NCBI GenBank assembly: GCA_009694965.1
Contig: SIBV01000001.1
Coordinates: 1-63,755 of the forward strand
Reading direction: 5' to 3'
DNA: 63,755 bases
From: Candidatus Zambryskiibacteriota bacterium
Lineage (GTDB): Bacteria; Patescibacteriota; Minisyncoccia; Phycocordibacterales; DATDWN01
In this document: one piece after another, positions 1 through 63,755 of the stretch
How positions within the stretch are numbered: the stretch's first letter is position 1
Layout: every line of letters starts with the position of its first letter
Made by a program: the position numbers and the translations under genes
The notes under the pieces: generated by a model
What the model saw: the letters and a program-made list of their open reading frames with translations, nothing else
The model's database searches: none
Told to the model about the DNA's origin: nothing

Positions 1-161
1 ATAAAATGGGATTTAACATTGACTTAAATACTGTCCCTGATACGGGAGTGGAATGTAAACAACATGGCAAAATGGAACGCTACAATGTCTTGGTGGAAGA
101 TAATGTTTGTCCAGTGTGCGAAAAAAATACTCTTGCTATATTGTCTGTTAGAGTTAATTAA
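1..161 (+). CDS. partial or short ORF with zinc-ribbon-like C-terminus (CxxH...CPxC)
   Basis: Frame open from window edge (possible ATG at 6) to TAA 159-161; translation ...GVECKQHGKMERYNVLVEDNVCPVCEKNTLAILSVRVN; too short for the ORF track. Confidence 0.3.
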   Translation, partial: KMGFNIDLNTVPDTGVECKQHGKMERYNVLVEDNVCPVCEKNTLAILSVRVN

Positions 162-307
162 AAATCAGTAAAGCAATCTAGAAAAACTGAGAAAACGGTC
201 TGGTATTCTAAAATCAAGGGAGCAAAGTGTGTGTGCGAAAGAAGGATGGGTTAAGACTATTTGTATTTTTCAATGAACTTGTGCTACAGTATATTCACAA
301 CTAAATA

Positions 308-420
308 GTTGTATCGAGAGTATGGCGAGAGCAACTGGCTCAAGGACCCATCAGCAACCCTCAGAAATGAGAAGGTGCCAAATCCAGCCAAATAGCGAAA
401 GCTAAATGGAAAGATAAGAC
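308..420 (+). promoter_or_regulatory. SAM-I (S-box) riboswitch aptamer
   Basis: S-box conserved blocks in canonical order: TATCGAGAG / GGCGAGAG / ACTGGCTCAAGGACCCATCAGCAACC / GGTGCCAAATCCAGC / GAAAGATAAGAC; P1 pairs 308-315 with 413-420. Confidence 0.8.
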
Positions 421-457
421 TAGTCATCTATCTTTCCTCATTACAAGAGGAATTTTT
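408..457 (+). terminator. riboswitch expression platform: antiterminator versus intrinsic terminator
   Basis: GGAAAGATA (408-416, 3' strand of P1) can pair with TATCTTTCC (429-437), which overlaps terminator stem TTCCTC (434-439)/GAGGAA (447-452) followed by TTTTT (453-457). Confidence 0.75.
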
Positions 458-468
458 AATAGAAAAAT

Positions 469-705
469 ATGAAAGAAGAAATAACATATCCATGTGTTTA
501 TGCTATATGTGCTGGCATGCCTTGTGGACCAATACTAATACCTGAAGAACACAAGGTATCAGATGAAGCAGTTAATAAATATGTGCTTATGCTAATGAAA
601 ATGTATATTAAAAGCAGAGCTGTAATACGCTGGGATGAAAAAGGAATCAAAAAAGCAACAGAGTTTTGGAGAGATATAAACGGGGGGCCTTGTTATCAAA
701 AATAA
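469..705 (+). CDS. hypothetical 78-aa protein with CX4CX4C plus C-terminal Cys, downstream of the SAM-I riboswitch
   Basis: ORF track; first ORF after the riboswitch terminator; Cys at 9, 14, 19, 75; no domain I recognise. Confidence 0.5.
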   Translation: MKEEITYPCVYAICAGMPCGPILIPEEHKVSDEAVNKYVLMLMKMYIKSRAVIRWDEKGIKKATEFWRDINGGPCYQK

Positions 706-767
706 TTTGAAATAATATGAAAAAATAATTATACAATTCACAGAAAATTGTGTAGAGTAGTTATGTT

Positions 768-1868
768 ATGTCATCTTTAAGTATAGGAATTGTGGGGCTT
801 CCTAATGTCGGGAAATCGACGCTTTTTAATGCGCTGACAAAAAAGTCAGTGCCAGCGGAGAATTATCCTTTTTGTACTATTGATCCGTCTGTTGGAATCG
901 TGCCTGTACCAGACGAGAGACTGTGGAAACTTTCGGAATTCTCTAAGTCTGCAAAGACTATTCCGGCGGTCGTAGAGTTTGTGGATATTGCTGGGCTTGT
1001 AAAAGGGGCCGCAGATGGAGAAGGCTTGGGAAACAAATTCCTATCTAATATTCGTGAAGTTGATGCGATTGTGCAAGTTGTGAGAATTTTTGAAGACGAT
1101 AAGATTATCCACGTGCACGGCGGAATCAATCCAGTCTCAGATATTGAAGTTATTAATTATGAACTTATTCTAGTTGATGAAGAAACAGTTACAAAAAGAA
1201 TTTCAAATTTACAAAAAGATGTGAAGGCTCTGAAGAAGGAGGCGATTTTCGAACATGAGACTTTACAAAAAGTAGATGCACATTTGAAAAATGGAAAACT
1301 TGTAAATAGTATGGATTTAGACGAAAAGGAAAAGGTGGTTGTAAAGATGCTTACGCTCCTTACATTCAAACCGATTATGTATGCATTGAATAAAAAAGCT
1401 GGAGGAACGAACCTTGATGAATTAGGAGACGCCCGATACCAGAAACTAATTTCTTTTTTTGAGGAGAGTCACAGTCAATGGGTAACAATTGACGCTAATA
1501 TAGAAAATGAACTAAAGGATCTAGAAGGAGATGAAAAAGAAATGTTCCGAACTGAACTAGGAGGAAAGGATGACGGAATCAATACTTTGATAAAAGGTGG
1601 ATATAAACTTTTGGATTTGATTACATATTTTACAACAGGCGAAGACGAAACTAGAGCTTGGACTGTACTACGAGACTCAACAGCTCCTGTTGCTGGACAA
1701 GCTATTCACACAGATTTCAAAGACAAGTTTATTCGCGCTGAAGTTGTAGCAACCACTGACCTTTTAGAAGCTGGTTCATATGGCGCTGCTAGAGAAAAGG
1801 GAAAGGTCAGAACTGAAGGGAAGGAATATATCGTTCAAGACGGCGATGTTATAGAGTTTAGAATTTAA
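768..1868 (+). CDS. ychF: ribosome-binding ATPase YchF
   Basis: N-terminal P-loop GIVGLPNVGKSTLFNALT, coiled insertion, C-terminal TGS-like end ...EYIVQDGDVIEFRI; typical YchF/OLA1 length. Confidence 0.93.
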   Translation: MSSLSIGIVGLPNVGKSTLFNALTKKSVPAENYPFCTIDPSVGIVPVPDERLWKLSEFSKSAKTIPAVVEFVDIAGLVKGAADGEGLGNKFLSNIREVDAIVQVVRIFEDDKIIHVHGGINPVSDIEVINYELILVDEETVTKRISNLQKDVKALKKEAIFEHETLQKVDAHLKNGKLVNSMDLDEKEKVVVKMLTLLTFKPIMYALNKKAGGTNLDELGDARYQKLISFFEESHSQWVTIDANIENELKDLEGDEKEMFRTELGGKDDGINTLIKGGYKLLDLITYFTTGEDETRAWTVLRDSTAPVAGQAIHTDFKDKFIRAEVVATTDLLEAGSYGAAREKGKVRTEGKEYIVQDGDVIEFRI

Positions 1869-1885
1869 AATTTCAGATACGAATA

Positions 1886-1910
1886 ATCGGCGGGTCTCCA
1901 CGCCGCCGAT
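1886..1910. terminator. GC-rich hairpin between convergent genes
   Basis: ATCGGCGG (1886-1893) pairs with CCGCCGAT (1903-1910); lies between ychF stop and the stop of the minus-strand ORF. Confidence 0.5.
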
Positions 1911-1919
1911 ATCAATATT

Positions 1920-2546
1920 CTATTTCAGTTGAACTGTGCGCATGTTGATTTCCATCACGAACTCAACACACCTGGCATCGTCTCCGCATCTCTTTAGGAC
2001 TTCGTTTACCTCTTTAAGACCCGGTGACATTTTGTGGCCAGTTTGGAGCAGTGGCCTCACCGCGCCTATTATCCACCTGTGCCAGGTTCTAACCTCCTCG
2101 TTTACTCGTTGATTTGGTGTTGCCTTGCGGCCTAGCCGAATCGTCTCGTAGGCTTCAAAGTGGATGGCTTCATGTGTCATTGCCAGGGCGTAATGCGTCT
2201 TCAACTCCTTGGTAGTTAATGTCGCACTGCTTACCCTTATTGACTCCAGCGATACAACAATTCTTTTCTTGCCATCCACAGTAATGTCGGAGGCCATAAT
2301 TGTTGATGCTGAGGCATTACTGAATCGCTCAGCATGGATAATTATTAAGCGCCCCGCAAAGCTTTCAACCCTAATCCACTCCAGTTTTTCTTGGACGAGA
2401 GTGGGGTAATAAGCGTTTTCACTTCCGTGCGAGAAGGCCTCCACATGGAGACGTCGGTAGATTTGCTCTCCCGGCAGTTGGCGTACCTGCCCTCCTACTA
2501 CTTGGCAGAAGCAGAGAGTCACAAGTGCAATTAAGATAGTTTTCAT
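1920..2546 (-). CDS. secreted hypothetical protein with HExxH motif (putative zinc metallopeptidase-like), G+C-richer orphan
   Basis: N-terminal signal-like MKTILIALVTLCFCQVVGG; motif AMTHEAIHFEAYE; GAGG Shine-Dalgarno about 7 nt upstream of ATG; composition visibly richer in G+C than flanks. Confidence 0.6.
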   Translation of the reverse strand: MKTILIALVTLCFCQVVGGQVRQLPGEQIYRRLHVEAFSHGSENAYYPTLVQEKLEWIRVESFAGRLIIIHAERFSNASASTIMASDITVDGKKRIVVSLESIRVSSATLTTKELKTHYALAMTHEAIHFEAYETIRLGRKATPNQRVNEEVRTWHRWIIGAVRPLLQTGHKMSPGLKEVNEVLKRCGDDARCVEFVMEINMRTVQLK

Positions 2547-2667
2547 CCACGCCTCTGAGTTGGGGAAAGAAGTTTCCGCTAATTACAATAGAGTAAATAA
2601 CTGTATTTGTCAAAGTTGACCAAGCTACACATAAAGATTTTATTTTAATGATATTATTAAATAGGAC

Positions 2668-3525
2668 ATGAAGAAATTTATTTTTTTAATTCTAACTTTA
2701 CTCTTCACCTTCTCAGAGCCTGCTCTGGTGCACTCTGCTACACCATCAATTTCCTTCATTCCAGAGTTTCCACTTCAAGGTGAACCAGTTATGATAGTGA
2801 ATGAAAATGTAAAGCTTGCAGATATTGCTAGCACCACAATTTCCGGAAAACTGTTGAAGTTATTTGTATACAATGATAAACCCACGGCTTTTTATGGAGT
2901 TGATATAAATAAAAAATCGGGTGATTATGAAATAAAAGTTATATTAAAGAACGGAACTAGTTTTTCTAAAAATCTAGTTATTAAAGAGCGCAAAAAAATA
3001 GAGGAAGTGTTTAGTATTCCAAAAAAGCTCGGAGGAGATACTGTCGCTGGTCAAAAAAGTCTAGTGACGTCCCTTGCCAAGGAAAATGCTGTGTTAAATA
3101 AAATTCCAACGAGTCAAAAAATATTTTGGAAAGAGAAATTTATTTTTCCTTTGGAAAATCCGATAGTTACCGACGACTTTGGATACTCTAGAAAAACTGG
3201 TGGCTACACACTGATACACAAAGGAACAGATTTTCGTGCGAAAACTGGAACAAAAATTTCGGCAATGAACGATGGAGTTGTTAGTGTTGCAAACGTTGCT
3301 AGAAATTACGGAAAGCACATAGTTATTGATCACGGGCTTGGTGTTATGACTTTTTATCTACATCTTTCAAAAATAAATGTAAAAGTGGGGGATTCAATTA
3401 CAAAAGGCCAAGTTATTGGTCTTTCGGGAGAAACTGGATACGCAGCAGCTCCTCACCTCCACCTTTCTGTTAGAATTTATAATGTTTCAATTGATCCTGT
3501 GAAGTTTATGGAATTTTTTAAATAG
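2668..3525 (+). CDS. M23 family metallopeptidase (LytM-like), secreted
   Basis: Signal peptide MKKFIFLILTLLFTF; HKGTDFRA (HxxxD) and APHLHLSV (HxH) M23 motifs. Confidence 0.85.
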   Translation: MKKFIFLILTLLFTFSEPALVHSATPSISFIPEFPLQGEPVMIVNENVKLADIASTTISGKLLKLFVYNDKPTAFYGVDINKKSGDYEIKVILKNGTSFSKNLVIKERKKIEEVFSIPKKLGGDTVAGQKSLVTSLAKENAVLNKIPTSQKIFWKEKFIFPLENPIVTDDFGYSRKTGGYTLIHKGTDFRAKTGTKISAMNDGVVSVANVARNYGKHIVIDHGLGVMTFYLHLSKINVKVGDSITKGQVIGLSGETGYAAAPHLHLSVRIYNVSIDPVKFMEFFK

Positions 3526-3548
3526 TATGATACAATTATTAAATTCAT

Positions 3549-3950
3549 ATGAAAAAAGGATACAAAGATAATATTGAAAAACTTACAAAAGAGAATACAA
3601 ACTTTAGAAAAGTTCTGTATACAGGTGAGGAGAGTCAGCTTGTGCTGATGAGTCTTTTTCCAGGACAAGACATTGGATTTGAAGTTCACAATGAGAATGA
3701 CCAGTTTTTCCGGTTTGAGGATGGGACGGGAAAAGTTGTCATAAATGGCTCAGAATATGAGGTTTCTGACGGAGATGCTGTTGTAGTTCCAAAAGGGGCG
3801 ACACATAACGTTATAAATACTAGTGTTAATACTTCACTAAAGCTCTATACTATATATAGCCCAGCTCATCACAAGGATGGAGTGGTTCGAAGCACAAAGG
3901 AGGAGGCCATAGAAAACGAAGAGGAGTTTGATGGTGTTACTACTGAATAA
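3549..3950 (+). CDS. cupin domain protein
   Basis: GFEVHNENDQFFRFEDGTGKVVINGSEYEVSDGDAVVVPKGATHNVIN resembles the two cupin motifs. Confidence 0.7.
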   Translation: MKKGYKDNIEKLTKENTNFRKVLYTGEESQLVLMSLFPGQDIGFEVHNENDQFFRFEDGTGKVVINGSEYEVSDGDAVVVPKGATHNVINTSVNTSLKLYTIYSPAHHKDGVVRSTKEEAIENEEEFDGVTTE

Positions 3951-3970
3951 ATTATTATTAAATCAAAACC

Positions 3971-4903
3971 ATGGAACCAAAAAAATTTAATTCTAAAGAT
4001 TTTTTTCTGAATTTAGGGGCAATTGTGGCCTTATATGCTGTGGTTGTAAGTTTGGTAAATCTACTTTTTACAATTATCAATTATTCATATCCAAAAGTGG
4101 TTGAAGGTTACAACTATTATTACAGTGCCTCACCATCAATTTCTTGGCCAGTGGCATCTCTAATTGTAGTTTTTCCTATTCTTATTCTACTTATGTGGGT
4201 ATTAGAGAGGGAATACAAAAGTAATCCAAAAGATAGGAATACAGGAATTCATAAGGCATTAACTTTTGTCACCCTTTTTATTGCAGGACTAGTCATCGCA
4301 GGGGATTTGGTAACAGTTTTGTATTACTTCTTGGACGGACAAGAACTTACAGTAGGCTTTCTTCTGAAAGTTCTCGTGCTACTTGTAGTTTCAGGAGCAT
4401 TGTTTGTGTATTACCTGTCAGATATCAGAGGAACTTTGACCTCAAAATCGAGAAAAGTTTGGAGAGTTGTAACTGGAGTTGTTATCTTAGGCTCTATTGT
4501 TTGGGGATTTTCTGTTCTCGGTTCACCAGCTACCCAAAGACTATATAAGTATGATAACCAAAAGATTAGTAATCTTCAGGAAATAAATAATTACATCCAG
4601 AATTTTTACTCTCAAAATGGAAAGCTTCCTGAAAATCTAACTGAGGCTGGGTCACTCGATTACATGCCGAATGTGATTGACCAACAAACCAAAAAACCAT
4701 ACGAGTATGTTAGAAAAGATGCGCTAAACTACAGTTTATGTGCGGAATTCAATAAGGCGAGTGATTCAAGGATGGATAAACTTGGTTCTACAGCAGTAAT
4801 GTATCCGTATGGAGGACCTGGAATTTTTGGAGCTCATCCGGCTGGAAGGTATTGCTTTGAACAAAAAATAAATCCTAACATGTTCGCTAAACCACTAAGA
4901 TAA
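3971..4903 (+). CDS. multi-pass membrane protein (DUF5671-like) with C-terminal pilin-like globular region
   Basis: About 5 hydrophobic helices followed by ...QRLYKYDNQKISNLQEINNYIQNFYSQNGKLPENL...YSLCAEF, a pattern common in type IV pilin-like proteins. Confidence 0.6.
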   Translation: MEPKKFNSKDFFLNLGAIVALYAVVVSLVNLLFTIINYSYPKVVEGYNYYYSASPSISWPVASLIVVFPILILLMWVLEREYKSNPKDRNTGIHKALTFVTLFIAGLVIAGDLVTVLYYFLDGQELTVGFLLKVLVLLVVSGALFVYYLSDIRGTLTSKSRKVWRVVTGVVILGSIVWGFSVLGSPATQRLYKYDNQKISNLQEINNYIQNFYSQNGKLPENLTEAGSLDYMPNVIDQQTKKPYEYVRKDALNYSLCAEFNKASDSRMDKLGSTAVMYPYGGPGIFGAHPAGRYCFEQKINPNMFAKPLR

Positions 4904-4964
4904 TTATAACTCTTTTTTAACATAATTTTTATAAATATTAACTACATAGGGTTACCCTATGTAA

Positions 4965-5015
4965 GCAAAATCCCCAAGGTCCGACCTCGGGGATTTTGCT
5001 TGAAGTGGTTTTTTT
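4965..5015 (+). terminator. long hairpin terminator
   Basis: GCAAAATCCCC (4965-4975) pairs with GGGGATTTTGC (4989-4999); T-run at 5009-5015. Confidence 0.6.
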
Positions 5016-5030
5016 AGGTAAAATGAGGAA

Positions 5031-8000
5031 ATGAAAGAATATGATCATTTATCTATCGAGAAGAAGTGGCAGAAAGAGTGGGAGAAGAAGAAGGTCTACA
5101 AAACGCTAAATACGTCAAAGAAAAAGAAATACTATGTATTGGATATGTTTCCTTATCCTAGCGGTGTGGGACTTCATGTAGGTCATCCAAAGGGTTATAT
5201 AGGATCGGATGTGTTCGCTCGCTTCAAGCGGATGCAGGGATTTAACGTGTTACACCCTATGGGATATGATGCTTTCGGTTTGCCTGCCGAGCAATACGCA
5301 CTCGAGCACCATATACATCCGAGAAAGGCTGTTTTGGAAAATGTGAAGGCGTTTGAGGCTCAATTAAATAAAATTGGTTTTTCGTATGATTGGGAAAGAA
5401 GGGTCAATACTACTGATCCAGAATTTTATAGATGGACACAATGGATTTTTCTTAAAATTTATAATTCTTGGTATAACCAAAAGACTAACAAGGCCGAACC
5501 TATAGAAAAACTAATAAAAATCTTTGAAAAATCTGGGAATGTTGGAGTAAACGCTGCAGGAACTTTTACATCAGAGTTTGTAGCTAAAGAATGGAATGAA
5601 AAAATAGAAAAAGAAAAACAAGATATTCTAATGAATTATCGTTTGGCGTATGAGGGCTACAGTGAGGTGAATTGGTCGCCTGTTTTAGGAACAGTTTTAG
5701 CTAATGACGAAGTGGTAGATGGTCCAACTGGTCCTGTCTCAGAGAGAGGCGGCTATCCAGTCGTAAAAAAAGAGATGAGACAATGGTTCTTGCGTATCAC
5801 AGCATATGCAGATAGATTAGCTAAGGGATTGGATACTCTCAATTGGTCAGACCACATCAAAGAAATTCAAAAAAACTGGATAGGGAAGTCTGTTGGAGCT
5901 GAAATTGATTTTAAAATCAAAGATGGTCAAAACATCAGGATTTTTACCACCAGACCAGATACTATTTTCGGTGTGACTTATTTAGTTTTGGCACCAGAAC
6001 ATCCAGCATTACTGAATTTAAAATCAAAAATTAGGAATTGGGATGCTGTTTCTAGTTACATCAACAAGACAAAATTAATAACTCCAGAAGAAAGAATGGA
6101 TTCAAAAGAAAAAACTGGTGTTATTCTCCGTGGCATCGTTGCTATAAATCCTGCAAATGGTGAAGAAATTCCAGTGTGGATTGCAGATTATGTATTAGTT
6201 AATTATGGCACCGGAGCGATCATGGCAGTACCCGCACATGATGAAAGGGATTTGGAGTTTGCTCAGAAATATATTTTACCTTTTAATGAAGTGATTATCG
6301 AAGTTTTTGGTGATATTTTAAAAGAACCAATACGTAGAGATGTTGTTAAGGCAATTATCGTGAGAAATAATAAAGTTTTATTGGTTAAAGAAAATAATGA
6401 ACAGTATTCATTACCTGGTGGTTCTTATGAGTTAGGTGAAAGTGATTTAAGTGCTCTTTCGAGAGAAATAAGAGAGGAAACTGAATATAAGAATTTTAAA
6501 ATAAAGGATTATCTTGGAAGTGTAGAAAGATTTTATAGGAAGGATATGAAAAATAATACTGGAGAGAATAGAGTTCGAAGGATTGCAGGATATCTTGTTG
6601 AAATAACCAACGAGGAGAAAGAAAAAATTCAACATGATGGTTGGATAACAGAAACTAAGTGGTTTGATATGAAAGAAGCGATTGAAGTTCTTAAAAAGAC
6701 TGATTATAATGCTGAAGCGCTTTTTATAAAAAAAATATTGGAAAATAATCATTGTTTTGTTAGTGAGGGCATTCTGGTTAATTCTGGGAAGTTCAACGGT
6801 TTTTCTTCAGAGGAAGCAAAAATTAAAATCACAAAAGAAGTGGGAGGTAAAATTGTGACAAAATATAAAATACGGGACGCAATTTTTGCACGCCAGAGAT
6901 ATTGGGGTGAACCTATCCCTCTTGTTCACACCAAGGACGGAATAATTAAGCCACTTGGAGATAAATCTCTCCCATTAAAACTTCCAGATGTGAAGTCTTA
7001 TGAACCCACTGGGACTGGGGACTCACCGCTGGCTGGTGTTAAAGAGTGGATGAAAAAAGGTTTAGAGACAAACACTATGCCTGGTTGGGCTGGATCTTCA
7101 TGGTATTACCTTGCGTACATGACGCAAGGAATTTCCAATTTCCAATTTCCAATTTTCAAAAATAATACTAAAGCCAAAAGAACCAAAGAAGCTATTCAAT
7201 ATTGGAAAAATGTAGACATGTACGTGGGTGGGCAGGAGCATGCCACAGGACATTTACTTTATTCTCGTTTTTGGCACAAAGTTTTAAAGGACTACAATTT
7301 GGTACCGACAGAAGAACCATTTCAGACTTTACGAAACCAAGGAATGATTCTCGGGGAGGATAATCGTAAAATGGGTAAGAGGTGGGGCAATGGAGTAAAC
7401 CCTGACGATGTTGTGAAATACTATGGTGCAGACACACTCCGTGTTTATGAAATGTTTATGGGACCTTTCGAAAGCTCACTACCTTGGAGCACAGATAATA
7501 TAATAGGCTCTAGGCGTTTCCTAGATAAAGTTTGGAGACTTCAAGAAAAAGTTGTTACTAAAAAAATGTCAAGGACAGTCCTTGACATTAGTACTAATAC
7601 TAAATTGGAGGCATTACTTCACAAAACTATCAAAAAAGTAGGAGATGATATAAATAACTTTGCATTTAACACGGCTGTGTCCTCAATGATGATTCTTGCA
7701 AATGAAATGGAGAAGCAGGAGGAGATAAAACAAGCACATTTTGAGATGTTTCTGAAAGTCCTCAACCCTTTTGCGCCCCACATGACCGAAGAGATTTGGA
7801 AGTTTTTGGGAAATAAGACATTGCTTGTAAATGAGAAATGGCCAAAAGCAGATCCAAAAAAGATGTTGGAATTAGAAGTGAAAATTGTAATACAAGTAAA
7901 TGGAAAGGTTCGAGCAGATTGTATGATAATTCTAAATACGCTAGAAAATGATGTAATTGAAATGGTTAAAACATTACCAGATGTAGAGAAATGGTTACTA

Positions 8001-8063
8001 GGTAAAGAAATAAAAAAAGTTATATATATTCCAAATAGATTAGTAAACTTGGTGATTTTTTGA
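5031..8063 (+). CDS. leuS: leucine--tRNA ligase with an inserted Nudix domain
   Basis: HVGHPKGY (HIGH), CP1 editing domain (TTRPDTIFGVTY), AHDERDLEFAQKY, RQRYWGEPIP, KMGKR (KMSKS-like); 1010 aa, longer than usual bacterial LeuRS. Confidence 0.95.
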   Translation: MKEYDHLSIEKKWQKEWEKKKVYKTLNTSKKKKYYVLDMFPYPSGVGLHVGHPKGYIGSDVFARFKRMQGFNVLHPMGYDAFGLPAEQYALEHHIHPRKAVLENVKAFEAQLNKIGFSYDWERRVNTTDPEFYRWTQWIFLKIYNSWYNQKTNKAEPIEKLIKIFEKSGNVGVNAAGTFTSEFVAKEWNEKIEKEKQDILMNYRLAYEGYSEVNWSPVLGTVLANDEVVDGPTGPVSERGGYPVVKKEMRQWFLRITAYADRLAKGLDTLNWSDHIKEIQKNWIGKSVGAEIDFKIKDGQNIRIFTTRPDTIFGVTYLVLAPEHPALLNLKSKIRNWDAVSSYINKTKLITPEERMDSKEKTGVILRGIVAINPANGEEIPVWIADYVLVNYGTGAIMAVPAHDERDLEFAQKYILPFNEVIIEVFGDILKEPIRRDVVKAIIVRNNKVLLVKENNEQYSLPGGSYELGESDLSALSREIREETEYKNFKIKDYLGSVERFYRKDMKNNTGENRVRRIAGYLVEITNEEKEKIQHDGWITETKWFDMKEAIEVLKKTDYNAEALFIKKILENNHCFVSEGILVNSGKFNGFSSEEAKIKITKEVGGKIVTKYKIRDAIFARQRYWGEPIPLVHTKDGIIKPLGDKSLPLKLPDVKSYEPTGTGDSPLAGVKEWMKKGLETNTMPGWAGSSWYYLAYMTQGISNFQFPIFKNNTKAKRTKEAIQYWKNVDMYVGGQEHATGHLLYSRFWHKVLKDYNLVPTEEPFQTLRNQGMILGEDNRKMGKRWGNGVNPDDVVKYYGADTLRVYEMFMGPFESSLPWSTDNIIGSRRFLDKVWRLQEKVVTKKMSRTVLDISTNTKLEALLHKTIKKVGDDINNFAFNTAVSSMMILANEMEKQEEIKQAHFEMFLKVLNPFAPHMTEEIWKFLGNKTLLVNEKWPKADPKKMLELEVKIVIQVNGKVRADCMIILNTLENDVIEMVKTLPDVEKWLLGKEIKKVIYIPNRLVNLVIF
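6330..6749 (+). other. in-frame Nudix hydrolase domain inserted in LeuRS (about aa 434-573)
   Basis: Nudix box GSYELGESDLSALSREIREETEY (nt 6420-6488) fits Gx5Ex7REUxEExGU except the final G; lies between AHDERDLEFAQKYILP and GILVNSGKFNGF, which are about 20 aa apart in E. coli LeuRS. Confidence 0.8.
7131..7158 (+). repeat. tandem heptamer repeat inside leuS coding sequence
   Basis: ATTTCCA x3 plus ATTTTCA, encoding ISNFQFPIF in a loop that is longer than in E. coli LeuRS. Confidence 0.8.
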
Positions 8064-8156
8064 CAATTTGGTCAAGACTTGACTATTGAGAACTATAATG
8101 ATAAAAATAACTTACATTAGACGTTAGATATTAATAATATTTTACTAACAATAGCT

Positions 8157-9194
8157 ATGACAGAAAAAACACCGATAACATTTAAGCCTAAGCAAGTTGT
8201 AAAACGACTACTTACTATCCTCGGAGATAGATCTCAGGATGTGATTATGAGTAGATTCGGATTAGAAAATGATACCAAGAGAATGACTCTCGAAGCTATT
8301 GGCAAAAAGTATAAGATTACTCGTGAAAGAGTTCGACAAATAGAGAATTACTCTATAATCAATGTTAGAAAGTCAAAGGAATATACCAAAGAAAAGATGG
8401 TTTTTGATGAATTGCGAAAGGTGATTTCCGATCTAGGTTCGACAGTTTCAGAAGAGTTTTTCTTGAAGCATGTTTCAAAGGATAAAGCTACCCAAAACCA
8501 GATTCACTTTCTGCTTGTTGTAGGGGAAGATTTTCATAAAGAAAAAGAGGATTCAGAGTTTAAGCATCGCTGGACAGTAGACAAAGAGCTATCAAAGAAA
8601 ATCCACGCATCACTTCGAACACTTTACTCGTCACTTTCAGATGATGAGATTCTTTTGGAGTCTGATATGGTTGGAAAGTTTCTAGAACATTTAAAAGACG
8701 TATCTGATAAGTCTAAAAATGATGAAATTGCGAAGAGATGGTTAACTCTATCAAAACTCATTGATAAGAACCCTCTTGGTGAATGGGGTAAGACAGGTTC
8801 ATCAAATATAAATGCAAAGGGAATGCGAGACTATGCATACCTAGTTATTAGACGACACGGTTCGCCGATTCACTTCCGAGAAGTAGCGAAACTTATTACA
8901 GAACTATTCAAAAAGAAAGCTCATGTTGCAACAACTCACAACGAACTTATAAAGGACCCTCGATTTGTTTTGGTAGGAAGAGGACTTTATGCACTTTCAG
9001 AGTGGGGTTATATGAGCGGAGTAGTTCGCGATGTCATAAAAGGAATTATTGAAAAGAACGGTCCGATGACAAAAGACGAAATTATAAAAAAAGTATTGAA
9101 GGAGAGATATGTAAAAGAAAACACTATTATGGTAAATCTTCAAAACTTAAAATATTTCAAGAAATCAAAAGAAGGTAAATACGGTATTGCTTAA
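8157..9194 (+). CDS. DNA-binding protein: sigma-70 region-4-like HTH plus C-terminal HARE-HTH domain
   Basis: MTLEAIGKKYKITRERVRQIENYSI (sigma r4-like); C-terminus YAYLVIRRHGSPIHFREVAKLI...DPRFVLVGRGLYALSEWGY matches the HARE-HTH pattern. Confidence 0.6.
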   Translation: MTEKTPITFKPKQVVKRLLTILGDRSQDVIMSRFGLENDTKRMTLEAIGKKYKITRERVRQIENYSIINVRKSKEYTKEKMVFDELRKVISDLGSTVSEEFFLKHVSKDKATQNQIHFLLVVGEDFHKEKEDSEFKHRWTVDKELSKKIHASLRTLYSSLSDDEILLESDMVGKFLEHLKDVSDKSKNDEIAKRWLTLSKLIDKNPLGEWGKTGSSNINAKGMRDYAYLVIRRHGSPIHFREVAKLITELFKKKAHVATTHNELIKDPRFVLVGRGLYALSEWGYMSGVVRDVIKGIIEKNGPMTKDEIIKKVLKERYVKENTIMVNLQNLKYFKKSKEGKYGIA

Positions 9195-9203
9195 AGAAAA
9201 TTT

Positions 9204-9281
9204 TTAATTTCTAATTTTCAATTTCTAAACAAAATACTTAATGTATCTGTTTGAAAATTAGAAATTGAAAATTAGAAATTG
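9204..9281. repeat. family G word-hairpin (AATTTCTA/GAAAATT words), copy G1
   Basis: TAATTTCTAATTTTCAATTTCTAAAC (9205-9230) is the reverse complement of GTTTGAAAATTAGAAATTGAAAATTAGAAATT (9249-9281, slightly offset). Confidence 0.85.
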
Positions 9282-9300
9282 TTCTAGTATACTTAGTTCT

Positions 9301-10611
9301 ATGATTGATCCATTTATTGATTTTTTTACACTTCCGAGTGTGCTTCTGATTTTAAAAATAATTTATTACACCTCCTACGTTTGGGTTCCAGTTTTTCTAA
9401 TAATAATCTTATGGAACTACTGGGTTGACTATAGAAGAGCTTTGTTTTTTGCCAAGCAGAAGTATGTTTTACTTGAGATAAAGTTGCCTAGAGAAATATT
9501 CAAGTCACCAAAAGCTATGGAGTTTTGTATTGCAGCACTATACAGTACACTAGGAGAGGCTAACTGGTTCGAAAAGTTCTGGAAGGGGCAGGTTAGAGTT
9601 TCGCATTCACTAGAAATTGTATCAATAGAAGGAGCTGTGTACTTTTTTATCTGGTCTCGAAAGGATACTAAGAACCAGATAGAGTCTAATCTTTATTCCC
9701 AGTATCCAGGAGTTGAGATATATGAAGTTCCTGACTATACCTTACCAACATCTTTTGATCCTGAAGTAAGTGGAATGTGGATGACAGAATTCAAACTTAC
9801 TGAGTCTGATGCCTTTCCAATAAAGACATATATTGATTATGGAATGGATAAAGACCCAGATGAAGAGTACAAAATTGACCCGATCACACCACTTATTGAA
9901 TTTCTAGGCTCCCTATCTCCAGGAAATCAAGTTTGGATACAAATTATCATCAGAGCTCATATTGCTGAGGAAAAAGATACCGATAAGACATTTTCTAAAT
10001 GGAAGATTTGGAGCAGTTGGAAAATGGAGGATAAATGGGATTTTATGAAAAAGAAAGACTTCAGATGGAAGGAGGCAGCCAAAACTGAGATTGAGAAAAT
10101 AATTTCAAAAGCAAAAGGAGAAAAAGATAAAGAAGGTAAGGCTATACCTGGAACAGTTCGGCAATTAACCGACACTGAAAAAGAGACAATCAATGCTCTT
10201 GAAAGAAGTATTTCAAAAAAAGGGTTCGATACTGGTATAAGGGTAATTTATATCGCTCCAAAAGATGTTTTTACTATGGGGAATGTCGGAGGGATTGTTG
10301 GGGGAATTATGCATTTCAATTCGCATTTAAATGGTTTCCAACCAACCGGAACCAACTCACTAAAATATAAACACTTACTATTAGCATGGAAAGATAGAAG
10401 TCCTAAGTTGCTCAATGCTGAAAAGCAAGAGTTTTTGGATGCATATAAAAGGCGTGCATATTTTCATAAGCCTCATGTTCGACCACATTTTGTTCTAAAT
10501 ACTGAGGAATTAGCAACACTATTTCATTTGCCAGGAAGTGTTTCTGCTACTCCAACATTTGGACGTATCGAATCTAAAAAAGGTCAGGCTCCTGCCAACC
10601 TTCCAGTCTAG
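9301..10611 (+). CDS. conserved hypothetical membrane protein
   Basis: ORF track 9265-10611; I prefer ATG 9301 (MIDPFIDFF...) because 9265-9281 lies in the G1 hairpin arm; two N-terminal TM helices then a large soluble region. Confidence 0.6.
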   Translation: MIDPFIDFFTLPSVLLILKIIYYTSYVWVPVFLIIILWNYWVDYRRALFFAKQKYVLLEIKLPREIFKSPKAMEFCIAALYSTLGEANWFEKFWKGQVRVSHSLEIVSIEGAVYFFIWSRKDTKNQIESNLYSQYPGVEIYEVPDYTLPTSFDPEVSGMWMTEFKLTESDAFPIKTYIDYGMDKDPDEEYKIDPITPLIEFLGSLSPGNQVWIQIIIRAHIAEEKDTDKTFSKWKIWSSWKMEDKWDFMKKKDFRWKEAAKTEIEKIISKAKGEKDKEGKAIPGTVRQLTDTEKETINALERSISKKGFDTGIRVIYIAPKDVFTMGNVGGIVGGIMHFNSHLNGFQPTGTNSLKYKHLLLAWKDRSPKLLNAEKQEFLDAYKRRAYFHKPHVRPHFVLNTEELATLFHLPGSVSATPTFGRIESKKGQAPANLPV

Positions 10612-10634
10612 AGAGTGTGGATTTACAATAATTA

Positions 10635-11612
10635 ATGGAACAGGAACTTATTAAATTTAAGGATTGGGTGATATCACACAGAAAAACAGTTTGTGTTGGT
10701 GTTTTCTTGATATCAGCGCTATCTATTGTTTTATTTTTTTATAAAACTCCAAGAAATTTTCCTATAGGAGAAGTTATTGCTGTGGACAATGGTAATTCTC
10801 TGCAGGAAATTACTGACACATTATATTCAAAAAAAATAATCAGGTCACCATTTTTATTTAGAACTCATGTGATCCTTCTCGGTGGGGAAAAAGGTGTTTT
10901 AGCTGGAGATTACATATTAGACAAAAGAGAGGGTCCAGCTAGGCTTGCATATAGATTAGTAAAAGGAAAATATCATTTAGAATCTAAAAAAATTACTATT
11001 CCTGAGGGTTGGAATATTTTTCAAATAGGGGATTATTTGGAAAAAACACTTCTCAGGTTCAATAAAAAAGAATTTATGACTCTAGCGAAGGATAGTGAAG
11101 GTTATTTATTTCCTGATACATATTTCATTTCCCCGGTATCTACTCCACAAGGTGTAATAGATAGAATGAAAAAAAACTTTAATGAAAAGATGTCACTCAT
11201 CAATTTGTCTACATCAACAAGGAGTTTGAAGGATATTATTATCATGGCCTCAATACTTGAGGTAGAAGCCAGAACTACAGAAAGCCGGAAAACTATAGCT
11301 GGGATTCTGTGGAAAAGGTTGTCTATCGGCATGGCTCTCCAGGTGGATTCAACATTTCTTTATATCAACGGGAAAAATACATACGAGTTAACCTTGGAGG
11401 ACTTGAAAATAGATTCTTTATACAATACCTACAAATATCCAGGACTACCTAGAGGTCCTATTGGAAACCCAGGGTTAGATTCTATTTTGGCTGCGATAAA
11501 TCCTATAAATACCAAATACCTTTATTTTCTTTCTAGTAAAAGTGGGGGCATGTATTATGGGACAACTTTTGAACAACATAAGAGGAATAAAGAACTATAC
11601 TTAAATAAATAA
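10635..11612 (+). CDS. mltG: endolytic murein transglycosylase MltG (YceG-like)
   Basis: N-terminal TM; EGYLFPDTY, ASILEVEA, YNTYKYPGLPRGPIGNPG motifs typical of YceG/MltG. Confidence 0.85.
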   Translation: MEQELIKFKDWVISHRKTVCVGVFLISALSIVLFFYKTPRNFPIGEVIAVDNGNSLQEITDTLYSKKIIRSPFLFRTHVILLGGEKGVLAGDYILDKREGPARLAYRLVKGKYHLESKKITIPEGWNIFQIGDYLEKTLLRFNKKEFMTLAKDSEGYLFPDTYFISPVSTPQGVIDRMKKNFNEKMSLINLSTSTRSLKDIIIMASILEVEARTTESRKTIAGILWKRLSIGMALQVDSTFLYINGKNTYELTLEDLKIDSLYNTYKYPGLPRGPIGNPGLDSILAAINPINTKYLYFLSSKSGGMYYGTTFEQHKRNKELYLNK

Positions 11613-11675
11613 TCACTTTCTCGTTATATCCTTTTTGGAGTACGGGTTTTCGCTGGTGCAAAACTCCCTCACCTC

Positions 11676-11749
11676 CTTACAGGAGCAGTACACCTTTCAC
11701 ATTTTAATTATAAAATGTTCAAGGTCTTGCGAAGCTTCGCTTCTCACCT
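11676..11749 (+). repeat. family B structured repeat, copy B1
   Basis: CTTACAGGAGCAGTACACCTTTCACATTTTAATTATAAAATGTTCAAGGTCTTGCGAAGCTTCGCTTCTCACC. Confidence 0.85.
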
Positions 11750-11828
11750 CGCCCAGTCGGCTGCGGGGCCTCCAAAAAAGACATAACTTCAACGCGATTA
11801 TTTATTGAGAGTTTTTTGTGGTATAAAG

Positions 11829-12944
11829 ATGGAAATGAATAACAAAGGTAAAGTTTTTGTTGGGGTATCAGGTGGAGTGGATTCATCGGTTGCTTTGGCA
11901 TTATTACAAAGGGAAGGATATGACGTGACAGGTGTCTTTTTGAAGGTTTGGAGTCCTGATTTTTTGCTGTGCGATTGGAAGGAAGAAAGAAGGAGTGCTA
12001 TGAGAGTCTGTGCCACGCTTGGTGTGCCCTTTTTAACCTTGGATTGTGAAGAGGAGTATAAGAAAGAAGTAGTGGACTATATGATACGAGAATATAGTAT
12101 TGGCAGAGTTCCTAATCCCGATATTTTTTGCAATAAATATGTAAAGTTTGGAGTGTTTCTAAATAAAGCTTTACAAATGGGTGCCGATTTCATAGCTACA
12201 GGGCATTATGCGCGAGTACGCGATACGAATGAAAACAAAGTCGACCAACGAATGTCTACGAATAGATATGAATTAAGAGAGTCGGCAGATAAAGAAAAAG
12301 ATCAGAGTTATTTTCTTTACACCCTGAATCAAAAACAGTTGAAGCACACTCTTTTTCCAGTGGGAGGAATGACAAAAAGAGAGGTTAGGAAACTCGCTCT
12401 TGATTTTGGTTTGCCTACTGCCAAAAAAAAGGACAGTCAAGGGCTTTGTTTTCTAGGAAAGATAGATATGAAGGATTTTCTTTCACACTATATAGAAACA
12501 AAAGTAGGAGATGTTTTAAATACGAAAGGTGAGACTATTGGTTACCACGATGGGGCAATGTTTCTGACTATTGGACAGAGACACGGATTTACTATCACAA
12601 AGAAAACAATAGATGAGCCAAGATTCTTTGTAGTTACAAAGGACTTAAAAAAAAATACTATAACTGTGGCAAGTAAGGTTATTGAAAATGATAAAATTTT
12701 TTCGATTAACAGTGTTTATATTTCTGACCTGCACTTTATCGTAGGAGAACCTATTTTCCCTTTGAAAACTAGTGTCCGAATAAGATATCGGCAAGAAAAA
12801 CAGGATTGCACTATAACAAAGGACAAAGATGGATATAAAGTATCATTCACCAAAACTCAAAACGGGATAGCTGTGGGGCAGTCAGCTGTTTTATATGACA
12901 ATCAAATCTGTTTGGGAGGAGGGATAATTGAAAAAGTCCCATAA
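11829..12944 (+). CDS. mnmA: tRNA 2-thiouridine(34) synthase MnmA
   Basis: PP-loop VGVSGGVDSSVALALL; ORF track starts at TTG 11805, ATG 11829 (MEMNNKGKVF) is more plausible. Confidence 0.9.
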   Translation: MEMNNKGKVFVGVSGGVDSSVALALLQREGYDVTGVFLKVWSPDFLLCDWKEERRSAMRVCATLGVPFLTLDCEEEYKKEVVDYMIREYSIGRVPNPDIFCNKYVKFGVFLNKALQMGADFIATGHYARVRDTNENKVDQRMSTNRYELRESADKEKDQSYFLYTLNQKQLKHTLFPVGGMTKREVRKLALDFGLPTAKKKDSQGLCFLGKIDMKDFLSHYIETKVGDVLNTKGETIGYHDGAMFLTIGQRHGFTITKKTIDEPRFFVVTKDLKKNTITVASKVIENDKIFSINSVYISDLHFIVGEPIFPLKTSVRIRYRQEKQDCTITKDKDGYKVSFTKTQNGIAVGQSAVLYDNQICLGGGIIEKVP

Positions 12945-12988
12945 TTTCATAATTTTGCCGTATAGGTTATTTGTGAGATAATCATTTA

Positions 12989-13825
12989 ATGACTACAGAA
13001 AATTCATTATTTATTATCAAATCTAACGGGACTCGTGAATTATTTGATCCTGCGAAGTTGCGAGAATCACTTCAACATTCAGGCGCATCAATAGAGGTTA
13101 TAAATGAAATTATTTCTCATGTGACCTCTGAAATTAAGGAAAATTCAACTACTGGAGAGATTTATAATCATGCCTTTGAGATATTACGAGAGAAAGCGAA
13201 GCCTGTTTCGCTAAAATACTCTATTCGACATGCGGTCATGGAACTTGGACCTTCTGGCTTTCCGTTCGAGGATTATGTCGCTGAGATTTTTCGCGCGCGT
13301 GGGTTCGAGACGAAGACCGGTCAGGTTGTTGAGGGGTTTTGCATCCCACATGAAATCGATGTAGTGGCATGGAATAAAGAAAAATTAATTATGGTGGAAG
13401 CAAAATTTCATAATGAAACAGGTACGAAATCAGATGTTAAAGTTGCTTTGTATATCAAAGCGCGTTTTGATGATTTGAGAAAGGTAAAGTTTGACTTCGG
13501 GGGTTTAAGAGACATTGACGAAGCATGGTTAGTGACAAACACAAAATTTACTTCAACAGCTATTGAATACGCCTTATGTGAAGGGGGGCTCAAACTTGTT
13601 GGCTGGAATTACCCACCAGTGAGTAATTTGCAACAGATGATTACGGAGTCTAAATTGCATCCATTGACATGCTTAACAAGTCTAAATGGACGTGAAAAAA
13701 AAGAGTTACTTCTTCAAGGGGTTGTACTGTGTAAATCGATATTGGAGAGGCCAGAGCTTCTTACTAATATAGGGGTCAATACAGAAAAAATAAAAGCAGT
13801 AATTGAGGAAATAGCCATACTATAA
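12989..13825 (+). CDS. ATP-cone domain protein fused to a PD-(D/E)xK (Mrr-like) nuclease domain
   Basis: N-terminal ATP-cone-like LFIIKSNGTRELFDPAKLRESL; C-terminal FEDYVAEIFRARGF...HEIDVVAW...LIMVEAKF (D...ExK). Confidence 0.65.
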   Translation: MTTENSLFIIKSNGTRELFDPAKLRESLQHSGASIEVINEIISHVTSEIKENSTTGEIYNHAFEILREKAKPVSLKYSIRHAVMELGPSGFPFEDYVAEIFRARGFETKTGQVVEGFCIPHEIDVVAWNKEKLIMVEAKFHNETGTKSDVKVALYIKARFDDLRKVKFDFGGLRDIDEAWLVTNTKFTSTAIEYALCEGGLKLVGWNYPPVSNLQQMITESKLHPLTCLTSLNGREKKELLLQGVVLCKSILERPELLTNIGVNTEKIKAVIEEIAIL

Positions 13826-13826
13826 A

Positions 13827-14429
13827 ATGAAGATAAAAAAAGTAAAGGAACTAAGTATAAAAAAAATTGCTAATTTTCTTTTTGAAGTAGGTATGCTTTC
13901 AAAAACACCAAGGAGTGGCTTTCACTTTCTCGGAACAGGAGAGCAGTCAGTCGCTGAACATATCAATCGAACCTCATTTATTGGTTACGTATTGGCCCAA
14001 ATGGAACCGGGAATCAATGTTCTTAAGGTTTTGAAGATGTGTCTTTTTCATGATATTTCAGAAACTAGAATCTCAGATTTGAATCATGTGCACCAAAGAT
14101 ATGTTGAAAGAAAAGAACACAGTGCTGTAAAAGATATTTCTGACTCAATACCTTTTGGAAGAGATATTTTTGATACCCTTCATGAATACGAGAAAAGAAA
14201 GTCTAGAGAAGCAATGGTTGTAAAAGATGCAGATACGTTAGAGTGGTTACTCGCATTGAAGGAACAAGTTGACACAGGTAACACTAGAGCATTGGAATGG
14301 ATGCTTGATGGTGTGAAAAGATTAAAAACTGATAATGGAAAACTTTTAGCAGAAGCTATTATGGAGACAAATTCAAATGATTGGTGGTTTCCAGAAGACT
14401 CAGTTATTAAAAATAAAAAATATATTTAG
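13827..14429 (+). CDS. HD-domain phosphohydrolase (YfbR-like 5'-nucleotidase family)
   Basis: SVAEHINRTS...CLFHDISETRISD (H...HD...D); start 2 nt after the upstream stop. Confidence 0.75.
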   Translation: MKIKKVKELSIKKIANFLFEVGMLSKTPRSGFHFLGTGEQSVAEHINRTSFIGYVLAQMEPGINVLKVLKMCLFHDISETRISDLNHVHQRYVERKEHSAVKDISDSIPFGRDIFDTLHEYEKRKSREAMVVKDADTLEWLLALKEQVDTGNTRALEWMLDGVKRLKTDNGKLLAEAIMETNSNDWWFPEDSVIKNKKYI

Positions 14430-14437
14430 CAGCATTT

Positions 14438-14473
14438 ACTTTATGAACTTTATAACTTTCAAACTTTATAACT
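14438..14473. repeat. family F word repeat (ACTTTATAA words), copy F1
   Basis: ACTTTATGAACTTTATAACTTTCAAACTTTATAACT. Confidence 0.7.
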
Positions 14474-14480
14474 AATTTCC

Positions 14481-15089
14481 ATGTCACATACACTTGAAGA
14501 AAAATTTGAGGCAATGGTTAAAATACGAGATGAGCTCCTTCATCTTACAAATTCTCCATTGTATTCTTACAGAATTGCAAATAAATACTTTCCAGTTGTG
14601 GGTGAAGGAAGTCATACTGCAAAAATTATGTTCATCGGAGAAGCTCCTGGTAAAAATGAAGCTGAAACTGGGAGGCCTTTTTGTGGAAAATCAGGAAAAA
14701 TACTGGATGAGATGTTAGAATCAATCCAATTAAATCGAAGTGATGTCTATATTACAAACATATTAAAGGATAGACCTGAGGATAACCGCGACCCAAAACC
14801 TGAAGAAATAGCCTTGTATTCAACATTTCTTGATAGACAAATAGAAATAGTACAACCTAAAGTAATAGCGACTTTAGGAAGATTTTCAATGGAATATATT
14901 CTTAATCTATTTGGCTTAAAAGATAAATTGAGTACAATTAGCGAAATGCATGGACAGGAGTTTATTTCGACTACAAATTATGGACCAGTAGTAATTTTTC
15001 CTCTTTATCACCCAGCAATTACTTCATACAATGGAGGAAGCAAAACAGTATTACTAGAGGATTTTCAAAAATTAAAAAAATATGTCTAA
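14481..15089 (+). CDS. uracil-DNA glycosylase, family 4
   Basis: GEAPGKNEAETGRPFCGKSGKILDEML motif; C-terminal PLYHPA. Confidence 0.85.
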   Translation: MSHTLEEKFEAMVKIRDELLHLTNSPLYSYRIANKYFPVVGEGSHTAKIMFIGEAPGKNEAETGRPFCGKSGKILDEMLESIQLNRSDVYITNILKDRPEDNRDPKPEEIALYSTFLDRQIEIVQPKVIATLGRFSMEYILNLFGLKDKLSTISEMHGQEFISTTNYGPVVIFPLYHPAITSYNGGSKTVLLEDFQKLKKYV

Positions 15090-16863
15090 AAAAAATCAGA
15101 ACACAATTAAAACAGAATGGAATTTGAAACTACTTTATAAATCCGTTGATGATCCCCAGATAGAGATTGATATTTCAAATGCTGAAAAAGCCTATCTAGC
15201 TTTTGCAAAGAAATATACCAAACGAACGGATTACCTAAAAAATGAGAACTCCCTTTTTCATGCTCTAGAGGATTCGGAAAAATTAAGTTATGAATTTGCT
15301 GATAGACCTATTTACTATTTACATTATGCTCAGGATTTAAACAGTAAAGACGAGCATGTTAGAGCCAAAATGAATCTTTTAGCTCAACGTATTCAAAAAA
15401 TGTCTAATCATATTGTTTTTTTTGGCATCAATCTTTCGAAACTTCCGCAAAATATTCAAAAATTTTTTTTGGTAAGTAAACGACTTTCCAAATATAACTA
15501 TATGCTTCAGAAAACTTTTGAGAGTGGTAAATACACCCTCTCTGAGTCTGAAGAAAAAATTCTTTCGCTTAAATCTTTACCATCTCATACCTTATGGGTT
15601 AGTGCTATTGAAAAACTTGAAAGTAAACAGACCGTTGAGCACAAAGGCAAAAAACTTCCACTCAATGAGGCAAATTCTTTAATTAGAGAGCAAACGACTC
15701 AGAAAGAAAGAGTGGATCTTAGTAAAAAGGTTATGGATAAGTTTTACGAAATTGCTGAAATGGCAGAAAGCGAACTCAATGCTGTAGTGATTGATAAGAA
15801 AATAGATGATGAACTTAGGGGATTTAAGGAGCCGTATGATGCTACTTTACTTTCCTATGAAAATGACAAAGTAGCTATTTTGAGTTTAGTTAAAACTGTG
15901 ACGGACAATTTCCATATTGCTAAAAAGTTCTACGTGATTAAGGCGAGAATGCTCAATCTGAAAACTTTTAATTATTCAGATAGAAATGTTTCTGCTGGTG
16001 TTGTTAAAAGAAAAGTTTCATTCGAGGAATCCTATCGATTATTATATGATCTTTTTTCGCGTGTAGATGTGAGGTTTGCAGATATTCTAAAAACCTTTGT
16101 TGAAAAAGGACAAATCGATGTTTACCCAAAAATGGGGAAGACTGGAGGAGCTTATTGTTCTTCAAGTCATAATAATCCCACATTCGTATTACTGAACCAT
16201 ATAAATTCCCTTGAGTCTCTTAAAACTTTTGCTCATGAAATGGGGCATGCAATTCATACTGAATTTTCAAAGTCACAACCAACCTATTATCAGGATTATT
16301 CAATGTCAGCAGCGGAGACTGCGAGTACCTTGTTTGAAAGTTTTCTTTTTTATGATCAATTCGATAATTTAAGTGAAGCAGAGAAAATAATTGCTCTACA
16401 TGACAAAATTCAAGATGATATTTCCACAATATTTAGACAAATAGCTTGTTTCAATTTTGAACTTGAAATGCATAATACTATTCGGGAAAAAGGTAATATG
16501 TCTAAGGAAGAATTGGCTGGCTGTATGAACAAACACATGGCAAGTTATATGGGTAAGAATGTTAAATTTGTGGAAAAGGACGGTTATTTCTTTGTCGGTT
16601 GGTCTCACCTTCGAAGATTTTTCTATGTTTATTCCTACGCCTTTGGAAAACTGGCCAGTAAGGCACTTTATAAAAATTACTCTGAAGACAAAACTTATAT
16701 AGAAAAAATTAAAACTTTCCTATCTCTTGGAGGATCAATGAGTCCTGAGGATGTTTTCAAGTCGATTGGAGTTGACGTTAAAAAACCAGATTTCTGGAAA
16801 CTGGGAATGAAAAGTATTGAGGAAGATATAAATTTATTAGAAAAACTAGTTAATAAAAAATAA
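15082..16863 (+). CDS. pepF: oligoendopeptidase F (M3B family)
   Basis: HEMGHAIH zinc motif, about 590 aa; overlaps upstream gene by 8 nt. Confidence 0.85.
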   Translation: MSKKNQNTIKTEWNLKLLYKSVDDPQIEIDISNAEKAYLAFAKKYTKRTDYLKNENSLFHALEDSEKLSYEFADRPIYYLHYAQDLNSKDEHVRAKMNLLAQRIQKMSNHIVFFGINLSKLPQNIQKFFLVSKRLSKYNYMLQKTFESGKYTLSESEEKILSLKSLPSHTLWVSAIEKLESKQTVEHKGKKLPLNEANSLIREQTTQKERVDLSKKVMDKFYEIAEMAESELNAVVIDKKIDDELRGFKEPYDATLLSYENDKVAILSLVKTVTDNFHIAKKFYVIKARMLNLKTFNYSDRNVSAGVVKRKVSFEESYRLLYDLFSRVDVRFADILKTFVEKGQIDVYPKMGKTGGAYCSSSHNNPTFVLLNHINSLESLKTFAHEMGHAIHTEFSKSQPTYYQDYSMSAAETASTLFESFLFYDQFDNLSEAEKIIALHDKIQDDISTIFRQIACFNFELEMHNTIREKGNMSKEELAGCMNKHMASYMGKNVKFVEKDGYFFVGWSHLRRFFYVYSYAFGKLASKALYKNYSEDKTYIEKIKTFLSLGGSMSPEDVFKSIGVDVKKPDFWKLGMKSIEEDINLLEKLVNKK

Positions 16864-16864
16864 C

Positions 16865-17287
16865 ATGTGGGTATTTTATGCTTTAGTCTCAGCATTATTT
16901 GCGGCCTTAACAGCGATCTTTGGCAAAATAGGTTTGAAAGAAATTGATTCTACTCTAGCAACAACAGTCAGGTCATTCATTATGGCAGGCTTTCTAGGTA
17001 TTACTGCAATTGCATTGAAAAAGTTTCAAGGCTTTTCTTTAGATTCATTTACCAATAAAGAATGGCTATTTGTGGTGCTCTCTGGAGTAGCCGGTGCATT
17101 ATCTTGGCTTTTCTATTTCTATGCTTTAAAGAGCGGATCGGCTCTGGGAGTTTCGGTGGTGGATAGATTAAGCATTATTTTTGTTTTTGTTTTGGCAGTA
17201 ATGTTTTTAGGAGAAAGTTTTACTATGCCTAAAGTCCTTGGGGTAATTTTGATAGCAATTGGGGCTTTTCTAACTACTATGAAATAG
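16865..17287 (+). CDS. EamA-like small transporter
   Basis: 140 aa, 4-5 hydrophobic helices, single EamA-type repeat. Confidence 0.6.
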   Translation: MWVFYALVSALFAALTAIFGKIGLKEIDSTLATTVRSFIMAGFLGITAIALKKFQGFSLDSFTNKEWLFVVLSGVAGALSWLFYFYALKSGSALGVSVVDRLSIIFVFVLAVMFLGESFTMPKVLGVILIAIGAFLTTMK

Positions 17288-17312
17288 GGTCTCTTTGTGA
17301 CATTATAATATT

Positions 17313-19094
17313 ATGACATCCGCTGAAATAAGGAAGAGATTTTTAGATTTTTTTGAGAAAAGGGGACACTCAATTCTTCCTTCTGCTTCATTAGTACCTG
17401 AAAACGATCCGTCAGTTCTGTTTAATACTGCAGGTATGCAACCTCTGGTTCCATATCTATTAGGTGAGAAGCATCCGAACGGCTCTCGCCTTGCTGACGT
17501 GCAAAAGTGCGTTAGAACAAATGATATAGATGAAGTTGGAGACAACACCCACCTCACCTTTTTTGAAATGATGGGGAACTGGTCACTAGGGGACTACTGG
17601 AAAAAGGAATCTATACAATGGAGTTACGACCTGCTTACTTCTCTTGATGAGGGATTTGGATTAAATCCACAACGGCTTTATGTAACCTGTTTTGAGGGAG
17701 ATTCGAATGCTCCGAAAGATGAGGAATCTGCGCAAATTTGGGAGGAAATTTTTAAGAAAAATGGAGTGACGGGAGAAAGGATATATTTTAGACCAAAAGA
17801 AAAAAATTGGTGGAGTGCAGGGGATAACGGACCGTGTGGACCAGATACGGAGATGTTTTACGATCTTACGGGAGATCTGGATAAAGGGATGACCCTCGAA
17901 GAGTATCTAAAGGCCGATGAGAGCCAGAAAGTTGTGGAGATTTGGAACAATGTTTTTATGGAATATCTTTCAAAGGATGGAAAGGTTGTAGAGAAACTGC
18001 AAAATAGAAACGTGGACACAGGTTCTGGTTTTGAGCGAGTGGTGGCTGTCATTCAAGGAAAGAATAATGTTTTCGATACAGATTTATTTACACCAATAAC
18101 GGAACACCTAAGAGAGAATCCATCTACTTCTATAATCAAATCCGAAAGAATTATTGCTGATCATGTAAGAACAGCTATTTTCCTTATTGCAGATGGAGTT
18201 GTTCCTTCTAATACAGACAGAGGTTATATTTTGAGGAGACTTATTCGAAGAGCAGTGAGACATGCCGATCTCATGAAGCTCCCACCAAATTTCCTACCAA
18301 CCATAATTCCGATCGTTGAAGAAATCTACAAAGATATTTATCCTTATTTAAAGGATGGGAGACCTAAAATTACCTCTGAGATAACTCAAGAGGAGGAAAG
18401 ATTTCGAAAGACACTTTCTGATGGTATGAAACAGTTTCAAAAACTTAGCACGGAAAATATTTCAGGCGAAGAAGCTTTTACTTTGTTTTCAACATATGGT
18501 TTTCCTATTGAGCTTATCCAAGAACTAGCTAAAGAGAAAAATATTAAAGTTGATGTAACAGGCTTCAATAACGCATTTAGATTGCATCAGAAAGCTTCTC
18601 GTGTTGGAGCTGAAGAGAAGTTTAAAGGTGGTTTAGCTGGAACTGGAGAAATGGAAATAAAATATCATACAGCAACCCACTTACTTCACCAAGCACTCCG
18701 AGACGTTCTAGGCAAATCTGTAACGCAAAAAGGAAGCAATATAACAAGTGAAAGACTTCGTTTTGATTTTGCCTTTGAGAGAAAAATGACCGATGACGAA
18801 AAAATGAACGTGCAGAATATTGTAAATGAAAAAATACAAGCAAAACTTCCAGTACAAAAAGTAACTATGAAAAAAGAGGACGCAGAAAAAACTGGAGCCT
18901 TACATTTCTTCGGAGACAAGTACGGTGAGGAGGTAAATGTCTATTTCATCGGAGAAAAAATAGAAGAGGCATACTCAAAAGAGTATTGCGGAGGACCTCA
19001 CACAGAGAATACAGGAAGTTTAGGTAAATTTATAATTACAAAGGAAGAGGCTGTATCAGCTGGTGTTAGACGAATCAAAGCCATATTGGAATAG
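17313..19094 (+). CDS. alaS: alanine--tRNA ligase, compact form lacking the C-Ala domain
   Basis: MTSAEIRKRFLDFFEKRGH...FNTAGMQP; editing-domain HTATHLLH and CGGPH motifs; ORF ends about 35 aa after CGGPH. Confidence 0.9.
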   Translation: MTSAEIRKRFLDFFEKRGHSILPSASLVPENDPSVLFNTAGMQPLVPYLLGEKHPNGSRLADVQKCVRTNDIDEVGDNTHLTFFEMMGNWSLGDYWKKESIQWSYDLLTSLDEGFGLNPQRLYVTCFEGDSNAPKDEESAQIWEEIFKKNGVTGERIYFRPKEKNWWSAGDNGPCGPDTEMFYDLTGDLDKGMTLEEYLKADESQKVVEIWNNVFMEYLSKDGKVVEKLQNRNVDTGSGFERVVAVIQGKNNVFDTDLFTPITEHLRENPSTSIIKSERIIADHVRTAIFLIADGVVPSNTDRGYILRRLIRRAVRHADLMKLPPNFLPTIIPIVEEIYKDIYPYLKDGRPKITSEITQEEERFRKTLSDGMKQFQKLSTENISGEEAFTLFSTYGFPIELIQELAKEKNIKVDVTGFNNAFRLHQKASRVGAEEKFKGGLAGTGEMEIKYHTATHLLHQALRDVLGKSVTQKGSNITSERLRFDFAFERKMTDDEKMNVQNIVNEKIQAKLPVQKVTMKKEDAEKTGALHFFGDKYGEEVNVYFIGEKIEEAYSKEYCGGPHTENTGSLGKFIITKEEAVSAGVRRIKAILE

Positions 19095-19273
19095 TAGCTA
19101 ATTAGTAGCTAGTAGCAAGTAGCTAGGTTAAATACGAATGCTTCTTCTTACAGAATCTGTATATCTTTCGCTTTCTGACTACAGAATGCTCAAGGTCTTG
19201 CGAAGTGATAACATCACTTCTCACTCGTCTCTACACGGTCTTCCTAGCTACTATATACTAGCTACTATATACT
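19092..19273. repeat. family I word-hairpin (AGTAGCTAG words) enclosing B2
   Basis: Arm 19092-19127 (TAGTAGCTAATTAGTAGCTAGTAGCAAGTAGCTAGG) pairs with arm 19243-19273 (CCTAGCTACTATATACTAGCTACT...). Confidence 0.7.
19147..19226 (+). repeat. family B structured repeat, copy B2
   Basis: CTTACAGAATCTGTATATCTTTCGCTTTCTGACTACAGAATGCTCAAGGTCTTGCGAAGTGATAACATCACTTCTCACTC. Confidence 0.8.
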
Positions 19274-19279
19274 ATTATT

Positions 19280-20467
19280 ATGTCGTTTTTGTCTTTTGCA
19301 AAAAAAGAAAATGAAGTATCACTCCTAATAGATATTGGGAACGAAACTGTAAGTATTGCGTTAGTTTCGTATAAGAATAAAACTCCTAATTTTACATATT
19401 ATACAAAAGCTGAGTTTCCTATACTAGAAGAGAGTAGTAAACAAAGAGCTATTACAGGTCTCGGCACTTTGTTAGATCAAATGCTAATCAAGACTCTGAA
19501 GTTAAGAAAAGAAAAAATAGACAAGGTTGTGGTTTCGTTTTCTTCTCCTTGGTACACTTTCATTTCCAAAGAAGTACACCTCGCGGAAGGCAAAGATTTT
19601 TTTATAACAAAATCATTTCTTGAAAGTGTTTTAGTAAGAGAAGAGAAATTGTATATCAAGGAATTGAGTGAGGGTAGGGAGGGCGAAGTTAAAAATCAAC
19701 ATAGTGTAGTTGAAAGGTCTATCGTTCACGCCAAGATAAACGGTTACGTTTTAAACAATATGCTAGGCAAAAAAACAAAATCTTTTGATGCATATTTATA
19801 TATTTCAGCCATTTCTACAAAAATTGAAGAAAAAGTCGTAGATGTAATTTCTAAACATACACATATTTCTCGAGGGAACATTTCACTCTATACTTCTCCT
19901 TTGGTGTCATTTCATACTATACGAGATAGGTTTCCAGATGATAGGGATTTCTTACTCATGAATATAACAGGAGAATCTACTGATTTTTCATTAGTAAAAG
20001 GTGATGTTATTGAAAGTAATATTCAGTTTCCACTTGGCAGAAGCTATATTATTCGGAAAATTGCAAAATCTGCTAAAGTTTCATCTGAAATCTCTGAATC
20101 AATGCTTCATATGTATTTACAACAGAAAACAGATGAAGTTACTACTAGTCTAATAGAGGAGACTCTAACAGAAATTGAAGAAGAGTGGGCAGTATATTTT
20201 GAAGACGTTTTTGTCTCCCTATGCAAGACCCGTGATTACCCAATAAAAATTTTTCTAATTTCTGACGAAGATGTTGTGACAATTTTCTCAAATTTTTTAA
20301 AATTGGTAAAAACGGATTCTACAGCATTATTTAGAAAAAATATGAAGCTTTGCTTGATTGACGAGCTAACTATTGCTGATCTGTACGAATCTTCTATTGA
20401 AGTTAATCCTAGTGTCGCACTAGTTCTCCTAGCTATTTTTCACAGCAGGGTTAAAAGTAATTCTTAA
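19280..20467 (+). CDS. hypothetical protein, possibly a divergent actin-fold ATPase (FtsA/PilM-like)
   Basis: N-terminal SLLIDIGNETVSIALVS resembles the phosphate-1 motif of actin-like ATPases; assignment weak. Confidence 0.4.
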   Translation: MSFLSFAKKENEVSLLIDIGNETVSIALVSYKNKTPNFTYYTKAEFPILEESSKQRAITGLGTLLDQMLIKTLKLRKEKIDKVVVSFSSPWYTFISKEVHLAEGKDFFITKSFLESVLVREEKLYIKELSEGREGEVKNQHSVVERSIVHAKINGYVLNNMLGKKTKSFDAYLYISAISTKIEEKVVDVISKHTHISRGNISLYTSPLVSFHTIRDRFPDDRDFLLMNITGESTDFSLVKGDVIESNIQFPLGRSYIIRKIAKSAKVSSEISESMLHMYLQQKTDEVTTSLIEETLTEIEEEWAVYFEDVFVSLCKTRDYPIKIFLISDEDVVTIFSNFLKLVKTDSTALFRKNMKLCLIDELTIADLYESSIEVNPSVALVLLAIFHSRVKSNS

Positions 20468-20560
20468 AACATCAATTATTAACAGGCATATTTGCAAACT
20501 CAATTTTTTGCGTTACAATATAATAAGTATTTTACGTAAATAAATTCTCATTAAAAAAGT

Positions 20561-21934
20561 ATGAAAAAAAACATTGTTCAAGATGTTATACCACCAAAAA
20601 AATCTATTCGTAATGTAGAATTGCCTTCTAGAATGCGTAAAAATCAACCAGTTGAAGAAGTAAATGTTAATGCTGGTTTTGAAAAGGTAGAGTCCGCTCG
20701 AAAGCCTCGTACTATTCATAAACAAACTGCCGAAATTCGACGCCCAAAGGAGGAGAAAATGGAACAATCCTATAAGTATGAGTACGACGGGCCTCCAAAA
20801 TCTTCAAAGAGAATCTTATACATAGCTGTTGGACTTTTTATCTTGGCTCTACTTTTCGGAATTTCAGCACTATTTCGAAGCGCGGAAATAAGAGTAACTC
20901 CAAAACAAGATTTCAAAACTTTGAACGAAACATTTGTTGCAAAAAAAGATTCTACAACTGGTCTTGCATACCAACTAGTCACAATCACAAAGGACGTGGA
21001 AAAGACGGTGGATGCTACTAGCGAGCAAAAAGTTGAAAAGAAGGCAACTGGAAGAATAATCATATATAACAATTCGGGATCTCAGGCACAGAAACTCGTA
21101 GCGACTACTAGATTTGAAACGGGAGAGGGATTAATTTTCCGTTTGATAAACAACGCTGTTATCCCAGGTCGCACAATAAAGGATGGTAAAACTATAGCTG
21201 GAAGCCTGGAAGTTCAAGTTGAGGCAGACAAAAGCGGAGAACTCTATAATATAGGACTCAAGGACTTCACAGTGCCAGGCTTTAAGGGAGACCCTAAATA
21301 TACTCAAGTGTATGCAAGATCAAAAACTATAATGAGCGGCGGTTTTTCTGGTATGCAAAAAGTAGTTTCGAAGGAAATTATGGATAGTGTTGAAGCGCAA
21401 TTAGAATCCGAGCTAAAGGAATCTTTGTCAAAGGATATGATTTCTCAAGTACCAGCAAATTTTGCACTTTATGAAAATAGCATCACATACAAACTAGAGC
21501 CAGTTATTCAGGGCAATGGCGCAAACGGTGTAGCTGTTATTAAAAGGAAGGGTGTTGCAAATGCTATAATTTTCGACAAAGGATCCTTGTCTAGAGTTAT
21601 AATCGCAAAAGTTTTACCGGAATCGACTGACAATGTAGTAAAAATAGTAAACCTTGATCAGTTGAACTTTACCTTCAGTACGAGTGAAGCTTTCAACCCA
21701 ACTACAAGCTCATCTGTCAGTTTTGAACTAAAGGGAGAACCTCATCTAGTTTGGGTCTTTGATGAAAACAAGCTTAAATCTGACTTGCTAGGCTTATCAA
21801 AGAAGAGTGCAAAAACGGTTATTAGGGCTTACCCAAATATCACAGAAGAGTGGGTTGAAATCTCACCTTTCTGGAATCAGACCATTCCAAACAACCCTGA
21901 AAACGTAAAACTCGTAAATACCTTGTCCCAATAG
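20561..21934 (+). CDS. conserved hypothetical single-pass membrane protein
   Basis: Basic N-terminus, one TM (ILYIAVGLFILALLFGISALF), large extracytoplasmic beta-rich region. Confidence 0.5.
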   Translation: MKKNIVQDVIPPKKSIRNVELPSRMRKNQPVEEVNVNAGFEKVESARKPRTIHKQTAEIRRPKEEKMEQSYKYEYDGPPKSSKRILYIAVGLFILALLFGISALFRSAEIRVTPKQDFKTLNETFVAKKDSTTGLAYQLVTITKDVEKTVDATSEQKVEKKATGRIIIYNNSGSQAQKLVATTRFETGEGLIFRLINNAVIPGRTIKDGKTIAGSLEVQVEADKSGELYNIGLKDFTVPGFKGDPKYTQVYARSKTIMSGGFSGMQKVVSKEIMDSVEAQLESELKESLSKDMISQVPANFALYENSITYKLEPVIQGNGANGVAVIKRKGVANAIIFDKGSLSRVIIAKVLPESTDNVVKIVNLDQLNFTFSTSEAFNPTTSSSVSFELKGEPHLVWVFDENKLKSDLLGLSKKSAKTVIRAYPNITEEWVEISPFWNQTIPNNPENVKLVNTLSQ

Positions 21935-21997
21935 TAGAATTTGGCATAGCACTAAAGTGCAGCAAGACCAGATGCCAAATTCACTATAGGATTAACC
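21932..21997 (+). repeat. family D REP-like hairpin, long form, copy D1a
   Basis: TAGTAGAATTTGGCAT-loop-ATGCCAAATTCACTATAGGATTAACC; begins in the stop codon of the upstream ORF. Confidence 0.8.
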
Positions 21998-22028
21998 CCG
22001 TAGTGAGCTATGCTCTACTCCAGGGTTG
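21996..22028 (-). repeat. family D REP-like hairpin, short form, copy D1b
   Basis: CCCCGTAGTGAGCTATGCTCTACTCCAGGGTTGA. Confidence 0.75.
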
Positions 22029-22102
22029 ACGAAATAGGGTTAATTCTGATACCATACAACCTGTATTAAAAAATAAGCTAATAAAGAAAACGGGACAAAA
22101 TA

Positions 22103-22324
22103 ATGCAAGATCCTAACAAAAAAGTCGCGGAAGTTTCTGCTAGAGTTACAGAGGCATTACCCAATACTTTCTTTAAGGTAAAAAGAGATGATACAGGAGA
22201 AGAGATGCTAACATATCTCTCAGGAAAAATGAGACTTCATAGGATTAGAGTTTTGATTGGAGACAGAGTTACAGTGGAGATTGAACCTTATGGCGGCAAG
22301 GGTCGCATAATAAAGCGAGTTTAG
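22103..22324 (+). CDS. infA: translation initiation factor IF-1
   Basis: 73 aa S1-like fold; ...ALPNTFFKVKRDDTGEEMLTYLSGKMRLHRIRVLIGDRV. Confidence 0.95.
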   Translation: MQDPNKKVAEVSARVTEALPNTFFKVKRDDTGEEMLTYLSGKMRLHRIRVLIGDRVTVEIEPYGGKGRIIKRV

Positions 22325-22326
22325 TT

Positions 22327-22434
22327 AAACATACGAATATACGAATAATACAAATCTACAAATGGCTACGAATAAGAAAATCACTTCGAACCCATTTGTA
22401 ACTATTCGTAACATTCGCATAATTTTTGTATCGT
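22327..22434 (+). repeat. family A word-hairpin (ACGAAT words), copy A1
   Basis: AAACATACGAATATACGAATAATACAAATCTACAAATGGCTACGAATAAG ... ATTCGTAACATTCGCATAATTTTTGTATCG. Confidence 0.8.
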
Positions 22435-22435
22435 A

Positions 22436-22552
22436 ATGAAAGTAAAATCATCAGTTAAAAAAATATGTTCAAAATGTCAGGTAGTCCGAAGAAAAGGCTA
22501 CGTTTATGTTGTTTGTGAAGCAAATGCAAAACATAAGCAACGCCAGGGATAG
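22436..22552 (+). CDS. rpmJ: 50S ribosomal protein L36
   Basis: Own translation: [38 protein letters not shown]; not in the ORF track (38 aa). Confidence 0.9.
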
Positions 22553-22560
22553 ACTAGTTC

Positions 22561-22627
22561 GTAAAGTTTATAAAGTTGAAAGTTATAAAGAAAAATAACA
22601 TAAAAGACTTTACAAACTTTATAACTT
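22561..22627. repeat. family F word-hairpin, copy F2
   Basis: GTAAAGTTTATAAAGTTGAAAGTTATAAAG ... CTTTACAAACTTTATAACTT. Confidence 0.75.
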
Positions 22628-22631
22628 ATAT

Positions 22632-23009
22632 ATGAGAATACTAGGAATCACATTACCAGAGGAGAAAAGAATAGAGATTGGATTAACAGTCCTCTACGGT
22701 GTTGGACGATCTAGAGCTCAAACTGTTTTGGATCAGGCAAAGGTTCCCTATGGATTGAAGCCAAAAGAAATTTCAGTTGAACAAGAGAACGCAATTCGAA
22801 AAGTTGTAGAATCTTTTAAAATTGAAGGAGATTTGAAACGAGAAACTGCAGGAAACATAAAGAGACTAAAGGATATCAAGTCATATAGAGGGTCTCGACA
22901 CTCAAAAAATCTTCCAAGCCGAGGTCAGCGAACAAAAACAAATGCTAGAACAAAGAGAGGCGCGAAGAAGACGATGGGTACGGGACGCAAGATAGCCGAT
23001 AAAAAATAA
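22632..23009 (+). CDS. rpsM: 30S ribosomal protein S13
   Basis: MRILGITLPEEKRIEIGLTVLYGVGRSRA... Confidence 0.95.
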   Translation: MRILGITLPEEKRIEIGLTVLYGVGRSRAQTVLDQAKVPYGLKPKEISVEQENAIRKVVESFKIEGDLKRETAGNIKRLKDIKSYRGSRHSKNLPSRGQRTKTNARTKRGAKKTMGTGRKIADKK

Positions 23010-23012
23010 ATT

Positions 23013-23130
23013 AAACATACGAATATGCGAATAATACAAATCAACGAATGGCTACGAATAAGAGAAAATTCAACAACCTGTATTATTCGTGGTAATTCGT
23101 ATCATTCGTACATTCGTTAATTCGTATATT
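23013..23130 (+). repeat. family A word-hairpin, copy A2
   Basis: AAACATACGAATATGCGAATAATACAAATCAACGAATGGCTACGAATAAG ... TATTATTCGTGGTAATTCGTATCATTCGTACATTCGTTAATTCGTATATT. Confidence 0.85.
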
Positions 23131-23141
23131 TAATTAATAAA

Positions 23142-23573
23142 ATGGGAAAAAAAAGAATTGTAAAAAAAGATGGGGATAAGGTAGAGGGAGCGAAAGCTAA
23201 CCTTGTTTCTACTGTATCCAAAAAGAAGGTTGAGGTAGGAACACTATATATACAATCAACATACAACAACACCAAGATTGTTCTGACTGACTCAAAAGGA
23301 GCGGTATTAGCCACTTCATCATCAGGATCTATTGGTTTCAAAGGTGCAAAGAAGGGAACTCCTTTCGCAGCGGCGAAGGTAGGTGAAATACTGGGTGCAA
23401 AAGCCGCTACTATGGGAATGAAGGAAGTTTCAGTTGTTGTGAAGGGTGTAGGATCAGGTAGAGAGTCGGGAATAAGAGGGTTTATTTCAAAAGGAATAAA
23501 CATAAACTCAATCAAGGATGTCACTCCAGTTCCTCATAATGGACCGAAACCAAAGAAGCCGCGTCGCGTATAA
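23142..23573 (+). CDS. rpsK: 30S ribosomal protein S11
   Basis: ...LYIQSTYNNTKIVLTDSKGAVLATSSSGSIGFKGAKKGTPFAA... Confidence 0.95.
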   Translation: MGKKRIVKKDGDKVEGAKANLVSTVSKKKVEVGTLYIQSTYNNTKIVLTDSKGAVLATSSSGSIGFKGAKKGTPFAAAKVGEILGAKAATMGMKEVSVVVKGVGSGRESGIRGFISKGININSIKDVTPVPHNGPKPKKPRRV

Positions 23574-23580
23574 CACGACA

Positions 23581-23645
23581 AATTTAGACTTTAGAATTTA
23601 AACTTTAAAAATTAATTCTAAATTATAAATTAAAATTATTTAAAA
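23581..23645. repeat. family H word-hairpin (AATTTAAA/TTTAGA words), copy H1
   Basis: AATTTAGACTTTAGAATTTAAACTTTAAAAATTAATTCTAAATTATAAATTAAAATT; shares TTTAGACTTTAAAA.TTAATTCTAA with H2. Confidence 0.7.
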
Positions 23646-23647
23646 CA

Positions 23648-24256
23648 ATGATCACAGGACCAAAATACAAAATAGCACGACGCCTCGGGGCACCAATCTT
23701 TGAGAAAACTCAAACTCAAAAGTATGCACTTCACCTAGAAAGAAAAGGAAAGAAGAGAGGTTTTTCTAAACCAAAATCCGAATACGGACTACAACTCATT
23801 GAAAAGCAAAAAGCTAGATTTACATACGGGCTTGGTGAAAGACAATTTTCAAACTATGTTAAGGAGGCTTTAGACAAGAAGACAGATAATGCACCTCAAA
23901 CTATATTCCAGTTTCTAGAGCTTAGACTCGATAATGTTATCTACAGACTTGGATTTTCTCCAACTAGATCTGGTGCACGACAGATAGCATCTCACGGCCA
24001 CATGAAGGTTAATGGCAGAAAAGTTGATACTCCTTCAAGACGACTTGTAATTGGAGATAAGATAGAAATTACAGACAGATCATTGAAGAAGCCTTTGTTT
24101 GAGAATCTAGACGAAAGAACAAAAAACGTTACAGTTCCGTCATGGATAAAGTACGACGCAGTAAAGAAAATTGCCAGCATACAAGGAATGCCACAGCTAG
24201 TGAAGACAGATAACATGTTTGATTTGAACACAGTTATAGAATTCTACAGCCGTTAA
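23648..24256 (+). CDS. rpsD: 30S ribosomal protein S4
   Basis: MITGPKYKIARRLG...; S4 RNA-binding domain ...RLDNVIYRLGFSPTRSGARQIASHGHMKVNGRKV. Confidence 0.95.
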   Translation: MITGPKYKIARRLGAPIFEKTQTQKYALHLERKGKKRGFSKPKSEYGLQLIEKQKARFTYGLGERQFSNYVKEALDKKTDNAPQTIFQFLELRLDNVIYRLGFSPTRSGARQIASHGHMKVNGRKVDTPSRRLVIGDKIEITDRSLKKPLFENLDERTKNVTVPSWIKYDAVKKIASIQGMPQLVKTDNMFDLNTVIEFYSR

Positions 24257-24266
24257 TGGGTAGAGG

Positions 24267-24324
24267 TACGAAATAAGATATACGAGATAAGATTGAGAGT
24301 TTATAGTTTCTCGTGTTTCGTGCT
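24267..24324. repeat. divergent family A-like hairpin (ACGAA/ACGAG words), copy A9
   Basis: TACGAAATAAGATATACGAGATAAG ... TTTCTCGTGTTTCGTGC. Confidence 0.45.
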
Positions 24325-24402
24325 CCGTAACTCTTGCGTCAATTCATGAATTAGTGTATATTATTATTCGCTTTATAAACTTTTAATAAAAAATTACCCT
24401 AT

Positions 24403-25356
24403 ATGTCTGATTACATAATTGTATTGCCATCAAAACCAAAAATAGTCACTGAAAAAGAGTTCAGTGGTTCTTATGAAATAGACGGATTGTACCCGGGTTA
24501 CGGCCACACCTTAGGTAACTCACTCAGAAGAATTATCCTTTCGTCACTTCCGGGATCAGCAGTTACTTCTGTTAAGATCGAAGGAATTCCACATGAATTC
24601 TCAGTTATTCCTGGTGTAAAGGAGGATGCTATCACTATTCTGTTAAATTTGAAGAAGATTAGACTAAATATGGTCAGTGATGAACCTCAAGTTCTAACTC
24701 TAAAAGTAAAGGGTGTAAAGGAGGTAACGGCAGGGGACATAAAAATAACAGGAGGTATCGAGGTTTTAAACCCTGAACTAGTTATTGCAACTCTAACTGA
24801 CGCAAAAGCAGAACTTGATATGGAAATCACAGTTGAAAAGGGCCTAGGATTCGTATCAAAGGAAGTATTACAAAAAAATAGAGTTGATATCGCTCAAATT
24901 ACACTGGACGCAATCTTCACTCCTATTAGACGAGTGAGTTACGAAGTTGAAAATATGCGAGTGGGGGACAGAACAGATTTCAATAGACTAAAAATCTTTA
25001 TTGAAACAGATGGAACTATCACTCCAAAAGAGGCTCTAGAAAAATCCATAGAGACTATGATAAATCAATTAAAGGCTATTATTGGTTTCAAGGAAGAGGA
25101 CGTGTTGGTTGCACCTCAGCACAAAGCTGGTGCAGAAGACAATGTAATAGTTGATGAAGACTCACTAAAGACTCGAATCGATACTCTTAACTTCTCAGCT
25201 CGAACAATGAATGCGCTTTCTGCAGCAAACATTCGCACAGTTGGTGGCCTTGCTAGAAAGAAGGAGAAGGATATATTGGATATTGAAGGAATGGGAGCAA
25301 AAGGACTTTCTGAAATCAAGGAAGTGCTAGCTACATTTGGAATAACGTTGAAATAA
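24403..25356 (+). CDS. rpoA: DNA-directed RNA polymerase subunit alpha
   Basis: N-terminal domain ...GYGHTLGNSLRRILLSSLPG-like; C-terminal domain ...LNFSARTMNALSAANIRTVGGL. Confidence 0.95.
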   Translation: MSDYIIVLPSKPKIVTEKEFSGSYEIDGLYPGYGHTLGNSLRRIILSSLPGSAVTSVKIEGIPHEFSVIPGVKEDAITILLNLKKIRLNMVSDEPQVLTLKVKGVKEVTAGDIKITGGIEVLNPELVIATLTDAKAELDMEITVEKGLGFVSKEVLQKNRVDIAQITLDAIFTPIRRVSYEVENMRVGDRTDFNRLKIFIETDGTITPKEALEKSIETMINQLKAIIGFKEEDVLVAPQHKAGAEDNVIVDEDSLKTRIDTLNFSARTMNALSAANIRTVGGLARKKEKDILDIEGMGAKGLSEIKEVLATFGITLK

Positions 25357-25362
25357 GTAGAT

Positions 25363-25479
25363 AAACATACGAATATGCAAATAACACCAATAATACGAAT
25401 AGCTACGAATAAAATTCAGAAGTCTGTGGTATTATTCGCATTCATTCATACATTCGCATAATTCGTTAATTCGTATATT
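25363..25479 (+). repeat. family A word-hairpin, copy A3
   Basis: AAACATACGAATATGCAAATAACACCAATAATACGAATAGCTACGAATAAA ... TATTATTCGCATTCATTCATACATTCGCATAATTCGTTAATTCGTATATT. Confidence 0.85.
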
Positions 25480-25485
25480 AATTTC

Positions 25486-25833
25486 ATGAATCACCACAAA
25501 ACTACAAGAAAATTCGGACGAGTAAAGAAAGTTAGAGACGGACTGATGAAGTCCTTGGCTCTTTCACTTGTTGTAAGAGGAAAAATTAAGACTACTGATG
25601 CAAAAGCTCGAGAACTACGACCTATGGTAGAAAAGATGATTACACAAGGTAGACTTGGAACTATTGCTTCACGACGAGCACTTGTTTCAAAAGTAGGAGT
25701 TATCGGTGCTGACAAGATTTTCAAGGATTTAGCACCAAAGTATGTCGGAAGAGCAGGTGGATACACTAGAATTACTAAGTTGCCAGCACGAGTCTCAGAT
25801 GGTTCACTCATGGCTGTTATCGAATTCGTTTAG
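25486..25833 (+). CDS. rplQ: 50S ribosomal protein L17
   Basis: MNHHKTTRKFGRVKKVRDGLMKSLALSLV...GGYTRITKL. Confidence 0.95.
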   Translation: MNHHKTTRKFGRVKKVRDGLMKSLALSLVVRGKIKTTDAKARELRPMVEKMITQGRLGTIASRRALVSKVGVIGADKIFKDLAPKYVGRAGGYTRITKLPARVSDGSLMAVIEFV

Positions 25834-25873
25834 GCCTTTACTTTCAACTTTAAACTTGATAACTTTTAAACTC

Positions 25874-26221
25874 ATGACAAAATACACACTAGATGCAGAG
25901 AACAAGAGAATCGGACGAGTAGCAACCCTTGCTGCTGTGTATTTGATGGGCAAAAATCTAGCTGTTTATACAAAGAATAAAATTCCTGATATTACAGTGG
26001 AAATCAAGAATACCTCAAAAGCTCTCGTTGATGACAATAAGAAAGCGCAAAAGACCTATAGCAGATATTCTGGTTACCCAGGAGGCCTAAAGCAACCTAC
26101 AATGGAACAGGTTATAGCAAAAAAAGGGTATTCAGAAATCTTTAAAAATGCTGTTTCAGGGATGCTTCCAAAGAACAAGCTTCGACAGAAGATGATGAAT
26201 AACCTTATTCTTTCAGAATAG
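25874..26221 (+). CDS. rplM: 50S ribosomal protein L13 (compact, 115 aa)
   Basis: In-frame ATG 25874 gives MTKYTLDAENKRIGRVATLAAVYLMGKN...; the ORF-track start 25742 would overlap rplQ. Confidence 0.9.
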   Translation: MTKYTLDAENKRIGRVATLAAVYLMGKNLAVYTKNKIPDITVEIKNTSKALVDDNKKAQKTYSRYSGYPGGLKQPTMEQVIAKKGYSEIFKNAVSGMLPKNKLRQKMMNNLILSE

Positions 26222-26222
26222 G

Positions 26223-26290
26223 AATTTAAAATTTAAAATTTAGACTTTAAAATTAATTCTAATTTTAAATTCTAAATTTTAAATTAAAAC
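26223..26290. repeat. family H word-hairpin, copy H2
   Basis: AATTTAAAATTTAAAATTTAGACTTTAAAATTAATTCTAATTTTAAATTCTAAATTTTAAATT (arms complementary). Confidence 0.75.
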
Positions 26291-26294
26291 CAAA

Positions 26295-26729
26295 ATGGAA
26301 CCAAAAACTAAAAAAAAAGGAAAAGGAAAAGATTTGCATCATGATCGTTACATAGAAACTGTGGGACGAAGAAAAACTTCAGTTGCGCGTGTTCGAATCA
26401 CAGAAGCAACAAAGACTACTTTTTTAATAAACGAGGACAAAGACCTAGAAGCTTATTTTCCAACTAGAGAAATGCACACTATTGTAAAACAGCCTTTTGC
26501 TGATATGGTGGAAAAGTTCAAGGTTACAGCTCACATAAACGGTGGAGGAATCCACTCACAAGCAGAAGCTCTAAGACACGGAATCGCACGAGGTTTGGTA
26601 GAATTCAGAGCAGAACTTAGAAAAACTTTGAAAAAAGCAGGATACCTAAAAAGAGATCCTCGCGCAAAAGAAAGAAGAAAGTTCGGTCTCAAAAAAGCGA
26701 GAAAAGCACCACAATGGTCAAAACGATAG
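26295..26729 (+). CDS. rpsI: 30S ribosomal protein S9
   Basis: ...YIETVGRRKTSVARVRI...GGGIHSQAEALRHGIARGL...KAPQWSKR. Confidence 0.95.
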   Translation: MEPKTKKKGKGKDLHHDRYIETVGRRKTSVARVRITEATKTTFLINEDKDLEAYFPTREMHTIVKQPFADMVEKFKVTAHINGGGIHSQAEALRHGIARGLVEFRAELRKTLKKAGYLKRDPRAKERRKFGLKKARKAPQWSKR

Positions 26730-26734
26730 AAAAC

Positions 26735-26760
26735 AGCCGGCCTGCGCCGGCTTTTTCTTT
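26735..26760. terminator. bidirectional intrinsic terminator
   Basis: AGCCGGC-CTGC-GCCGGCT followed by TTTTCTTT; preceded by AAAAC. Confidence 0.85.
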
Positions 26761-26811
26761 ACGCTTCGAAAACGGAGCTATGTTTTGTTAGCAAACAAAA
26801 CCAACGAGTCG

Positions 26812-26908
26812 GGGTGAGAAATGATGGGCATCACTTCGCAAGACCTTGCCTGATTTTTTCAGAATGAAATGAATGAAAAAGTCGACAAAATGTACTGTTC
26901 CTGTAAGG
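26812..26908 (-). repeat. family B structured repeat, copy B3 (inverted, with enlarged first hairpin)
   Basis: Reverse complement reads CCTTACAGGAACAGTACATTTTGTCGAC...CTGAAAAAATCAGGCAAGGTCTTGCGAAGTGATGCCCATCATTTCTCACCCC. Confidence 0.75.
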
Positions 26909-27009
26909 AAGAGAGAATTTGCTAGCGACGGCGAATAAAATATCCGTGACAAACGATAGAAAATCTCTTCCCAGAAGCGAAGCGTGCCACATTGGAGTAA
27001 ACTTTAATC

Positions 27010-27171
27010 ACACAATCTCTTTCTTACCAAAACCTTTTCAGAGACACAAAACCTGCCAGCGACGGTTTTGTTCTAGTCCTCGGTCGCAACTTGTCAAGAA
27101 AGGGTGCCTTGACGAGACCAGCTTGCGACCTGTGGATGCTCTGAAAAGGTTTTGGTTCGACGAGATTGTGT
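27010..27171 (+). ncRNA. candidate structured RNA N1 (three-way junction closed by a 28-bp interrupted helix); class unknown
   Basis: 27010-27019 pairs 27162-27171; 27026-27043 pairs 27139-27156 (18 bp perfect); inner hairpins 27046-27053/27064-27071 and 27082-27089/27123-27130 with 27090-27098/27108-27116; strand uncertain. Confidence 0.5.
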
Positions 27172-27187
27172 TAAGTGCCATCTTTAA

Positions 27188-27226
27188 TTTACTACAGTAT
27201 ATTGTAGTAGATTAGTATTTTTTCAA
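27188..27226 (+). terminator. hairpin plus T-run after candidate RNA N1
   Basis: TTTACTACA (27188-27196) pairs with TGTAGTAGA (27203-27211); T-run 27218-27223 after a short spacer. Confidence 0.4.
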
Positions 27227-27296
27227 GCATTCCTCCCTAATCAACAATAACAGATGTGTTTGTCAACAATTTTGAACCTCTTAATTTTTATGTTAA

Positions 27297-27431
27297 ACCC
27301 GCACACCAACTTTACTATAGTTTTTATACTCTGACTTACTGTAATTTCTTTATGTAAATTATGGCAAAAATGTTATAATAGTGATAATATCTTCTTGAAA
27401 AACAGAGTGATAGTAAAGTTGGTGTGCGGGT
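27297..27431 (+). mobile_element. family C MITE-like palindromic element, copy C1 (upstream of grpE)
   Basis: ACCCGCACACCAACTTTACTAT... and ...ATAGTAAAGTTGGTGTGCGGGT terminal inverted repeats; 135 nt. Confidence 0.8.
27371..27379 (+). promoter_or_regulatory. extended -10 box (TGTTATAAT) inside C1 facing grpE
   Basis: TGnTATAAT match about 66 nt upstream of the grpE ATG. Confidence 0.4.
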
Positions 27432-27444
27432 AAAATAGCTAAAT

Positions 27445-28032
27445 ATGACAAACGACGAAAATAAAATCATTGAAGAAGAAATAGATACTGACCCAGGGGA
27501 TGACGTGGTTTTTGAAGATGCTTCAGAAAATTTGGCTCCTGAGATCAAAGACCGTACCGATAAACTAAAGGCTCGGATTAAGGAGTTGGAAAAGAAAAAT
27601 GCAGAACTTCTAGACTCATGGCAGAGAGACAAGGCGGATTTTGTAAATAGTCGAAAGCGAGATGAAGAACAAAAAAGAGAATTCTTAAAGTTTGCCAAGG
27701 CAGATACTATCGCGGAAATTATACCTGTATTGGATTCTTTTGAATCCGCATTTAAAAATAAGGAATCTTGGGAAAAAGTAGATAAAAACTGGAGAGTGGG
27801 TGTTGAATATATTCAGTCTCAGCTTATGACAGCATTAAACAATCACGGACTCTCTGCTATTAACCCCTTAGGTCAACAGTTTGATTCAAAACGGGACGAA
27901 GCAGTAGAAAATATTAAAGTTGACTTAGAAAGCGATGATGGTAAAATACTGGAGGTTGTGCAGGTAGGATATGAACTAAACGGTAAGGAGATACGCCCAC
28001 CTAAGGTAAAAATAGGACATTATAGTAATTAA
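27445..28032 (+). CDS. grpE: nucleotide exchange factor GrpE
   Basis: Coiled N-terminus; ...LDSWQRDKADFVNSRKRDEEQ...IIPVLDSFESA...; precedes dnaK. Confidence 0.9.
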   Translation: MTNDENKIIEEEIDTDPGDDVVFEDASENLAPEIKDRTDKLKARIKELEKKNAELLDSWQRDKADFVNSRKRDEEQKREFLKFAKADTIAEIIPVLDSFESAFKNKESWEKVDKNWRVGVEYIQSQLMTALNNHGLSAINPLGQQFDSKRDEAVENIKVDLESDDGKILEVVQVGYELNGKEIRPPKVKIGHYSN

Positions 28033-28033
28033 G

Positions 28034-28119
28034 AATACGAATATGAATTCACGGAACCTACAAATGAGTTCGAATTTAATTCGTAAACATTCGTAACTGT
28101 ATTTAGATTCTATTCGTAC
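28034..28119 (+). repeat. family A-like word-hairpin, copy A4 (degenerate)
   Basis: AATACGAATATGAATTCACGGAACCTACAAATGAGTTCGAATTTAATTCGTAAACATTCGTAACTG...TATTCGTAC. Confidence 0.55.
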
Positions 28120-28132
28120 TCTATAAAGATTT

Positions 28133-28432
28133 ATGCAAATAATTCAATCAAAAGGGAATATTGTAGAAAAAGTCATCCGAGATAAGGACGGAAAGTTAAT
28201 CCGTGCTCGATTTTTTGTATTTGAAAACAACGGCAGAATCAAGGCTCGTCTGATGGATTTTGTATATCTGACCGAACAAGCAGTTATTGGTTGTGTAAAC
28301 TTTCTTTTGTCAGGAATTGCTAAGGCAAAGCAAGTTTTCCAAAAAGTAATTTTCTCTGTTTCTTATACTTCTCCATTTACTAAAACCAATCTTTACTTTT
28401 CCGGTTCTAAGCCTAGAGCACCAACTTTGTAA
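28133..28432 (+). CDS. hypothetical protein (99 aa) between grpE and dnaK
   Basis: ORF track only; N-terminal half looks protein-like, C-terminal half low complexity. Confidence 0.4.
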   Translation: MQIIQSKGNIVEKVIRDKDGKLIRARFFVFENNGRIKARLMDFVYLTEQAVIGCVNFLLSGIAKAKQVFQKVIFSVSYTSPFTKTNLYFSGSKPRAPTL

Positions 28433-28694
28433 CGAAGTCCCGTAGTGAGCTTTGCTCTACTACTGGGATAAGAGAAACCGCCGAGTGCCTTGATTGGCGG
28501 TACTCGACGGTGTTACTTGCGTTTAGTCTTCTTTTTTGGACGGAGCTCGAGTGTCTCAGACGGATGTAGTTTGACCCATCATCCTCGACCTTCATCACCT
28601 TGATGTCGGCAGCTGCAACTTCCCGAAGAATGCCAGCGTCCCTCAGTTGAGTCGAGATGAGCGTGAGTTGATTCACGCCACGACGTACGATCAT
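28413..28694 (-). CDS. G+C-richer orphan ORF; N-terminus resembles an AbrB/MazE-type swapped-hairpin domain
   Basis: GGAGGG Shine-Dalgarno 6 nt upstream of ATG 28694; MIVRRGVNQLTLISTQLRDAGILREVAAADIKVMKVEDDGSNYIRL; frame reads through a terminator hairpin, so the 3' end is doubtful. Confidence 0.45.
   Translation of the reverse strand: MIVRRGVNQLTLISTQLRDAGILREVAAADIKVMKVEDDGSNYIRLRHSSSVQKRRLNASNTVEYRQSRHSAVSLIPVVEQSSLRDFVTKLVL
28438..28467 (-). repeat. family D REP-like hairpin, short form, copy D3
   Basis: TCCCGTAGTGAGCTTTGCTCTACTACTGGG. Confidence 0.75.
28466..28501 (-). terminator. intrinsic terminator for the minus-strand orphan ORF
   Basis: ACCGCC (28477-28482) pairs with GGCGGT (28496-28501); on the minus strand followed by TTTCTCTTATC. 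Confidence 0.55.
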
Positions 28695-28902
28695 AGGATC
28701 CCTCCAAAGAACATCGTATCATAAATTATTAGATTGTCAATTATTAACTTTAATATAACCACACGCTTGCAGTTTTGAGTAAAGTTCGAGGCGAAAGTAT
28801 TGAGAGAATCCGAGGTGTATCGAGTATACAGTGAGGATTGTCGAGATGCTTTCAACAAAGAAATTTGCCAAAAATGAAAGCTCTGTAAAATAACAAACTA
28901 CC

Positions 28903-30789
28903 ATGAGTAAAACAATTGGAATCGACTTGGGAACAACAAACTCCGCAGTCGCTATTATGGAAGCGGGTAAACCGAAAATATTGGAAAATGCAGAAGGTGC
29001 GAGAACTACACCTTCTATTGTTGCAGTGTCTAAAACTGGTGAAAGACTTGTGGGGCTCCTTGCAAAACGACAAGCAGTTACCAATCCAAAGAATACAGTC
29101 TTTGGAATCAAGAGATTCATTGGTCACACCATGGACGATGAGGCCGTTCAGAAAGACAAAGCGATTGTGCCTTTTGAGATGTCGAAATCTCCGACTGGTG
29201 GAGTCCGAGTAAAAATGGGTGATAAGGATTATTCTCCAGAGGAATTGTCTGCGATGATTCTTTCAAAAATGAAAGCAGATGCAGAGGCGAAAATTGGGGA
29301 GAAAGTAACGGACGCTATCATCACTGTGCCCGCATACTTTAACGATGCACAGAGACAAGCCACAAAAGATGCTGGAGCAATCGCGGGATTGAATGTCTTG
29401 AGAATCATAAACGAGCCGACAGCAGCGGCTCTAGCATACGGATTCGATAAAGGTAAGAAAGAAGAAAAAATTGTTGTCTTCGACTTTGGAGGAGGAACAT
29501 TCGACGTTTCTGTATTGGAGGTAGGGGATTCTGTGATTGAAGTTAAATCTACAGATGGAGACTCACACCTTGGTGGAAAAGATATTGATCAGAAAATTAT
29601 AAACTTTCTTGCTGATGAATTTAAAAAGGAATCAGGTATTGATTTACGAAAAGATACTCTAGCGCTACAAAGACTAGATGAAGCGGCAGAAAAAGCAAAA
29701 ATTGAACTTTCAACAGCGATGGAATCAGAAGTAAATATTCCATTTATTACATCCGACTCATCTGGTCCAAGACACTTACTAATCAAAATCACTCGAGCAA
29801 AATTAGAAGAACTAACTTCAGAGTTTATTGACCGTGCGATGGCTATTACCAAGAGAGCGATGGAAGCATCAGGTTTCTCAACCTCACAGATAAATGAAGT
29901 TATCCTAGTTGGAGGTCAGACTCGTATGCCAAAGATGGCTGAAAAAGTGAAGGAATACTTTGGAAAGGAGCCAAACAAATCTATAAATCCGGACGAAGTG
30001 GTGGCTCTCGGAGCGGCTATCCAGGGCGGTATTCTCTCAGGGGACGTAAAGGATGTCCTTTTACTCGACGTAATACCATTGTCGCTCGGTATAGAGACAA
30101 TGGGAGGGGTTGCTACAAAGCTTGTAGAAAGAAATACTACGATTCCTGCCTCTAGATCACAAACTTTCTCAACAGCAGCCGATAATCAGACGTCCGTTGA
30201 GATTCATATTGTTCAGGGTGAAAGAGCAATGGCGAGCGACAACAAGTCATTGGGACGGTTTATTCTCGATGGTATTCCGCCTTCGCCTCGGGGTATGCCA
30301 CAAATCGAAGTGATGTTTGATGTGGATGCAAACGGAATTCTCTCTGTAAAGGCGAAGGACAAGGCTACTAGCAAAGAACAGTCTATCCGAATCGAGGCTC
30401 GCTCTAGTCTTTCAAAAGAAGAGATTGAAAAAATGCAAAAAGACGCAGAAGTTCACGCTGTGGATGACGCAAAAAAGAAAGATGTGATTGAGGCAAAAAA
30501 TATCGCTGAGCAACTGATCTACACTGCAGAAAAGTCTCTTCGAGATGCCGGTGAAAAAGTGCCAGCAGAACTGCGAACTGTAATTGAAAACAAAATCACA
30601 GACGCCAAGAAAGCAAAGGATGGAGACGACATGGAACAAATAAAAAAGACAACGACTGAGCTTTCAACTGAACTGCAAAAAATTGGGGAGATAATGAATA
30701 AAGCCTCGCAAGAAGCACCAAAAACGGCTGAGGCGGAAGCTACAACTGAAGAAAAAGTTCACGAGGCAGATTTTGAGGAAAAGAAGTAG
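28903..30789 (+). CDS. dnaK: molecular chaperone DnaK (Hsp70)
   Basis: [31 protein letters not shown] signatures. Confidence 0.97.
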
Positions 30790-30844
30790 AAGTTTATATA
30801 ATTTACCAGGACGCGTATAAATCACAGGTGTGATTTTACTATCT

Positions 30845-30924
30845 CTTACAGAGACTGTACACTTTTCACATTTTGATTACAAAACGCCCAAAGTCTTACG
30901 AAGTGATAAAATCACTTCTCACTC
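30845..30924 (+). repeat. family B structured repeat, copy B4
   Basis: CTTACAGAGACTGTACACTTTTCACATTTTGATTACAAAACGCCCAAAGTCTTACGAAGTGATAAAATCACTTCTCACTC. Confidence 0.85.
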
Positions 30925-31050
30925 GGAAATCAAGAAGACAATCTCATAGACACATAGCCTTCTCGCAAACTCGTTTCGCTCAAACAAATTAACACATATA
31001 GCACCTCTCGTCAAGTGTTATAAAATTGAAAAATCCTTATAATGAGGTTA

Positions 31051-31100
31051 ATTATTCGTAGCCATTCGTAGATTCGCATCATTTGCATATTCGTATATTT
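31051..31100 (+). repeat. family A half-element (3' arm only), copy A5
   Basis: ATTATTCGTAGCCATTCGTAGATTCGCATCATTTGCATATTCGTATATTT abutting the dnaJ ATG. Confidence 0.7.
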
Positions 31101-32177
31101 ATGTCTAAAGACTATTACAACTTGCTCGGGGTGGACAAAAAAGCCTCAAAAGACGACATCAAGAAGGCTTTTAGAACACTTGCTCATAAATACCATCCAG
31201 ACAAAAAAACTGGCGATGATGCTAGGTTCAAAGAGATTAACGAGGCTTATTCAATCCTTTCTGATGATCAGAAGCGCGCTCAATACGATCAGTTCGGACA
31301 AGGGGGTCAACAAGGCTTCGGAGGTCAACAAAGTGGAGGCTTTGGCGATTTTGATTTTTCACAATTCACTCAAGGTGGAACTGGAAACGGTTTTGAGTTT
31401 GATTTCGGAGACATCTTCGGTGATGTGTTTGGTGGAGGTAGACGATCACAAGCAAAAAGAGGTAGGGATATCTCTATTGACCAAGAGCTTTCGTTTGAAG
31501 AATCTATTTTTGGAATCGAACGAACTGTTCTTCTAAACAAAGTTTCTAAATGTGATGTATGTTCTGGAAGTGGAACGGAAAAAGGTAGCGAACTCATAAC
31601 ATGTTCAATATGTAACGGAAAGGGAAATCTTCGCGAAGTAAAGCGAACTTTCTTCGGCCAATTTGAAACAAACACCACTTGCGAAACTTGTCAGGGTGCT
31701 GGAAAAGTTCCAAAGATAAAATGTTCTGCGTGCTATGGAAAAGGTATTCTAAAAAAGGAATCGGAAATAAAAGTGAAGATTCCTGCTGGTATTGAAAACG
31801 GGGAGATGATTCGGCTCAGTGGAGGAGGGGAGGCGATTGTCGGTGGAACAACAGGGGATTTGTATATAAAAATATATGTGAAAAAGCACTCTATCTTCAG
31901 AAAGGATGGAAACAATCTAATAATGGACTTGGGAGTCAAATTGTCCGACGCAATTTTGGGCGGAGAAGTTAATCTCAAAACCCTGGACGGTGATATCAAA
32001 GTCAGAGTTCCAGAAGGAGTAAACCATGGCGAAATTCTAAGAATAAAAGGCAAAGGAGTACCGGTTGATAAAAATCATAGAGGAGATATTCTGATAAAAA
32101 TAAATCTTGCAGTTCCAAAAAAACTTTCCAAAGAAGCGAGAAAGGCAATTGAAATTCTAAAACAAGAAGGATTCTAA
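31101..32177 (+). CDS. dnaJ: molecular chaperone DnaJ
   Basis: MSKDYYNLLGV...HPDK J-domain, G/F-rich region, four CxxCxGxG zinc-finger repeats; ATG 31101 preferred over track start 31083. Confidence 0.95.
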   Translation: MSKDYYNLLGVDKKASKDDIKKAFRTLAHKYHPDKKTGDDARFKEINEAYSILSDDQKRAQYDQFGQGGQQGFGGQQSGGFGDFDFSQFTQGGTGNGFEFDFGDIFGDVFGGGRRSQAKRGRDISIDQELSFEESIFGIERTVLLNKVSKCDVCSGSGTEKGSELITCSICNGKGNLREVKRTFFGQFETNTTCETCQGAGKVPKIKCSACYGKGILKKESEIKVKIPAGIENGEMIRLSGGGEAIVGGTTGDLYIKIYVKKHSIFRKDGNNLIMDLGVKLSDAILGGEVNLKTLDGDIKVRVPEGVNHGEILRIKGKGVPVDKNHRGDILIKINLAVPKKLSKEARKAIEILKQEGF

Positions 32178-32230
32178 TCGTTACTGAAAATTATCCTTCG
32201 ACGAACTCAGGATGGTGAGCGAAGTCGAAC

Positions 32231-32258
32231 CAGAAATTGAAAATTGAAAATTGTTCTG
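32231..32258 (+). repeat. family G word repeat, copy G2
   Basis: CAGAAATTGAAAATTGAAAATTGTTCTG; shares GAAATTGAAAATT.GAAA.TTGTTCT with the G1 3' arm. Confidence 0.7.
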
Positions 32259-32271
32259 TTACAATTATCCT

Positions 32272-32772
32272 ATGTCCTCTACAACTTCTATTGTTTCCAA
32301 AATTTCCCAGTTTTTAACTGGAGATATTATTTTTCTTCTGGCTCTGTTTGCGGTTTTGTTTGTTCTGACTATGTATCTAGGGAAGGGAAGACTGGTTTCG
32401 GTAATTCTCGCTTTTTATGCTGCAACCATCCTATACAAATCTTTTCCATACATGGAAAAACTTCTTGTGGCAACAGGGGAGAAACCTCTCTTGTTTAACA
32501 AACTTGGAGTATTCTTAGTTTTTCTTGTGCTGATTTATCTTGCCATTAACAAATTTATTTCTCATTATGCCGAATATGGTCCTGGCGAAGGCGCGCTCAG
32601 AACAGGGGGATTTGTCCTAGCAATGCTTATTGTTTTAATTGTCTTTTCATACACAACCATTAGTTTAGACCCGCTTCACAACTTCGGAAGCCAAATAGAT
32701 GCTATTTTCGGCACTGAAGCCAGACTTTTCTGGTGGAGTTTGGCTCCTCTAGTACTTTTAGGGTTTTTGTAA
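32272..32772 (+). CDS. hypothetical multi-pass membrane protein
   Basis: Four hydrophobic helices; ATG 32272 (MSSTTSIVSK) preferred over TTG 32251. Confidence 0.55.
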   Translation: MSSTTSIVSKISQFLTGDIIFLLALFAVLFVLTMYLGKGRLVSVILAFYAATILYKSFPYMEKLLVATGEKPLLFNKLGVFLVFLVLIYLAINKFISHYAEYGPGEGALRTGGFVLAMLIVLIVFSYTTISLDPLHNFGSQIDAIFGTEARLFWWSLAPLVLLGFL

Positions 32773-32783
32773 GGAAAACCTTG

Positions 32784-32818
32784 CCCATGTAGTAGAGCAA
32801 AGCTCACTACAGGGTTGA
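32784..32818 (+). repeat. family D REP-like hairpin, short form, copy D4
   Basis: CCCATGTAGTAGAGCAAAGCTCACTACAGGGTTGA. Confidence 0.8.
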
Positions 32819-32914
32819 TTTTTCCTATTTTTAGGGTTTGATATTTTTTGGTATAATACGGCTAATATAATAGCTTTTTTTCTATTTACACAGGCACTAT
32901 TTCGTTGTATTTGA

Positions 32915-32943
32915 TTGACAAGAAGGTCTAAATATGATAGTAT
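32915..32943 (+). promoter_or_regulatory. sigma-70-like promoter (TTGACA-17 nt-TAGTAT)
   Basis: TTGACA 32915-32920, 17-nt spacer, TAGTAT 32938-32943. Confidence 0.5.
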
Positions 32944-32983
32944 ATTAGCAACTCAGATTTCCTGAGTTTTTCTGTTCCACCCA

Positions 32984-33107
32984 AGAAACTAATCAAATTG
33001 ACTTAGATACTAGGCGCAGAAGATTTTGTGATGAGCCTTATTCGATATAAGGTGAGCGAACAAAATTGAACTGCAACAACGTAGATGAGTTAATTTGGTT
33101 AGTTTCT
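32984..33107 (+). ncRNA. family E long hairpin with k-turn-like apex, copy E1 (5' of the SLT gene)
   Basis: 17-bp basal helix 32984-33000/33091-33107; inner ATTTTGT/ACAAAAT helix; apex GTGATGAG-CCTTAT-loop-ATAAGG-TGAGCGA. Confidence 0.55.
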
Positions 33108-33159
33108 CCCAGAATTACAATATAACAATAAAAATATTTTAAACTTTACTACTATTAGT

Positions 33160-33609
33160 TTGTTTATGGCACTTTCGTCTTTTACAGGAGTTCCGACTCC
33201 AGCAACTGTCACAGAAGTGCCAAAGGTTCCAACTCAACTGATTGAAACAAAGAAGACTCAACAAGAAATAGGAATCATAATGAGTACTGAGGAGTATGTG
33301 CGTGAATACTTCAAAGATATTCCAATTATGATCCAGGTTGCTCGTTGTGAATCTACCTTCAGACAATTGAGACAAAATGGAGAAGTTAATCGTGGACGAG
33401 TTAACAAAGCAGATGTTGGAGTGATGCAAATCAATGAATTTTATCACTTGGACACTGCTGAGAAAAACGACTTCGACATCTACACTATTAAAGGAAATAC
33501 TGCTTATGCTCGAGACTTATATATGAGACAGGGTACACAACCATGGTCCTCATCCAAGCCTTGTTGGGGTAAGTATGAAAACAAGGAACTAGCTCTTAAC
33601 TCAAAATAA
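33160..33609 (+). CDS. lytic transglycosylase (SLT domain) protein
   Basis: ARCESTF (catalytic Glu-Ser) and VGVMQINEFYH motifs. Confidence 0.7.
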   Translation: MFMALSSFTGVPTPATVTEVPKVPTQLIETKKTQQEIGIIMSTEEYVREYFKDIPIMIQVARCESTFRQLRQNGEVNRGRVNKADVGVMQINEFYHLDTAEKNDFDIYTIKGNTAYARDLYMRQGTQPWSSSKPCWGKYENKELALNSK

Positions 33610-33628
33610 TCACAAATTGATTACTAAC

Positions 33629-33658
33629 AAAAGCTCCCATTCGGGAGCTTTTGTTTTG
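33629..33658 (+). terminator. intrinsic terminator
   Basis: AAGCTCCC-ATTC-GGGAGCTT followed by TTGTTTTGT. Confidence 0.8.
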
Positions 33659-33737
33659 TCTTAATGGCAGTTATCTCTATTTAAATTTATATAAACAGAC
33701 TTGCACGGTGAACCTTGGTTTACTGTATAATTATGGG

Positions 33738-34988
33738 ATGCCGAAAGTTACCAAAAAAAGAAGAGAAAAAGTAATTCTACATATGGACGGGGATGCTTTC
33801 TTTGTGGCGTGTGAAGTTGCAAAAAATCCAAAGCTTCGCGGTTTTCCGGTTGTGACAGGCCAAGAGCGGGGAATTGTTTCTGCTCTTTCTTATGAAGCCA
33901 AAGCGTTAGGAGTCACTCGTGGATATCCTATTTTCAAACTAAAAAAACATTTTCCACAAGTAATTATTCTTCCAGGTGATTATGAATGTTACGCCAAACT
34001 TTCATCTCAGATGTTTGATATTGTGAGACGCTATGCCGACGATGTAGAGGAATACAGCATCGATGAATGCTTTGCAAATCTCACGGGGCTCGATAAGCCT
34101 CTATATATGTCCTACAAAGAGATAGGTGAGAGGATTAAACGTGAGATAACAGGCGAACTTCAGCTTTCCGTGACTGTTGGACTCGCTCCCACCAAAGTCT
34201 TGGCCAAAGTAGCCTCTAAATGGCAGAAACCAAACGGTTTTACGATTATTACGAGAGAAACTGCTCCAGAGTTTTTGAAAGAAACTTCAATTTCGAAAAT
34301 TTGGGGCATAGGAGTTCAAACTACAAATTTTCTACACGGAAAGGGAATCGATACTGCCCTGCAGTTCGCAGAAAAAAATGTGGAGTGGGTGAGAGAAAAT
34401 CTTTCGAGCCCTTATGAAGCTTTGTGGCTCGAACTCAATAGTGTTAGCGTTATGAAAGTTAATCCAGAAACCAAGTCCGATTATTCTTCGGTTCAGAAAA
34501 CTAGAACTTTTTATCCAACTACAAATGATAAAATTTTTTTACTCTCACAGTTATCAAAACATATTGAAGACGCATGTAAGAAAGCCAGACATTATAGTCT
34601 AGTTGCAAAGAAGTTTTCTTTTTTTCTGAAAAGTCAGGACTTCAAATACTTTTCCTATTCGGTTGACCTGCCGATTCCAACAGCTTCACCAGAACCTATA
34701 GTTGAACTAATGCGACTCAACTTTCACAAAATCTGGTCAAAAGGAGTCATTTATAGGACTACTGGTGCCACTTTATTTGAACTCGTGTCTTGTCGGGTCA
34801 CACAGAAAGATCTTTTTGGCGGCATAGACAAGGAAAACAAACTTGAAGCCGTTCACAAAACAATCGATGATTTAGAAAACAAATTTGGAAAAAGAATAGT
34901 TTATCTCGGCTCAACTCACGACGCACTGAAATCTAAACGCGAGGGAACAGACGTAAATGATTTAAATCGCAATTTATTATTTCTCTAA
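33738..34988 (+). CDS. dinB: DNA polymerase IV (Y-family)
   Basis: ILHMDGDAFFVACE..., SIDECFANLTG; ATG 33738 preferred because track start 33651 lies in the upstream terminator. Confidence 0.9.
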   Translation: MPKVTKKRREKVILHMDGDAFFVACEVAKNPKLRGFPVVTGQERGIVSALSYEAKALGVTRGYPIFKLKKHFPQVIILPGDYECYAKLSSQMFDIVRRYADDVEEYSIDECFANLTGLDKPLYMSYKEIGERIKREITGELQLSVTVGLAPTKVLAKVASKWQKPNGFTIITRETAPEFLKETSISKIWGIGVQTTNFLHGKGIDTALQFAEKNVEWVRENLSSPYEALWLELNSVSVMKVNPETKSDYSSVQKTRTFYPTTNDKIFLLSQLSKHIEDACKKARHYSLVAKKFSFFLKSQDFKYFSYSVDLPIPTASPEPIVELMRLNFHKIWSKGVIYRTTGATLFELVSCRVTQKDLFGGIDKENKLEAVHKTIDDLENKFGKRIVYLGSTHDALKSKREGTDVNDLNRNLLFL

Positions 34989-35164
34989 TTCTTATAGTGA
35001 TTCTCCCCCAGGGGAGTGGTTATATACGTGTCGCACAATATATCTTTCCGGTAGGCTCAGCATAGCTGAGTCCTAGCCAAAAGATAAATACAAAAGCTCG
35101 GTAACCCTGAATTTGTATATTTTGCATTCCTCTTCCTAATCCCTTAAAATCGGCTGTTTTAATA

Positions 35165-35244
35165 GGGTGAGGGATTATGGGATAATCCCGCAAGACCTTG
35201 AATGTTTTGTAGCCAAAATGTGAAAGGTGTACAGTTTCTGTAAG
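35165..35244 (-). repeat. family B structured repeat, copy B5 (inverted)
   Basis: Reverse complement: CTTACAGAAACTGTACACCTTTCACATTTTGGCTACAAAACATTCAAGGTCTTGCGGGATTATCCCATAATCCCTCACCC. Confidence 0.85.
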
Positions 35245-35402
35245 AAAGTCCCCTACCCTAGCTTTACCATTATCATTGATTTTTATAGGTGTATATGTAT
35301 AATACTTACAAATGATTTCTAACGGATTAATCACTACCTGGTCAAGTTTCGTCTAGACTCAATGAGTGTTGAGTTATTCTGTGTGAAGTAAGGGAGTAAA
35401 TA

Positions 35403-35660
35403 ATGAAAAGAAGATTGTGGTCGCTTTGTTTGTCTAAAATAGCTAAACAACAAAAGGCACGAGTTCGCATCTTGTCCGAGAATCACAGAAGTAAAAAGGG
35501 AGAACAGATTCAAGTTCTAGGAACCTTTAACAGCTACTTAAGGGCCCAGAACACTCGTTTGAATTTCGGTGACAAACTTCTCGCTAATCAATGGTGTACA
35601 TACTTCTATGTGGACGAAAAAAACGCCGAACTAGACCCCCACGGATACGGAAGATACTAA
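35403..35660 (+). CDS. hypothetical basic protein (85 aa)
   Basis: GGGAG Shine-Dalgarno before ATG; followed by a strong terminator; no recognisable domain. Confidence 0.45.
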   Translation: MKRRLWSLCLSKIAKQQKARVRILSENHRSKKGEQIQVLGTFNSYLRAQNTRLNFGDKLLANQWCTYFYVDEKNAELDPHGYGRY

Positions 35661-35668
35661 ACTGATCA

Positions 35669-35700
35669 GAAAGCACTACATTTGTAGTGCTTTCTTTTTA
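35669..35700. terminator. bidirectional intrinsic terminator
   Basis: GAAAGCACTACA pairs with TGTAGTGCTTTC, then TTTT. Confidence 0.8.
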
Positions 35701-35820
35701 ATCAATTCGACTTGGACGAGGTGATTTCCCTTTTATTTTTTGCGGAAGACTTTGACTTAATCCTTTCTTTTTTACTTCCTTCCTCTTACTTTCTGTATCT
35801 AAAAAGTTTTGTTTTTTCAT
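35698..35820 (-). CDS. possible 40-aa basic ORF
   Basis: Own translation: MKKQNFLDTESKRKEVKKKGLSQSLPQKIKGKSPRPSRID; TAGAAT-like -10 box 6 nt upstream of the ATG (possible leaderless start). Confidence 0.2.
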   Translation of the reverse strand: MKKQNFLDTESKRKEVKKKGLSQSLPQKIKGKSPRPSRID

Positions 35821-35921
35821 ATCATAATTCTATCACAAATAATTTTTTATATTGAAAACACCACGAACCTCTGAAAGCATTGGTGATGCTTTCAAAGACT
35901 TCACGGTGGTGGCTTTCTCGC

Positions 35922-36194
35922 CTAGAACTTTTCGAGAGAAAACTCTGTGGTCATGACGTTATGCACACAGAAGGGTTTCTTGTAGTAAACCCCGACGTTC
36001 AACTCATAGATGATCCCATACGACTCGTGTGGGTTCAGGTAGATGAAGTCTCCCTCCACAATAACGAGTGAGACAATGCCGGCCCTTCGCTCTGCCCCGA
36101 AAGTAGCCTCGTAGTGCATCTTCAGCAGGGTCTTCACTTCAGCCCTGCCTTTCAGGACTTCCTTGAAGAGATCTTTGGTTTGTGACTCGGTCAT
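35922..36194 (-). CDS. G+C-richer orphan ORF (90 aa)
   Basis: GGAGGAAAG Shine-Dalgarno upstream; composition differs from flanks; no recognisable domain. Confidence 0.5.
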   Translation of the reverse strand: MTESQTKDLFKEVLKGRAEVKTLLKMHYEATFGAERRAGIVSLVIVEGDFIYLNPHESYGIIYELNVGVYYKKPFCVHNVMTTEFSLEKF

Positions 36195-36284
36195 ACTATC
36201 TTTCCTCCATTCATAATATAAGCATGAAAACGACGACTGGTCAACGTTTCTTTTTAATGCTATATTTTATTCAGAAGGAGGCCT

Positions 36285-36683
36285 GTGACTGTGGGAAAAC
36301 TATACTACATGGACGACTACCGAAAACCGCAGGCTCCTAAATTAAGGCTTGTAGGTATTTGGAGACGAACTCCAGTCGTAAATCTAGCCTGGCTCACTCT
36401 CAAGGAATTTAAGGCATCGCCGAACCTGAAACTCACCGCGCATATGGAAAGGATATGCGAGTGCATTGATGCGGCTGAGAAACCTCGGTCCACACATCCT
36501 AGAGTTTCAGAACGCGGAATTGCACTTTACCAGGACATTTTTATTGCTCGAGGAAAGGACTGGGAGAACCTTACAGACGACCTCATGCATAGCAAGGAAA
36601 AAAACTGGGTTGATCACCCAAATTATTACCTTGCCATGATGAACGTGATTGAGCAGCTGACACCGCCACCAACAGACCCGTAG
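36285..36683 (+). CDS. G+C-richer orphan ORF (132 aa), GTG start
   Basis: AGAAGGAGG Shine-Dalgarno before GTG 36285; divergent from 35922-36194; terminator CCGCC...GGCGGTTTT overlaps the stop. Confidence 0.5.
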   Translation: MTVGKLYYMDDYRKPQAPKLRLVGIWRRTPVVNLAWLTLKEFKASPNLKLTAHMERICECIDAAEKPRSTHPRVSERGIALYQDIFIARGKDWENLTDDLMHSKEKNWVDHPNYYLAMMNVIEQLTPPPTDP

Positions 36684-36704
36684 GAGGCGGTTTTGTTGTT
36701 TACT

Positions 36705-36776
36705 CCGTAGTAGATTTTGACATTGCTCGCTAATGCGAGCGAATAAAATCGATGTCAAAATTCACTACAGGGTTTA
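36705..36776 (+). repeat. family D REP-like hairpin, long form, copy D5
   Basis: CCGTAGTAGATTTTGACAT-loop-ATGTCAAAATTCACTACAGGGTTTA. Confidence 0.8.
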
Positions 36777-36971
36777 CGTTACAATACTTCGTACAACTCC
36801 ATCAGCCCAAACATAAAACTGTTTAATTATAGAGATGAGTGGCGCAATAAAACTCTGCTCTTCTGGAGACTTTGCCCAAACCAAGACGTCAAAATCAAAA
36901 TAATATTTAGCAAACAGTATCGCAACTATTATAAGTAAAACTTTTCCAATAAAACCTTCGCTAGTTTTCAT
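36774..36971 (-). CDS. small membrane protein (65 aa)
   Basis: One hydrophobic helix (GKVLLIIVAILFAKYYF); directly downstream of the M23 gene. Confidence 0.45.
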   Translation of the reverse strand: MKTSEGFIGKVLLIIVAILFAKYYFDFDVLVWAKSPEEQSFIAPLISIIKQFYVWADGVVRSIVT

Positions 36972-36983
36972 AAATTAATTATC

Positions 36984-38336
36984 TTATATTTTAGGAAAAT
37001 AAGCCATAGGATCTAGGTAAGCTTTGATATCTGCCAGAGGCATCGTTGCTTGTTTACAACCACGACTGTTTACATATTGCTCTATTCTAACTCCTTGAGT
37101 TGCATAAACACTAATATGAAGATGGGGTCCAGTTGAGTACCCAGTATTACCTGAGTATCCTATCAAATCCCCTGTTGCCAGTCTTTGGCCTTGGAAGCTA
37201 CTAATTACAGAGAGATGTGCATAAATAGTCGAGAGACCATTGTCGTGTTTGATCATTACCCATTTTCCAAAAGAATAACATCCTCGATACAAATCCGTAT
37301 TCCCTGTTCCAACAACCGTACCATCTAAAACATTTTTAACTTTAGTTCCCACACTCGCTCTCATATCAATTCCGTTGTGACTCCCTGAAGTATAGAGTTT
37401 CTCAGCTCCAACTGTTTTACCGAATCTTTGTGTTATGAAAACATTGTCTAGAGGCCATGAAAGTATTCCGGACTTTGCCTTCGGGTAACTACCCTTATCA
37501 ATCAAGATATTTAACTGTGACTCGTACTCGAAAAGTTCCTGTTCAAACTGCTCTTTCTGTTCTTCTTTTGTTTTGACAAGCTCTTTGAAAGCCAACTCTT
37601 TATTTTTTGTAATTGCGAGTACTGTAGCCTTCTCCTTCACTGTTGATTCCACAGCCTGTTTCTTTCCACTTAGATCTTGTTTGAGATTAACTAAACTCTT
37701 TTTTTGGCCCTGAAAGGTTTCTTGCTTTTTTTCCATTTCAACCTTCAAAACACCTAACTCCATAGTTTTACCCCTAACTGTCTCCTGTATTTGTTCTAAG
37801 TTATCTAAATCCTTCCAAATCTCACCTATACTATCCTTTGAAAGCAAGATCTGGAGTATCCCTCTGTTTTCTAGTTCCTGACGACTCTTCAAGGCGGAAA
37901 TTATGGCCTGTTTATTTATACCAATATGATTAACTGTTTTTCCTATTTCATTTTCTAGTTGTTCGATAGTAAGCTCTGTCTTAGCTATTTTTGACTGTGT
38001 TAAGTTTATATCCGTAGAAATCTTTTTTTTTGTGAGGTCCAATGTTTTTATTGTATTGACAAGTGTTTTCGCCTGAGTACCAGCATTTAAAACTTCTAGA
38101 TTATATTTCAAAATTTCCTCCTCAAGAGTTTTGATTTGTGTGCTTCTTTCTTCGATTTTAGCTTTCAGTACTTCCTCCGATTCAGTCTGTGAAAAAGCCG
38201 TATTGGTACAGAATACAAATAAAACTATAAAAAGAATGTACTTCAATTGCCATAACATCCAGATAGTAGAAAATGACATAGCTCTACGAGCAACTCTGGC
38301 TTCACTTTTATTGAGATTTTTTAATTTTGATGTCAT
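36984..38336 (-). CDS. M23 peptidase with long coiled-coil N-terminal region (EnvC-like)
   Basis: HNGIDMRA and GPHLHISV M23 motifs; heptad-rich N-terminal half; ATG 38336 preferred because 38353-38375 belongs to repeat D6. Confidence 0.8.
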   Translation of the reverse strand: MTSKLKNLNKSEARVARRAMSFSTIWMLWQLKYILFIVLFVFCTNTAFSQTESEEVLKAKIEERSTQIKTLEEEILKYNLEVLNAGTQAKTLVNTIKTLDLTKKKISTDINLTQSKIAKTELTIEQLENEIGKTVNHIGINKQAIISALKSRQELENRGILQILLSKDSIGEIWKDLDNLEQIQETVRGKTMELGVLKVEMEKKQETFQGQKKSLVNLKQDLSGKKQAVESTVKEKATVLAITKNKELAFKELVKTKEEQKEQFEQELFEYESQLNILIDKGSYPKAKSGILSWPLDNVFITQRFGKTVGAEKLYTSGSHNGIDMRASVGTKVKNVLDGTVVGTGNTDLYRGCYSFGKWVMIKHDNGLSTIYAHLSVISSFQGQRLATGDLIGYSGNTGYSTGPHLHISVYATQGVRIEQYVNSRGCKQATMPLADIKAYLDPMAYFPKI

Positions 38337-38352
38337 TTTCACTACCGGATAG

Positions 38353-38415
38353 CCTTGTAGTGAAGTTGGTATCAATTTTCAAGTACGAAGTACTATACCA
38401 AGTTCTACTACGAGG
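38353..38415 (-). repeat. family D REP-like hairpin, long form, copy D6
   Basis: Reverse complement: CCTCGTAGTAGAACTTGGTATA-loop-ATACCAACTTCACTACAAGG; immediately after the gltX stop. Confidence 0.8.
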
Positions 38416-38417
38416 CA

Positions 38418-39890
38418 TTATTTTTTCAAAGCGTTATCTATTCTCAGAAGGCTCTCTTGTTTTCCTAAAACGTATAACAGTGTAAATGGATCAGGACTTT
38501 TCTCCATACCAGAAAGCGCTACCCGAAGTGGCCAAAGCACGTTTCCCTTTCCATTTTGTGTAGCATAGTCAAATATTAAAGTCTTTAGGTTTTCTGCGTC
38601 AGAAAATGATTCTGGTTTTGTTTCGTTCAAAGTATTTTTTAGCCATTCCAAATGTTTTTTTGTTTCCTTTAATGTAAGTTTTCCATTCCAAAGTAAAAGA
38701 GCTGTGTCGTATTGTGGCGTGTTAAAGAAATATGTAAGCTCTCCAGCTTCAGTCATAGTGTTAATGTCTGACCATTTGGAAATATGATCCATAATAATAG
38801 GGGTTATCTTTTTCATAAATTTTTCATTATTCAATAATGCATTTCCGGTAATAGTTGTACTATGTTTCAGACGTTCCAAAACGCTTTCTCTTACAAGACT
38901 CTCGGGAAGTAATTTCATATGTTCTTTGTTCATCCAAGCCAATTTCTCTTCATTAAAAACACCCCCAGACTTCTGAATTTGATCTATTGAAAACGCTTTT
39001 ACGAGTTCCTCTCTTGAAAAAATTTCTTGCTCCGTCCCAGGATTCCAACCAATCAGTGCAAGAAAATTAATCATAGCTTCAGGTAAAAAACCTTCATCCC
39101 TGTATTCAAAAATATCTTTTGCTCCATCCCGCTTCCCAAGTTTTTTCGTTTTATCATCTCTTAAAATAGTTGGAAGACTCACAAAAACTGGATAAGGGAT
39201 TTCTAGTGCATCATACAAACTGAGAAATCTTGGAGTGCTAGAAATAAACTCCTCACCTCTCATGACATGGGTCACATTCATATTTAAGTCATCAATAATA
39301 TGAGCAAAGTTGTATGTTGGATAACCGTCGCCTTTAATTAGAATAAAGTCGTCCAATGCTTCCTCCCCAGCTTCGAGCTCCCCTCTTACTGCATCCGTCC
39401 ATTTATATCTCTTTATTTCAGGCACCTTAAAACGCAATGGCTTCTTTCCGTCCCATTCCTCAAATTTGTCTGGTCTGTGATCTCTAAAAAGAAACGGCCT
39501 CTTCTCTTCATCAGCTTTCTTGCGAAACAGAGCTAATTCATCTTGTGTATATGGATCTGGGTACGCCAATCCTTTATCAATAAGTTTTTTTGCATATTCC
39601 ACATACGTTGGAAGTCTTTCAGATTGAATGCAAGAACCAAATGGCCCTGGTTTGTCTGGCCCAAAGTCCCAGTTCAAATCTAACCATTTAAGAGAATTCT
39701 GAATGTGGTCTATTGAGCCCGGCACTTCCCGCTCTTTGTCGGTATCCTCGATTCTCAAAATAAAGGTCCCATTATTTTTTCTGGCAAATAAATAAGCAAA
39801 AAGAGCAGTTCTAATACTACCAATATGCATAAAGCCCGTCGGAGACGGCGCGAACCTAGTTACTACTTTTTGATTGTTATTTTTCTGCAT
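38418..39890 (-). CDS. gltX: glutamate--tRNA ligase
   Basis: RFAPSPTGFMHIGSIRTALF (HIGH), KLGKRDG (KMSKS-like). Confidence 0.93.
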   Translation of the reverse strand: MQKNNNQKVVTRFAPSPTGFMHIGSIRTALFAYLFARKNNGTFILRIEDTDKEREVPGSIDHIQNSLKWLDLNWDFGPDKPGPFGSCIQSERLPTYVEYAKKLIDKGLAYPDPYTQDELALFRKKADEEKRPFLFRDHRPDKFEEWDGKKPLRFKVPEIKRYKWTDAVRGELEAGEEALDDFILIKGDGYPTYNFAHIIDDLNMNVTHVMRGEEFISSTPRFLSLYDALEIPYPVFVSLPTILRDDKTKKLGKRDGAKDIFEYRDEGFLPEAMINFLALIGWNPGTEQEIFSREELVKAFSIDQIQKSGGVFNEEKLAWMNKEHMKLLPESLVRESVLERLKHSTTITGNALLNNEKFMKKITPIIMDHISKWSDINTMTEAGELTYFFNTPQYDTALLLWNGKLTLKETKKHLEWLKNTLNETKPESFSDAENLKTLIFDYATQNGKGNVLWPLRVALSGMEKSPDPFTLLYVLGKQESLLRIDNALKK

Positions 39891-39903
39891 TTGTGTTCAC
39901 CTT

Positions 39904-39934
39904 ACGAACTTTATAAACTTTATAAACTTTCAAC
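39904..39934. repeat. family F word repeat, copy F3
   Basis: ACGAACTTTATAAACTTTATAAACTTTCAAC. Confidence 0.7.
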
Positions 39935-39938
39935 TATT

Positions 39939-41078
39939 TTATATCTCGTGTTCGAGGGCGATGGATATCACCTCCTGCGCAATCAGCTGTGCTGAATCGG
40001 CTCTGGCAAAAGCGCTCGCTGAATGCGACATTTTTTCTTTTTCGGTTGGATTAGACAAGATTCTTTCAATTTCTGATAATAAAACTCCAGATGTAAGATT
40101 TTTTTCTTCGATCACTATTGCTCCTCCAGATCTCGCATACGCATAGGCGTTACTTCTCTGATCATGCGAAGTAGGTTCTGGAATTGGAACAATAATAGAA
40201 GGCTTACCCCACAAGGCAATTTCAAAAATTGTGGATCCTGCACGTGAAATAATAATATCTGCAATACTAGCAGCCATACGCATGTTTAAAACATTCAAAT
40301 AAGCGGATGGTTTATACCTGTCCTTATGTGAACTATTTAACAAAACCACATTTGCAGTTTCCTCAATTATACTTATATTATTTTTTCCCACTTGGTGAAC
40401 GACCTGATATTTCTTTACCATTTGAGGCAGGGAATCCATAATCACTTCATTTATAAACTTCGAACCTTGAGACCCACCAAGTATTAGAAGTGTTGGTATG
40501 GCTTCAGTAAATCCAAATAGCTCATATGATCCAGCCCTTAGGGTTTCCTTGATATCTTTTCGTATTGGATTTCCCGTATAAGCTGTTTTCTCCTTTTTAA
40601 AATACTGAACCGCATCTGGATAGGAAACTGCAACCTTTCGAGCGAATTTACCTGCCCACGCATTTACTTTTCCCGGAATACTATCTGATTCATGTATAAC
40701 GACAGGAATTCGAAGAATTCTTGCGGCAAAAAGTGCAGGAAAACTCGCATAACCACCCTTACTGAATATTACATCAGGGTAAATAATAAAAATTCTCCAT
40801 AACGCTTTCAAAACACCAACTCCAGTTTTAAAAAGATCAATAAAATTTAGAATCAGATTCAAAGGTGAGGACTGCCTTCTAACTTTTCCCGCGCTAACTT
40901 TTTCAAATTGAATATTATTTTCGAACAGTAAGCCTTCGTTATAAGGCTCCGTCGACATATAGAAAAGCTCAGGTCGAAGTAGACGATTCTCCTTTGAAAT
41001 TTTGTTTAATTCCTCAGCGACTGCAATGAGTGGATAAAAGTGTCCTCCTGTTCCTCCTCCTGTAAGTAATATTTTCAT
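39939..41078 (-). CDS. murG: UDP-N-acetylglucosamine--N-acetylmuramyl-(pentapeptide) pyrophosphoryl-undecaprenol GlcNAc transferase
   Basis: MKILLTGGGTGGHFYPLIAV...; C-terminal GGSQGS and SRAGSTIFE. Confidence 0.9.
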   Translation of the reverse strand: MKILLTGGGTGGHFYPLIAVAEELNKISKENRLLRPELFYMSTEPYNEGLLFENNIQFEKVSAGKVRRQSSPLNLILNFIDLFKTGVGVLKALWRIFIIYPDVIFSKGGYASFPALFAARILRIPVVIHESDSIPGKVNAWAGKFARKVAVSYPDAVQYFKKEKTAYTGNPIRKDIKETLRAGSYELFGFTEAIPTLLILGGSQGSKFINEVIMDSLPQMVKKYQVVHQVGKNNISIIEETANVVLLNSSHKDRYKPSAYLNVLNMRMAASIADIIISRAGSTIFEIALWGKPSIIVPIPEPTSHDQRSNAYAYARSGGAIVIEEKNLTSGVLLSEIERILSNPTEKEKMSHSASAFARADSAQLIAQEVISIALEHEI

Positions 41079-41086
41079 AAATATAT

Positions 41087-41166
41087 ATACGAATATGCGA
41101 ATAATACTAATCTACGAATGGCTACGAATAAGAAAGAATGTTATTTATCTATTCGCATATTCGCAT
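41087..41166 (+). repeat. family A word-hairpin, copy A6
   Basis: ATACGAATATGCGAATAATACTAATCTACGAATGGCTACGAATAAG ... TATTCGCATATTCGCATG. Confidence 0.8.
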
Positions 41167-41168
41167 GT

Positions 41169-42269
41169 TTAAGCTTTCTTTTGATTCTTGGAAATATTTA
41201 AAATTATTCCAACCTCTGCCAAGGTCATAAATAACGCAGTTCCGCCGTGACTTATAAAGGGCAGCGTGATACCAGACAACGGCAAAACCCCAACCATAGC
41301 CCCGATGTTTACAAAAGCCTGTGACGTAATCATTATAACAATTCCCACAACCATTAGTCTACCGAAGGAGTCAGGAACTTTATTGGCTATTTTGAGCCCT
41401 CTGAAGGCAAAAAATATGAAAAGTAAGATAATGCTGACCGCCCCGACAAATCCGAACTCTTCACTCGCAACCGCAAATATTGAATCCCCTATCGGTTCTG
41501 GTAGCACATTAAATTTTTGAATACTTTGCCCGAAACCTCTACCGAAAATTCCTCCCGAACCTACCGCAATGAGAGATTGTTGAATTTGATAACCACTACT
41601 GAGCGAATTCATTGATGGATATATGAAAGTTGTGATACGACTTTTTACATATGGCCTCGTGTATGCCAGAACACCAACCCCCATAATTCCAATAATTCCA
41701 AGTATCAAAATATATCTCCATCTTCCACCTCCAACAATATAGATAGCTATTCCTGCAAATACTGTTATAGCAAAAGTATCAGTGTCTGGCTGTATTAACA
41801 AGATAACTCCTGTAATAAAAGTCAGAATTATAAAAGGTAATAATCCATATCTAAACGTTCTGGCTTTATCTTTGACTGATGCAATCCATGCAGAGAGAAA
41901 AATAATAAAACCAATTTTCAGAAACTCGGATGGTTGAAACGAGAGAAGGCCCAGTTTTATCCAACGATGAGCTCCTCCATATTCAACACCAAGACCGGGA
42001 ATAAAAACCGCTAGAGTAAAGAGAACCGCAATTATATAAATATAAAATGCATACTTTCTATAAATCTTATAGTCTATTTGGGAAGTTATGATGCAAGCTA
42101 TTACGCCTAAAAAAAGACCAAAAAAAGTTTGATTGAAGGCCACATTTGCGTATTTTGCAGTCTGACTAGAAAGCAACCCAAGCGACGCAGAACTGAAAAT
42201 CAGATATCCTGCACCGACAAGGATAAAAATAGAAACTAGAAATGGAATATCAACTTTTAGTTTCTTCAT
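41169..42269 (-). CDS. ftsW: SEDS-family peptidoglycan polymerase (FtsW/RodA)
   Basis: About 10 TM helices; ...QPSEFLKI...; ...LPEPIGDSIFAV...; GITLPFISHGGT. Confidence 0.85.
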   Translation of the reverse strand: MKKLKVDIPFLVSIFILVGAGYLIFSSASLGLLSSQTAKYANVAFNQTFFGLFLGVIACIITSQIDYKIYRKYAFYIYIIAVLFTLAVFIPGLGVEYGGAHRWIKLGLLSFQPSEFLKIGFIIFLSAWIASVKDKARTFRYGLLPFIILTFITGVILLIQPDTDTFAITVFAGIAIYIVGGGRWRYILILGIIGIMGVGVLAYTRPYVKSRITTFIYPSMNSLSSGYQIQQSLIAVGSGGIFGRGFGQSIQKFNVLPEPIGDSIFAVASEEFGFVGAVSIILLFIFFAFRGLKIANKVPDSFGRLMVVGIVIMITSQAFVNIGAMVGVLPLSGITLPFISHGGTALFMTLAEVGIILNISKNQKKA

Positions 42270-42300
42270 TCAAAACATTATACACCAAAAAAAGTAAAAT

Positions 42301-43371
42301 TTAGCTTATCAAGGCTACTATAACGCCAATTATAGCTGAGACAACACTAATAACCCAATACCTCATCGTTACCTTTTCTTTTGACCAGCCTATCGCTTCG
42401 AAATGATGATGCAGAGGAGCAACTCGAAAAACTTTACCTTTTGGGCCCCAGATTTTTTTCGATACTATTTGAATAAATGAGGAAAGCGATGTTAAAACGA
42501 GAAGAGTGGCAATAAGTGGAAGCATCAGGATCTGATTTGTGAGAAATGCGATAATAGGCAGAGTAAAAACTAGACCGAGCATACCCGTTTCCCCTAGATA
42601 AAACCTTGCAGGCGGGATATTAAACCAGAGAAACGCAAGCAAGGCTCCTGTGAGTGCAACACAAAAAGCTGCAATGTCGATCTGATTTTGAAAAAAAGCA
42701 ATCACTCCGAAAGCAGCAAAAATTGTAGACATAACTCCAGCAGCAAGACCGTCTATGCCGTCAATAACTCCTGAAGAAAAAGTCCCAAAAAAGACCAGAA
42801 GAAAAAAAGGAACAATCAGCCAGCCTAACTCCAAGTCCCCTCCAAATGGAATATGAATAAACGAAACATCAAGTTTCAAAAAGAACCAAAGTCCTGCTGA
42901 AAGTCCAACTAGGAACACTATGCCTATCATCCAAACCCTAGGAAAACCATTAACAAAAATTCCTTTTTGTACATTTATTGCAAGAAGATCATCCATGAGG
43001 CCGATGAGCGACCCAGACAGTAGTGTGAAGATCAAAAGTAGTGTCTGATTTCTACTAAAAAAATCCAAATCAACTACTACGTTGTTTGGGAAAATTCTTG
43101 AAACAAAATACAAAATTATTAAACAAAGAAATACTGAAAGCCAAACAATTATGCCTCCGGGTCTTGGAGTCCTCATTTCCTCAGTAGAGTTTTGTATTCT
43201 TTTGAATTCTGGAGAAATTTCTTCAAGCCCTTCAACTGTATCGTCAGTTCGGGGTCTCTTCTTCCACATTTTATACTTATATAAGTAGTGAGTTATAAAT
43301 GGAGTTATGGAAATAGCCAAAAAAAATGTAAGAATTGCGGGAAAAACAACCTTTAAGATATCAATATTCAT
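42301..43371 (-). CDS. mraY: phospho-N-acetylmuramoyl-pentapeptide transferase
   Basis: ...GLMDDLL..., DGIDGLAAG, APLHHHFE motifs. Confidence 0.92.
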   Translation of the reverse strand: MNIDILKVVFPAILTFFLAISITPFITHYLYKYKMWKKRPRTDDTVEGLEEISPEFKRIQNSTEEMRTPRPGGIIVWLSVFLCLIILYFVSRIFPNNVVVDLDFFSRNQTLLLIFTLLSGSLIGLMDDLLAINVQKGIFVNGFPRVWMIGIVFLVGLSAGLWFFLKLDVSFIHIPFGGDLELGWLIVPFFLLVFFGTFSSGVIDGIDGLAAGVMSTIFAAFGVIAFFQNQIDIAAFCVALTGALLAFLWFNIPPARFYLGETGMLGLVFTLPIIAFLTNQILMLPLIATLLVLTSLSSFIQIVSKKIWGPKGKVFRVAPLHHHFEAIGWSKEKVTMRYWVISVVSAIIGVIVALIS

Positions 43372-43375
43372 AAAT

Positions 43376-43429
43376 AAGTTATAAAGTTAAAAATTTGTAA
43401 AGTTATAAAGTTTATAACTTTATGGACTT
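43376..43429. repeat. family F word-hairpin, copy F4
   Basis: AAGTTATAAAGTTAAAAATTTGTAAAGTTATAAAGTTTATAACTTTATGGACTTT; overlaps the asnB-like stop. Confidence 0.7.
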
Positions 43430-45253
43430 TTCACTAATGAACACATCATACCACAGTGACAAAACTAGAAGCGCATATATTTTCCTAGAATTGTCGACCT
43501 TTTTTGCCACGTGTCTATCTATTAAATTTTTAATAAAGTCTAGATTCATATTATTTTGAATGTATTCATTTTTCAAGATAATATCGTAGATGTCTTGCTT
43601 CTCGGTTGTGAACCAATCCTTAACTGGAGTTGGGAAACCCAGTTTCTTACGATTCCTAGTAGATTCAGGAATAACTTTATTGAAAGCCTCTCTCAGAAGA
43701 TACTTAGTGATACCATTCTTCCACTTGAAACTGTCTGGAAGAGTCGCTGCGAGCTTTGCGACCTCGATATCAAGGAAAGGTACACGTAATTCAAGTGAAT
43801 TCGCCATTGTCATTTTATCTGCTTTTGCCAATATGTCACCGACTAACCATGTATGAATATCAATATATTGCATCTTGGTTGAATCACTTAGACCTAAGAC
43901 ATTTTTATACAAAGGATCAAGAGAAAGTAGTCTTTGTTTTCTTCCTTTCCACAAAGCCTCTATTTCGTCGCGTTTGAACAAATTTGCGTTGCCTATGTAC
44001 CACTCCTCTAGTTGTTCGTAAACGCGCCTTATATAATTCTTACCAAAAAACGCAAAAGGTAAACTGAGAAACATTTTCAAAATTTCCCTCGGAACCCAAA
44101 TCATTTTCATCCGAGCCATAGGTGCCAGATAAATATTGTATCCCCCAAAAAGTTCGTCGGAACCCTCACCTGAAAGCACGACTTTTACATGCTTTCGCGC
44201 TTCTCTCGCCACAAAATACAGTCCTATTGCGCTCGGATCTGCTACAGGCTCATCAAAGTGATAAACTGCCTTTTTTAAATTGTCGAAATACTCATCAGGA
44301 CCAATCATTATCTCAGTGTGATCAGTTCCGAGAAAACTAGAGGTTTCCTTTGCTTCATTTCTCTCAGTCAAAGTGTTGAAGCCTACCGTAAAAGTTTTAA
44401 TCTTTTTCTCCCCACGAACTTTCTGCATGAGCGTTGTGATAATACTGCTGTCTATTCCACCAGATAGAAACGCGCCGATAGGAACATCCGCAATCATATG
44501 GTGCGAAACAGAATCCTTGATAGTCTCAAATATTTTTTCCTTTGTTTGATTTTCATCCAAATTATTATTCTGAGCGAATTCGAAAGCCCAATACTTTTGA
44601 ATAATCGTTTGTCTGGTAACCAAATTAATTCTCATGTAGTGAGCAGGTGGCAGTTTATATACGTTTTTGAAAAAAGTTTCAGTTAAAGGGTTATACTGAA
44701 AAGATAGAAAGTTCACAACAGCTGCGTCGTTTATTTCTTTTTTGAAACCAGGAAACGACATGAAGCTTTTTATCTCAGATGAAAAAGCAACAATCTCTTC
44801 GTTTTGGATCAAATAATAAAGAGGTTTTATTCCAAAGAAGTCTCTTGCGATAAAGACTTCTTTTGTTTCTGTATTGTAAATACAAAAAGCAAACATACCA
44901 CGAAGTCGAAGTAGCATTTTCTCTCCATACATTTCAAACATATGAAGAACAACTTCTGTATCAGAATGAGTTTTAAACTTTACTCCCTTTTCTACAAGTT
45001 CAGATCTTAATTCTTTATAATTATATATTTCTCCATTGAAAAATATTAATTTTTTTTCATCACTAGAAGTTACAGGTTGCCTGCCTGTTTCTAGATCAAT
45101 AATAGCTAGTCGCCTCATACCTAGCCCCACAAATTTATCTACATAAAAACCGTCATCGTCTGGCCCACGATGAGTAATTCTGGAGACCATATCCCCTATC
45201 AGGAGCTCTTTATTCTCAATATTAGGGCTTAAAACCCCAGTAATTCCACACAT
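43412..45253 (-). CDS. asparagine synthase (glutamine-hydrolysing)-family amidotransferase
   Basis: MCGITGV N-terminal nucleophile Cys; PP-loop-like SGGIDSS. Confidence 0.85.
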   Translation of the reverse strand: MCGITGVLSPNIENKELLIGDMVSRITHRGPDDDGFYVDKFVGLGMRRLAIIDLETGRQPVTSSDEKKLIFFNGEIYNYKELRSELVEKGVKFKTHSDTEVVLHMFEMYGEKMLLRLRGMFAFCIYNTETKEVFIARDFFGIKPLYYLIQNEEIVAFSSEIKSFMSFPGFKKEINDAAVVNFLSFQYNPLTETFFKNVYKLPPAHYMRINLVTRQTIIQKYWAFEFAQNNNLDENQTKEKIFETIKDSVSHHMIADVPIGAFLSGGIDSSIITTLMQKVRGEKKIKTFTVGFNTLTERNEAKETSSFLGTDHTEIMIGPDEYFDNLKKAVYHFDEPVADPSAIGLYFVAREARKHVKVVLSGEGSDELFGGYNIYLAPMARMKMIWVPREILKMFLSLPFAFFGKNYIRRVYEQLEEWYIGNANLFKRDEIEALWKGRKQRLLSLDPLYKNVLGLSDSTKMQYIDIHTWLVGDILAKADKMTMANSLELRVPFLDIEVAKLAATLPDSFKWKNGITKYLLREAFNKVIPESTRNRKKLGFPTPVKDWFTTEKQDIYDIILKNEYIQNNMNLDFIKNLIDRHVAKKVDNSRKIYALLVLSLWYDVFISEKSIKL

Positions 45254-45268
45254 ACACCCAAGTTTACA

Positions 45269-46216
45269 TCATTCTCTTATATACGCCAAACTAGCCTTAA
45301 CTAGAGCTTCTACATCTTTAAATCTTCCATCAATAGTTGAACCCAAAACGACAACAACTACTGGATGTCCTATGGATGCATCAAAAGCAATTACAAGGTT
45401 TCCGCCGGCCATTTCTGTGTAGCCCGTTTTAGAAGCCATCAAACCTGGAACTTTATTTATATAAATATTGGTATTTTCTGCCCTGTGAACTTTTTCGAGA
45501 GATGAAATGTCAATAAACTCATACTTTGTTGCCTCTACCATTTCTGGACTTACTTTTAAAATATGACTCATCAGTTTTGCAACGTCTATCGCTGAGCCGT
45601 ACCCCCCACTTACTCCCCCCATGTCCAAACCACTTTCGTTTGTAAAATATGTTTGTTTTAAACCCAACTTTTTTGCTACAGCATTCATTTTTGCAATAAA
45701 GTCAGCTCTTCCTAGATTATAATCATTTGTTCTAAGATCCATCGCTCCTACAACAGACGCTATTGATCTTGCGCCGTCATTCGACGAAACAAGTAATGAG
45801 AAATCCAAAAGCTTTGCCAATGTCCACGATTCATCCGCTAATAACCCCGTGTCGCCTTCGGCAGAGAGAAATTCTTTTTTTATTGTTACTCTAGAATTTC
45901 TCGGAATAAGTTCCACTGCAGTGAGAGCCATCATAAGTTTCGTAATGGATGCTAAAGGAAATTGTGCGAATTCATTTTTTTTGAAAAGAACTTTGCTTTC
46001 TCTCACATCATATACATAAGCCGATTTTGCCTCTAAATTTATATTGTTGAAAGCGGTGGATTCACTATTTTTTTCGGAAACGATTTTTTTCGCTTCTTTT
46101 TTCTCAATGGAGGAATTTATTACAAAAAGCATTACAACTATCAGAAAAACAACTACCGCGTTAAATGCGAAAAGTCTTTTGGATATTATATCTGTCTGTA
46201 TTTCACTAGTCTCCAT
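45269..46216 (-). CDS. D-alanyl-D-alanine carboxypeptidase (S11, PBP5-like)
   Basis: SITK (SxxK), SSND (SxN), KTGYT (KTG) motifs; N-terminal TM. Confidence 0.8.
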   Translation of the reverse strand: METSEIQTDIISKRLFAFNAVVVFLIVVMLFVINSSIEKKEAKKIVSEKNSESTAFNNINLEAKSAYVYDVRESKVLFKKNEFAQFPLASITKLMMALTAVELIPRNSRVTIKKEFLSAEGDTGLLADESWTLAKLLDFSLLVSSNDGARSIASVVGAMDLRTNDYNLGRADFIAKMNAVAKKLGLKQTYFTNESGLDMGGVSGGYGSAIDVAKLMSHILKVSPEMVEATKYEFIDISSLEKVHRAENTNIYINKVPGLMASKTGYTEMAGGNLVIAFDASIGHPVVVVVLGSTIDGRFKDVEALVKASLAYIRE

Positions 46217-46805
46217 TGGCGTCTCTTGTGTCCTCTATCACGTCTTTTTCCTCTTCTGTCTCTTCTATTACTTCCAATTGCTTCTGGACTTCCTTGTACT
46301 CAGGTAAATCTGAAATGTTGCCGAGCCCCAGAAACCTCAACGTTTCAGTTGTAATACTATACACTATGACCCTCTCTAGAGTCTCACTTCCTTTTTTTTC
46401 AACTAAACCACGTAAAAGCAGATTTCTCAGTGCGTATTGAGAGTTTACTCCTCTTATGTACTCTATTTCCTTTTTACTTACTGGACCTTTGTATGCCACA
46501 ATAGCCAGTGTTTCTATTCCAGCTCTTCCTAAGTCTCTTTCTCTCTCCTCTTTTATAATCTTTTCTATGAGACCTCCGAGCTCTGGAGACGTTACGAGAG
46601 ACACCTCATCGTTATGTCTAACAATTTTTATACCTCTATTTGAAAGTGAAGCCTCTATTTCGTTAATAGCATCCACGATATCTTCCCTTGGAACTTCAAG
46701 AGTTTTTACTAGAAATTTAATCTCCACAGGCTCAGCCAAGTAGAAAAGAATCGCCTCCACCCGCACACTAAGATTGCTATTGTTTTTTATATTCTGCTCA
46801 AGCAT
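46206..46805 (-). CDS. scpB: segregation and condensation protein B
   Basis: VEAILFYLAEPVEIKFL..., two winged-helix repeats; first about 15 codons are encoded by repeat C2, so a GTG start near 46763 is possible. Confidence 0.85.
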   Translation of the reverse strand: MLEQNIKNNSNLSVRVEAILFYLAEPVEIKFLVKTLEVPREDIVDAINEIEASLSNRGIKIVRHNDEVSLVTSPELGGLIEKIIKEERERDLGRAGIETLAIVAYKGPVSKKEIEYIRGVNSQYALRNLLLRGLVEKKGSETLERVIVYSITTETLRFLGLGNISDLPEYKEVQKQLEVIEETEEEKDVIEDTRDANGD

Positions 46806-46894
46806 AAAGATTTAAGTAAATTTTATTGAAAATGTTTTACTATGACTGATTTTATTTTGAAAAAACAGAATGATAGCAACCTTAGTGTGCGGGT
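46759..46894 (+). mobile_element. family C MITE-like palindromic element, copy C2 (spans the scpB start)
   Basis: ACCCGCACACTAAGATTGCTATTG... and ...AATGATAGCAACCTTAGTGTGCGGGT; 136 nt. Confidence 0.8.
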
Positions 46895-46924
46895 CTATTT
46901 TTTTTGTTAATTCATTCTGCATTT

Positions 46925-46954
46925 ACTTTATAGACTTTATGGACTTTACGAACT
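46925..46954. repeat. family F word repeat, copy F5
   Basis: ACTTTATAGACTTTATGGACTTTACGAACT. Confidence 0.65.
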
Positions 46955-46960
46955 AGAAAA

Positions 46961-47689
46961 TCAATATCTAGGAACGCCTATTGATTGATTCTCCATTTCT
47001 ATGTCATGGAAATCTCTATCCTGTCTCACTTGAATAATTCCCTGTTTGACCAATTCTAACATAGCAAGAAAACTTACTATAACATTTACTTTGTCAGCCT
47101 TACCAATACCCGAAAAATCTTTGAAACTCATTTTCATACTTTCTGTTATTCTTCTTGTTAAACTTTCTATTGTTTCATCTAGAGAAATAACTTTTTGGAC
47201 TATAGCTTTTGGCACAAACTCTTTTTTTGGGATTTGTTTTATTACAGCTTGTATGGTTTCGTGGAGTCCATCTACTGAGGTATTTTTGTCAGGAGTAAAA
47301 ACAACAATCTTTTCTTTTTCTGGTAACCTGAGATACTCTACGTTTATACCGAAACGTTCTTTCAGATGAAGACTCAAAGCTTTGTACTTTTGATATTGTT
47401 TTAATCTGTCTTCCAAGTCATCAATAGTGGACTCTTCTTCCTCTGAAAGAGATAGATTTGGTAGTAGAGACTTCGATTTTATCAGAACAAGAGTTGAGGC
47501 AATCAGAATAAAGTGTGCTGAGTCAGCAATTGGGAAATCGGAAAGTGATTTTATATAAGCGATATAATCATCAGCAACTTGTGCCAAGGAAATATCATTT
47601 ATAAAAAGTTTCCGCTTTTCGATAAGAGAAAGCAGAGTATCAAGTGGACCCTCAAAAATATGAGTTTTAACATTGTAAGAACTATCCAT
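46961..47689 (-). CDS. scpA: segregation and condensation protein A
   Basis: ...FEGPLDTLLSLIEKRKLFINDISLAQVADDY... kleisin N-terminus. Confidence 0.85.
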   Translation of the reverse strand: MDSSYNVKTHIFEGPLDTLLSLIEKRKLFINDISLAQVADDYIAYIKSLSDFPIADSAHFILIASTLVLIKSKSLLPNLSLSEEEESTIDDLEDRLKQYQKYKALSLHLKERFGINVEYLRLPEKEKIVVFTPDKNTSVDGLHETIQAVIKQIPKKEFVPKAIVQKVISLDETIESLTRRITESMKMSFKDFSGIGKADKVNVIVSFLAMLELVKQGIIQVRQDRDFHDIEMENQSIGVPRY

Positions 47690-47706
47690 TTAATTGGTAT
47701 TTAAAC

Positions 47707-49152
47707 TTAACTACTTTTCTTTATGTTTATCCCCAATTCTAAAAGCTGCATTTCTGAAATTTCAGACGGCGAATCCATCATAAGGTCCTTTCCTTCTCCA
47801 GTTTTAGCAAAAGGAATAACTTCACGAATATTCGGCTCATTTTGTAAAAGCATAATCAATCTATCTAGTCCCCATGCGATTCCTCCGTGAGGTGGAGTAC
47901 CAAGTGAAAATGCTGCCATCATGTGTCCAAAGTTTTTTTGGATTCCCTCCAAACTATGTCCCATAATCTCGAATACTTTTTCCAAGGCTTTAGGATTATG
48001 ATTTCTAATACTTCCTCCCCCAATTTCCATTCCGTTTAAGGCCACATCGTATTGTGAAGTAAGAATTCCTCCAATATTTTCCTTGTTCATTAACCATTCT
48101 AGGTGTTCAGGCTTTGGCCTTGAAAAAGGATTGTGCGTAAATGTCCATGCTCCAGTATCTGTTTTTTCAAAGAATGGAAAATCAATAACCCAGCAAAAAG
48201 CCAAAAGATTTGGGTCTTCTTTGTTTTCTCTAACATCAGGCTTATCGGAATTATACTTTTCCATTGCTTCCTGATAAGTAAATCTAGGAAAAGGAATTTG
48301 TTGAATTTTCTTTTCTGGGTATAGTTTTGTAACCAAATCTATAAGCAACTTTTCGTTCAACTCTATAACATCTTCTCTTTTCACAAAACTCATTTCAAGG
48401 TCTAACTGAGTAAATTCTGGTTGTCTATCCCCTCTTGTATCTTCATCTCGCATACATCGAGCAATTTGGAAATACTTTTCCACCCCTCCTGTCATTAAAA
48501 GTTGTTTGTATTGCTGCGGGGATTGCGGAAGCGCATAAAACTTTCCAGGATAAAGTCTAGCAGGAACTACGTAGTCTCTTGAGCCTTCAGGGGTGGATTT
48601 TGTAAGTATAGGTGTCTCTACCTCGATAAAACTTTCTGTATCAAGAAAATCTCTAATAAATTTTATTACCTTGTGTCGATTGCGAATATTTTTCTGCATT
48701 CTGTCTGAACGCAAATCAACATACCTATATTTCAATCTTACTTCTTCATTTATTTCTCTTGTATCTCCTCCAATATCAAAAGGGATTGTGTATGATTTAT
48801 TCAAAACTTCAACATGCAAAATCTCAAGTTCAATATCTCCGTTTAAAACTCCAGCTTTAACATTTCTCTCCGGTCTTTTGTTTACTAAACCTTTAACTGA
48901 TAATACCCATTCAGTTCTAACGTCCTTTACTTGTTCAATCGCTTCAGGATGATTCGGTAAAACAACACATTGAACCTTGCCAGTCATATCTCGCATATCC
49001 ATAAAAACCATCTTTCCTTGGTCTCGACGGACATCCACCCAGCCAGATATCGTAATTTCTTCGCCAATATGGCCGCTCAAATCCTTTATATACACCCGCA
49101 CACCAATTTTGCCGTTGCTTTTACTGTCCTGTTTTGAAATAATTTCAGTCAT
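47707..49152 (-). CDS. aspS: aspartate--tRNA ligase, bacterial-type core without the GAD insertion
   Basis: LPQSPQQYKQLLM, CMRDEDTRGDRQPEFTQLDLEMSF, GGGSIR; DKPDVRENKEDPNLLAFCWVIDFPFFE where bacterial enzymes carry the GAD domain; first about 20 codons lie in repeat C3. Confidence 0.92.
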   Translation of the reverse strand: MTEIISKQDSKSNGKIGVRVYIKDLSGHIGEEITISGWVDVRRDQGKMVFMDMRDMTGKVQCVVLPNHPEAIEQVKDVRTEWVLSVKGLVNKRPERNVKAGVLNGDIELEILHVEVLNKSYTIPFDIGGDTREINEEVRLKYRYVDLRSDRMQKNIRNRHKVIKFIRDFLDTESFIEVETPILTKSTPEGSRDYVVPARLYPGKFYALPQSPQQYKQLLMTGGVEKYFQIARCMRDEDTRGDRQPEFTQLDLEMSFVKREDVIELNEKLLIDLVTKLYPEKKIQQIPFPRFTYQEAMEKYNSDKPDVRENKEDPNLLAFCWVIDFPFFEKTDTGAWTFTHNPFSRPKPEHLEWLMNKENIGGILTSQYDVALNGMEIGGGSIRNHNPKALEKVFEIMGHSLEGIQKNFGHMMAAFSLGTPPHGGIAWGLDRLIMLLQNEPNIREVIPFAKTGEGKDLMMDSPSEISEMQLLELGINIKKSS

Positions 49153-49229
49153 AATAATTTTATCAAATAATAAATTTTGTTGTTAGTTTTATTGAAAAAG
49201 CAGGATGACGGCAAACTTGGTGTTCGGGT
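49094..49229 (+). mobile_element. family C MITE-like palindromic element, copy C3 (spans the aspS start)
   Basis: ACCCGCACACCAATTTTGCCGTTGC... and ...GATGACGGCAAACTTGGTGTTCGGGT; 136 nt. Confidence 0.8.
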
Positions 49230-49377
49230 AAAGTTCGTTTACCGATTTTAAAATTCTAACACATTTATTATTTCAAACCAAACTAAGTATCACAATCATG
49301 TAGCCTAATAAGTATTGCTAACTAGCATCACTATAATCAACCTTATTCAATCTATCCTGTCTATTCCGTCAATTCCA

Positions 49378-49417
49378 TACTACACTAACTTCTACGACCG
49401 TAGAAGTTAGTGTAGTA
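49378..49417. repeat. perfect 18-bp-stem palindrome with GTAG-type heads
   Basis: TACTACACTAACTTCTAC-GACC-GTAGAAGTTAGTGTAGTA. Confidence 0.85.
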
Positions 49418-49487
49418 AAAGTTTTTAGTTAGTACTAGTAAAAAATTTACTGTAAACCGAATTCTTTTCGAATTTTTACATCATTTT

Positions 49488-49593
49488 CAAATTTAGATGA
49501 AATTCAAGGCGGATGAGGAAAATATAACGAGCCTTATAAGTATAAGGTGAGGATTATTTTACCGAAATCCAACAAAGAAGTTCGCTAAATTTG
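49488..49593 (+). ncRNA. family E long hairpin with k-turn-like apex, copy E2
   Basis: CAAATTTAG (49488-49496) pairs with CTAAATTTG (49585-49593); apex GGATGAGG...GCCTTAT-AAGT-ATAAGG-TGAGGA matches E1. Confidence 0.5.
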
Positions 49594-49598
49594 GATGT

Positions 49599-50585
49599 TT
49601 AATACAATTTAACTCCTATTGCTTCTCGTACCTCCTCCATCTTCTTCTCTGCCTTCATTTTCGCTCGTTTACCCCCTTCTTTCAAAACATCCATGACAAA
49701 CTCAATATCATTCTCCAATAATTTTCTTTTTTCTCGTAATGGTGCGATAAACGCATCTATATTTTTTATTAATAACTCTTTGGATTCTTTGTGACTCATT
49801 CCACCCTTTTCGTACTTCTCTCTCAAATTAAATAGTTCGTCGCTTTTTGAAAAAAGTTTATGGAGTTTGAAAACATTATCTTCCTCTGGATTTCTCTCTG
49901 CATCAACTGGTAGTGAGTCTGTCGGGATAGACATTACGGCCTTAGTAATTTCATCGAGTGTCGCAAACAGCGGAATAGTATTTCCATAACTCTTACTCAT
50001 CTTCCTGCCATCCGTACCTGGGACCACAGCTACTTCATCGAGGATTTTCGCCTCAGGAAGTTTGAAAACTTCTTGTCCAAATGTGTGATTAAACTTTTGG
50101 GCAGTGTCTCGAGCATATTCTACGTGTTGTTTTTGGTCTTGTCCTACTGGAACAACATCTACATCATATAAAAGAATGTCCGCAGCCATAAGCATCGGAT
50201 AGTTAAACGAACCAACACTTATCTCCTTATCCTTTGCCTCGGCATCCTTGTAAGCATGGGCTCTCATAAGATAAGGCATTGTCGTAATAGTATCGAAAAT
50301 CCACGCAAGTTCAGTGTGCTCTGATATGTCTGATTGCTTATATAAAATGGTTTTCTGTGGATCAAGACCAATTGCAAGGTAATCAATAGCGAGATCTATA
50401 ATCTTCTGTTTCATCTCCTTCCCATCTTGAATAAAATTTAGCGCATGATAATCCGCAATAAAAACCATAGACTGATGTTCATCCTGCATATCCACAAATT
50501 GCTTCATTGCTCCGAAGTAGTTACCAATATGTGGCCTTCCGGTTGGTTTTACCCCAGAAAGCGAGATTTTTTTAGACATAAGCAT
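49599..50585 (-). CDS. trpS: tryptophan--tRNA ligase
   Basis: SGVKPTGRPHIGNYFG (HIGH-like), KMSKS present. Confidence 0.93.
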   Translation of the reverse strand: MLMSKKISLSGVKPTGRPHIGNYFGAMKQFVDMQDEHQSMVFIADYHALNFIQDGKEMKQKIIDLAIDYLAIGLDPQKTILYKQSDISEHTELAWIFDTITTMPYLMRAHAYKDAEAKDKEISVGSFNYPMLMAADILLYDVDVVPVGQDQKQHVEYARDTAQKFNHTFGQEVFKLPEAKILDEVAVVPGTDGRKMSKSYGNTIPLFATLDEITKAVMSIPTDSLPVDAERNPEEDNVFKLHKLFSKSDELFNLREKYEKGGMSHKESKELLIKNIDAFIAPLREKRKLLENDIEFVMDVLKEGGKRAKMKAEKKMEEVREAIGVKLY

Positions 50586-50601
50586 ATTGTACCAAATCTC
50601 T

Positions 50602-51285
50602 TTATTTTTTCAAATATCCAATCCAGAAGTTTCGCTTATAGGAACGTCCGTTCATTCTGCTGTAACTGGTCTTTTTTTCTAAATGTAAAATTTTAAAATA
50701 ATTTGAATAAGTAGAAATAAAATCTTCTTTACTCCAGACTCTCTCTGTCACACCCAGTTCAGGCATTACATATGTATCCTTCTCTTTTCCTGGGAAGTTT
50801 TTTACAAGATACTTGGCATTCTCGTCACCATCCTTACATAAGGCTTTAACAAAAAAATAACCTCCAGTTTTTAAAACCCGATTAGTTTCAGACAAGTAAA
50901 TTTCTCTCTCTTCTTCTGTTAATGAATTCGATGAGGTCACATCTAGCACAAGATCAACTGAATTATCTTCTAGCGGAAACTTTTCTCCAATACTTTGCTT
51001 AACATATTTTATATCAAGGATAGTCCTTGATATGTTAGCTTCGGCTATTTTTATTGCTATTTTTGAGATCTCCAAACCAGTGACTTTTGCACCAAGTTCT
51101 GCAAAGTAAAAACTATTTCTACCGATTCCAGAACCCAAATCAAGTACTTTGAGACTGGCTATTACAACTCCTTCTTCTTTTTTCAAAAACTGTACAAATC
51201 TAACCACATCAGATTGCGGTTTATTTTCCTTGGTCAAAAGTTTTGATTTTCTGTATTCATCATTCCAAACTTTTTCTTGTGCCAT
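50602..51285 (-). CDS. class I SAM-dependent methyltransferase
   Basis: VLDLGSGIGRNSFYF motif I. Confidence 0.7.
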   Translation of the reverse strand: MAQEKVWNDEYRKSKLLTKENKPQSDVVRFVQFLKKEEGVVIASLKVLDLGSGIGRNSFYFAELGAKVTGLEISKIAIKIAEANISRTILDIKYVKQSIGEKFPLEDNSVDLVLDVTSSNSLTEEEREIYLSETNRVLKTGGYFFVKALCKDGDENAKYLVKNFPGKEKDTYVMPELGVTERVWSKEDFISTYSNYFKILHLEKKTSYSRMNGRSYKRNFWIGYLKK

Positions 51286-51297
51286 ATGCGTGATTTT

Positions 51298-53070
51298 TTA
51301 TAAAAAGCCACCGACTTGTAAATCCCAAAGTTTCTTATACAATCCCCCATCTTTATTTGCCAATTCATCATGAGTCCCTTCTTCTACAATAGAACCATCT
51401 TCCATGGCAATAATTCTATCCATTTTTTTGACAGTTGAAAGTCTGTGGGCAATAACAATTGTTGTACAATCTTTCATTAGAGTTTCCAGTGCATCTTGAA
51501 TTAGGGACTCAGAATATGAATCGAGGCTTGATGTTGCCTCATCGAAAATAAGAATTGGTGCGCGTTTTAATATCGCCCTTGCAATAGCAATTCTCTGTCT
51601 CTCCCCGCCAGAAAGTTTAATGCCTCTTTCTCCAACAAAAGTTTCGTATTTTAAGGGAAGCTTGTCAATAAATTCATCACAATGAGCTAATTTTCCTGCT
51701 TGTATAACTTCCTCATCAGAAGCATCCCTCTTACCATAACGAATATTATCCATCAGAGTTCTGTGAAAAAGAACTGGATCCTGAGGCACAAAGCTTACAT
51801 TATGACGAAGGCTGTTTTGAGTAACTTTGCTTATATCTTGTCCATCAATGCTTATATGACCCCTTGTTACATTATAAAGTCTCATAATCAACCGAACAAA
51901 AGTGGTTTTACCTGCTCCAGAGTGACCAATAATTGCCACTTTTTCTTTAGATTTTATTGTGACACTTACTCCATTTAATACTCTGGTATTATCACTGAAA
52001 TTAAAGGAAACATTATTAAATAAAATTTCACCCCTCGGAACTTCTAAAAGTTTTGCATTGGGTTCATCCTTTATTTCATAAGGTGTGAGCAGAATATCAA
52101 CCATTTCTTTTGAATCAGCGAGACTTTGATAAACAGAACGAATTATTCTGTTTAGACCCCAAAGTTTATTTGCCAATTCAATGATATAGGTTTGAGCTAA
52201 AACAAAAGTTCCTACAGTTACCAAACCCATCTCCCAATACTTTATTGCATAGTAAAATACAAAAAACTCAACTAGGGCTATCATTAATGATTGAATTGCA
52301 TCCACCACATTTCCTAGCTGCCATGAAAATAAAGTTTTTTTGGCTTGATCATTGGAAACTTCCCTAAATCCTTCAAGTTCATAATCGTGACCTGTAAAAA
52401 ATGATACAGCGATATTATTTGTTACAGAATCTGATAAATATCCTGTTGTTTTAGAACCAGACGCAGCAGCAATTGTGTCATACTTTAATTTCCACTTAGA
52501 AAAGAAAATACTGAAAGTTACTATAGAAATAACCCACACGCATAGAATAATTGAAAGAATTGGAACGATAGACCATGCAATCCAAATCGAACCAACAACT
52601 GCAACTACTAAAGGCATCAGATTGAAAACTAAAGTATCGGTTAATACTTCATAAGAGCGGGTAAAACGACCAATTTTTTGAACGAGGCTTCCTCCAAAAT
52701 TATTGGCAAAAAAAGTATATGAGTGATTAATCATGTAGTCAAAACTATTCTGTTTTAAACGTGCCATAACGATTGACTGCATCCAACTCCAAATATATGA
52801 CCCTGTACGAAACATTAGCCACCCTAAAAGATGTAAAAGCAAAACGGCAAATATCACCTTAGTTAACAGAAGTGCAGTTAACTCATTGTCAGTAGAACTA
52901 GTAATGAGATCAAAAAACTTTTTGTAATAAAGTGGAATAAAAACATATATAATATGTGTACCAAGATATAAGAAAATGGAAGAAAAAAACATCACTTTGT
53001 TAGGCCTAGTTCCCTCCCAAAACTTTTTTATTATTTCCTTAATCGGGACATTCTTAGTAGTTTTTTCCAT
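51298..53070 (-). CDS. ABC transporter, fused permease/ATPase (MsbA-like exporter)
   Basis: Six N-terminal TM helices; GHSGAGKTT Walker A, LSGGERQRIAIARA signature, ILIFDEATS Walker B. Confidence 0.85.
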   Translation of the reverse strand: MEKTTKNVPIKEIIKKFWEGTRPNKVMFFSSIFLYLGTHIIYVFIPLYYKKFFDLITSSTDNELTALLLTKVIFAVLLLHLLGWLMFRTGSYIWSWMQSIVMARLKQNSFDYMINHSYTFFANNFGGSLVQKIGRFTRSYEVLTDTLVFNLMPLVVAVVGSIWIAWSIVPILSIILCVWVISIVTFSIFFSKWKLKYDTIAAASGSKTTGYLSDSVTNNIAVSFFTGHDYELEGFREVSNDQAKKTLFSWQLGNVVDAIQSLMIALVEFFVFYYAIKYWEMGLVTVGTFVLAQTYIIELANKLWGLNRIIRSVYQSLADSKEMVDILLTPYEIKDEPNAKLLEVPRGEILFNNVSFNFSDNTRVLNGVSVTIKSKEKVAIIGHSGAGKTTFVRLIMRLYNVTRGHISIDGQDISKVTQNSLRHNVSFVPQDPVLFHRTLMDNIRYGKRDASDEEVIQAGKLAHCDEFIDKLPLKYETFVGERGIKLSGGERQRIAIARAILKRAPILIFDEATSSLDSYSESLIQDALETLMKDCTTIVIAHRLSTVKKMDRIIAMEDGSIVEEGTHDELANKDGGLYKKLWDLQVGGFL

Positions 53071-53158
53071 AACTTATCTATTCTACAATGAAACTTATAT
53101 TTCGTAAATAACCAGTGTAACATTTGTAATGCCTAAACCTTTGTTATATATTTTATAA

Positions 53159-53719
53159 ATGATTTTAGTCGTTTTCAGTATTTACCTTCTATTCATAATT
53201 TTATCAGTAGTTTTTATTCTATTTGTCTTAGCACAATTTATTGCTGTATTTACAACTCATGCACCGTTTGTCCCGGTACCAAAAGAAATTGAAAAAGAAA
53301 TCGTTTCCAATTTAAACCTAAACAACGACAGTGTTTTGTTCGATTTGGGTTGTGGTGACGCACGAATACTCACAGAGGCTTCTCTCGAGTACCCGATGAT
53401 TAAGGCTGTAGGTGTAGAAATAGCTTTCCTGCCATTTCTCTTGGCCAAATTCAAAACGAGATCCTACAAAAATATCACGATTAAAAGAGAGGATATTTTC
53501 AGGACAGACTTAAAAGATGCTACTCACGTATTTCTATATCTATATCCAAAAGTCATAAATCGACTAATTCATAATATAAAAGCCCAATGTAAACCTGGCA
53601 CAACCATCGTGTCTTGCGATTTTGAACTAGATAATTACAAACCAAGTAAGGTGATTGATTTGCAAAATATAAACCCAAATTCTAAACGAGGTAAGAAGCT
53701 TTTTATTTACACCGTCTGA
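53159..53719 (+). CDS. membrane-anchored SAM-dependent methyltransferase-like protein
   Basis: N-terminal TM; LFDLGCGDARIL motif I. Confidence 0.6.
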   Translation: MILVVFSIYLLFIILSVVFILFVLAQFIAVFTTHAPFVPVPKEIEKEIVSNLNLNNDSVLFDLGCGDARILTEASLEYPMIKAVGVEIAFLPFLLAKFKTRSYKNITIKREDIFRTDLKDATHVFLYLYPKVINRLIHNIKAQCKPGTTIVSCDFELDNYKPSKVIDLQNINPNSKRGKKLFIYTV

Positions 53720-53728
53720 TTAAAACTT

Positions 53729-54619
53729 TTATTTTACTAGAATACTGTCTCTACACTCTGGATTACAAAATGATCTTCCGTCATCTTCTGAACAACTCTC
53801 ACAGCAGATAAAATGCTTATTACACTCGGGATTCCGACAATTTACATAACGTTCTGAAAACTCTTCGCATTTATCACACTTGCCTACAACCACATGATTG
53901 TCTTTGGAATCAAAGTCCGTAGTTATCCGTTTATCGAAAACATATAAAGTCCCCTCAAACTCTTCCCCTGGAAATTTCTCCATATAAGAAACAATTCCCC
54001 CATCTAGTTGGTACGCATCCTTGAATCCTTCTCTGACAAGAAGTCCTGAAACTTTTTCGCATCTAACTCCCCCAGTGCAAACAGTAAGTACTGTTTTATC
54101 CTTAAAGCTCTCAATATGAGAAAGTGAGGCCGGAATATCGCGAAAGTTTTGCACTGGCATCAAAACTGAATCCTTAAACTTGCCTACCTTGAATTCATAA
54201 TCATTTCTCATATCTACAACATAAAACTCTTTGCCTTCCTCATACCATTTTTTCAATTCTTCAGGTTTCAAGTGTTTACCTGTTATTTTATTTGGATCAA
54301 TATCATTCTCTAAACCTAGGGTCACTATCTCTTTTCGCAGTTTTACTGAAAGCTTTGGAAAAGCGCTTCCTGTTCCAACACTTTTCTTTATGTGAGTATC
54401 AGAAAAACGTATATCGGACAAATACACTTCTAAATACTTTTCTATATTTTCAGTTGTGCCTTCAAGTGTCGCATTGATTCCCTCTTTGGCCACTATTACT
54501 CTACCTTTTAATTGAAGTTTTGTTGCAAGAGCTATCTGCTCTGATTTTAATTTTTCTGGTTCGTCTATTTCTATGTATTTATAGAAAAGAATTATTGCGA
54601 AATTGCTTTCTTTTACCAT
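53729..54619 (-). CDS. trhO: rhodanese-domain protein of the UPF0176/TrhO family (tRNA U34 hydroxylase)
   Basis: ILFYKY N-terminus, rhodanese active-site loop CTGGVRCEK, Cys-rich C-terminus. Confidence 0.8.
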   Translation of the reverse strand: MVKESNFAIILFYKYIEIDEPEKLKSEQIALATKLQLKGRVIVAKEGINATLEGTTENIEKYLEVYLSDIRFSDTHIKKSVGTGSAFPKLSVKLRKEIVTLGLENDIDPNKITGKHLKPEELKKWYEEGKEFYVVDMRNDYEFKVGKFKDSVLMPVQNFRDIPASLSHIESFKDKTVLTVCTGGVRCEKVSGLLVREGFKDAYQLDGGIVSYMEKFPGEEFEGTLYVFDKRITTDFDSKDNHVVVGKCDKCEEFSERYVNCRNPECNKHFICCESCSEDDGRSFCNPECRDSILVK

Positions 54620-54781
54620 ATATTTATATTTTTTTGTTCCTATAATGCTTCTCCTAACCTATCTTAAAGCAAGTAAAACACCGCATTGAGGGATGTTAGG
54701 AGATGTTTAAAACGCATTTCAGTACAATACCGCAAAACCCCACCTTGGTCAAAGTCTAGTTATTTCAATTAAATTATAGGG

Positions 54782-55233
54782 TCATTTCTTCTGAATTGAA
54801 TCTCTAGCGATTTTGATTTTCTCTAACTGGTCTCTTAACTTTCTTTCCTGTTCAACTAATACAGTTTCCACTCTCGTTTCATTTATTAGAGTCGCATGAT
54901 CATAATCGCCATCGTAACCAAGGGGCTCACGTATAATACCCTCACCAGTTGGCAAGATTATTAGACCATACAGACCCCAAAAGAAACAAAAGGAAGTTTA
55001 TTACTATCTATATCGTAGAAGTTCGATACATTTGAATCAGGGTTATTAACTAATTCATCCATGCGAGAGTTAAATACTTGCGTTCGAGAACTATAATCCT
55101 CATCGCTTTCATCCTCTCCTTGAGTCAACTTATGAAAATCTTCATTCATTTTTTGAAGCTCTTTTATAAGTGCTATCTTTTTATCTAAATCCAAATCCTC
55201 TTGCTCCTTTGGTGCTCCTTCTCCTTGAGTCAT
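54782..55233 (-). pseudogene. acidic protein ORF (54961-55233) continuing in the -1 frame (54782-54997): frameshifted gene or assembly indel
   Basis: ORF track gives 90 aa ending at 54961; own translation of the -1 frame continues TSFCFFWGLYGLIILPTGEG...ERKLRDQLEKIKIARDSIQKK with no start codon of its own. Confidence 0.4.
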
Positions 55234-55295
55234 ATTGTAAAAAATTTAACTATTATGTTTAATATTATACATCAATCAAACCTTGATGCAATGAG

Positions 55296-55778
55296 TTACT
55301 TCAATCCCTTACAGTTCTTTCCTGGGGTAAATCCGGCATCTTTCGCTTCTTCAATTGAAGCAAACTTTACTTGATTTTCGGGCTTTATTCTCTTAACAGT
55401 CCCACACCAAGGAAAGTAGTATTTTTTACCAGTTTTTGACCCTACAACAGCCCCATCCTTAGATCCAAGGACTCCCCTTGGATTGGTTGCTCCCACGTCT
55501 GGAAAACCGACTCCTGACTGTATTACGGCCCCAGTTTGTGAATTTGTTTGGCTTATTTGCTTATACTCTATTTTTATTGGTTTATGAGCCTCTTCTAAGG
55601 CAGAAATTCGCCCTAAGGCAAAGAAAATGAAGGCTACAGTTAGAATTACAAATAAATTGTAAAAGGGGTTGACCCAGTAGTGAAAAAAGGCATGGAACCC
55701 TGTTCGCTCCGTTGGAGCAATGCCTTTTTCTACTACGGGGTTGATTTTTTGAAGTATTTCCTTTATACTCATACTCAC
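55296..55778 (-). CDS. membrane-anchored protein with C-terminal Ada-like Cys-containing (sunset) domain
   Basis: One TM (LFVILTVAFIFFALG); C-terminus KKYYFPWCGTVKRIKPENQVKFASIEEAKDAGFTPGKNC. Confidence 0.6.
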   Translation of the reverse strand: MSMSIKEILQKINPVVEKGIAPTERTGFHAFFHYWVNPFYNLFVILTVAFIFFALGRISALEEAHKPIKIEYKQISQTNSQTGAVIQSGVGFPDVGATNPRGVLGSKDGAVVGSKTGKKYYFPWCGTVKRIKPENQVKFASIEEAKDAGFTPGKNCKGLK

Positions 55779-55851
55779 TCAGTTTAACAATATTTATTGG
55801 GTAAAACAAAGGTCTCGATTTAATAACACTATATAAACACTACATAATTTT

Positions 55852-55925
55852 GAATTTCTAATTTCTAATTTCTAATTTCTAAACTGGGTTCTGTTTTAAA
55901 ATTGAAAATTGAAAATTGAAAATTC
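55852..55925. repeat. family G word-hairpin, copy G3 (two heptamer arrays)
   Basis: (AATTTCT)x4 at 55852-55884 and (AAAATTG)x4 at 55893-55925; arms pair with one mismatch per heptad. Confidence 0.8.
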
Positions 55926-55946
55926 GTTTATGTAACCATAAACGTC

Positions 55947-56219
55947 ATGGCTCATAAAAAGAGTGCCGGAACAACAAAAAACGGTAGAGATTCAAATCCT
56001 AAATACCTTGGTGTGAAAATCACTGAAGGTGATATGGCACAAGCTGGATCTGTAATAATCCGACAAAGAGGCACAGACGTCATGCCTGGCAGAGGCGTAG
56101 GTATGGGCAAAGACCATACTCTATATGCTCTTGTCCCAGGAACTGTAAAGTTCAGCTCAAAAAGAAAGAAGCATTTTGATAATACAATGCAAGTAAAGAA
56201 AGTAATCTCAATAGTTTAA
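55947..56219 (+). CDS. rpmA: 50S ribosomal protein L27
   Basis: [24 protein letters not shown]... Confidence 0.95.
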
Positions 56220-56248
56220 AACGCAACAAAATTACTCCAATAAAAGCA

Positions 56249-56372
56249 GTCGTGCCGTCCATCCTCGCAGCAAACTGCGAAGGTTGCGGCACGAACCAGG
56301 GCTCTTATGTTCGTAGGGGAATCGGCCACCGCCGATACTAGTATATCAATCCCCGCAGCAAGCTGACGGGGT
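56249..56372 (+). ncRNA. candidate G+C-rich structured RNA N2 (3' of rpmA); class unknown
   Basis: Hairpins 56251-57/56287-93 (inner 56265-70/56275-80), 56316-20/56350-54 (inner 56321-26/56331-36) and alternative 56351-55/56367-71; twice CGCAGCAA(A/G)CTG; strand uncertain. Confidence 0.4.
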
Positions 56373-56383
56373 ATTTCTCGAAT

Positions 56384-56413
56384 AAAAAAACCACCCTCTC
56401 GGGTGGTTTTTTT
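56384..56413. terminator. bidirectional intrinsic terminator
   Basis: AAAAAAA-CCACCC-TCTC-GGGTGG-TTTTTTT between convergent rpmA and rplI. Confidence 0.85.
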
Positions 56414-56855
56414 ATTTACTTTCTATTATAACTTTGAATTCGGCTTTTTTGCCACTTGCCTCAACAGTAACCGAATGCTCACCTACCTCCTTCAACGGCT
56501 TTTCTAATTTTATAGATTCTGGGTCAATGTTTATTCGAGCTACCTTCAAAATTTCTTCTGCCAATCTTTCTTTTGTTATCCCCGCAAACAAGTGGCCTTT
56601 GTCACTCGCCTTTTCTTGTAGGTTCAAAGTTATATTTTTTATAACTTCAAAACTCTTCGCCAATAATTCGCCTTGGACCTTTTTCTCGGTCAAATCAGTT
56701 GCCTTCAAGATTTCAATATTCTTTATTGCGTTTGCTGTTGCTGCCTGCGCCTGACCTCGTGGTATTAGCATATTCAATGCGAAACCATCCGCCACATCCT
56801 TTATGTCGTACTTTTTACCTACCTTTGCAATGTCTTTCAGAAGTATTATTTTCAT
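56412..56855 (-). CDS. rplI: 50S ribosomal protein L9
   Basis: MKIILLKDIAKVGKKYDIKDVADGFALNMLIP...; the track's 24-aa N-terminal extension is encoded by repeat A7. Confidence 0.9.
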   Translation of the reverse strand: MKIILLKDIAKVGKKYDIKDVADGFALNMLIPRGQAQAATANAIKNIEILKATDLTEKKVQGELLAKSFEVIKNITLNLQEKASDKGHLFAGITKERLAEEILKVARINIDPESIKLEKPLKEVGEHSVTVEASGKKAEFKVIIESK

Positions 56856-56863
56856 ATATTCAG

Positions 56864-56959
56864 AATATACGAATATACGAATTATGCAAATCAACGAATG
56901 GCTACGAATGAATTCATTCGTAGCCATTCGTAAAAGTATTTCATTCGTTAATTCGTATA
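56864..56959 (+). repeat. family A word-hairpin, copy A7 (contains a perfect 38-nt palindrome 56894-56931)
   Basis: ACGAATGGCTACGAATGAATTCATTCGTAGCCATTCGT flanked by ATACGAATATACGAATTATGC and TTCATTCGTTAATTCGTATAT. Confidence 0.9.
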
Positions 56960-58186
56960 TTACTTACTGAGAATTTCCAGCGCTTTTAACAACTGAGTAT
57001 CATTCCCCTTCTTAAACTCCTCCTCATCCAACTTCACAACTTCGTTTGGAGTTAGACCTTGATGAGAAATAGATATTCCGTTTGGTGTAAGCCACTTTGC
57101 GATAGTAACTTTGAGACTAGTTCCCTGTCCGATGTCCATAAGCTCCTGTACTGAACCTTTTCCAAATGACTGAACTCCAACTAGTTTTGCTACACCATGA
57201 TCATGAAGTGCTCCCGCAAGAATCTCTGAAGCACTAGCGGATCCGCCGTCAATCAATACCACAAGTTTAAGATTATCGTTGAATACATTGTATCCCTTGC
57301 TTCGGAAAATCTGTTCATCTTTCTCGTCTTTGAAATCCTCTTTTACAACTACTTTTCCTGCTGGCAAAAACCATGAAGCCATATCTATCGCTGCATCTAG
57401 ATATCCCCCTGGATTTCCTCTAACATCTATTATTAGTTTTACTTTTCCAGACTCAACGAACTCTCGGAGGGATTCCCTGAACAAATTTGCTGATATTGCT
57501 GAAAAGTTATAGAGACGAATTATAAAGACATCACCCTTCACCTCGGTATCCACGGTTGGCATGTTTATGACATCTCTAATAACTGTAATTTCTAGAGGTT
57601 CTTTGTTGCCCTCTCTAACAACTATGAATTTAACTGGAGTACCTTTTTTCCCACGAATTATTTTGATTGCCTCTTCTGTACTAAGTCCTGCCGTAGCAGT
57701 ATCATCAATTTTCAAAATCTTATCTAGAGGTTTCATACCGGCTTTATATGCAGGAGTACCCTTGAGTGGCGCTATCACCGTCAAAATTCCTTCTTTTGTA
57801 CCGACTTCCATGCCAACACCTTCGAAGTTGCCACTTATTTCCTCGCTAAAAATCTTTGCCTCAACAGGAGGAAGGAAAATGGTGTATGGGTCTCCTAGGG
57901 ACATCACCATACCCTCGATAGCTCCATAAACTCTAGCCTGGTCGTCTATCTTCACAGTAGTTGTGCTGTTTGTAGTGACATACTTGTCGTTTATCACATT
58001 CCAAGCCTTCCAAAATAAAGCAAAATCTACTTCACTTGGAGAACCTTCTGTTTTGTTGATTAGCGCTGTTACTTTGTTTATTTCAGAAACATTTTGTTTA
58101 CCAAAATAATAACCAGTAAAAAAAATAAGTCCTACGACAAGTAGACTCGAGAAAACGTAAGCTCTGTATTTGAAAAAATCATTCAT
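56960..58186 (-). CDS. ctpA: carboxy-terminal processing peptidase (S41) with PDZ domain
   Basis: PDZ region GMKPLDKILKIDD; RGNPGGYLD and S41 catalytic region; ATG 58186 (MNDFFKY...) preferred, TTG 58225 also possible. Confidence 0.85.
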   Translation of the reverse strand: MNDFFKYRAYVFSSLLVVGLIFFTGYYFGKQNVSEINKVTALINKTEGSPSEVDFALFWKAWNVINDKYVTTNSTTTVKIDDQARVYGAIEGMVMSLGDPYTIFLPPVEAKIFSEEISGNFEGVGMEVGTKEGILTVIAPLKGTPAYKAGMKPLDKILKIDDTATAGLSTEEAIKIIRGKKGTPVKFIVVREGNKEPLEITVIRDVINMPTVDTEVKGDVFIIRLYNFSAISANLFRESLREFVESGKVKLIIDVRGNPGGYLDAAIDMASWFLPAGKVVVKEDFKDEKDEQIFRSKGYNVFNDNLKLVVLIDGGSASASEILAGALHDHGVAKLVGVQSFGKGSVQELMDIGQGTSLKVTIAKWLTPNGISISHQGLTPNEVVKLDEEEFKKGNDTQLLKALEILSK

Positions 58187-58330
58187 ATTGAACTCTATTG
58201 TCTCAATCCCGTTAGAGTTTTGCAAGCCCTACCTAATCAAATAATTAAAACGTAGAAGTTAAAACCTATATGAGCATCTTTCGTATAATCAAAAACTCTA
58301 ACGGGATCAAGAAACTACATTGTGGTCAAT

Positions 58331-58402
58331 CCGGTAGTAGAAGTTGGCATAGCACTAAAGGTGCATAAATATAAAATGCCAACTTCACTACGGGATTAAT
58401 CC
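58331..58402 (+). repeat. family D REP-like hairpin, long form, copy D7
   Basis: CCGGTAGTAGAAGTTGGCAT-loop-ATGCCAACTTCACTACGGGATTAATCC; loop start AGCACTAAAG shared with D1a. Confidence 0.85.
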
Positions 58403-58446
58403 ATAATCAGTTTCCTAATTAATAATTAAGCTATATACTATTAAAT

Positions 58447-59826
58447 ATGAGAATCTATCTACAAAACACACTAACTGGAAACAAAGAAGAATTTAAGCCT
58501 CTAAAGGCTGGTTTTGTTTCTATGTATAACTGCGGACCGACAGTTTATAACTATGCGCATATAGGAAATTTGAGAAGTTACGTTTTTGCAGATACCTTGA
58601 GACGAGTGTTTGAATACAATAGTCTAGAGGTTAAGCAGGTTATCAACATCACTGACATTGGACACCTCTCTAGCGACTCGGATGATGGGGAGGACAAAAT
58701 GACAAAAGCTCTGAAGCGCGAAGGCAAGCCTCTGACTCTAGAGGCTATGAAGGAAGTAGCGAATTTTTACTTTGATAAATTTAAGGAAGATTTGGACTCT
58801 CTAAACATAGAAACTCCAGCAAACTTCCCTTTTGCTAGTGATCACATAAAGGAAGATATTGATTTGGTTACTAAACTTGAAGAAAAAGGTTTTACTTATG
58901 CTATTTCAGATGGAATATATTTTGATATCAGTAAATTTCCAGATTATGGAAGACTTGGGAATATAAAAATTGATGATAAAGGTGAATCGAGAGTAGGATC
59001 AAATCCAGAAAAGAGAAACCAGCGTGACTTTGCTGTTTGGAAATTCAATAGTGAACTTGGTTACAATGCGCCTTTTGGAAAAGGTTTCCCGGGCTGGCAT
59101 ATAGAGTGCTCGGCAATGTCAGTAAAGTACCTTGGGCCTGAATTCGATGTTCACACAGGAGGAATCGATCATATACCTGTGCACCATAACAACGAGATAG
59201 CTCAATCTGTTTGTGCGGGAGATCCATACGCAAAATATTGGTTACATAATGCATTTCTAAATGTTGATTCTGGTAAAATGGCAAAGTCTGATGGCAACGA
59301 CACAACCCTGAAAACTCTGATGGATAAGAATATTGACCCTGTTGCCTATCGATATTTATTGCTTACGGCTCGTTACTCCTCGCCACTTCAATTTAGTTGG
59401 GAAGCTTTGGAAGGTTCGCTGACTGCCCTGAAAAAATTAAGAAACTTTACCGCAGCTAAAGATGATGACACTCCCGATGATTTTTCTAAATTGGAGGAAT
59501 ATAAAACTAATTTTCTGCAGTTTGTTAACGACGACCTGGATACACCGAAAGCCCTGGCCTTAGTTTGGGACATGGTCAAAGACGACTCGCTTTCCAGTAA
59601 AAGCAAAAAGCTACTTTTAATAGATTTTGATAAAGTTTTGGGGTTGAATCTTAATAAGGTTGAAACTGTAGAGATTCCAGAAAACGTAAAAAAATTGATA
59701 AAAAATCGCGATTTAGCTCGAGAAGGCAAAGACTTTGTTAAAAGTGATGAATTAAGAGTGGAAATTGAAACTTTTGGGTTTGAGGTCAAAGATACAGATG
59801 CTGGCACTCTTGTCACTCCTCGTTAA
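58447..59826 (+). CDS. cysS: cysteine--tRNA ligase
   Basis: YNCGPTVYNYAHIGNLRSY (HIGH), GWHIECS, KMAKS. Confidence 0.93.
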   Translation: MRIYLQNTLTGNKEEFKPLKAGFVSMYNCGPTVYNYAHIGNLRSYVFADTLRRVFEYNSLEVKQVINITDIGHLSSDSDDGEDKMTKALKREGKPLTLEAMKEVANFYFDKFKEDLDSLNIETPANFPFASDHIKEDIDLVTKLEEKGFTYAISDGIYFDISKFPDYGRLGNIKIDDKGESRVGSNPEKRNQRDFAVWKFNSELGYNAPFGKGFPGWHIECSAMSVKYLGPEFDVHTGGIDHIPVHHNNEIAQSVCAGDPYAKYWLHNAFLNVDSGKMAKSDGNDTTLKTLMDKNIDPVAYRYLLLTARYSSPLQFSWEALEGSLTALKKLRNFTAAKDDDTPDDFSKLEEYKTNFLQFVNDDLDTPKALALVWDMVKDDSLSSKSKKLLLIDFDKVLGLNLNKVETVEIPENVKKLIKNRDLAREGKDFVKSDELRVEIETFGFEVKDTDAGTLVTPR

Positions 59827-59906
59827 TTGTTTTGCACTAATCAATCCACAGGTTATACCACTCATTTAAATAGAATTTTGAAATCATGACGTGCTAAAAT
59901 CTAAGC

Positions 59907-61301
59907 ATGCCAACAAAAACTATTATCACTCAAACGGTGACAAATCGTATGAGGATACCCCCACAGAATTTGGAATCAGAAATGGCAGTTCTGGGTTCCA
60001 TAATGCTCAGGCCTGAAGCACTCTACGATATAGTTGATGTCGTAAAGGCGGATTCTTTCTATTCAGAAAAGCATCGCGTTATTTATGACGCAATGATGGA
60101 ACTTTTTGTAAAAAAATCTCCTATTGATTTACTATCCGTTTCTTCTAAACTGAAAGAGAAGGGTTGGCTTGATCAAATAGGTGGTAACACTTACCTTACT
60201 GAGATAGTAAACGTGGTTCCATCTTCTGCCAATATCGCTTACTATGCCGAAATAGTTCAGAAAAAACATATGATGAGACGCCTTATCGAAGCCTCTGACC
60301 ATATTTCTCAAATCGGTTATGATGAAACCAAAGAACTTGAAGAGATGCTCGATGGTGCAGAAAAAAAACTTTTTGATGTTACGAACTTCAACACCGCTCA
60401 TAAATTTGTTGCAATCAAGGAAGAACTAGCTGAAGCATGGGAAAGACTTGACCGACTTCACACAGATGGCGTAGGTATGCGTGGAGTACCATCCGGCTTT
60501 CATGATATTGATAATAAACTTTCTGGGTTCCAAAAGTCTGACCTGATTATTCTTGCAGCCAGACCATCTATGGGCAAGACTTCGCTAGCGCTGGACATCG
60601 CTCGCCAAGCTGCGGTGAACCACAACATACCTGTTGGTATTTTTTCACTAGAAATGAGCAGTCAGCAACTAGTAGATAGAATGCTTGCAGCACAGGCAAA
60701 CGTCGATGCGTGGAAACTACGAACGGGAAAACTTTCTAGACAGGACGATTTTGACGCTATCCGTAGTTCACTCGACAAACTGAGTAATGCACCTATTTAT
60801 ATTGACGACCAACCTGGAAACAATATTTTAAAAATGAAATCGATTGCTAGAAGATTGAAAAGTGAAAAAGGATTGGGGCTTATTATCGTGGATTATCTCC
60901 AGCTTATGGTTCCAACTCAGACAAAGAGCGATAACATGGTTCAGCAAATAACTGAAATCTCAAAGTCGTTGAAAAATCTTGCTCGAGAATTAGATGTTCC
61001 TGTTCTTGCTCTCTCTCAGTTAAACCGCGCGGTGGAAGCTCGTGGAGGTCGCCCTCGTCTTTCTGACCTACGAGATTCTGGAGCTATTGAGCAAGATGCT
61101 GATGTCGTTATGTTTATTCACACCGAAGATAAATATAAGGATGAAGCAGAACAAACAAACATATATGAAATATTGATTGAAAAACACCGAAATGGAGAAA
61201 CCGGAAAAGTAGAACTATTTTTTAACAAAAAGAAAGCGACTTTCCAATCAATGGACAAATCCCAATATGGTGGAGCGGAGAAAGAATTCTCAGACTTCTA
61301 A
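59907..61301 (+). CDS. dnaB: replicative DNA helicase DnaB
   Basis: PPQNLESEMAVLGSIML N-terminus; ARPSMGKTS Walker A; IIVDYLQLM; SQLNRAVE. Confidence 0.95.
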   Translation: MPTKTIITQTVTNRMRIPPQNLESEMAVLGSIMLRPEALYDIVDVVKADSFYSEKHRVIYDAMMELFVKKSPIDLLSVSSKLKEKGWLDQIGGNTYLTEIVNVVPSSANIAYYAEIVQKKHMMRRLIEASDHISQIGYDETKELEEMLDGAEKKLFDVTNFNTAHKFVAIKEELAEAWERLDRLHTDGVGMRGVPSGFHDIDNKLSGFQKSDLIILAARPSMGKTSLALDIARQAAVNHNIPVGIFSLEMSSQQLVDRMLAAQANVDAWKLRTGKLSRQDDFDAIRSSLDKLSNAPIYIDDQPGNNILKMKSIARRLKSEKGLGLIIVDYLQLMVPTQTKSDNMVQQITEISKSLKNLARELDVPVLALSQLNRAVEARGGRPRLSDLRDSGAIEQDADVVMFIHTEDKYKDEAEQTNIYEILIEKHRNGETGKVELFFNKKKATFQSMDKSQYGGAEKEFSDF

Positions 61302-61415
61302 TAATACAAATATGCAAACAAACGAATAATACGAATGGCTACGAATAAGATAATAAATTATTGTATTATTCGTAGCCATTCGTAGATTTGTTATAATTCG
61401 AATATTCGTATATTT
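61302..61415 (+). repeat. family A word-hairpin, copy A8 (19-bp perfect stem 61330-61348/61366-61384)
   Basis: TACGAATGGCTACGAATAA pairs with TTATTCGTAGCCATTCGTA; outer arms ATACAAATATGCAAACAAACGAAT / ATTCGAATATTCGTATATTT. Confidence 0.9.
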
Positions 61416-61420
61416 ATTTT

Positions 61421-62032
61421 ATGGACAATACTCAGAGACTCATAGAACTCTTCAAAGAGTTTCCCGGAATTGGACCAAGACAAGCCAAAAGGTTTGTATA
61501 TTTTTTACTAAATCGAAATCCTGCTTACGCCAATAATTTATCAAAACTCATAAATGAAGTGCGTTCGACTGTTCACTCCTGCGATTCTTGCTTCAGATTC
61601 TTCCCTAATTCCACAAGTTCAACATGTCCAACTTGCAGAGACACCACAAGAGACTCCTCTTTACTTATGATAGTTTCCAATGATGTAGATTTTGAGAATA
61701 TTGAAAAAACGCATTTTTTCAATGGTTATTATTTTATGTTAGGTGGAAATATTCCAATCTTGGAAAAAAATCCTGAAAAGAGAATACGCCAAAAAGAATT
61801 ATTAAATATAATTGAAAAAAAATCTAAAGATGGATTGAATGAAATTATCATAGCATTAAACTATAACCCTGAAGGCGAAAACACACTTTCTTATCTTACT
61901 GACTTATTGTCAAGGTTCAACCTTGACAATAATGTTAAGATTTCAACACTTGGACGAGGACTCTCAACTGGAACCGAGCTTGAGTATTCTGATAGTGACA
62001 CCATCAAGAACGCCCTTAAAAATCGACAGTAG
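61421..62032 (+). CDS. recR: recombination protein RecR
   Basis: FPGIGPRQAKRF HhH, C4 zinc finger CDSC...CPTC, Toprim region. Confidence 0.93.
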   Translation: MDNTQRLIELFKEFPGIGPRQAKRFVYFLLNRNPAYANNLSKLINEVRSTVHSCDSCFRFFPNSTSSTCPTCRDTTRDSSLLMIVSNDVDFENIEKTHFFNGYYFMLGGNIPILEKNPEKRIRQKELLNIIEKKSKDGLNEIIIALNYNPEGENTLSYLTDLLSRFNLDNNVKISTLGRGLSTGTELEYSDSDTIKNALKNRQ

Positions 62033-62159
62033 AACTTCCATATTTGGACAATCTCTGCGTGGGAATTTCAAAAATTCTCGTCACTTTACGATATGTAAAG
62101 CTCCTCCTATTTTCTTATTCCGCCTTGACCTTGTCAAAAATCTGAAAGTTCTTAATAAA

Positions 62160-62185
62160 ACAACCTCCGAGAGGAGGCTATTTTA
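62160..62185. terminator. bidirectional hairpin terminator
   Basis: CCTCC-GAGA-GGAGG with a T-run on both strands. Confidence 0.6.
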
Positions 62186-62503
62186 TTACTTTATCCCAAC
62201 TATTTCTACCTTGAACCAAGGCTGTCGATGTCCGTTTTTCTTATAGTATCGGCTCTTTTGTTTGTATTTAACCACCTCTACCGTCTTGTTTCTTCCAACT
62301 TCCTTTAGGGTTGCTTCTACTGAGGCTTCTGTTATGTAAGGAGTGCCAATAGTTGTGTCCTTACCGTCCTCAACAAGTATTACTTTGTCGAAAACAATCT
62401 TGTCTCCCACCTTGAAATCACCAGTGATTTTCTCAATTTTAACAACATCTCCCTTTGAGACTTTGTATTGTTTCCCGCCTGTGTGTATGACTGCAAATTC
62501 CAT
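62186..62503 (-). CDS. rplU: 50S ribosomal protein L21
   Basis: MEFAVIHTGGKQYKVSKGDVVKIEKI... Confidence 0.95.
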   Translation of the reverse strand: MEFAVIHTGGKQYKVSKGDVVKIEKITGDFKVGDKIVFDKVILVEDGKDTTIGTPYITEASVEATLKEVGRNKTVEVVKYKQKSRYYKKNGHRQPWFKVEIVGIK

Positions 62504-62534
62504 AATTTTTAGAACTTATAAATTCAGCGAACTC

Positions 62535-62607
62535 CTTACAGGAGCAGTACACCTTTTGCATTTTGATTACAAAACGCTCAAGGTCTTGCGAAACTCCGTT
62601 TCTCACC
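62535..62607 (+). repeat. family B structured repeat, copy B6
   Basis: CTTACAGGAGCAGTACACCTTTTGCATTTTGATTACAAAACGCTCAAGGTCTTGCGAAACTCCGTTTCTCACC. Confidence 0.85.
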
Positions 62608-62756
62608 TTTGTCGCAGGCTCCGTTTGCTCCTGCAGAGTAGGTCTACTACACTTTAGTCGCAATACTCACCTGCTTCGCGGATTTCATCTGAATTTTGAA
62701 GTTCTAGTATATTACAAAATATGGCTATAAATTGCAAGTAATCGATTTAATAAAAG

Positions 62757-63755
62757 TTATTCTTCGTTATCTGGCTTATCTATTAAAACGGTCTCAATTT
62801 CTAGTGAGTTTCCTGTAATTCTAACTACATCCTTGTCTATCTTTTTGAATTCTTTGCTTGAGCTGTTGTAGTGATTTACTACAGTTTCAAGGGAGTTGCC
62901 GAGACGCTGATGATAGTCCTCGTACTTCTTCAAATGTGTCCCTATCTCCCCCACCCTCTTTATAATATCCTTTGTAGTTTCCTCTATCTGCAATGCCTTG
63001 AGACCTTGTAGGACGGTCTGAAGATATGCTAAAAATGAAGTCGGGGAAACAATTATAACTTTATGCTTTCCTGCGGCTCTTTGAATAAGGTTTTCAGTAT
63101 CCTCAGTCACTGCCCCTATTTTGTTTATTAGTAAATCATAGTAAATAGCTTCATGTGGAATAAACATAAATGCAAAATCCATTGTACCCTCTTCTGGGCG
63201 AATATATTTTGCAGTTTCAGTAATACGTAGCTTCAAGTCGTTTACAAAAAGTTTTTCAAGACGAGCTTTTTCGCTCACGTCACTCGCTTCTATCATTCTG
63301 TTGTAGTTCTCTAGTGAAAACTTGGAATCAACAGGAATAATCTTGTCTTTTACAAACACCACGCAGTCCACAATCTCGCCGTTGTTAAATGCATATTGCA
63401 TCTGATATTGGCTTGGCGCCAAAACATTTTTGAGAAGTGTCTCTAGGTAATATTCTCCAAGTATTCCTCTTTGTTTTGGATTTTTTAAAATATCTTGCAA
63501 ATTTTGCAGTTGGTCAGCAAAAGAAACCACTTGTCTGTTTGTTTCATCTAGTTTTGTAAGACCTTGAGTAACCTCCCGAATAAGATTGGCTGATTCACCT
63601 AGTTGGTGTCTCACGGATTCGTTCATAGACCTAGTACTCTCACCAATCTTTGTATCAACAACACGGTTTAGTTCGTTTATCTGTTGAAGAATGAGTTTCA
63701 GACCTGTGTCGTTACTTTCCTGTTTTGGACGAAAAAAATATGCGAAAAAACCTCC
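62757..63755 (-). CDS. rmuC: DNA recombination protein RmuC (5' end beyond the window)
   Basis: Own translation shows the frame stays open from 63626 to 63755 (GGFFAYFFRPKQESNDTGLKLILQQINELNRVV...); coiled region then RmuC nuclease-like C-terminus. Confidence 0.85.
   Translation of the reverse strand, partial: GGFFAYFFRPKQESNDTGLKLILQQINELNRVVDTKIGESTRSMNESVRHQLGESANLIREVTQGLTKLDETNRQVVSFADQLQNLQDILKNPKQRGILGEYYLETLLKNVLAPSQYQMQYAFNNGEIVDCVVFVKDKIIPVDSKFSLENYNRMIEASDVSEKARLEKLFVNDLKLRITETAKYIRPEEGTMDFAFMFIPHEAIYYDLLINKIGAVTEDTENLIQRAAGKHKVIIVSPTSFLAYLQTVLQGLKALQIEETTKDIIKRVGEIGTHLKKYEDYHQRLGNSLETVVNHYNSSSKEFKKIDKDVVRITGNSLEIETVLIDKPDNEE

What the first reader, a model, noticed from the sequence alone, without database searches (positions are those of the whole stretch)
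27297..27431. Family C: 135-136 nt MITE-like palindromes parked on the 5' ends of grpE, scpB and aspS
- The three copies are 27297-27431, 46759-46894 and 49094-49229.
- They have near-identical length and terminal inverted repeats of about 35-40 nt. These begin ACCCGCACACCAA and end TTGGTGTGCGGGT.
- They also share internal blocks such as TTGAAAAA.CAG..TGA.
- All three are in the same orientation on the plus strand, although two of the target genes are on the minus strand.
- Each loop carries -10-like boxes pointing at the adjacent gene. C1 has TGTTATAAT. The gene-facing strands of C2 and C3 have TAAAAT.

This resembles Correia- or ERIC-type elements that donate promoters and RNase III substrates. 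I saw no clear target-site duplication.

Inference: a mobile or formerly mobile 5'-UTR cassette.
Basis: partly seen in the sequence, partly recalled or inferred. Interest (0 to 1): 0.62.

Follow-up and report, generated by a model that had tools for sequence, protein, structure and literature searches.

The report
Gene-less copies of GIY-YIG hairpin transposon
The three 135-base palindromes are gene-less copies of a tiny, apparently undescribed mobile element of ultra-small (Patescibacteria) bacteria, whose 300-base full form carries only a small nuclease gene; here they have landed in the promoter of grpE and in the first codons of scpB and aspS without killing those genes.

Summary
The three copies are real and are the only ones in the window. 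All lie in one orientation.

- **Structure.** Each has a 22-bp terminal stem with invariant ends, CCCGCACAC...GTGTGCGGG, followed by two interleaved 5-7-bp helices and an AT-rich centre.
- **Target duplication.** It is identical on both sides in 61 of 116 copies, against 13 expected.
- **Distribution.** The family occurs across Patescibacteria: at stop codons, in -35 boxes, in start regions and inside 16S and 23S rRNA genes.
- **Full-length form.** Units of 288-316 bp carry the same ends and junctions and enclose a single 84-90-aa GIY-YIG nuclease gene. The 135-nt units are their miniature, gene-less derivatives.
- **Insertions, not leaders.** Close relatives have empty sites at all three window positions. 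C1 splits the -10 box of the grpE promoter. C2 sits in codon 10 of scpB. C3 sits in codons 4-5 of aspS.

Inferred, not shown: the nuclease moves the element, and -10 boxes and start codons inside the element now express the three genes.

The closest published parallels are the Ssn/NTS nuclease-hairpin systems and the uncharacterised short insertions in CPR rRNA genes.

The parts
27298..27430 (+). C1 element core (CCCGCACAC...GTGTGCGGG), a gene-less copy
   Evidence: 114 bits on +. The fold has a 22-bp stem, an 8-nt 5' bulge and a 7-bp helix.
27294..27297 (.). C1 left copy of the 4-bp target duplication, TAAA
   Evidence: It is identical to 27431-27434.
27431..27434 (.). C1 right copy of the target duplication, TAAA. 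With the next two bases it rebuilds the TAAAAT -10 hexamer.
27272..27277 (+). TTGAAC, the -35 box of the native grpE promoter, now cut off from its -10 box by C1
   Evidence: Relatives L168 and L169 have TTGAMC-N16-TGTTAAAAT-N9-ATG uninterrupted (N8 in the window's reconstructed site). The reconstructed empty site aligns with them.
27297..27318 (+). C1 5' arm of terminal stem S1 (22 nt)
   Evidence: Pairs with 27410-27431. Across 18 aligned copies, 96.5% of cells in the S1 stem are paired and 9 of the 22 pairs show changes on both sides.
27410..27431 (+). C1 3' arm of terminal stem S1
27320..27325 (+). C1 block a (GTTTTT), complementary to a' at 27398-27403
   Evidence: This is one of the interleaved helices.
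27327..27333 (+). C1 block b (TACTCTG), complementary to b' at 27403-27409
27398..27409 (+). C1 blocks a' (AAAAAC) and b' (CAGAGTG), which share one C
27373..27381 (+). Perfect extended -10 box TGTTATAAT in the C1 loop, facing grpE. Candidate replacement promoter.
   Evidence: My own estimate puts the chance of such a box in this loop at about 0.02. Its function was not tested.
46760..46893 (+). C2 element core, inserted in codon 10 of scpB (minus-strand gene)
   Evidence: (123 bits).
46756..46759 (.). C2 target-duplication copy TCCA (TGGA on the gene strand)
46894..46897 (.). C2 target-duplication copy TCTA (TAGA on the gene strand; this is the ancestral ATA-GAG context)
46898..46922 (-). Stranded native 5' end of scpB: ATG (46922) plus codons MQNELTKK and the start of the Ile codon
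   Evidence: Matches the N-termini of relatives (MKKNLSQQI-EAILF). Reading on through the element stays in frame for 138 nt and stops at TAA 46814-46812.
46803..46805 (-). ATG inside the C2 loop, 6 nt after that stop and in frame with scpB. Candidate present start codon.
   Evidence: GTG codons at 46766-46764 and 46760-46758 are alternatives.
49095..49228 (+). C3 element core, inserted in codons 4-5 of aspS (minus-strand gene)
   Evidence: (118 bits).
49091..49094 (.). C3 target-duplication copy TACA (TGTA on the gene strand)
49229..49232 (.). C3 target-duplication copy TAAA (TTTA on the gene strand)
49150..49165 (-). TGATAAAAT-TATT-ATG in the C3 loop on the aspS strand: an extended -10 box 4 nt before an ATG in frame with aspS
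   Evidence: The native start position now reads GTA.

Best explanation
**Shown**
- C1-C3 are non-autonomous, MITE-like copies of a Patescibacteria-wide mobile element.
- The element is bounded by CCCGCACAC...GTGTGCGGG ends that pair in an 18-24-bp stem.
- Its full-length form (288-316 bp) encodes one protein only, an 84-90-aa single-domain GIY-YIG nuclease lying in the loop.
- Both forms sit between 4-bp direct duplications of a preferred TNNA target.
- All three window copies are insertions absent from close relatives:
  - C1 is in the -10 box of the grpE promoter.
  - C2 is in codon 10 of scpB.
  - C3 is in codons 4-5 of aspS.

**Inferred**
1. The GIY-YIG nuclease, supplied in trans, is the mobilising enzyme.
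   - It recognises the ends as a folded hairpin or cruciform rather than as plain duplex. The 12 variable stem positions always stay complementary.
   - The interleaved a-b...a'-b' blocks let either strand fold into the same shape: a 22-bp stem, then a 5' bulge, then a short helix.
2. The target is opened with a 4-nt stagger and filled in, which gives the duplication.
3. The hit genes survive because the duplication keeps a copy of the target on each side. It rebuilds stop codons, TTGACA boxes and the TAAAAT box of grpE.
4. The AT-rich loop also provides a -10 box and an ATG or GTG that read through the 3' arm into the gene. scpB and aspS thereby gain new 16-19-residue N-termini.
For: **Family and ends**
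- 65 of 117 pattern hits in species-representative genomes have at least 20 of 24 terminal pairs. Apart from one GC-rich outlier (L106, left out of later analyses), they lie in low- or mid-GC records labelled almost entirely Patescibacteria. The remaining hits are chance matches in GC-rich genomes.
- In 18 aligned copies 96% of cells are paired and 13 pairs show changes on both sides; none of 500 shuffles reached this.
- Interleaved helices of at least 5 Watson-Crick bp each occur together in 60% of 67 copies, against 0.75% of shuffles. Nested extension of the stem is absent.

**Target duplication**
- The flanking 4-mers are identical in 61 of 116 copies, against 13.4 expected and a maximum of 24 in 2000 shuffles.
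- This includes non-TNNA cases: TTTG, CTTG, CAGG, AAAA and ATAA.
- Tandem copies share exactly one 4-mer.

**Full-length units**
- L116, L124/125, L130, L134/146, L141, L147, L153, L160/161 and L163 carry the same ends and junctions around one PF01541-only ORF.
- At least 1178 protein clusters of this nuclease were found.
- The gene lies in different loci in different genomes.
- It lies next to gene-less copies in at least 16 loci.

**rRNA genes**
Copies lie inside 16S and 23S rRNA genes.

**Empty sites**
L164, L168 and L169 lack the element at the corresponding positions.

**Start-codon supply**
23 of 40 outward ORFs are in the GTG-CGG-GTN frame, for example rpiB, iscS and ligA.

**Fixed in the population**
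All three copies are present in five freshwater metagenomes.
Against: - No biochemical or genetic evidence shows that the nuclease cuts these ends or moves anything.
- GIY-YIG enzymes are not known transposases. A bare nuclease cannot by itself explain strand joining.
- No GIY-YIG gene lies in this window.
- No polymorphic (empty) alleles were seen in the population, so there is no sign of current activity here.
- 55 of 116 copies lack a perfect 4-bp repeat.
- Extended -10 boxes are not enriched across the family.
- No RNA data exist for transcription starts or processing.
- The nuclease could instead be a domesticated or passenger gene, as is argued for Ssn/NTS.
Confidence: 0.72

Rival explanations
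1. Domesticated nuclease-plus-hairpin system, in the manner of Ssn/NTS. The hairpins would be host-maintained recognition sites for a single-stranded-DNA GIY-YIG nuclease that controls incoming or replicating ssDNA. Their spread would be a by-product, and the copies at grpE, scpB and aspS would be neutral passengers.
For: - The gene-between-hairpins layout and the many dispersed hairpins match the published Ssn/NTS picture.
- The nuclease is strongly conserved, 70-90% identity across more than 100 clusters.
- The window copies are fixed in the population.
Against: - Insertions disrupt a promoter and two essential coding regions and sit inside rRNA genes. Host-selected sites would not be expected to do this.
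- The clean 4-bp duplications and the tandem nesting are marks of insertion.
- The ends do not match the NTS/SRM consensus quoted in the paper.
- The nearest solved structures are UPF0213 proteins.
Confidence: 0.15
2. Ordinary MITE moved by an unseen conventional transposase. The GIY-YIG gene would be cargo that happened to be captured between two ends.
For: - 4-bp duplications and inverted ends are typical of DDE elements.
- No enzymology links GIY-YIG nucleases to integration.
Against: - At least 10 independent 288-316-bp units contain nothing but the nuclease ORF, which starts 17-44 nt from one end.
- No other ORF recurs next to the copies.
- Strict complementarity of the variable stem positions is not expected for protein-bound duplex ends.
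Confidence: 0.08
3. Conserved cis-regulatory RNA leader, for example a thermosensor or a translational-coupling hairpin, shared by grpE, scpB and aspS.
For: - The stem is stable and covaries.
- The start codon lies in the 3' arm.
- One of the genes encodes a heat-shock protein.
Against: - Orthologous sites in close relatives are empty.
- The same element lies after stop codons between convergent genes and inside rRNA genes.
- No Rfam family matches.
Confidence: 0.03

Closest known systems
Ssn single-domain GIY-YIG ssDNA nucleases with NTS/SRM hairpin repeats (Chenal et al. 2025, Nat Commun, PMC11893778)
   Same: - A roughly 90-aa GIY-YIG-only protein whose gene is flanked by its own hairpin repeat.
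- The repeat is also dispersed in many gene-less copies.
- The authors themselves note that the layout looks like an insertion sequence.
   Different: - Here the two arms pair with each other around the gene in an 18-24-bp stem, instead of forming separate ~30-nt hairpins.
- The ends are CCCGCACAC/GTGTGCGGG, not the NTS/SRM consensus.
- Copies carry 4-bp TNNA duplications and sit inside genes and rRNA.
- The host group is Patescibacteria.
- The protein's nearest solved relatives are UPF0213 proteins. Membership of cd10448 could not be tested.
Bacterial MITEs such as Correia/NEMIS (Neisseria) and ERIC (enterobacteria)
   Same: - About 130 bp, inverted ends, no coding capacity, short target duplication.
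- They land at gene boundaries, and their transcripts can fold into long hairpins. These properties of the named families are from my own knowledge.
   Different: - There is no sequence likeness to either family.
- The target is TNNA with a 4-bp duplication, not TA.
- The partner gene is a GIY-YIG nuclease, not a DDE transposase.
- The interior carries interleaved helices.
RNase III-excised intervening sequences (IVS) of 23S rRNA, and the 'uncharacterized short ISs' and non-intron GIY-YIG insertions of CPR rRNA genes (Tsurumaki et al. 2024, PMC11270868)
   Same: - Family members sit in 23S rRNA at the helix-25 and helix-45 regions and in 16S rRNA near position 205. They are under 200 bp and are not group I or II introns.
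   Different: - That paper did not define the ends, the duplication, the stem or the link between the short insertions and the GIY-YIG units.
- The window copies are in a promoter and in protein-coding genes, not in rRNA.
- RNase III processing is untested.
REP/BIME repeats with RAYT (IS200/IS605-like) enzymes
   Same: Dispersed structured palindromes tied to one small enzyme gene that is flanked by the same repeat. Recognition of a hairpin in single-stranded DNA is probably involved.
   Different: - The enzyme class differs: GIY-YIG here, a HUH tyrosine enzyme there.
- REP and IS200/IS605 elements leave no target duplication (my own knowledge). These copies do.

Membership tests
MITE (miniature inverted-repeat transposable element) | Small, non-coding, with terminal inverted repeats | tested here: met
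   134-nt cores and a 22-bp terminal stem. No ORF belongs to the element itself.
MITE (miniature inverted-repeat transposable element) | Target-site duplication | tested here: met
   4-bp duplication, identical in 61 of 116 copies against 13 expected. Window: TAAA/TAAA, TCCA/TCTA, TACA/TAAA.
MITE (miniature inverted-repeat transposable element) | Presence/absence at orthologous sites | tested here: met
   Relatives L164, L168 and L169 are empty at all three sites.
MITE (miniature inverted-repeat transposable element) | A longer coding element with the same ends | tested here: met
   At least 10 units of 288-316 bp carry the same ends and junctions. The enzyme is a GIY-YIG nuclease, not a known transposase.
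MITE (miniature inverted-repeat transposable element) | Mobilisation by the partner enzyme | not testable with these tools
   Needs biochemistry or a transposition assay.
Ssn / NTS-SRM system | Single-domain GIY-YIG protein of about 90 aa | tested here: met
   84-90 aa, with PF01541 as the only clear domain.
Ssn / NTS-SRM system | Protein belongs to CDD family cd10448 | not testable with these tools
   No CDD library is available here. The best solved relatives are UPF0213 proteins 1zg2 and 1ywl.
Ssn / NTS-SRM system | Repeat matches the NTS/SRM consensus (CGTCATTCCCGCG...GCGGGAATC) | tested here: not met
   The ends are CCCGCACAC/GTGTGCGGG with a 22-bp stem, compared with the consensus quoted.
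Ssn / NTS-SRM system | Nuclease gene flanked by its repeat | tested here: met
Ssn / NTS-SRM system | Site-specific cleavage of ssDNA next to the hairpin | not testable with these tools
   Needs enzyme assays.
23S rRNA intervening sequence (IVS) | Stem-loop insertion at exposed rRNA helices | tested here: met
   Met for family members: L007 23S near E. coli positions 540-668 and 1165-1185, L018 near 844, and L066/L074 16S near 205. The window copies are not in rRNA.
23S rRNA intervening sequence (IVS) | Removal by RNase III without ligation | not testable with these tools
   No RNA runs are available for this organism.
Correia / ERIC elements | Family-specific end sequences and a TA target (Correia) | tested here: not met
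   The ends and the target found here are CCCGCACAC/GTGTGCGGG and a 4-bp TNNA duplication. The Correia end sequences and TA target are recalled from my own knowledge; no direct sequence comparison with Correia or ERIC was run.
Group I / group II intron or any Rfam RNA family | Match to a curated covariance model | tested here: not met
   At gathering score the only match in the window is a SAM riboswitch elsewhere. In E-value mode there are only far sub-threshold plant miRNA hairpin matches.
Integron attC site | R''/R' core sites (RYYYAAC/GTTRRRY) and a fully nested bottom-strand hairpin | tested here: not met
   The ends differ, and the inner helices are interleaved rather than nested. The attC consensus is from my own knowledge.

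The most novel reading that the evidence does not exclude
The ~300-bp unit would be an autonomous transposon of a new mechanistic class, and the smallest known.
- Its only protein is an 84-aa GIY-YIG nuclease.
- The nuclease would recognise the element as a folded hairpin or cruciform. The interleaved inner helices make both strands adopt the same asymmetric shape.
- It would cut TNNA targets with a 4-nt stagger.

Its 135-nt derivatives would be compact enough, and carry enough signals, to persist inside promoters, start regions of essential genes and rRNA genes of genome-reduced bacteria.
Probability: 0.45. Interest if true: 0.9.

Novelty: new variant of a known kind. Interest (0 to 1): 0.7.

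Why it matters
- It would give a mechanism and a name to part of the unexplained short insertions in CPR rRNA genes.
- It would add a nuclease-only enzyme class to the known ways in which DNA elements move.
- It would show how essential genes in tiny genomes survive direct hits on their promoters and start codons, by taking new -10 boxes, start codons and N-termini from the invader.
- It affects gene calling in Patescibacteria. Start codons, N-termini and 'intergenic spacers' are routinely mis-set around these elements. Here, for example, scpB and aspS are called with element-encoded N-terminal extensions.

Tried and rejected
2. **Conserved leader, thermosensor or translational-coupling hairpin.** Rejected because of the empty sites and the rRNA contexts.
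3. **2-bp duplication or 2-bp serine-recombinase crossover.** This was my first reading (T-NN|E|NN-A). It was replaced by a 4-bp duplication once copies whose first or last base is not A or T were examined: TTTG/TTTG, CAGG/CAGG and others.
4. **Classical H-type pseudoknot, or an HDV- or twister-like ribozyme.**
   - The linkers between the interleaved helices are 0-3 nt and the two helices share bases.
   - There is no conserved core outside the stem, and no Rfam match.
   - I read the blocks as alternative, strand-symmetric helices. This is unproven.
5. **Integron attC site.** The ends and the topology do not fit.
6. **Family-wide built-in promoter.** Not supported. The consensus promoter scans are only weakly above shuffles.
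7. **Population polymorphism.** No contig skips any of the three copies in four of the five metagenomes that hold the window, X1 and X3-X5.
8. **RNA evidence.** No RNA runs are available.
9. **A 'KRT' frame match upstream of C3.** It suggested a frameshift. The in-frame reading (VNEL|YIKDL) fits a clean 138-nt insertion instead.
10. **Literature.**
    - Five word searches (on GIY-YIG with MITEs, inverted repeats and transposons; Patescibacteria repeats; CPR rRNA insertions) and one search for the end sequences were run.
    - None returned a description of this family.
    - One paper holding both end sequences was a chance match in phiC31 primers.

Full report
**Observation**

- The 10-mer ACCCGCACAC or its complement, with up to one mismatch, occurs 7 times in the window against 0.74 expected. 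Six of those are the ends of the three copies.
- Each copy folds far better than its shuffles, z = -7.4 to -9.0.
- A covariance model built from 18 related copies (R1) was scored over the whole window without filters. It finds exactly these three, all on the + strand: 114-123 bits, against 70-73 bits for the reverse strand.
- Rfam has no family for them.

**Anatomy**

- The nested inverted repeat is 22 bp. The first 10 bp are invariant. The next 12 vary between copies but stay complementary.
- In an alignment of 18 copies, 96% of cells pair. Thirteen pairs carry changes on both sides, and none of 500 shuffles reached this.
- Past the stem the arms do not continue as a hairpin. The left arm reads a-b and the right arm a'-b', so two complementary pairs stand in interleaved order.
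- Both pairs reach at least 5 Watson-Crick bp in 60% of 67 copies from many genomes, against 0.75% of shuffles. Nested continuation is absent.
- The block sequences differ completely between subfamilies, for example GCTTTTT/ATTCTGC, GTGTTTT/GTTGCAA and TGCAAG/GTTGTTCC. Pairing, not sequence, is what is kept.
- Because a' and b' abut and share bases, I read them as alternative helices. They let either strand fold as a 22-bp stem, then a 5' bulge, then a short helix. All three + strand folds and two of the three - strand folds show this shape. This reading is an inference.

**Distribution**

- One scan of species-representative genomes for the two ends 100-130 nt apart gave 113 loci.
- 65 elements have at least 20 of 24 terminal pairs. 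Apart from one GC-rich outlier (L106, which I left out of the later analyses), they lie in low- or mid-GC records. Those records are labelled Saccharibacteria, Paceibacterota, Nomura-, Campbell-, Kaiser-, Moranii- and Andersenbacteria, apart from a few records with other labels (L021, L043).
- The rest of the hits are chance matches in GC-rich genomes.
- Model R1 found many further, more diverged copies and clusters in those loci. Short 49-72-nt forms with the same ends also turned up.

**Junctions**

- With the element defined as CCCGCACAC...GTGTGCGGG, the flanking 4-mers are identical in 61 of 116 copies, against 13.4 expected and a maximum of 24 in 2000 shuffles.
- The preferred target is TNNA: TAAA 20, TTTA 19, TTGA 7, TATA 4, TCAA 3.
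The duplication is therefore 4 bp, not 2.
- Tandem copies share exactly one 4-mer.
- This target preference explains three recurrent contexts:
  - Many copies abut a TAA stop codon, for example of rpsG, polA, uvrA, uvrB, dnaE and pheT.
  - Ten copies lie in TTG|..|TGACA and so rebuild a TTGACA box.
  - 23 of 40 outward ORFs start in the frame GTG-CGG-GTN supplied by the 3' arm, for example rpiB, iscS and ligA.

**rRNA genes**

- Copies lie inside rRNA genes:
  - four in one 23S gene (L007), with a fifth just upstream in its 5' leader;
  - one in another 23S gene (L018);
  - one at the same 16S position in two genomes (L066, L074).
- The sites map near E. coli 23S positions 271-369, 540-668, 930, 1165-1185 and 844, and near 16S position 205.
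- Tsurumaki et al. 2024 list 'uncharacterized ISs', mostly under 200 bp, in CPR rRNA genes. They also report GIY-YIG proteins only in insertions that are not introns. They do not define a family.

**The coding form**

- A small GIY-YIG gene (PF01541 only) lies within 500 nt of a copy in at least 16 loci, often with copies on both sides.
- Homologues picked by protein similarity alone sit in different loci: rpsG-fusA, secA-murB, secA-LMWPc and PEMT-dsbB.
- In L116 the ORF lies exactly between TAAA|CCCGCACACTTACTTTTTT and AAAAAAGTAAGTGTGCGGG|TAAA.
- A metagenome scan for the two ends 268-298 nt apart returned further clean units, bringing the total with L116 to at least 10. They are 288-316 bp long, with an 18-24-bp stem and one 84-90-aa GIY-YIG ORF starting 17-44 nt from one end. 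Their junctions are the same, for example TAAA, TATA and TCCA.
- The 135-nt units are therefore gene-less derivatives of this unit.

**The three window copies are insertions**

- *scpB and aspS.* A relative with 79% identical ScpB (L164) has aspS-scpA-scpB contiguous, with gaps of 5 nt and 1 nt. Model R1 finds no element there.
- *grpE.* Relatives with 77-80% identical GrpE have an intact promoter, TTGAMC-N16-TGTTAAAAT-N9-ATG (N8 in the window's reconstructed site).
- Joining the window flanks with one copy of the duplication gives sequences collinear with these relatives.
- *C1* sits in the -10 hexamer of the grpE promoter. Its right junction rebuilds TAAAAT, but the -35 box is now 137 nt farther from it.
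- *C2* sits in codon 10 of scpB.
  - The native ATG (46922) and the codons MQNELTKK survive upstream.
  - The insertion is 138 nt and in frame. It contains one TAA stop, followed 6 nt later by an ATG (46805) that reads through the 3' arm into scpB.
- *C3* sits in codons 4-5 of aspS. The native start position now reads GTA. An in-frame ATG (49152) lies 4 nt after a TGATAAAAT box in the loop.
- The same organism occurs in five freshwater metagenomes. In the four I laid on these stretches, all three copies are present and no contig skips one.

**How it most likely works**

The element's structure, its duplication, its coding relative and the insertions are shown. The remaining steps are inferred.
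- The nuclease moves both forms.
  - For: nothing else is encoded, and no other ORF recurs next to the copies.
  - For: kept complementarity points to recognition of a folded strand. That is the mode shown for the related single-domain Ssn nucleases, which cut ssDNA beside their hairpin.
  - Against: no GIY-YIG enzyme is known to integrate DNA, and strand joining is unexplained.
- The hit genes are probably now expressed from signals inside the loop.
  - C1 carries a perfect TGTTATAAT facing grpE. I estimate about a 2% chance of that in such a loop.
  - Genes in this clade have an 8-9-nt gap between the -10 box and the ATG, so their mRNAs are almost leaderless. That fits C3's box-plus-ATG arrangement.
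  - Extended -10 boxes are not enriched across the family, so these would be copy-specific adaptations.

**Known relatives and novelty**

- The closest published system is Ssn/NTS.
- The element behaves as a MITE, and in rRNA it resembles an IVS.
- It fails the sequence tests for NTS/SRM and for Rfam families. The Correia, ERIC and attC comparisons rest on consensus features recalled from my own knowledge.
- Five word searches and one search for the end sequences in the held library found no description of the family.
- Earlier notes of this scan reach the same family in other genomes. I reached the coding form before reading them. From them I took only the pointer to the Ssn paper.

Noticed in passing
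window 36702-36773 and 55672-55741 (also 38351-38417, 58328-58397, 21925-21992): These ~70-nt 'family D' hairpins share the design of this family: 22-nt arms ending ...CAT/ATG..., ends of the form ACyC.GTAG...CTAC.GGGT, and junctions TTT|..|TTA and TTG|..|TGA. They are probably a sister family that uses the same insertion mechanism.
   Followed up: partly
window 27272-27444; L168 140-185; L169 2455-2500: The grpE promoter is conserved among relatives as TTGAMC-N16-TGTTAAAAT, with only 8-9 nt between the -10 box and the ATG and no Shine-Dalgarno sequence. grpE mRNA in this clade is therefore probably almost leaderless.
   Followed up: partly
window 49233-49598, compared with L164 105-1892: The relative has a 595-aa ABC-ATPase gene between trpS and aspS. 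In the window that gene is missing, and the 370-nt spacer holds only hairpin repeats.
   Followed up: no
L007 1780-7385: This 23S rRNA gene is stretched to 5.6 kb. It holds four hairpin copies and a group I intron (2656-2906), and a fifth copy lies in the 5' leader.
   Followed up: partly
L025, L053, L087, L016, L012, L064, L115 (rpsG-fusA spacer): The rpsG-fusA junction is a recurrent landing zone. It holds up to four copies, a GIY-YIG gene on the opposite strand, and small orphan ORFs of 71-94 aa with no Pfam match.
   Followed up: partly
L053 ~2765-2805, and the corresponding stretch of L104 and L042, between the GIY-YIG stop codon and the next copy: A 28-nt mini-palindrome, CCCTGACACTTATACATAAGTGTCAGGG, resembles two element ends joined head to head. 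It may be a collapsed copy or a footprint.
   Followed up: no
L116 1693-1749: A 49-nt mini-copy with a perfect TATA/TATA duplication lies in the first codons of a PEMT-family gene. It is 1.2 kb from a full-length nuclease unit that has nearly the same stem.
   Followed up: no
window 308-420: SAM riboswitch (RF00162, 56.6 bits). It was the only Rfam match in the window at gathering score.
   Followed up: no
window 26730-27293: The 560-nt stretch between rpsI and C1 has no convincing ORF and no Rfam match. The relative L169 also has a long rpsI-grpE spacer (866 nt), with a 93-aa ORF on the minus strand.
   Followed up: no
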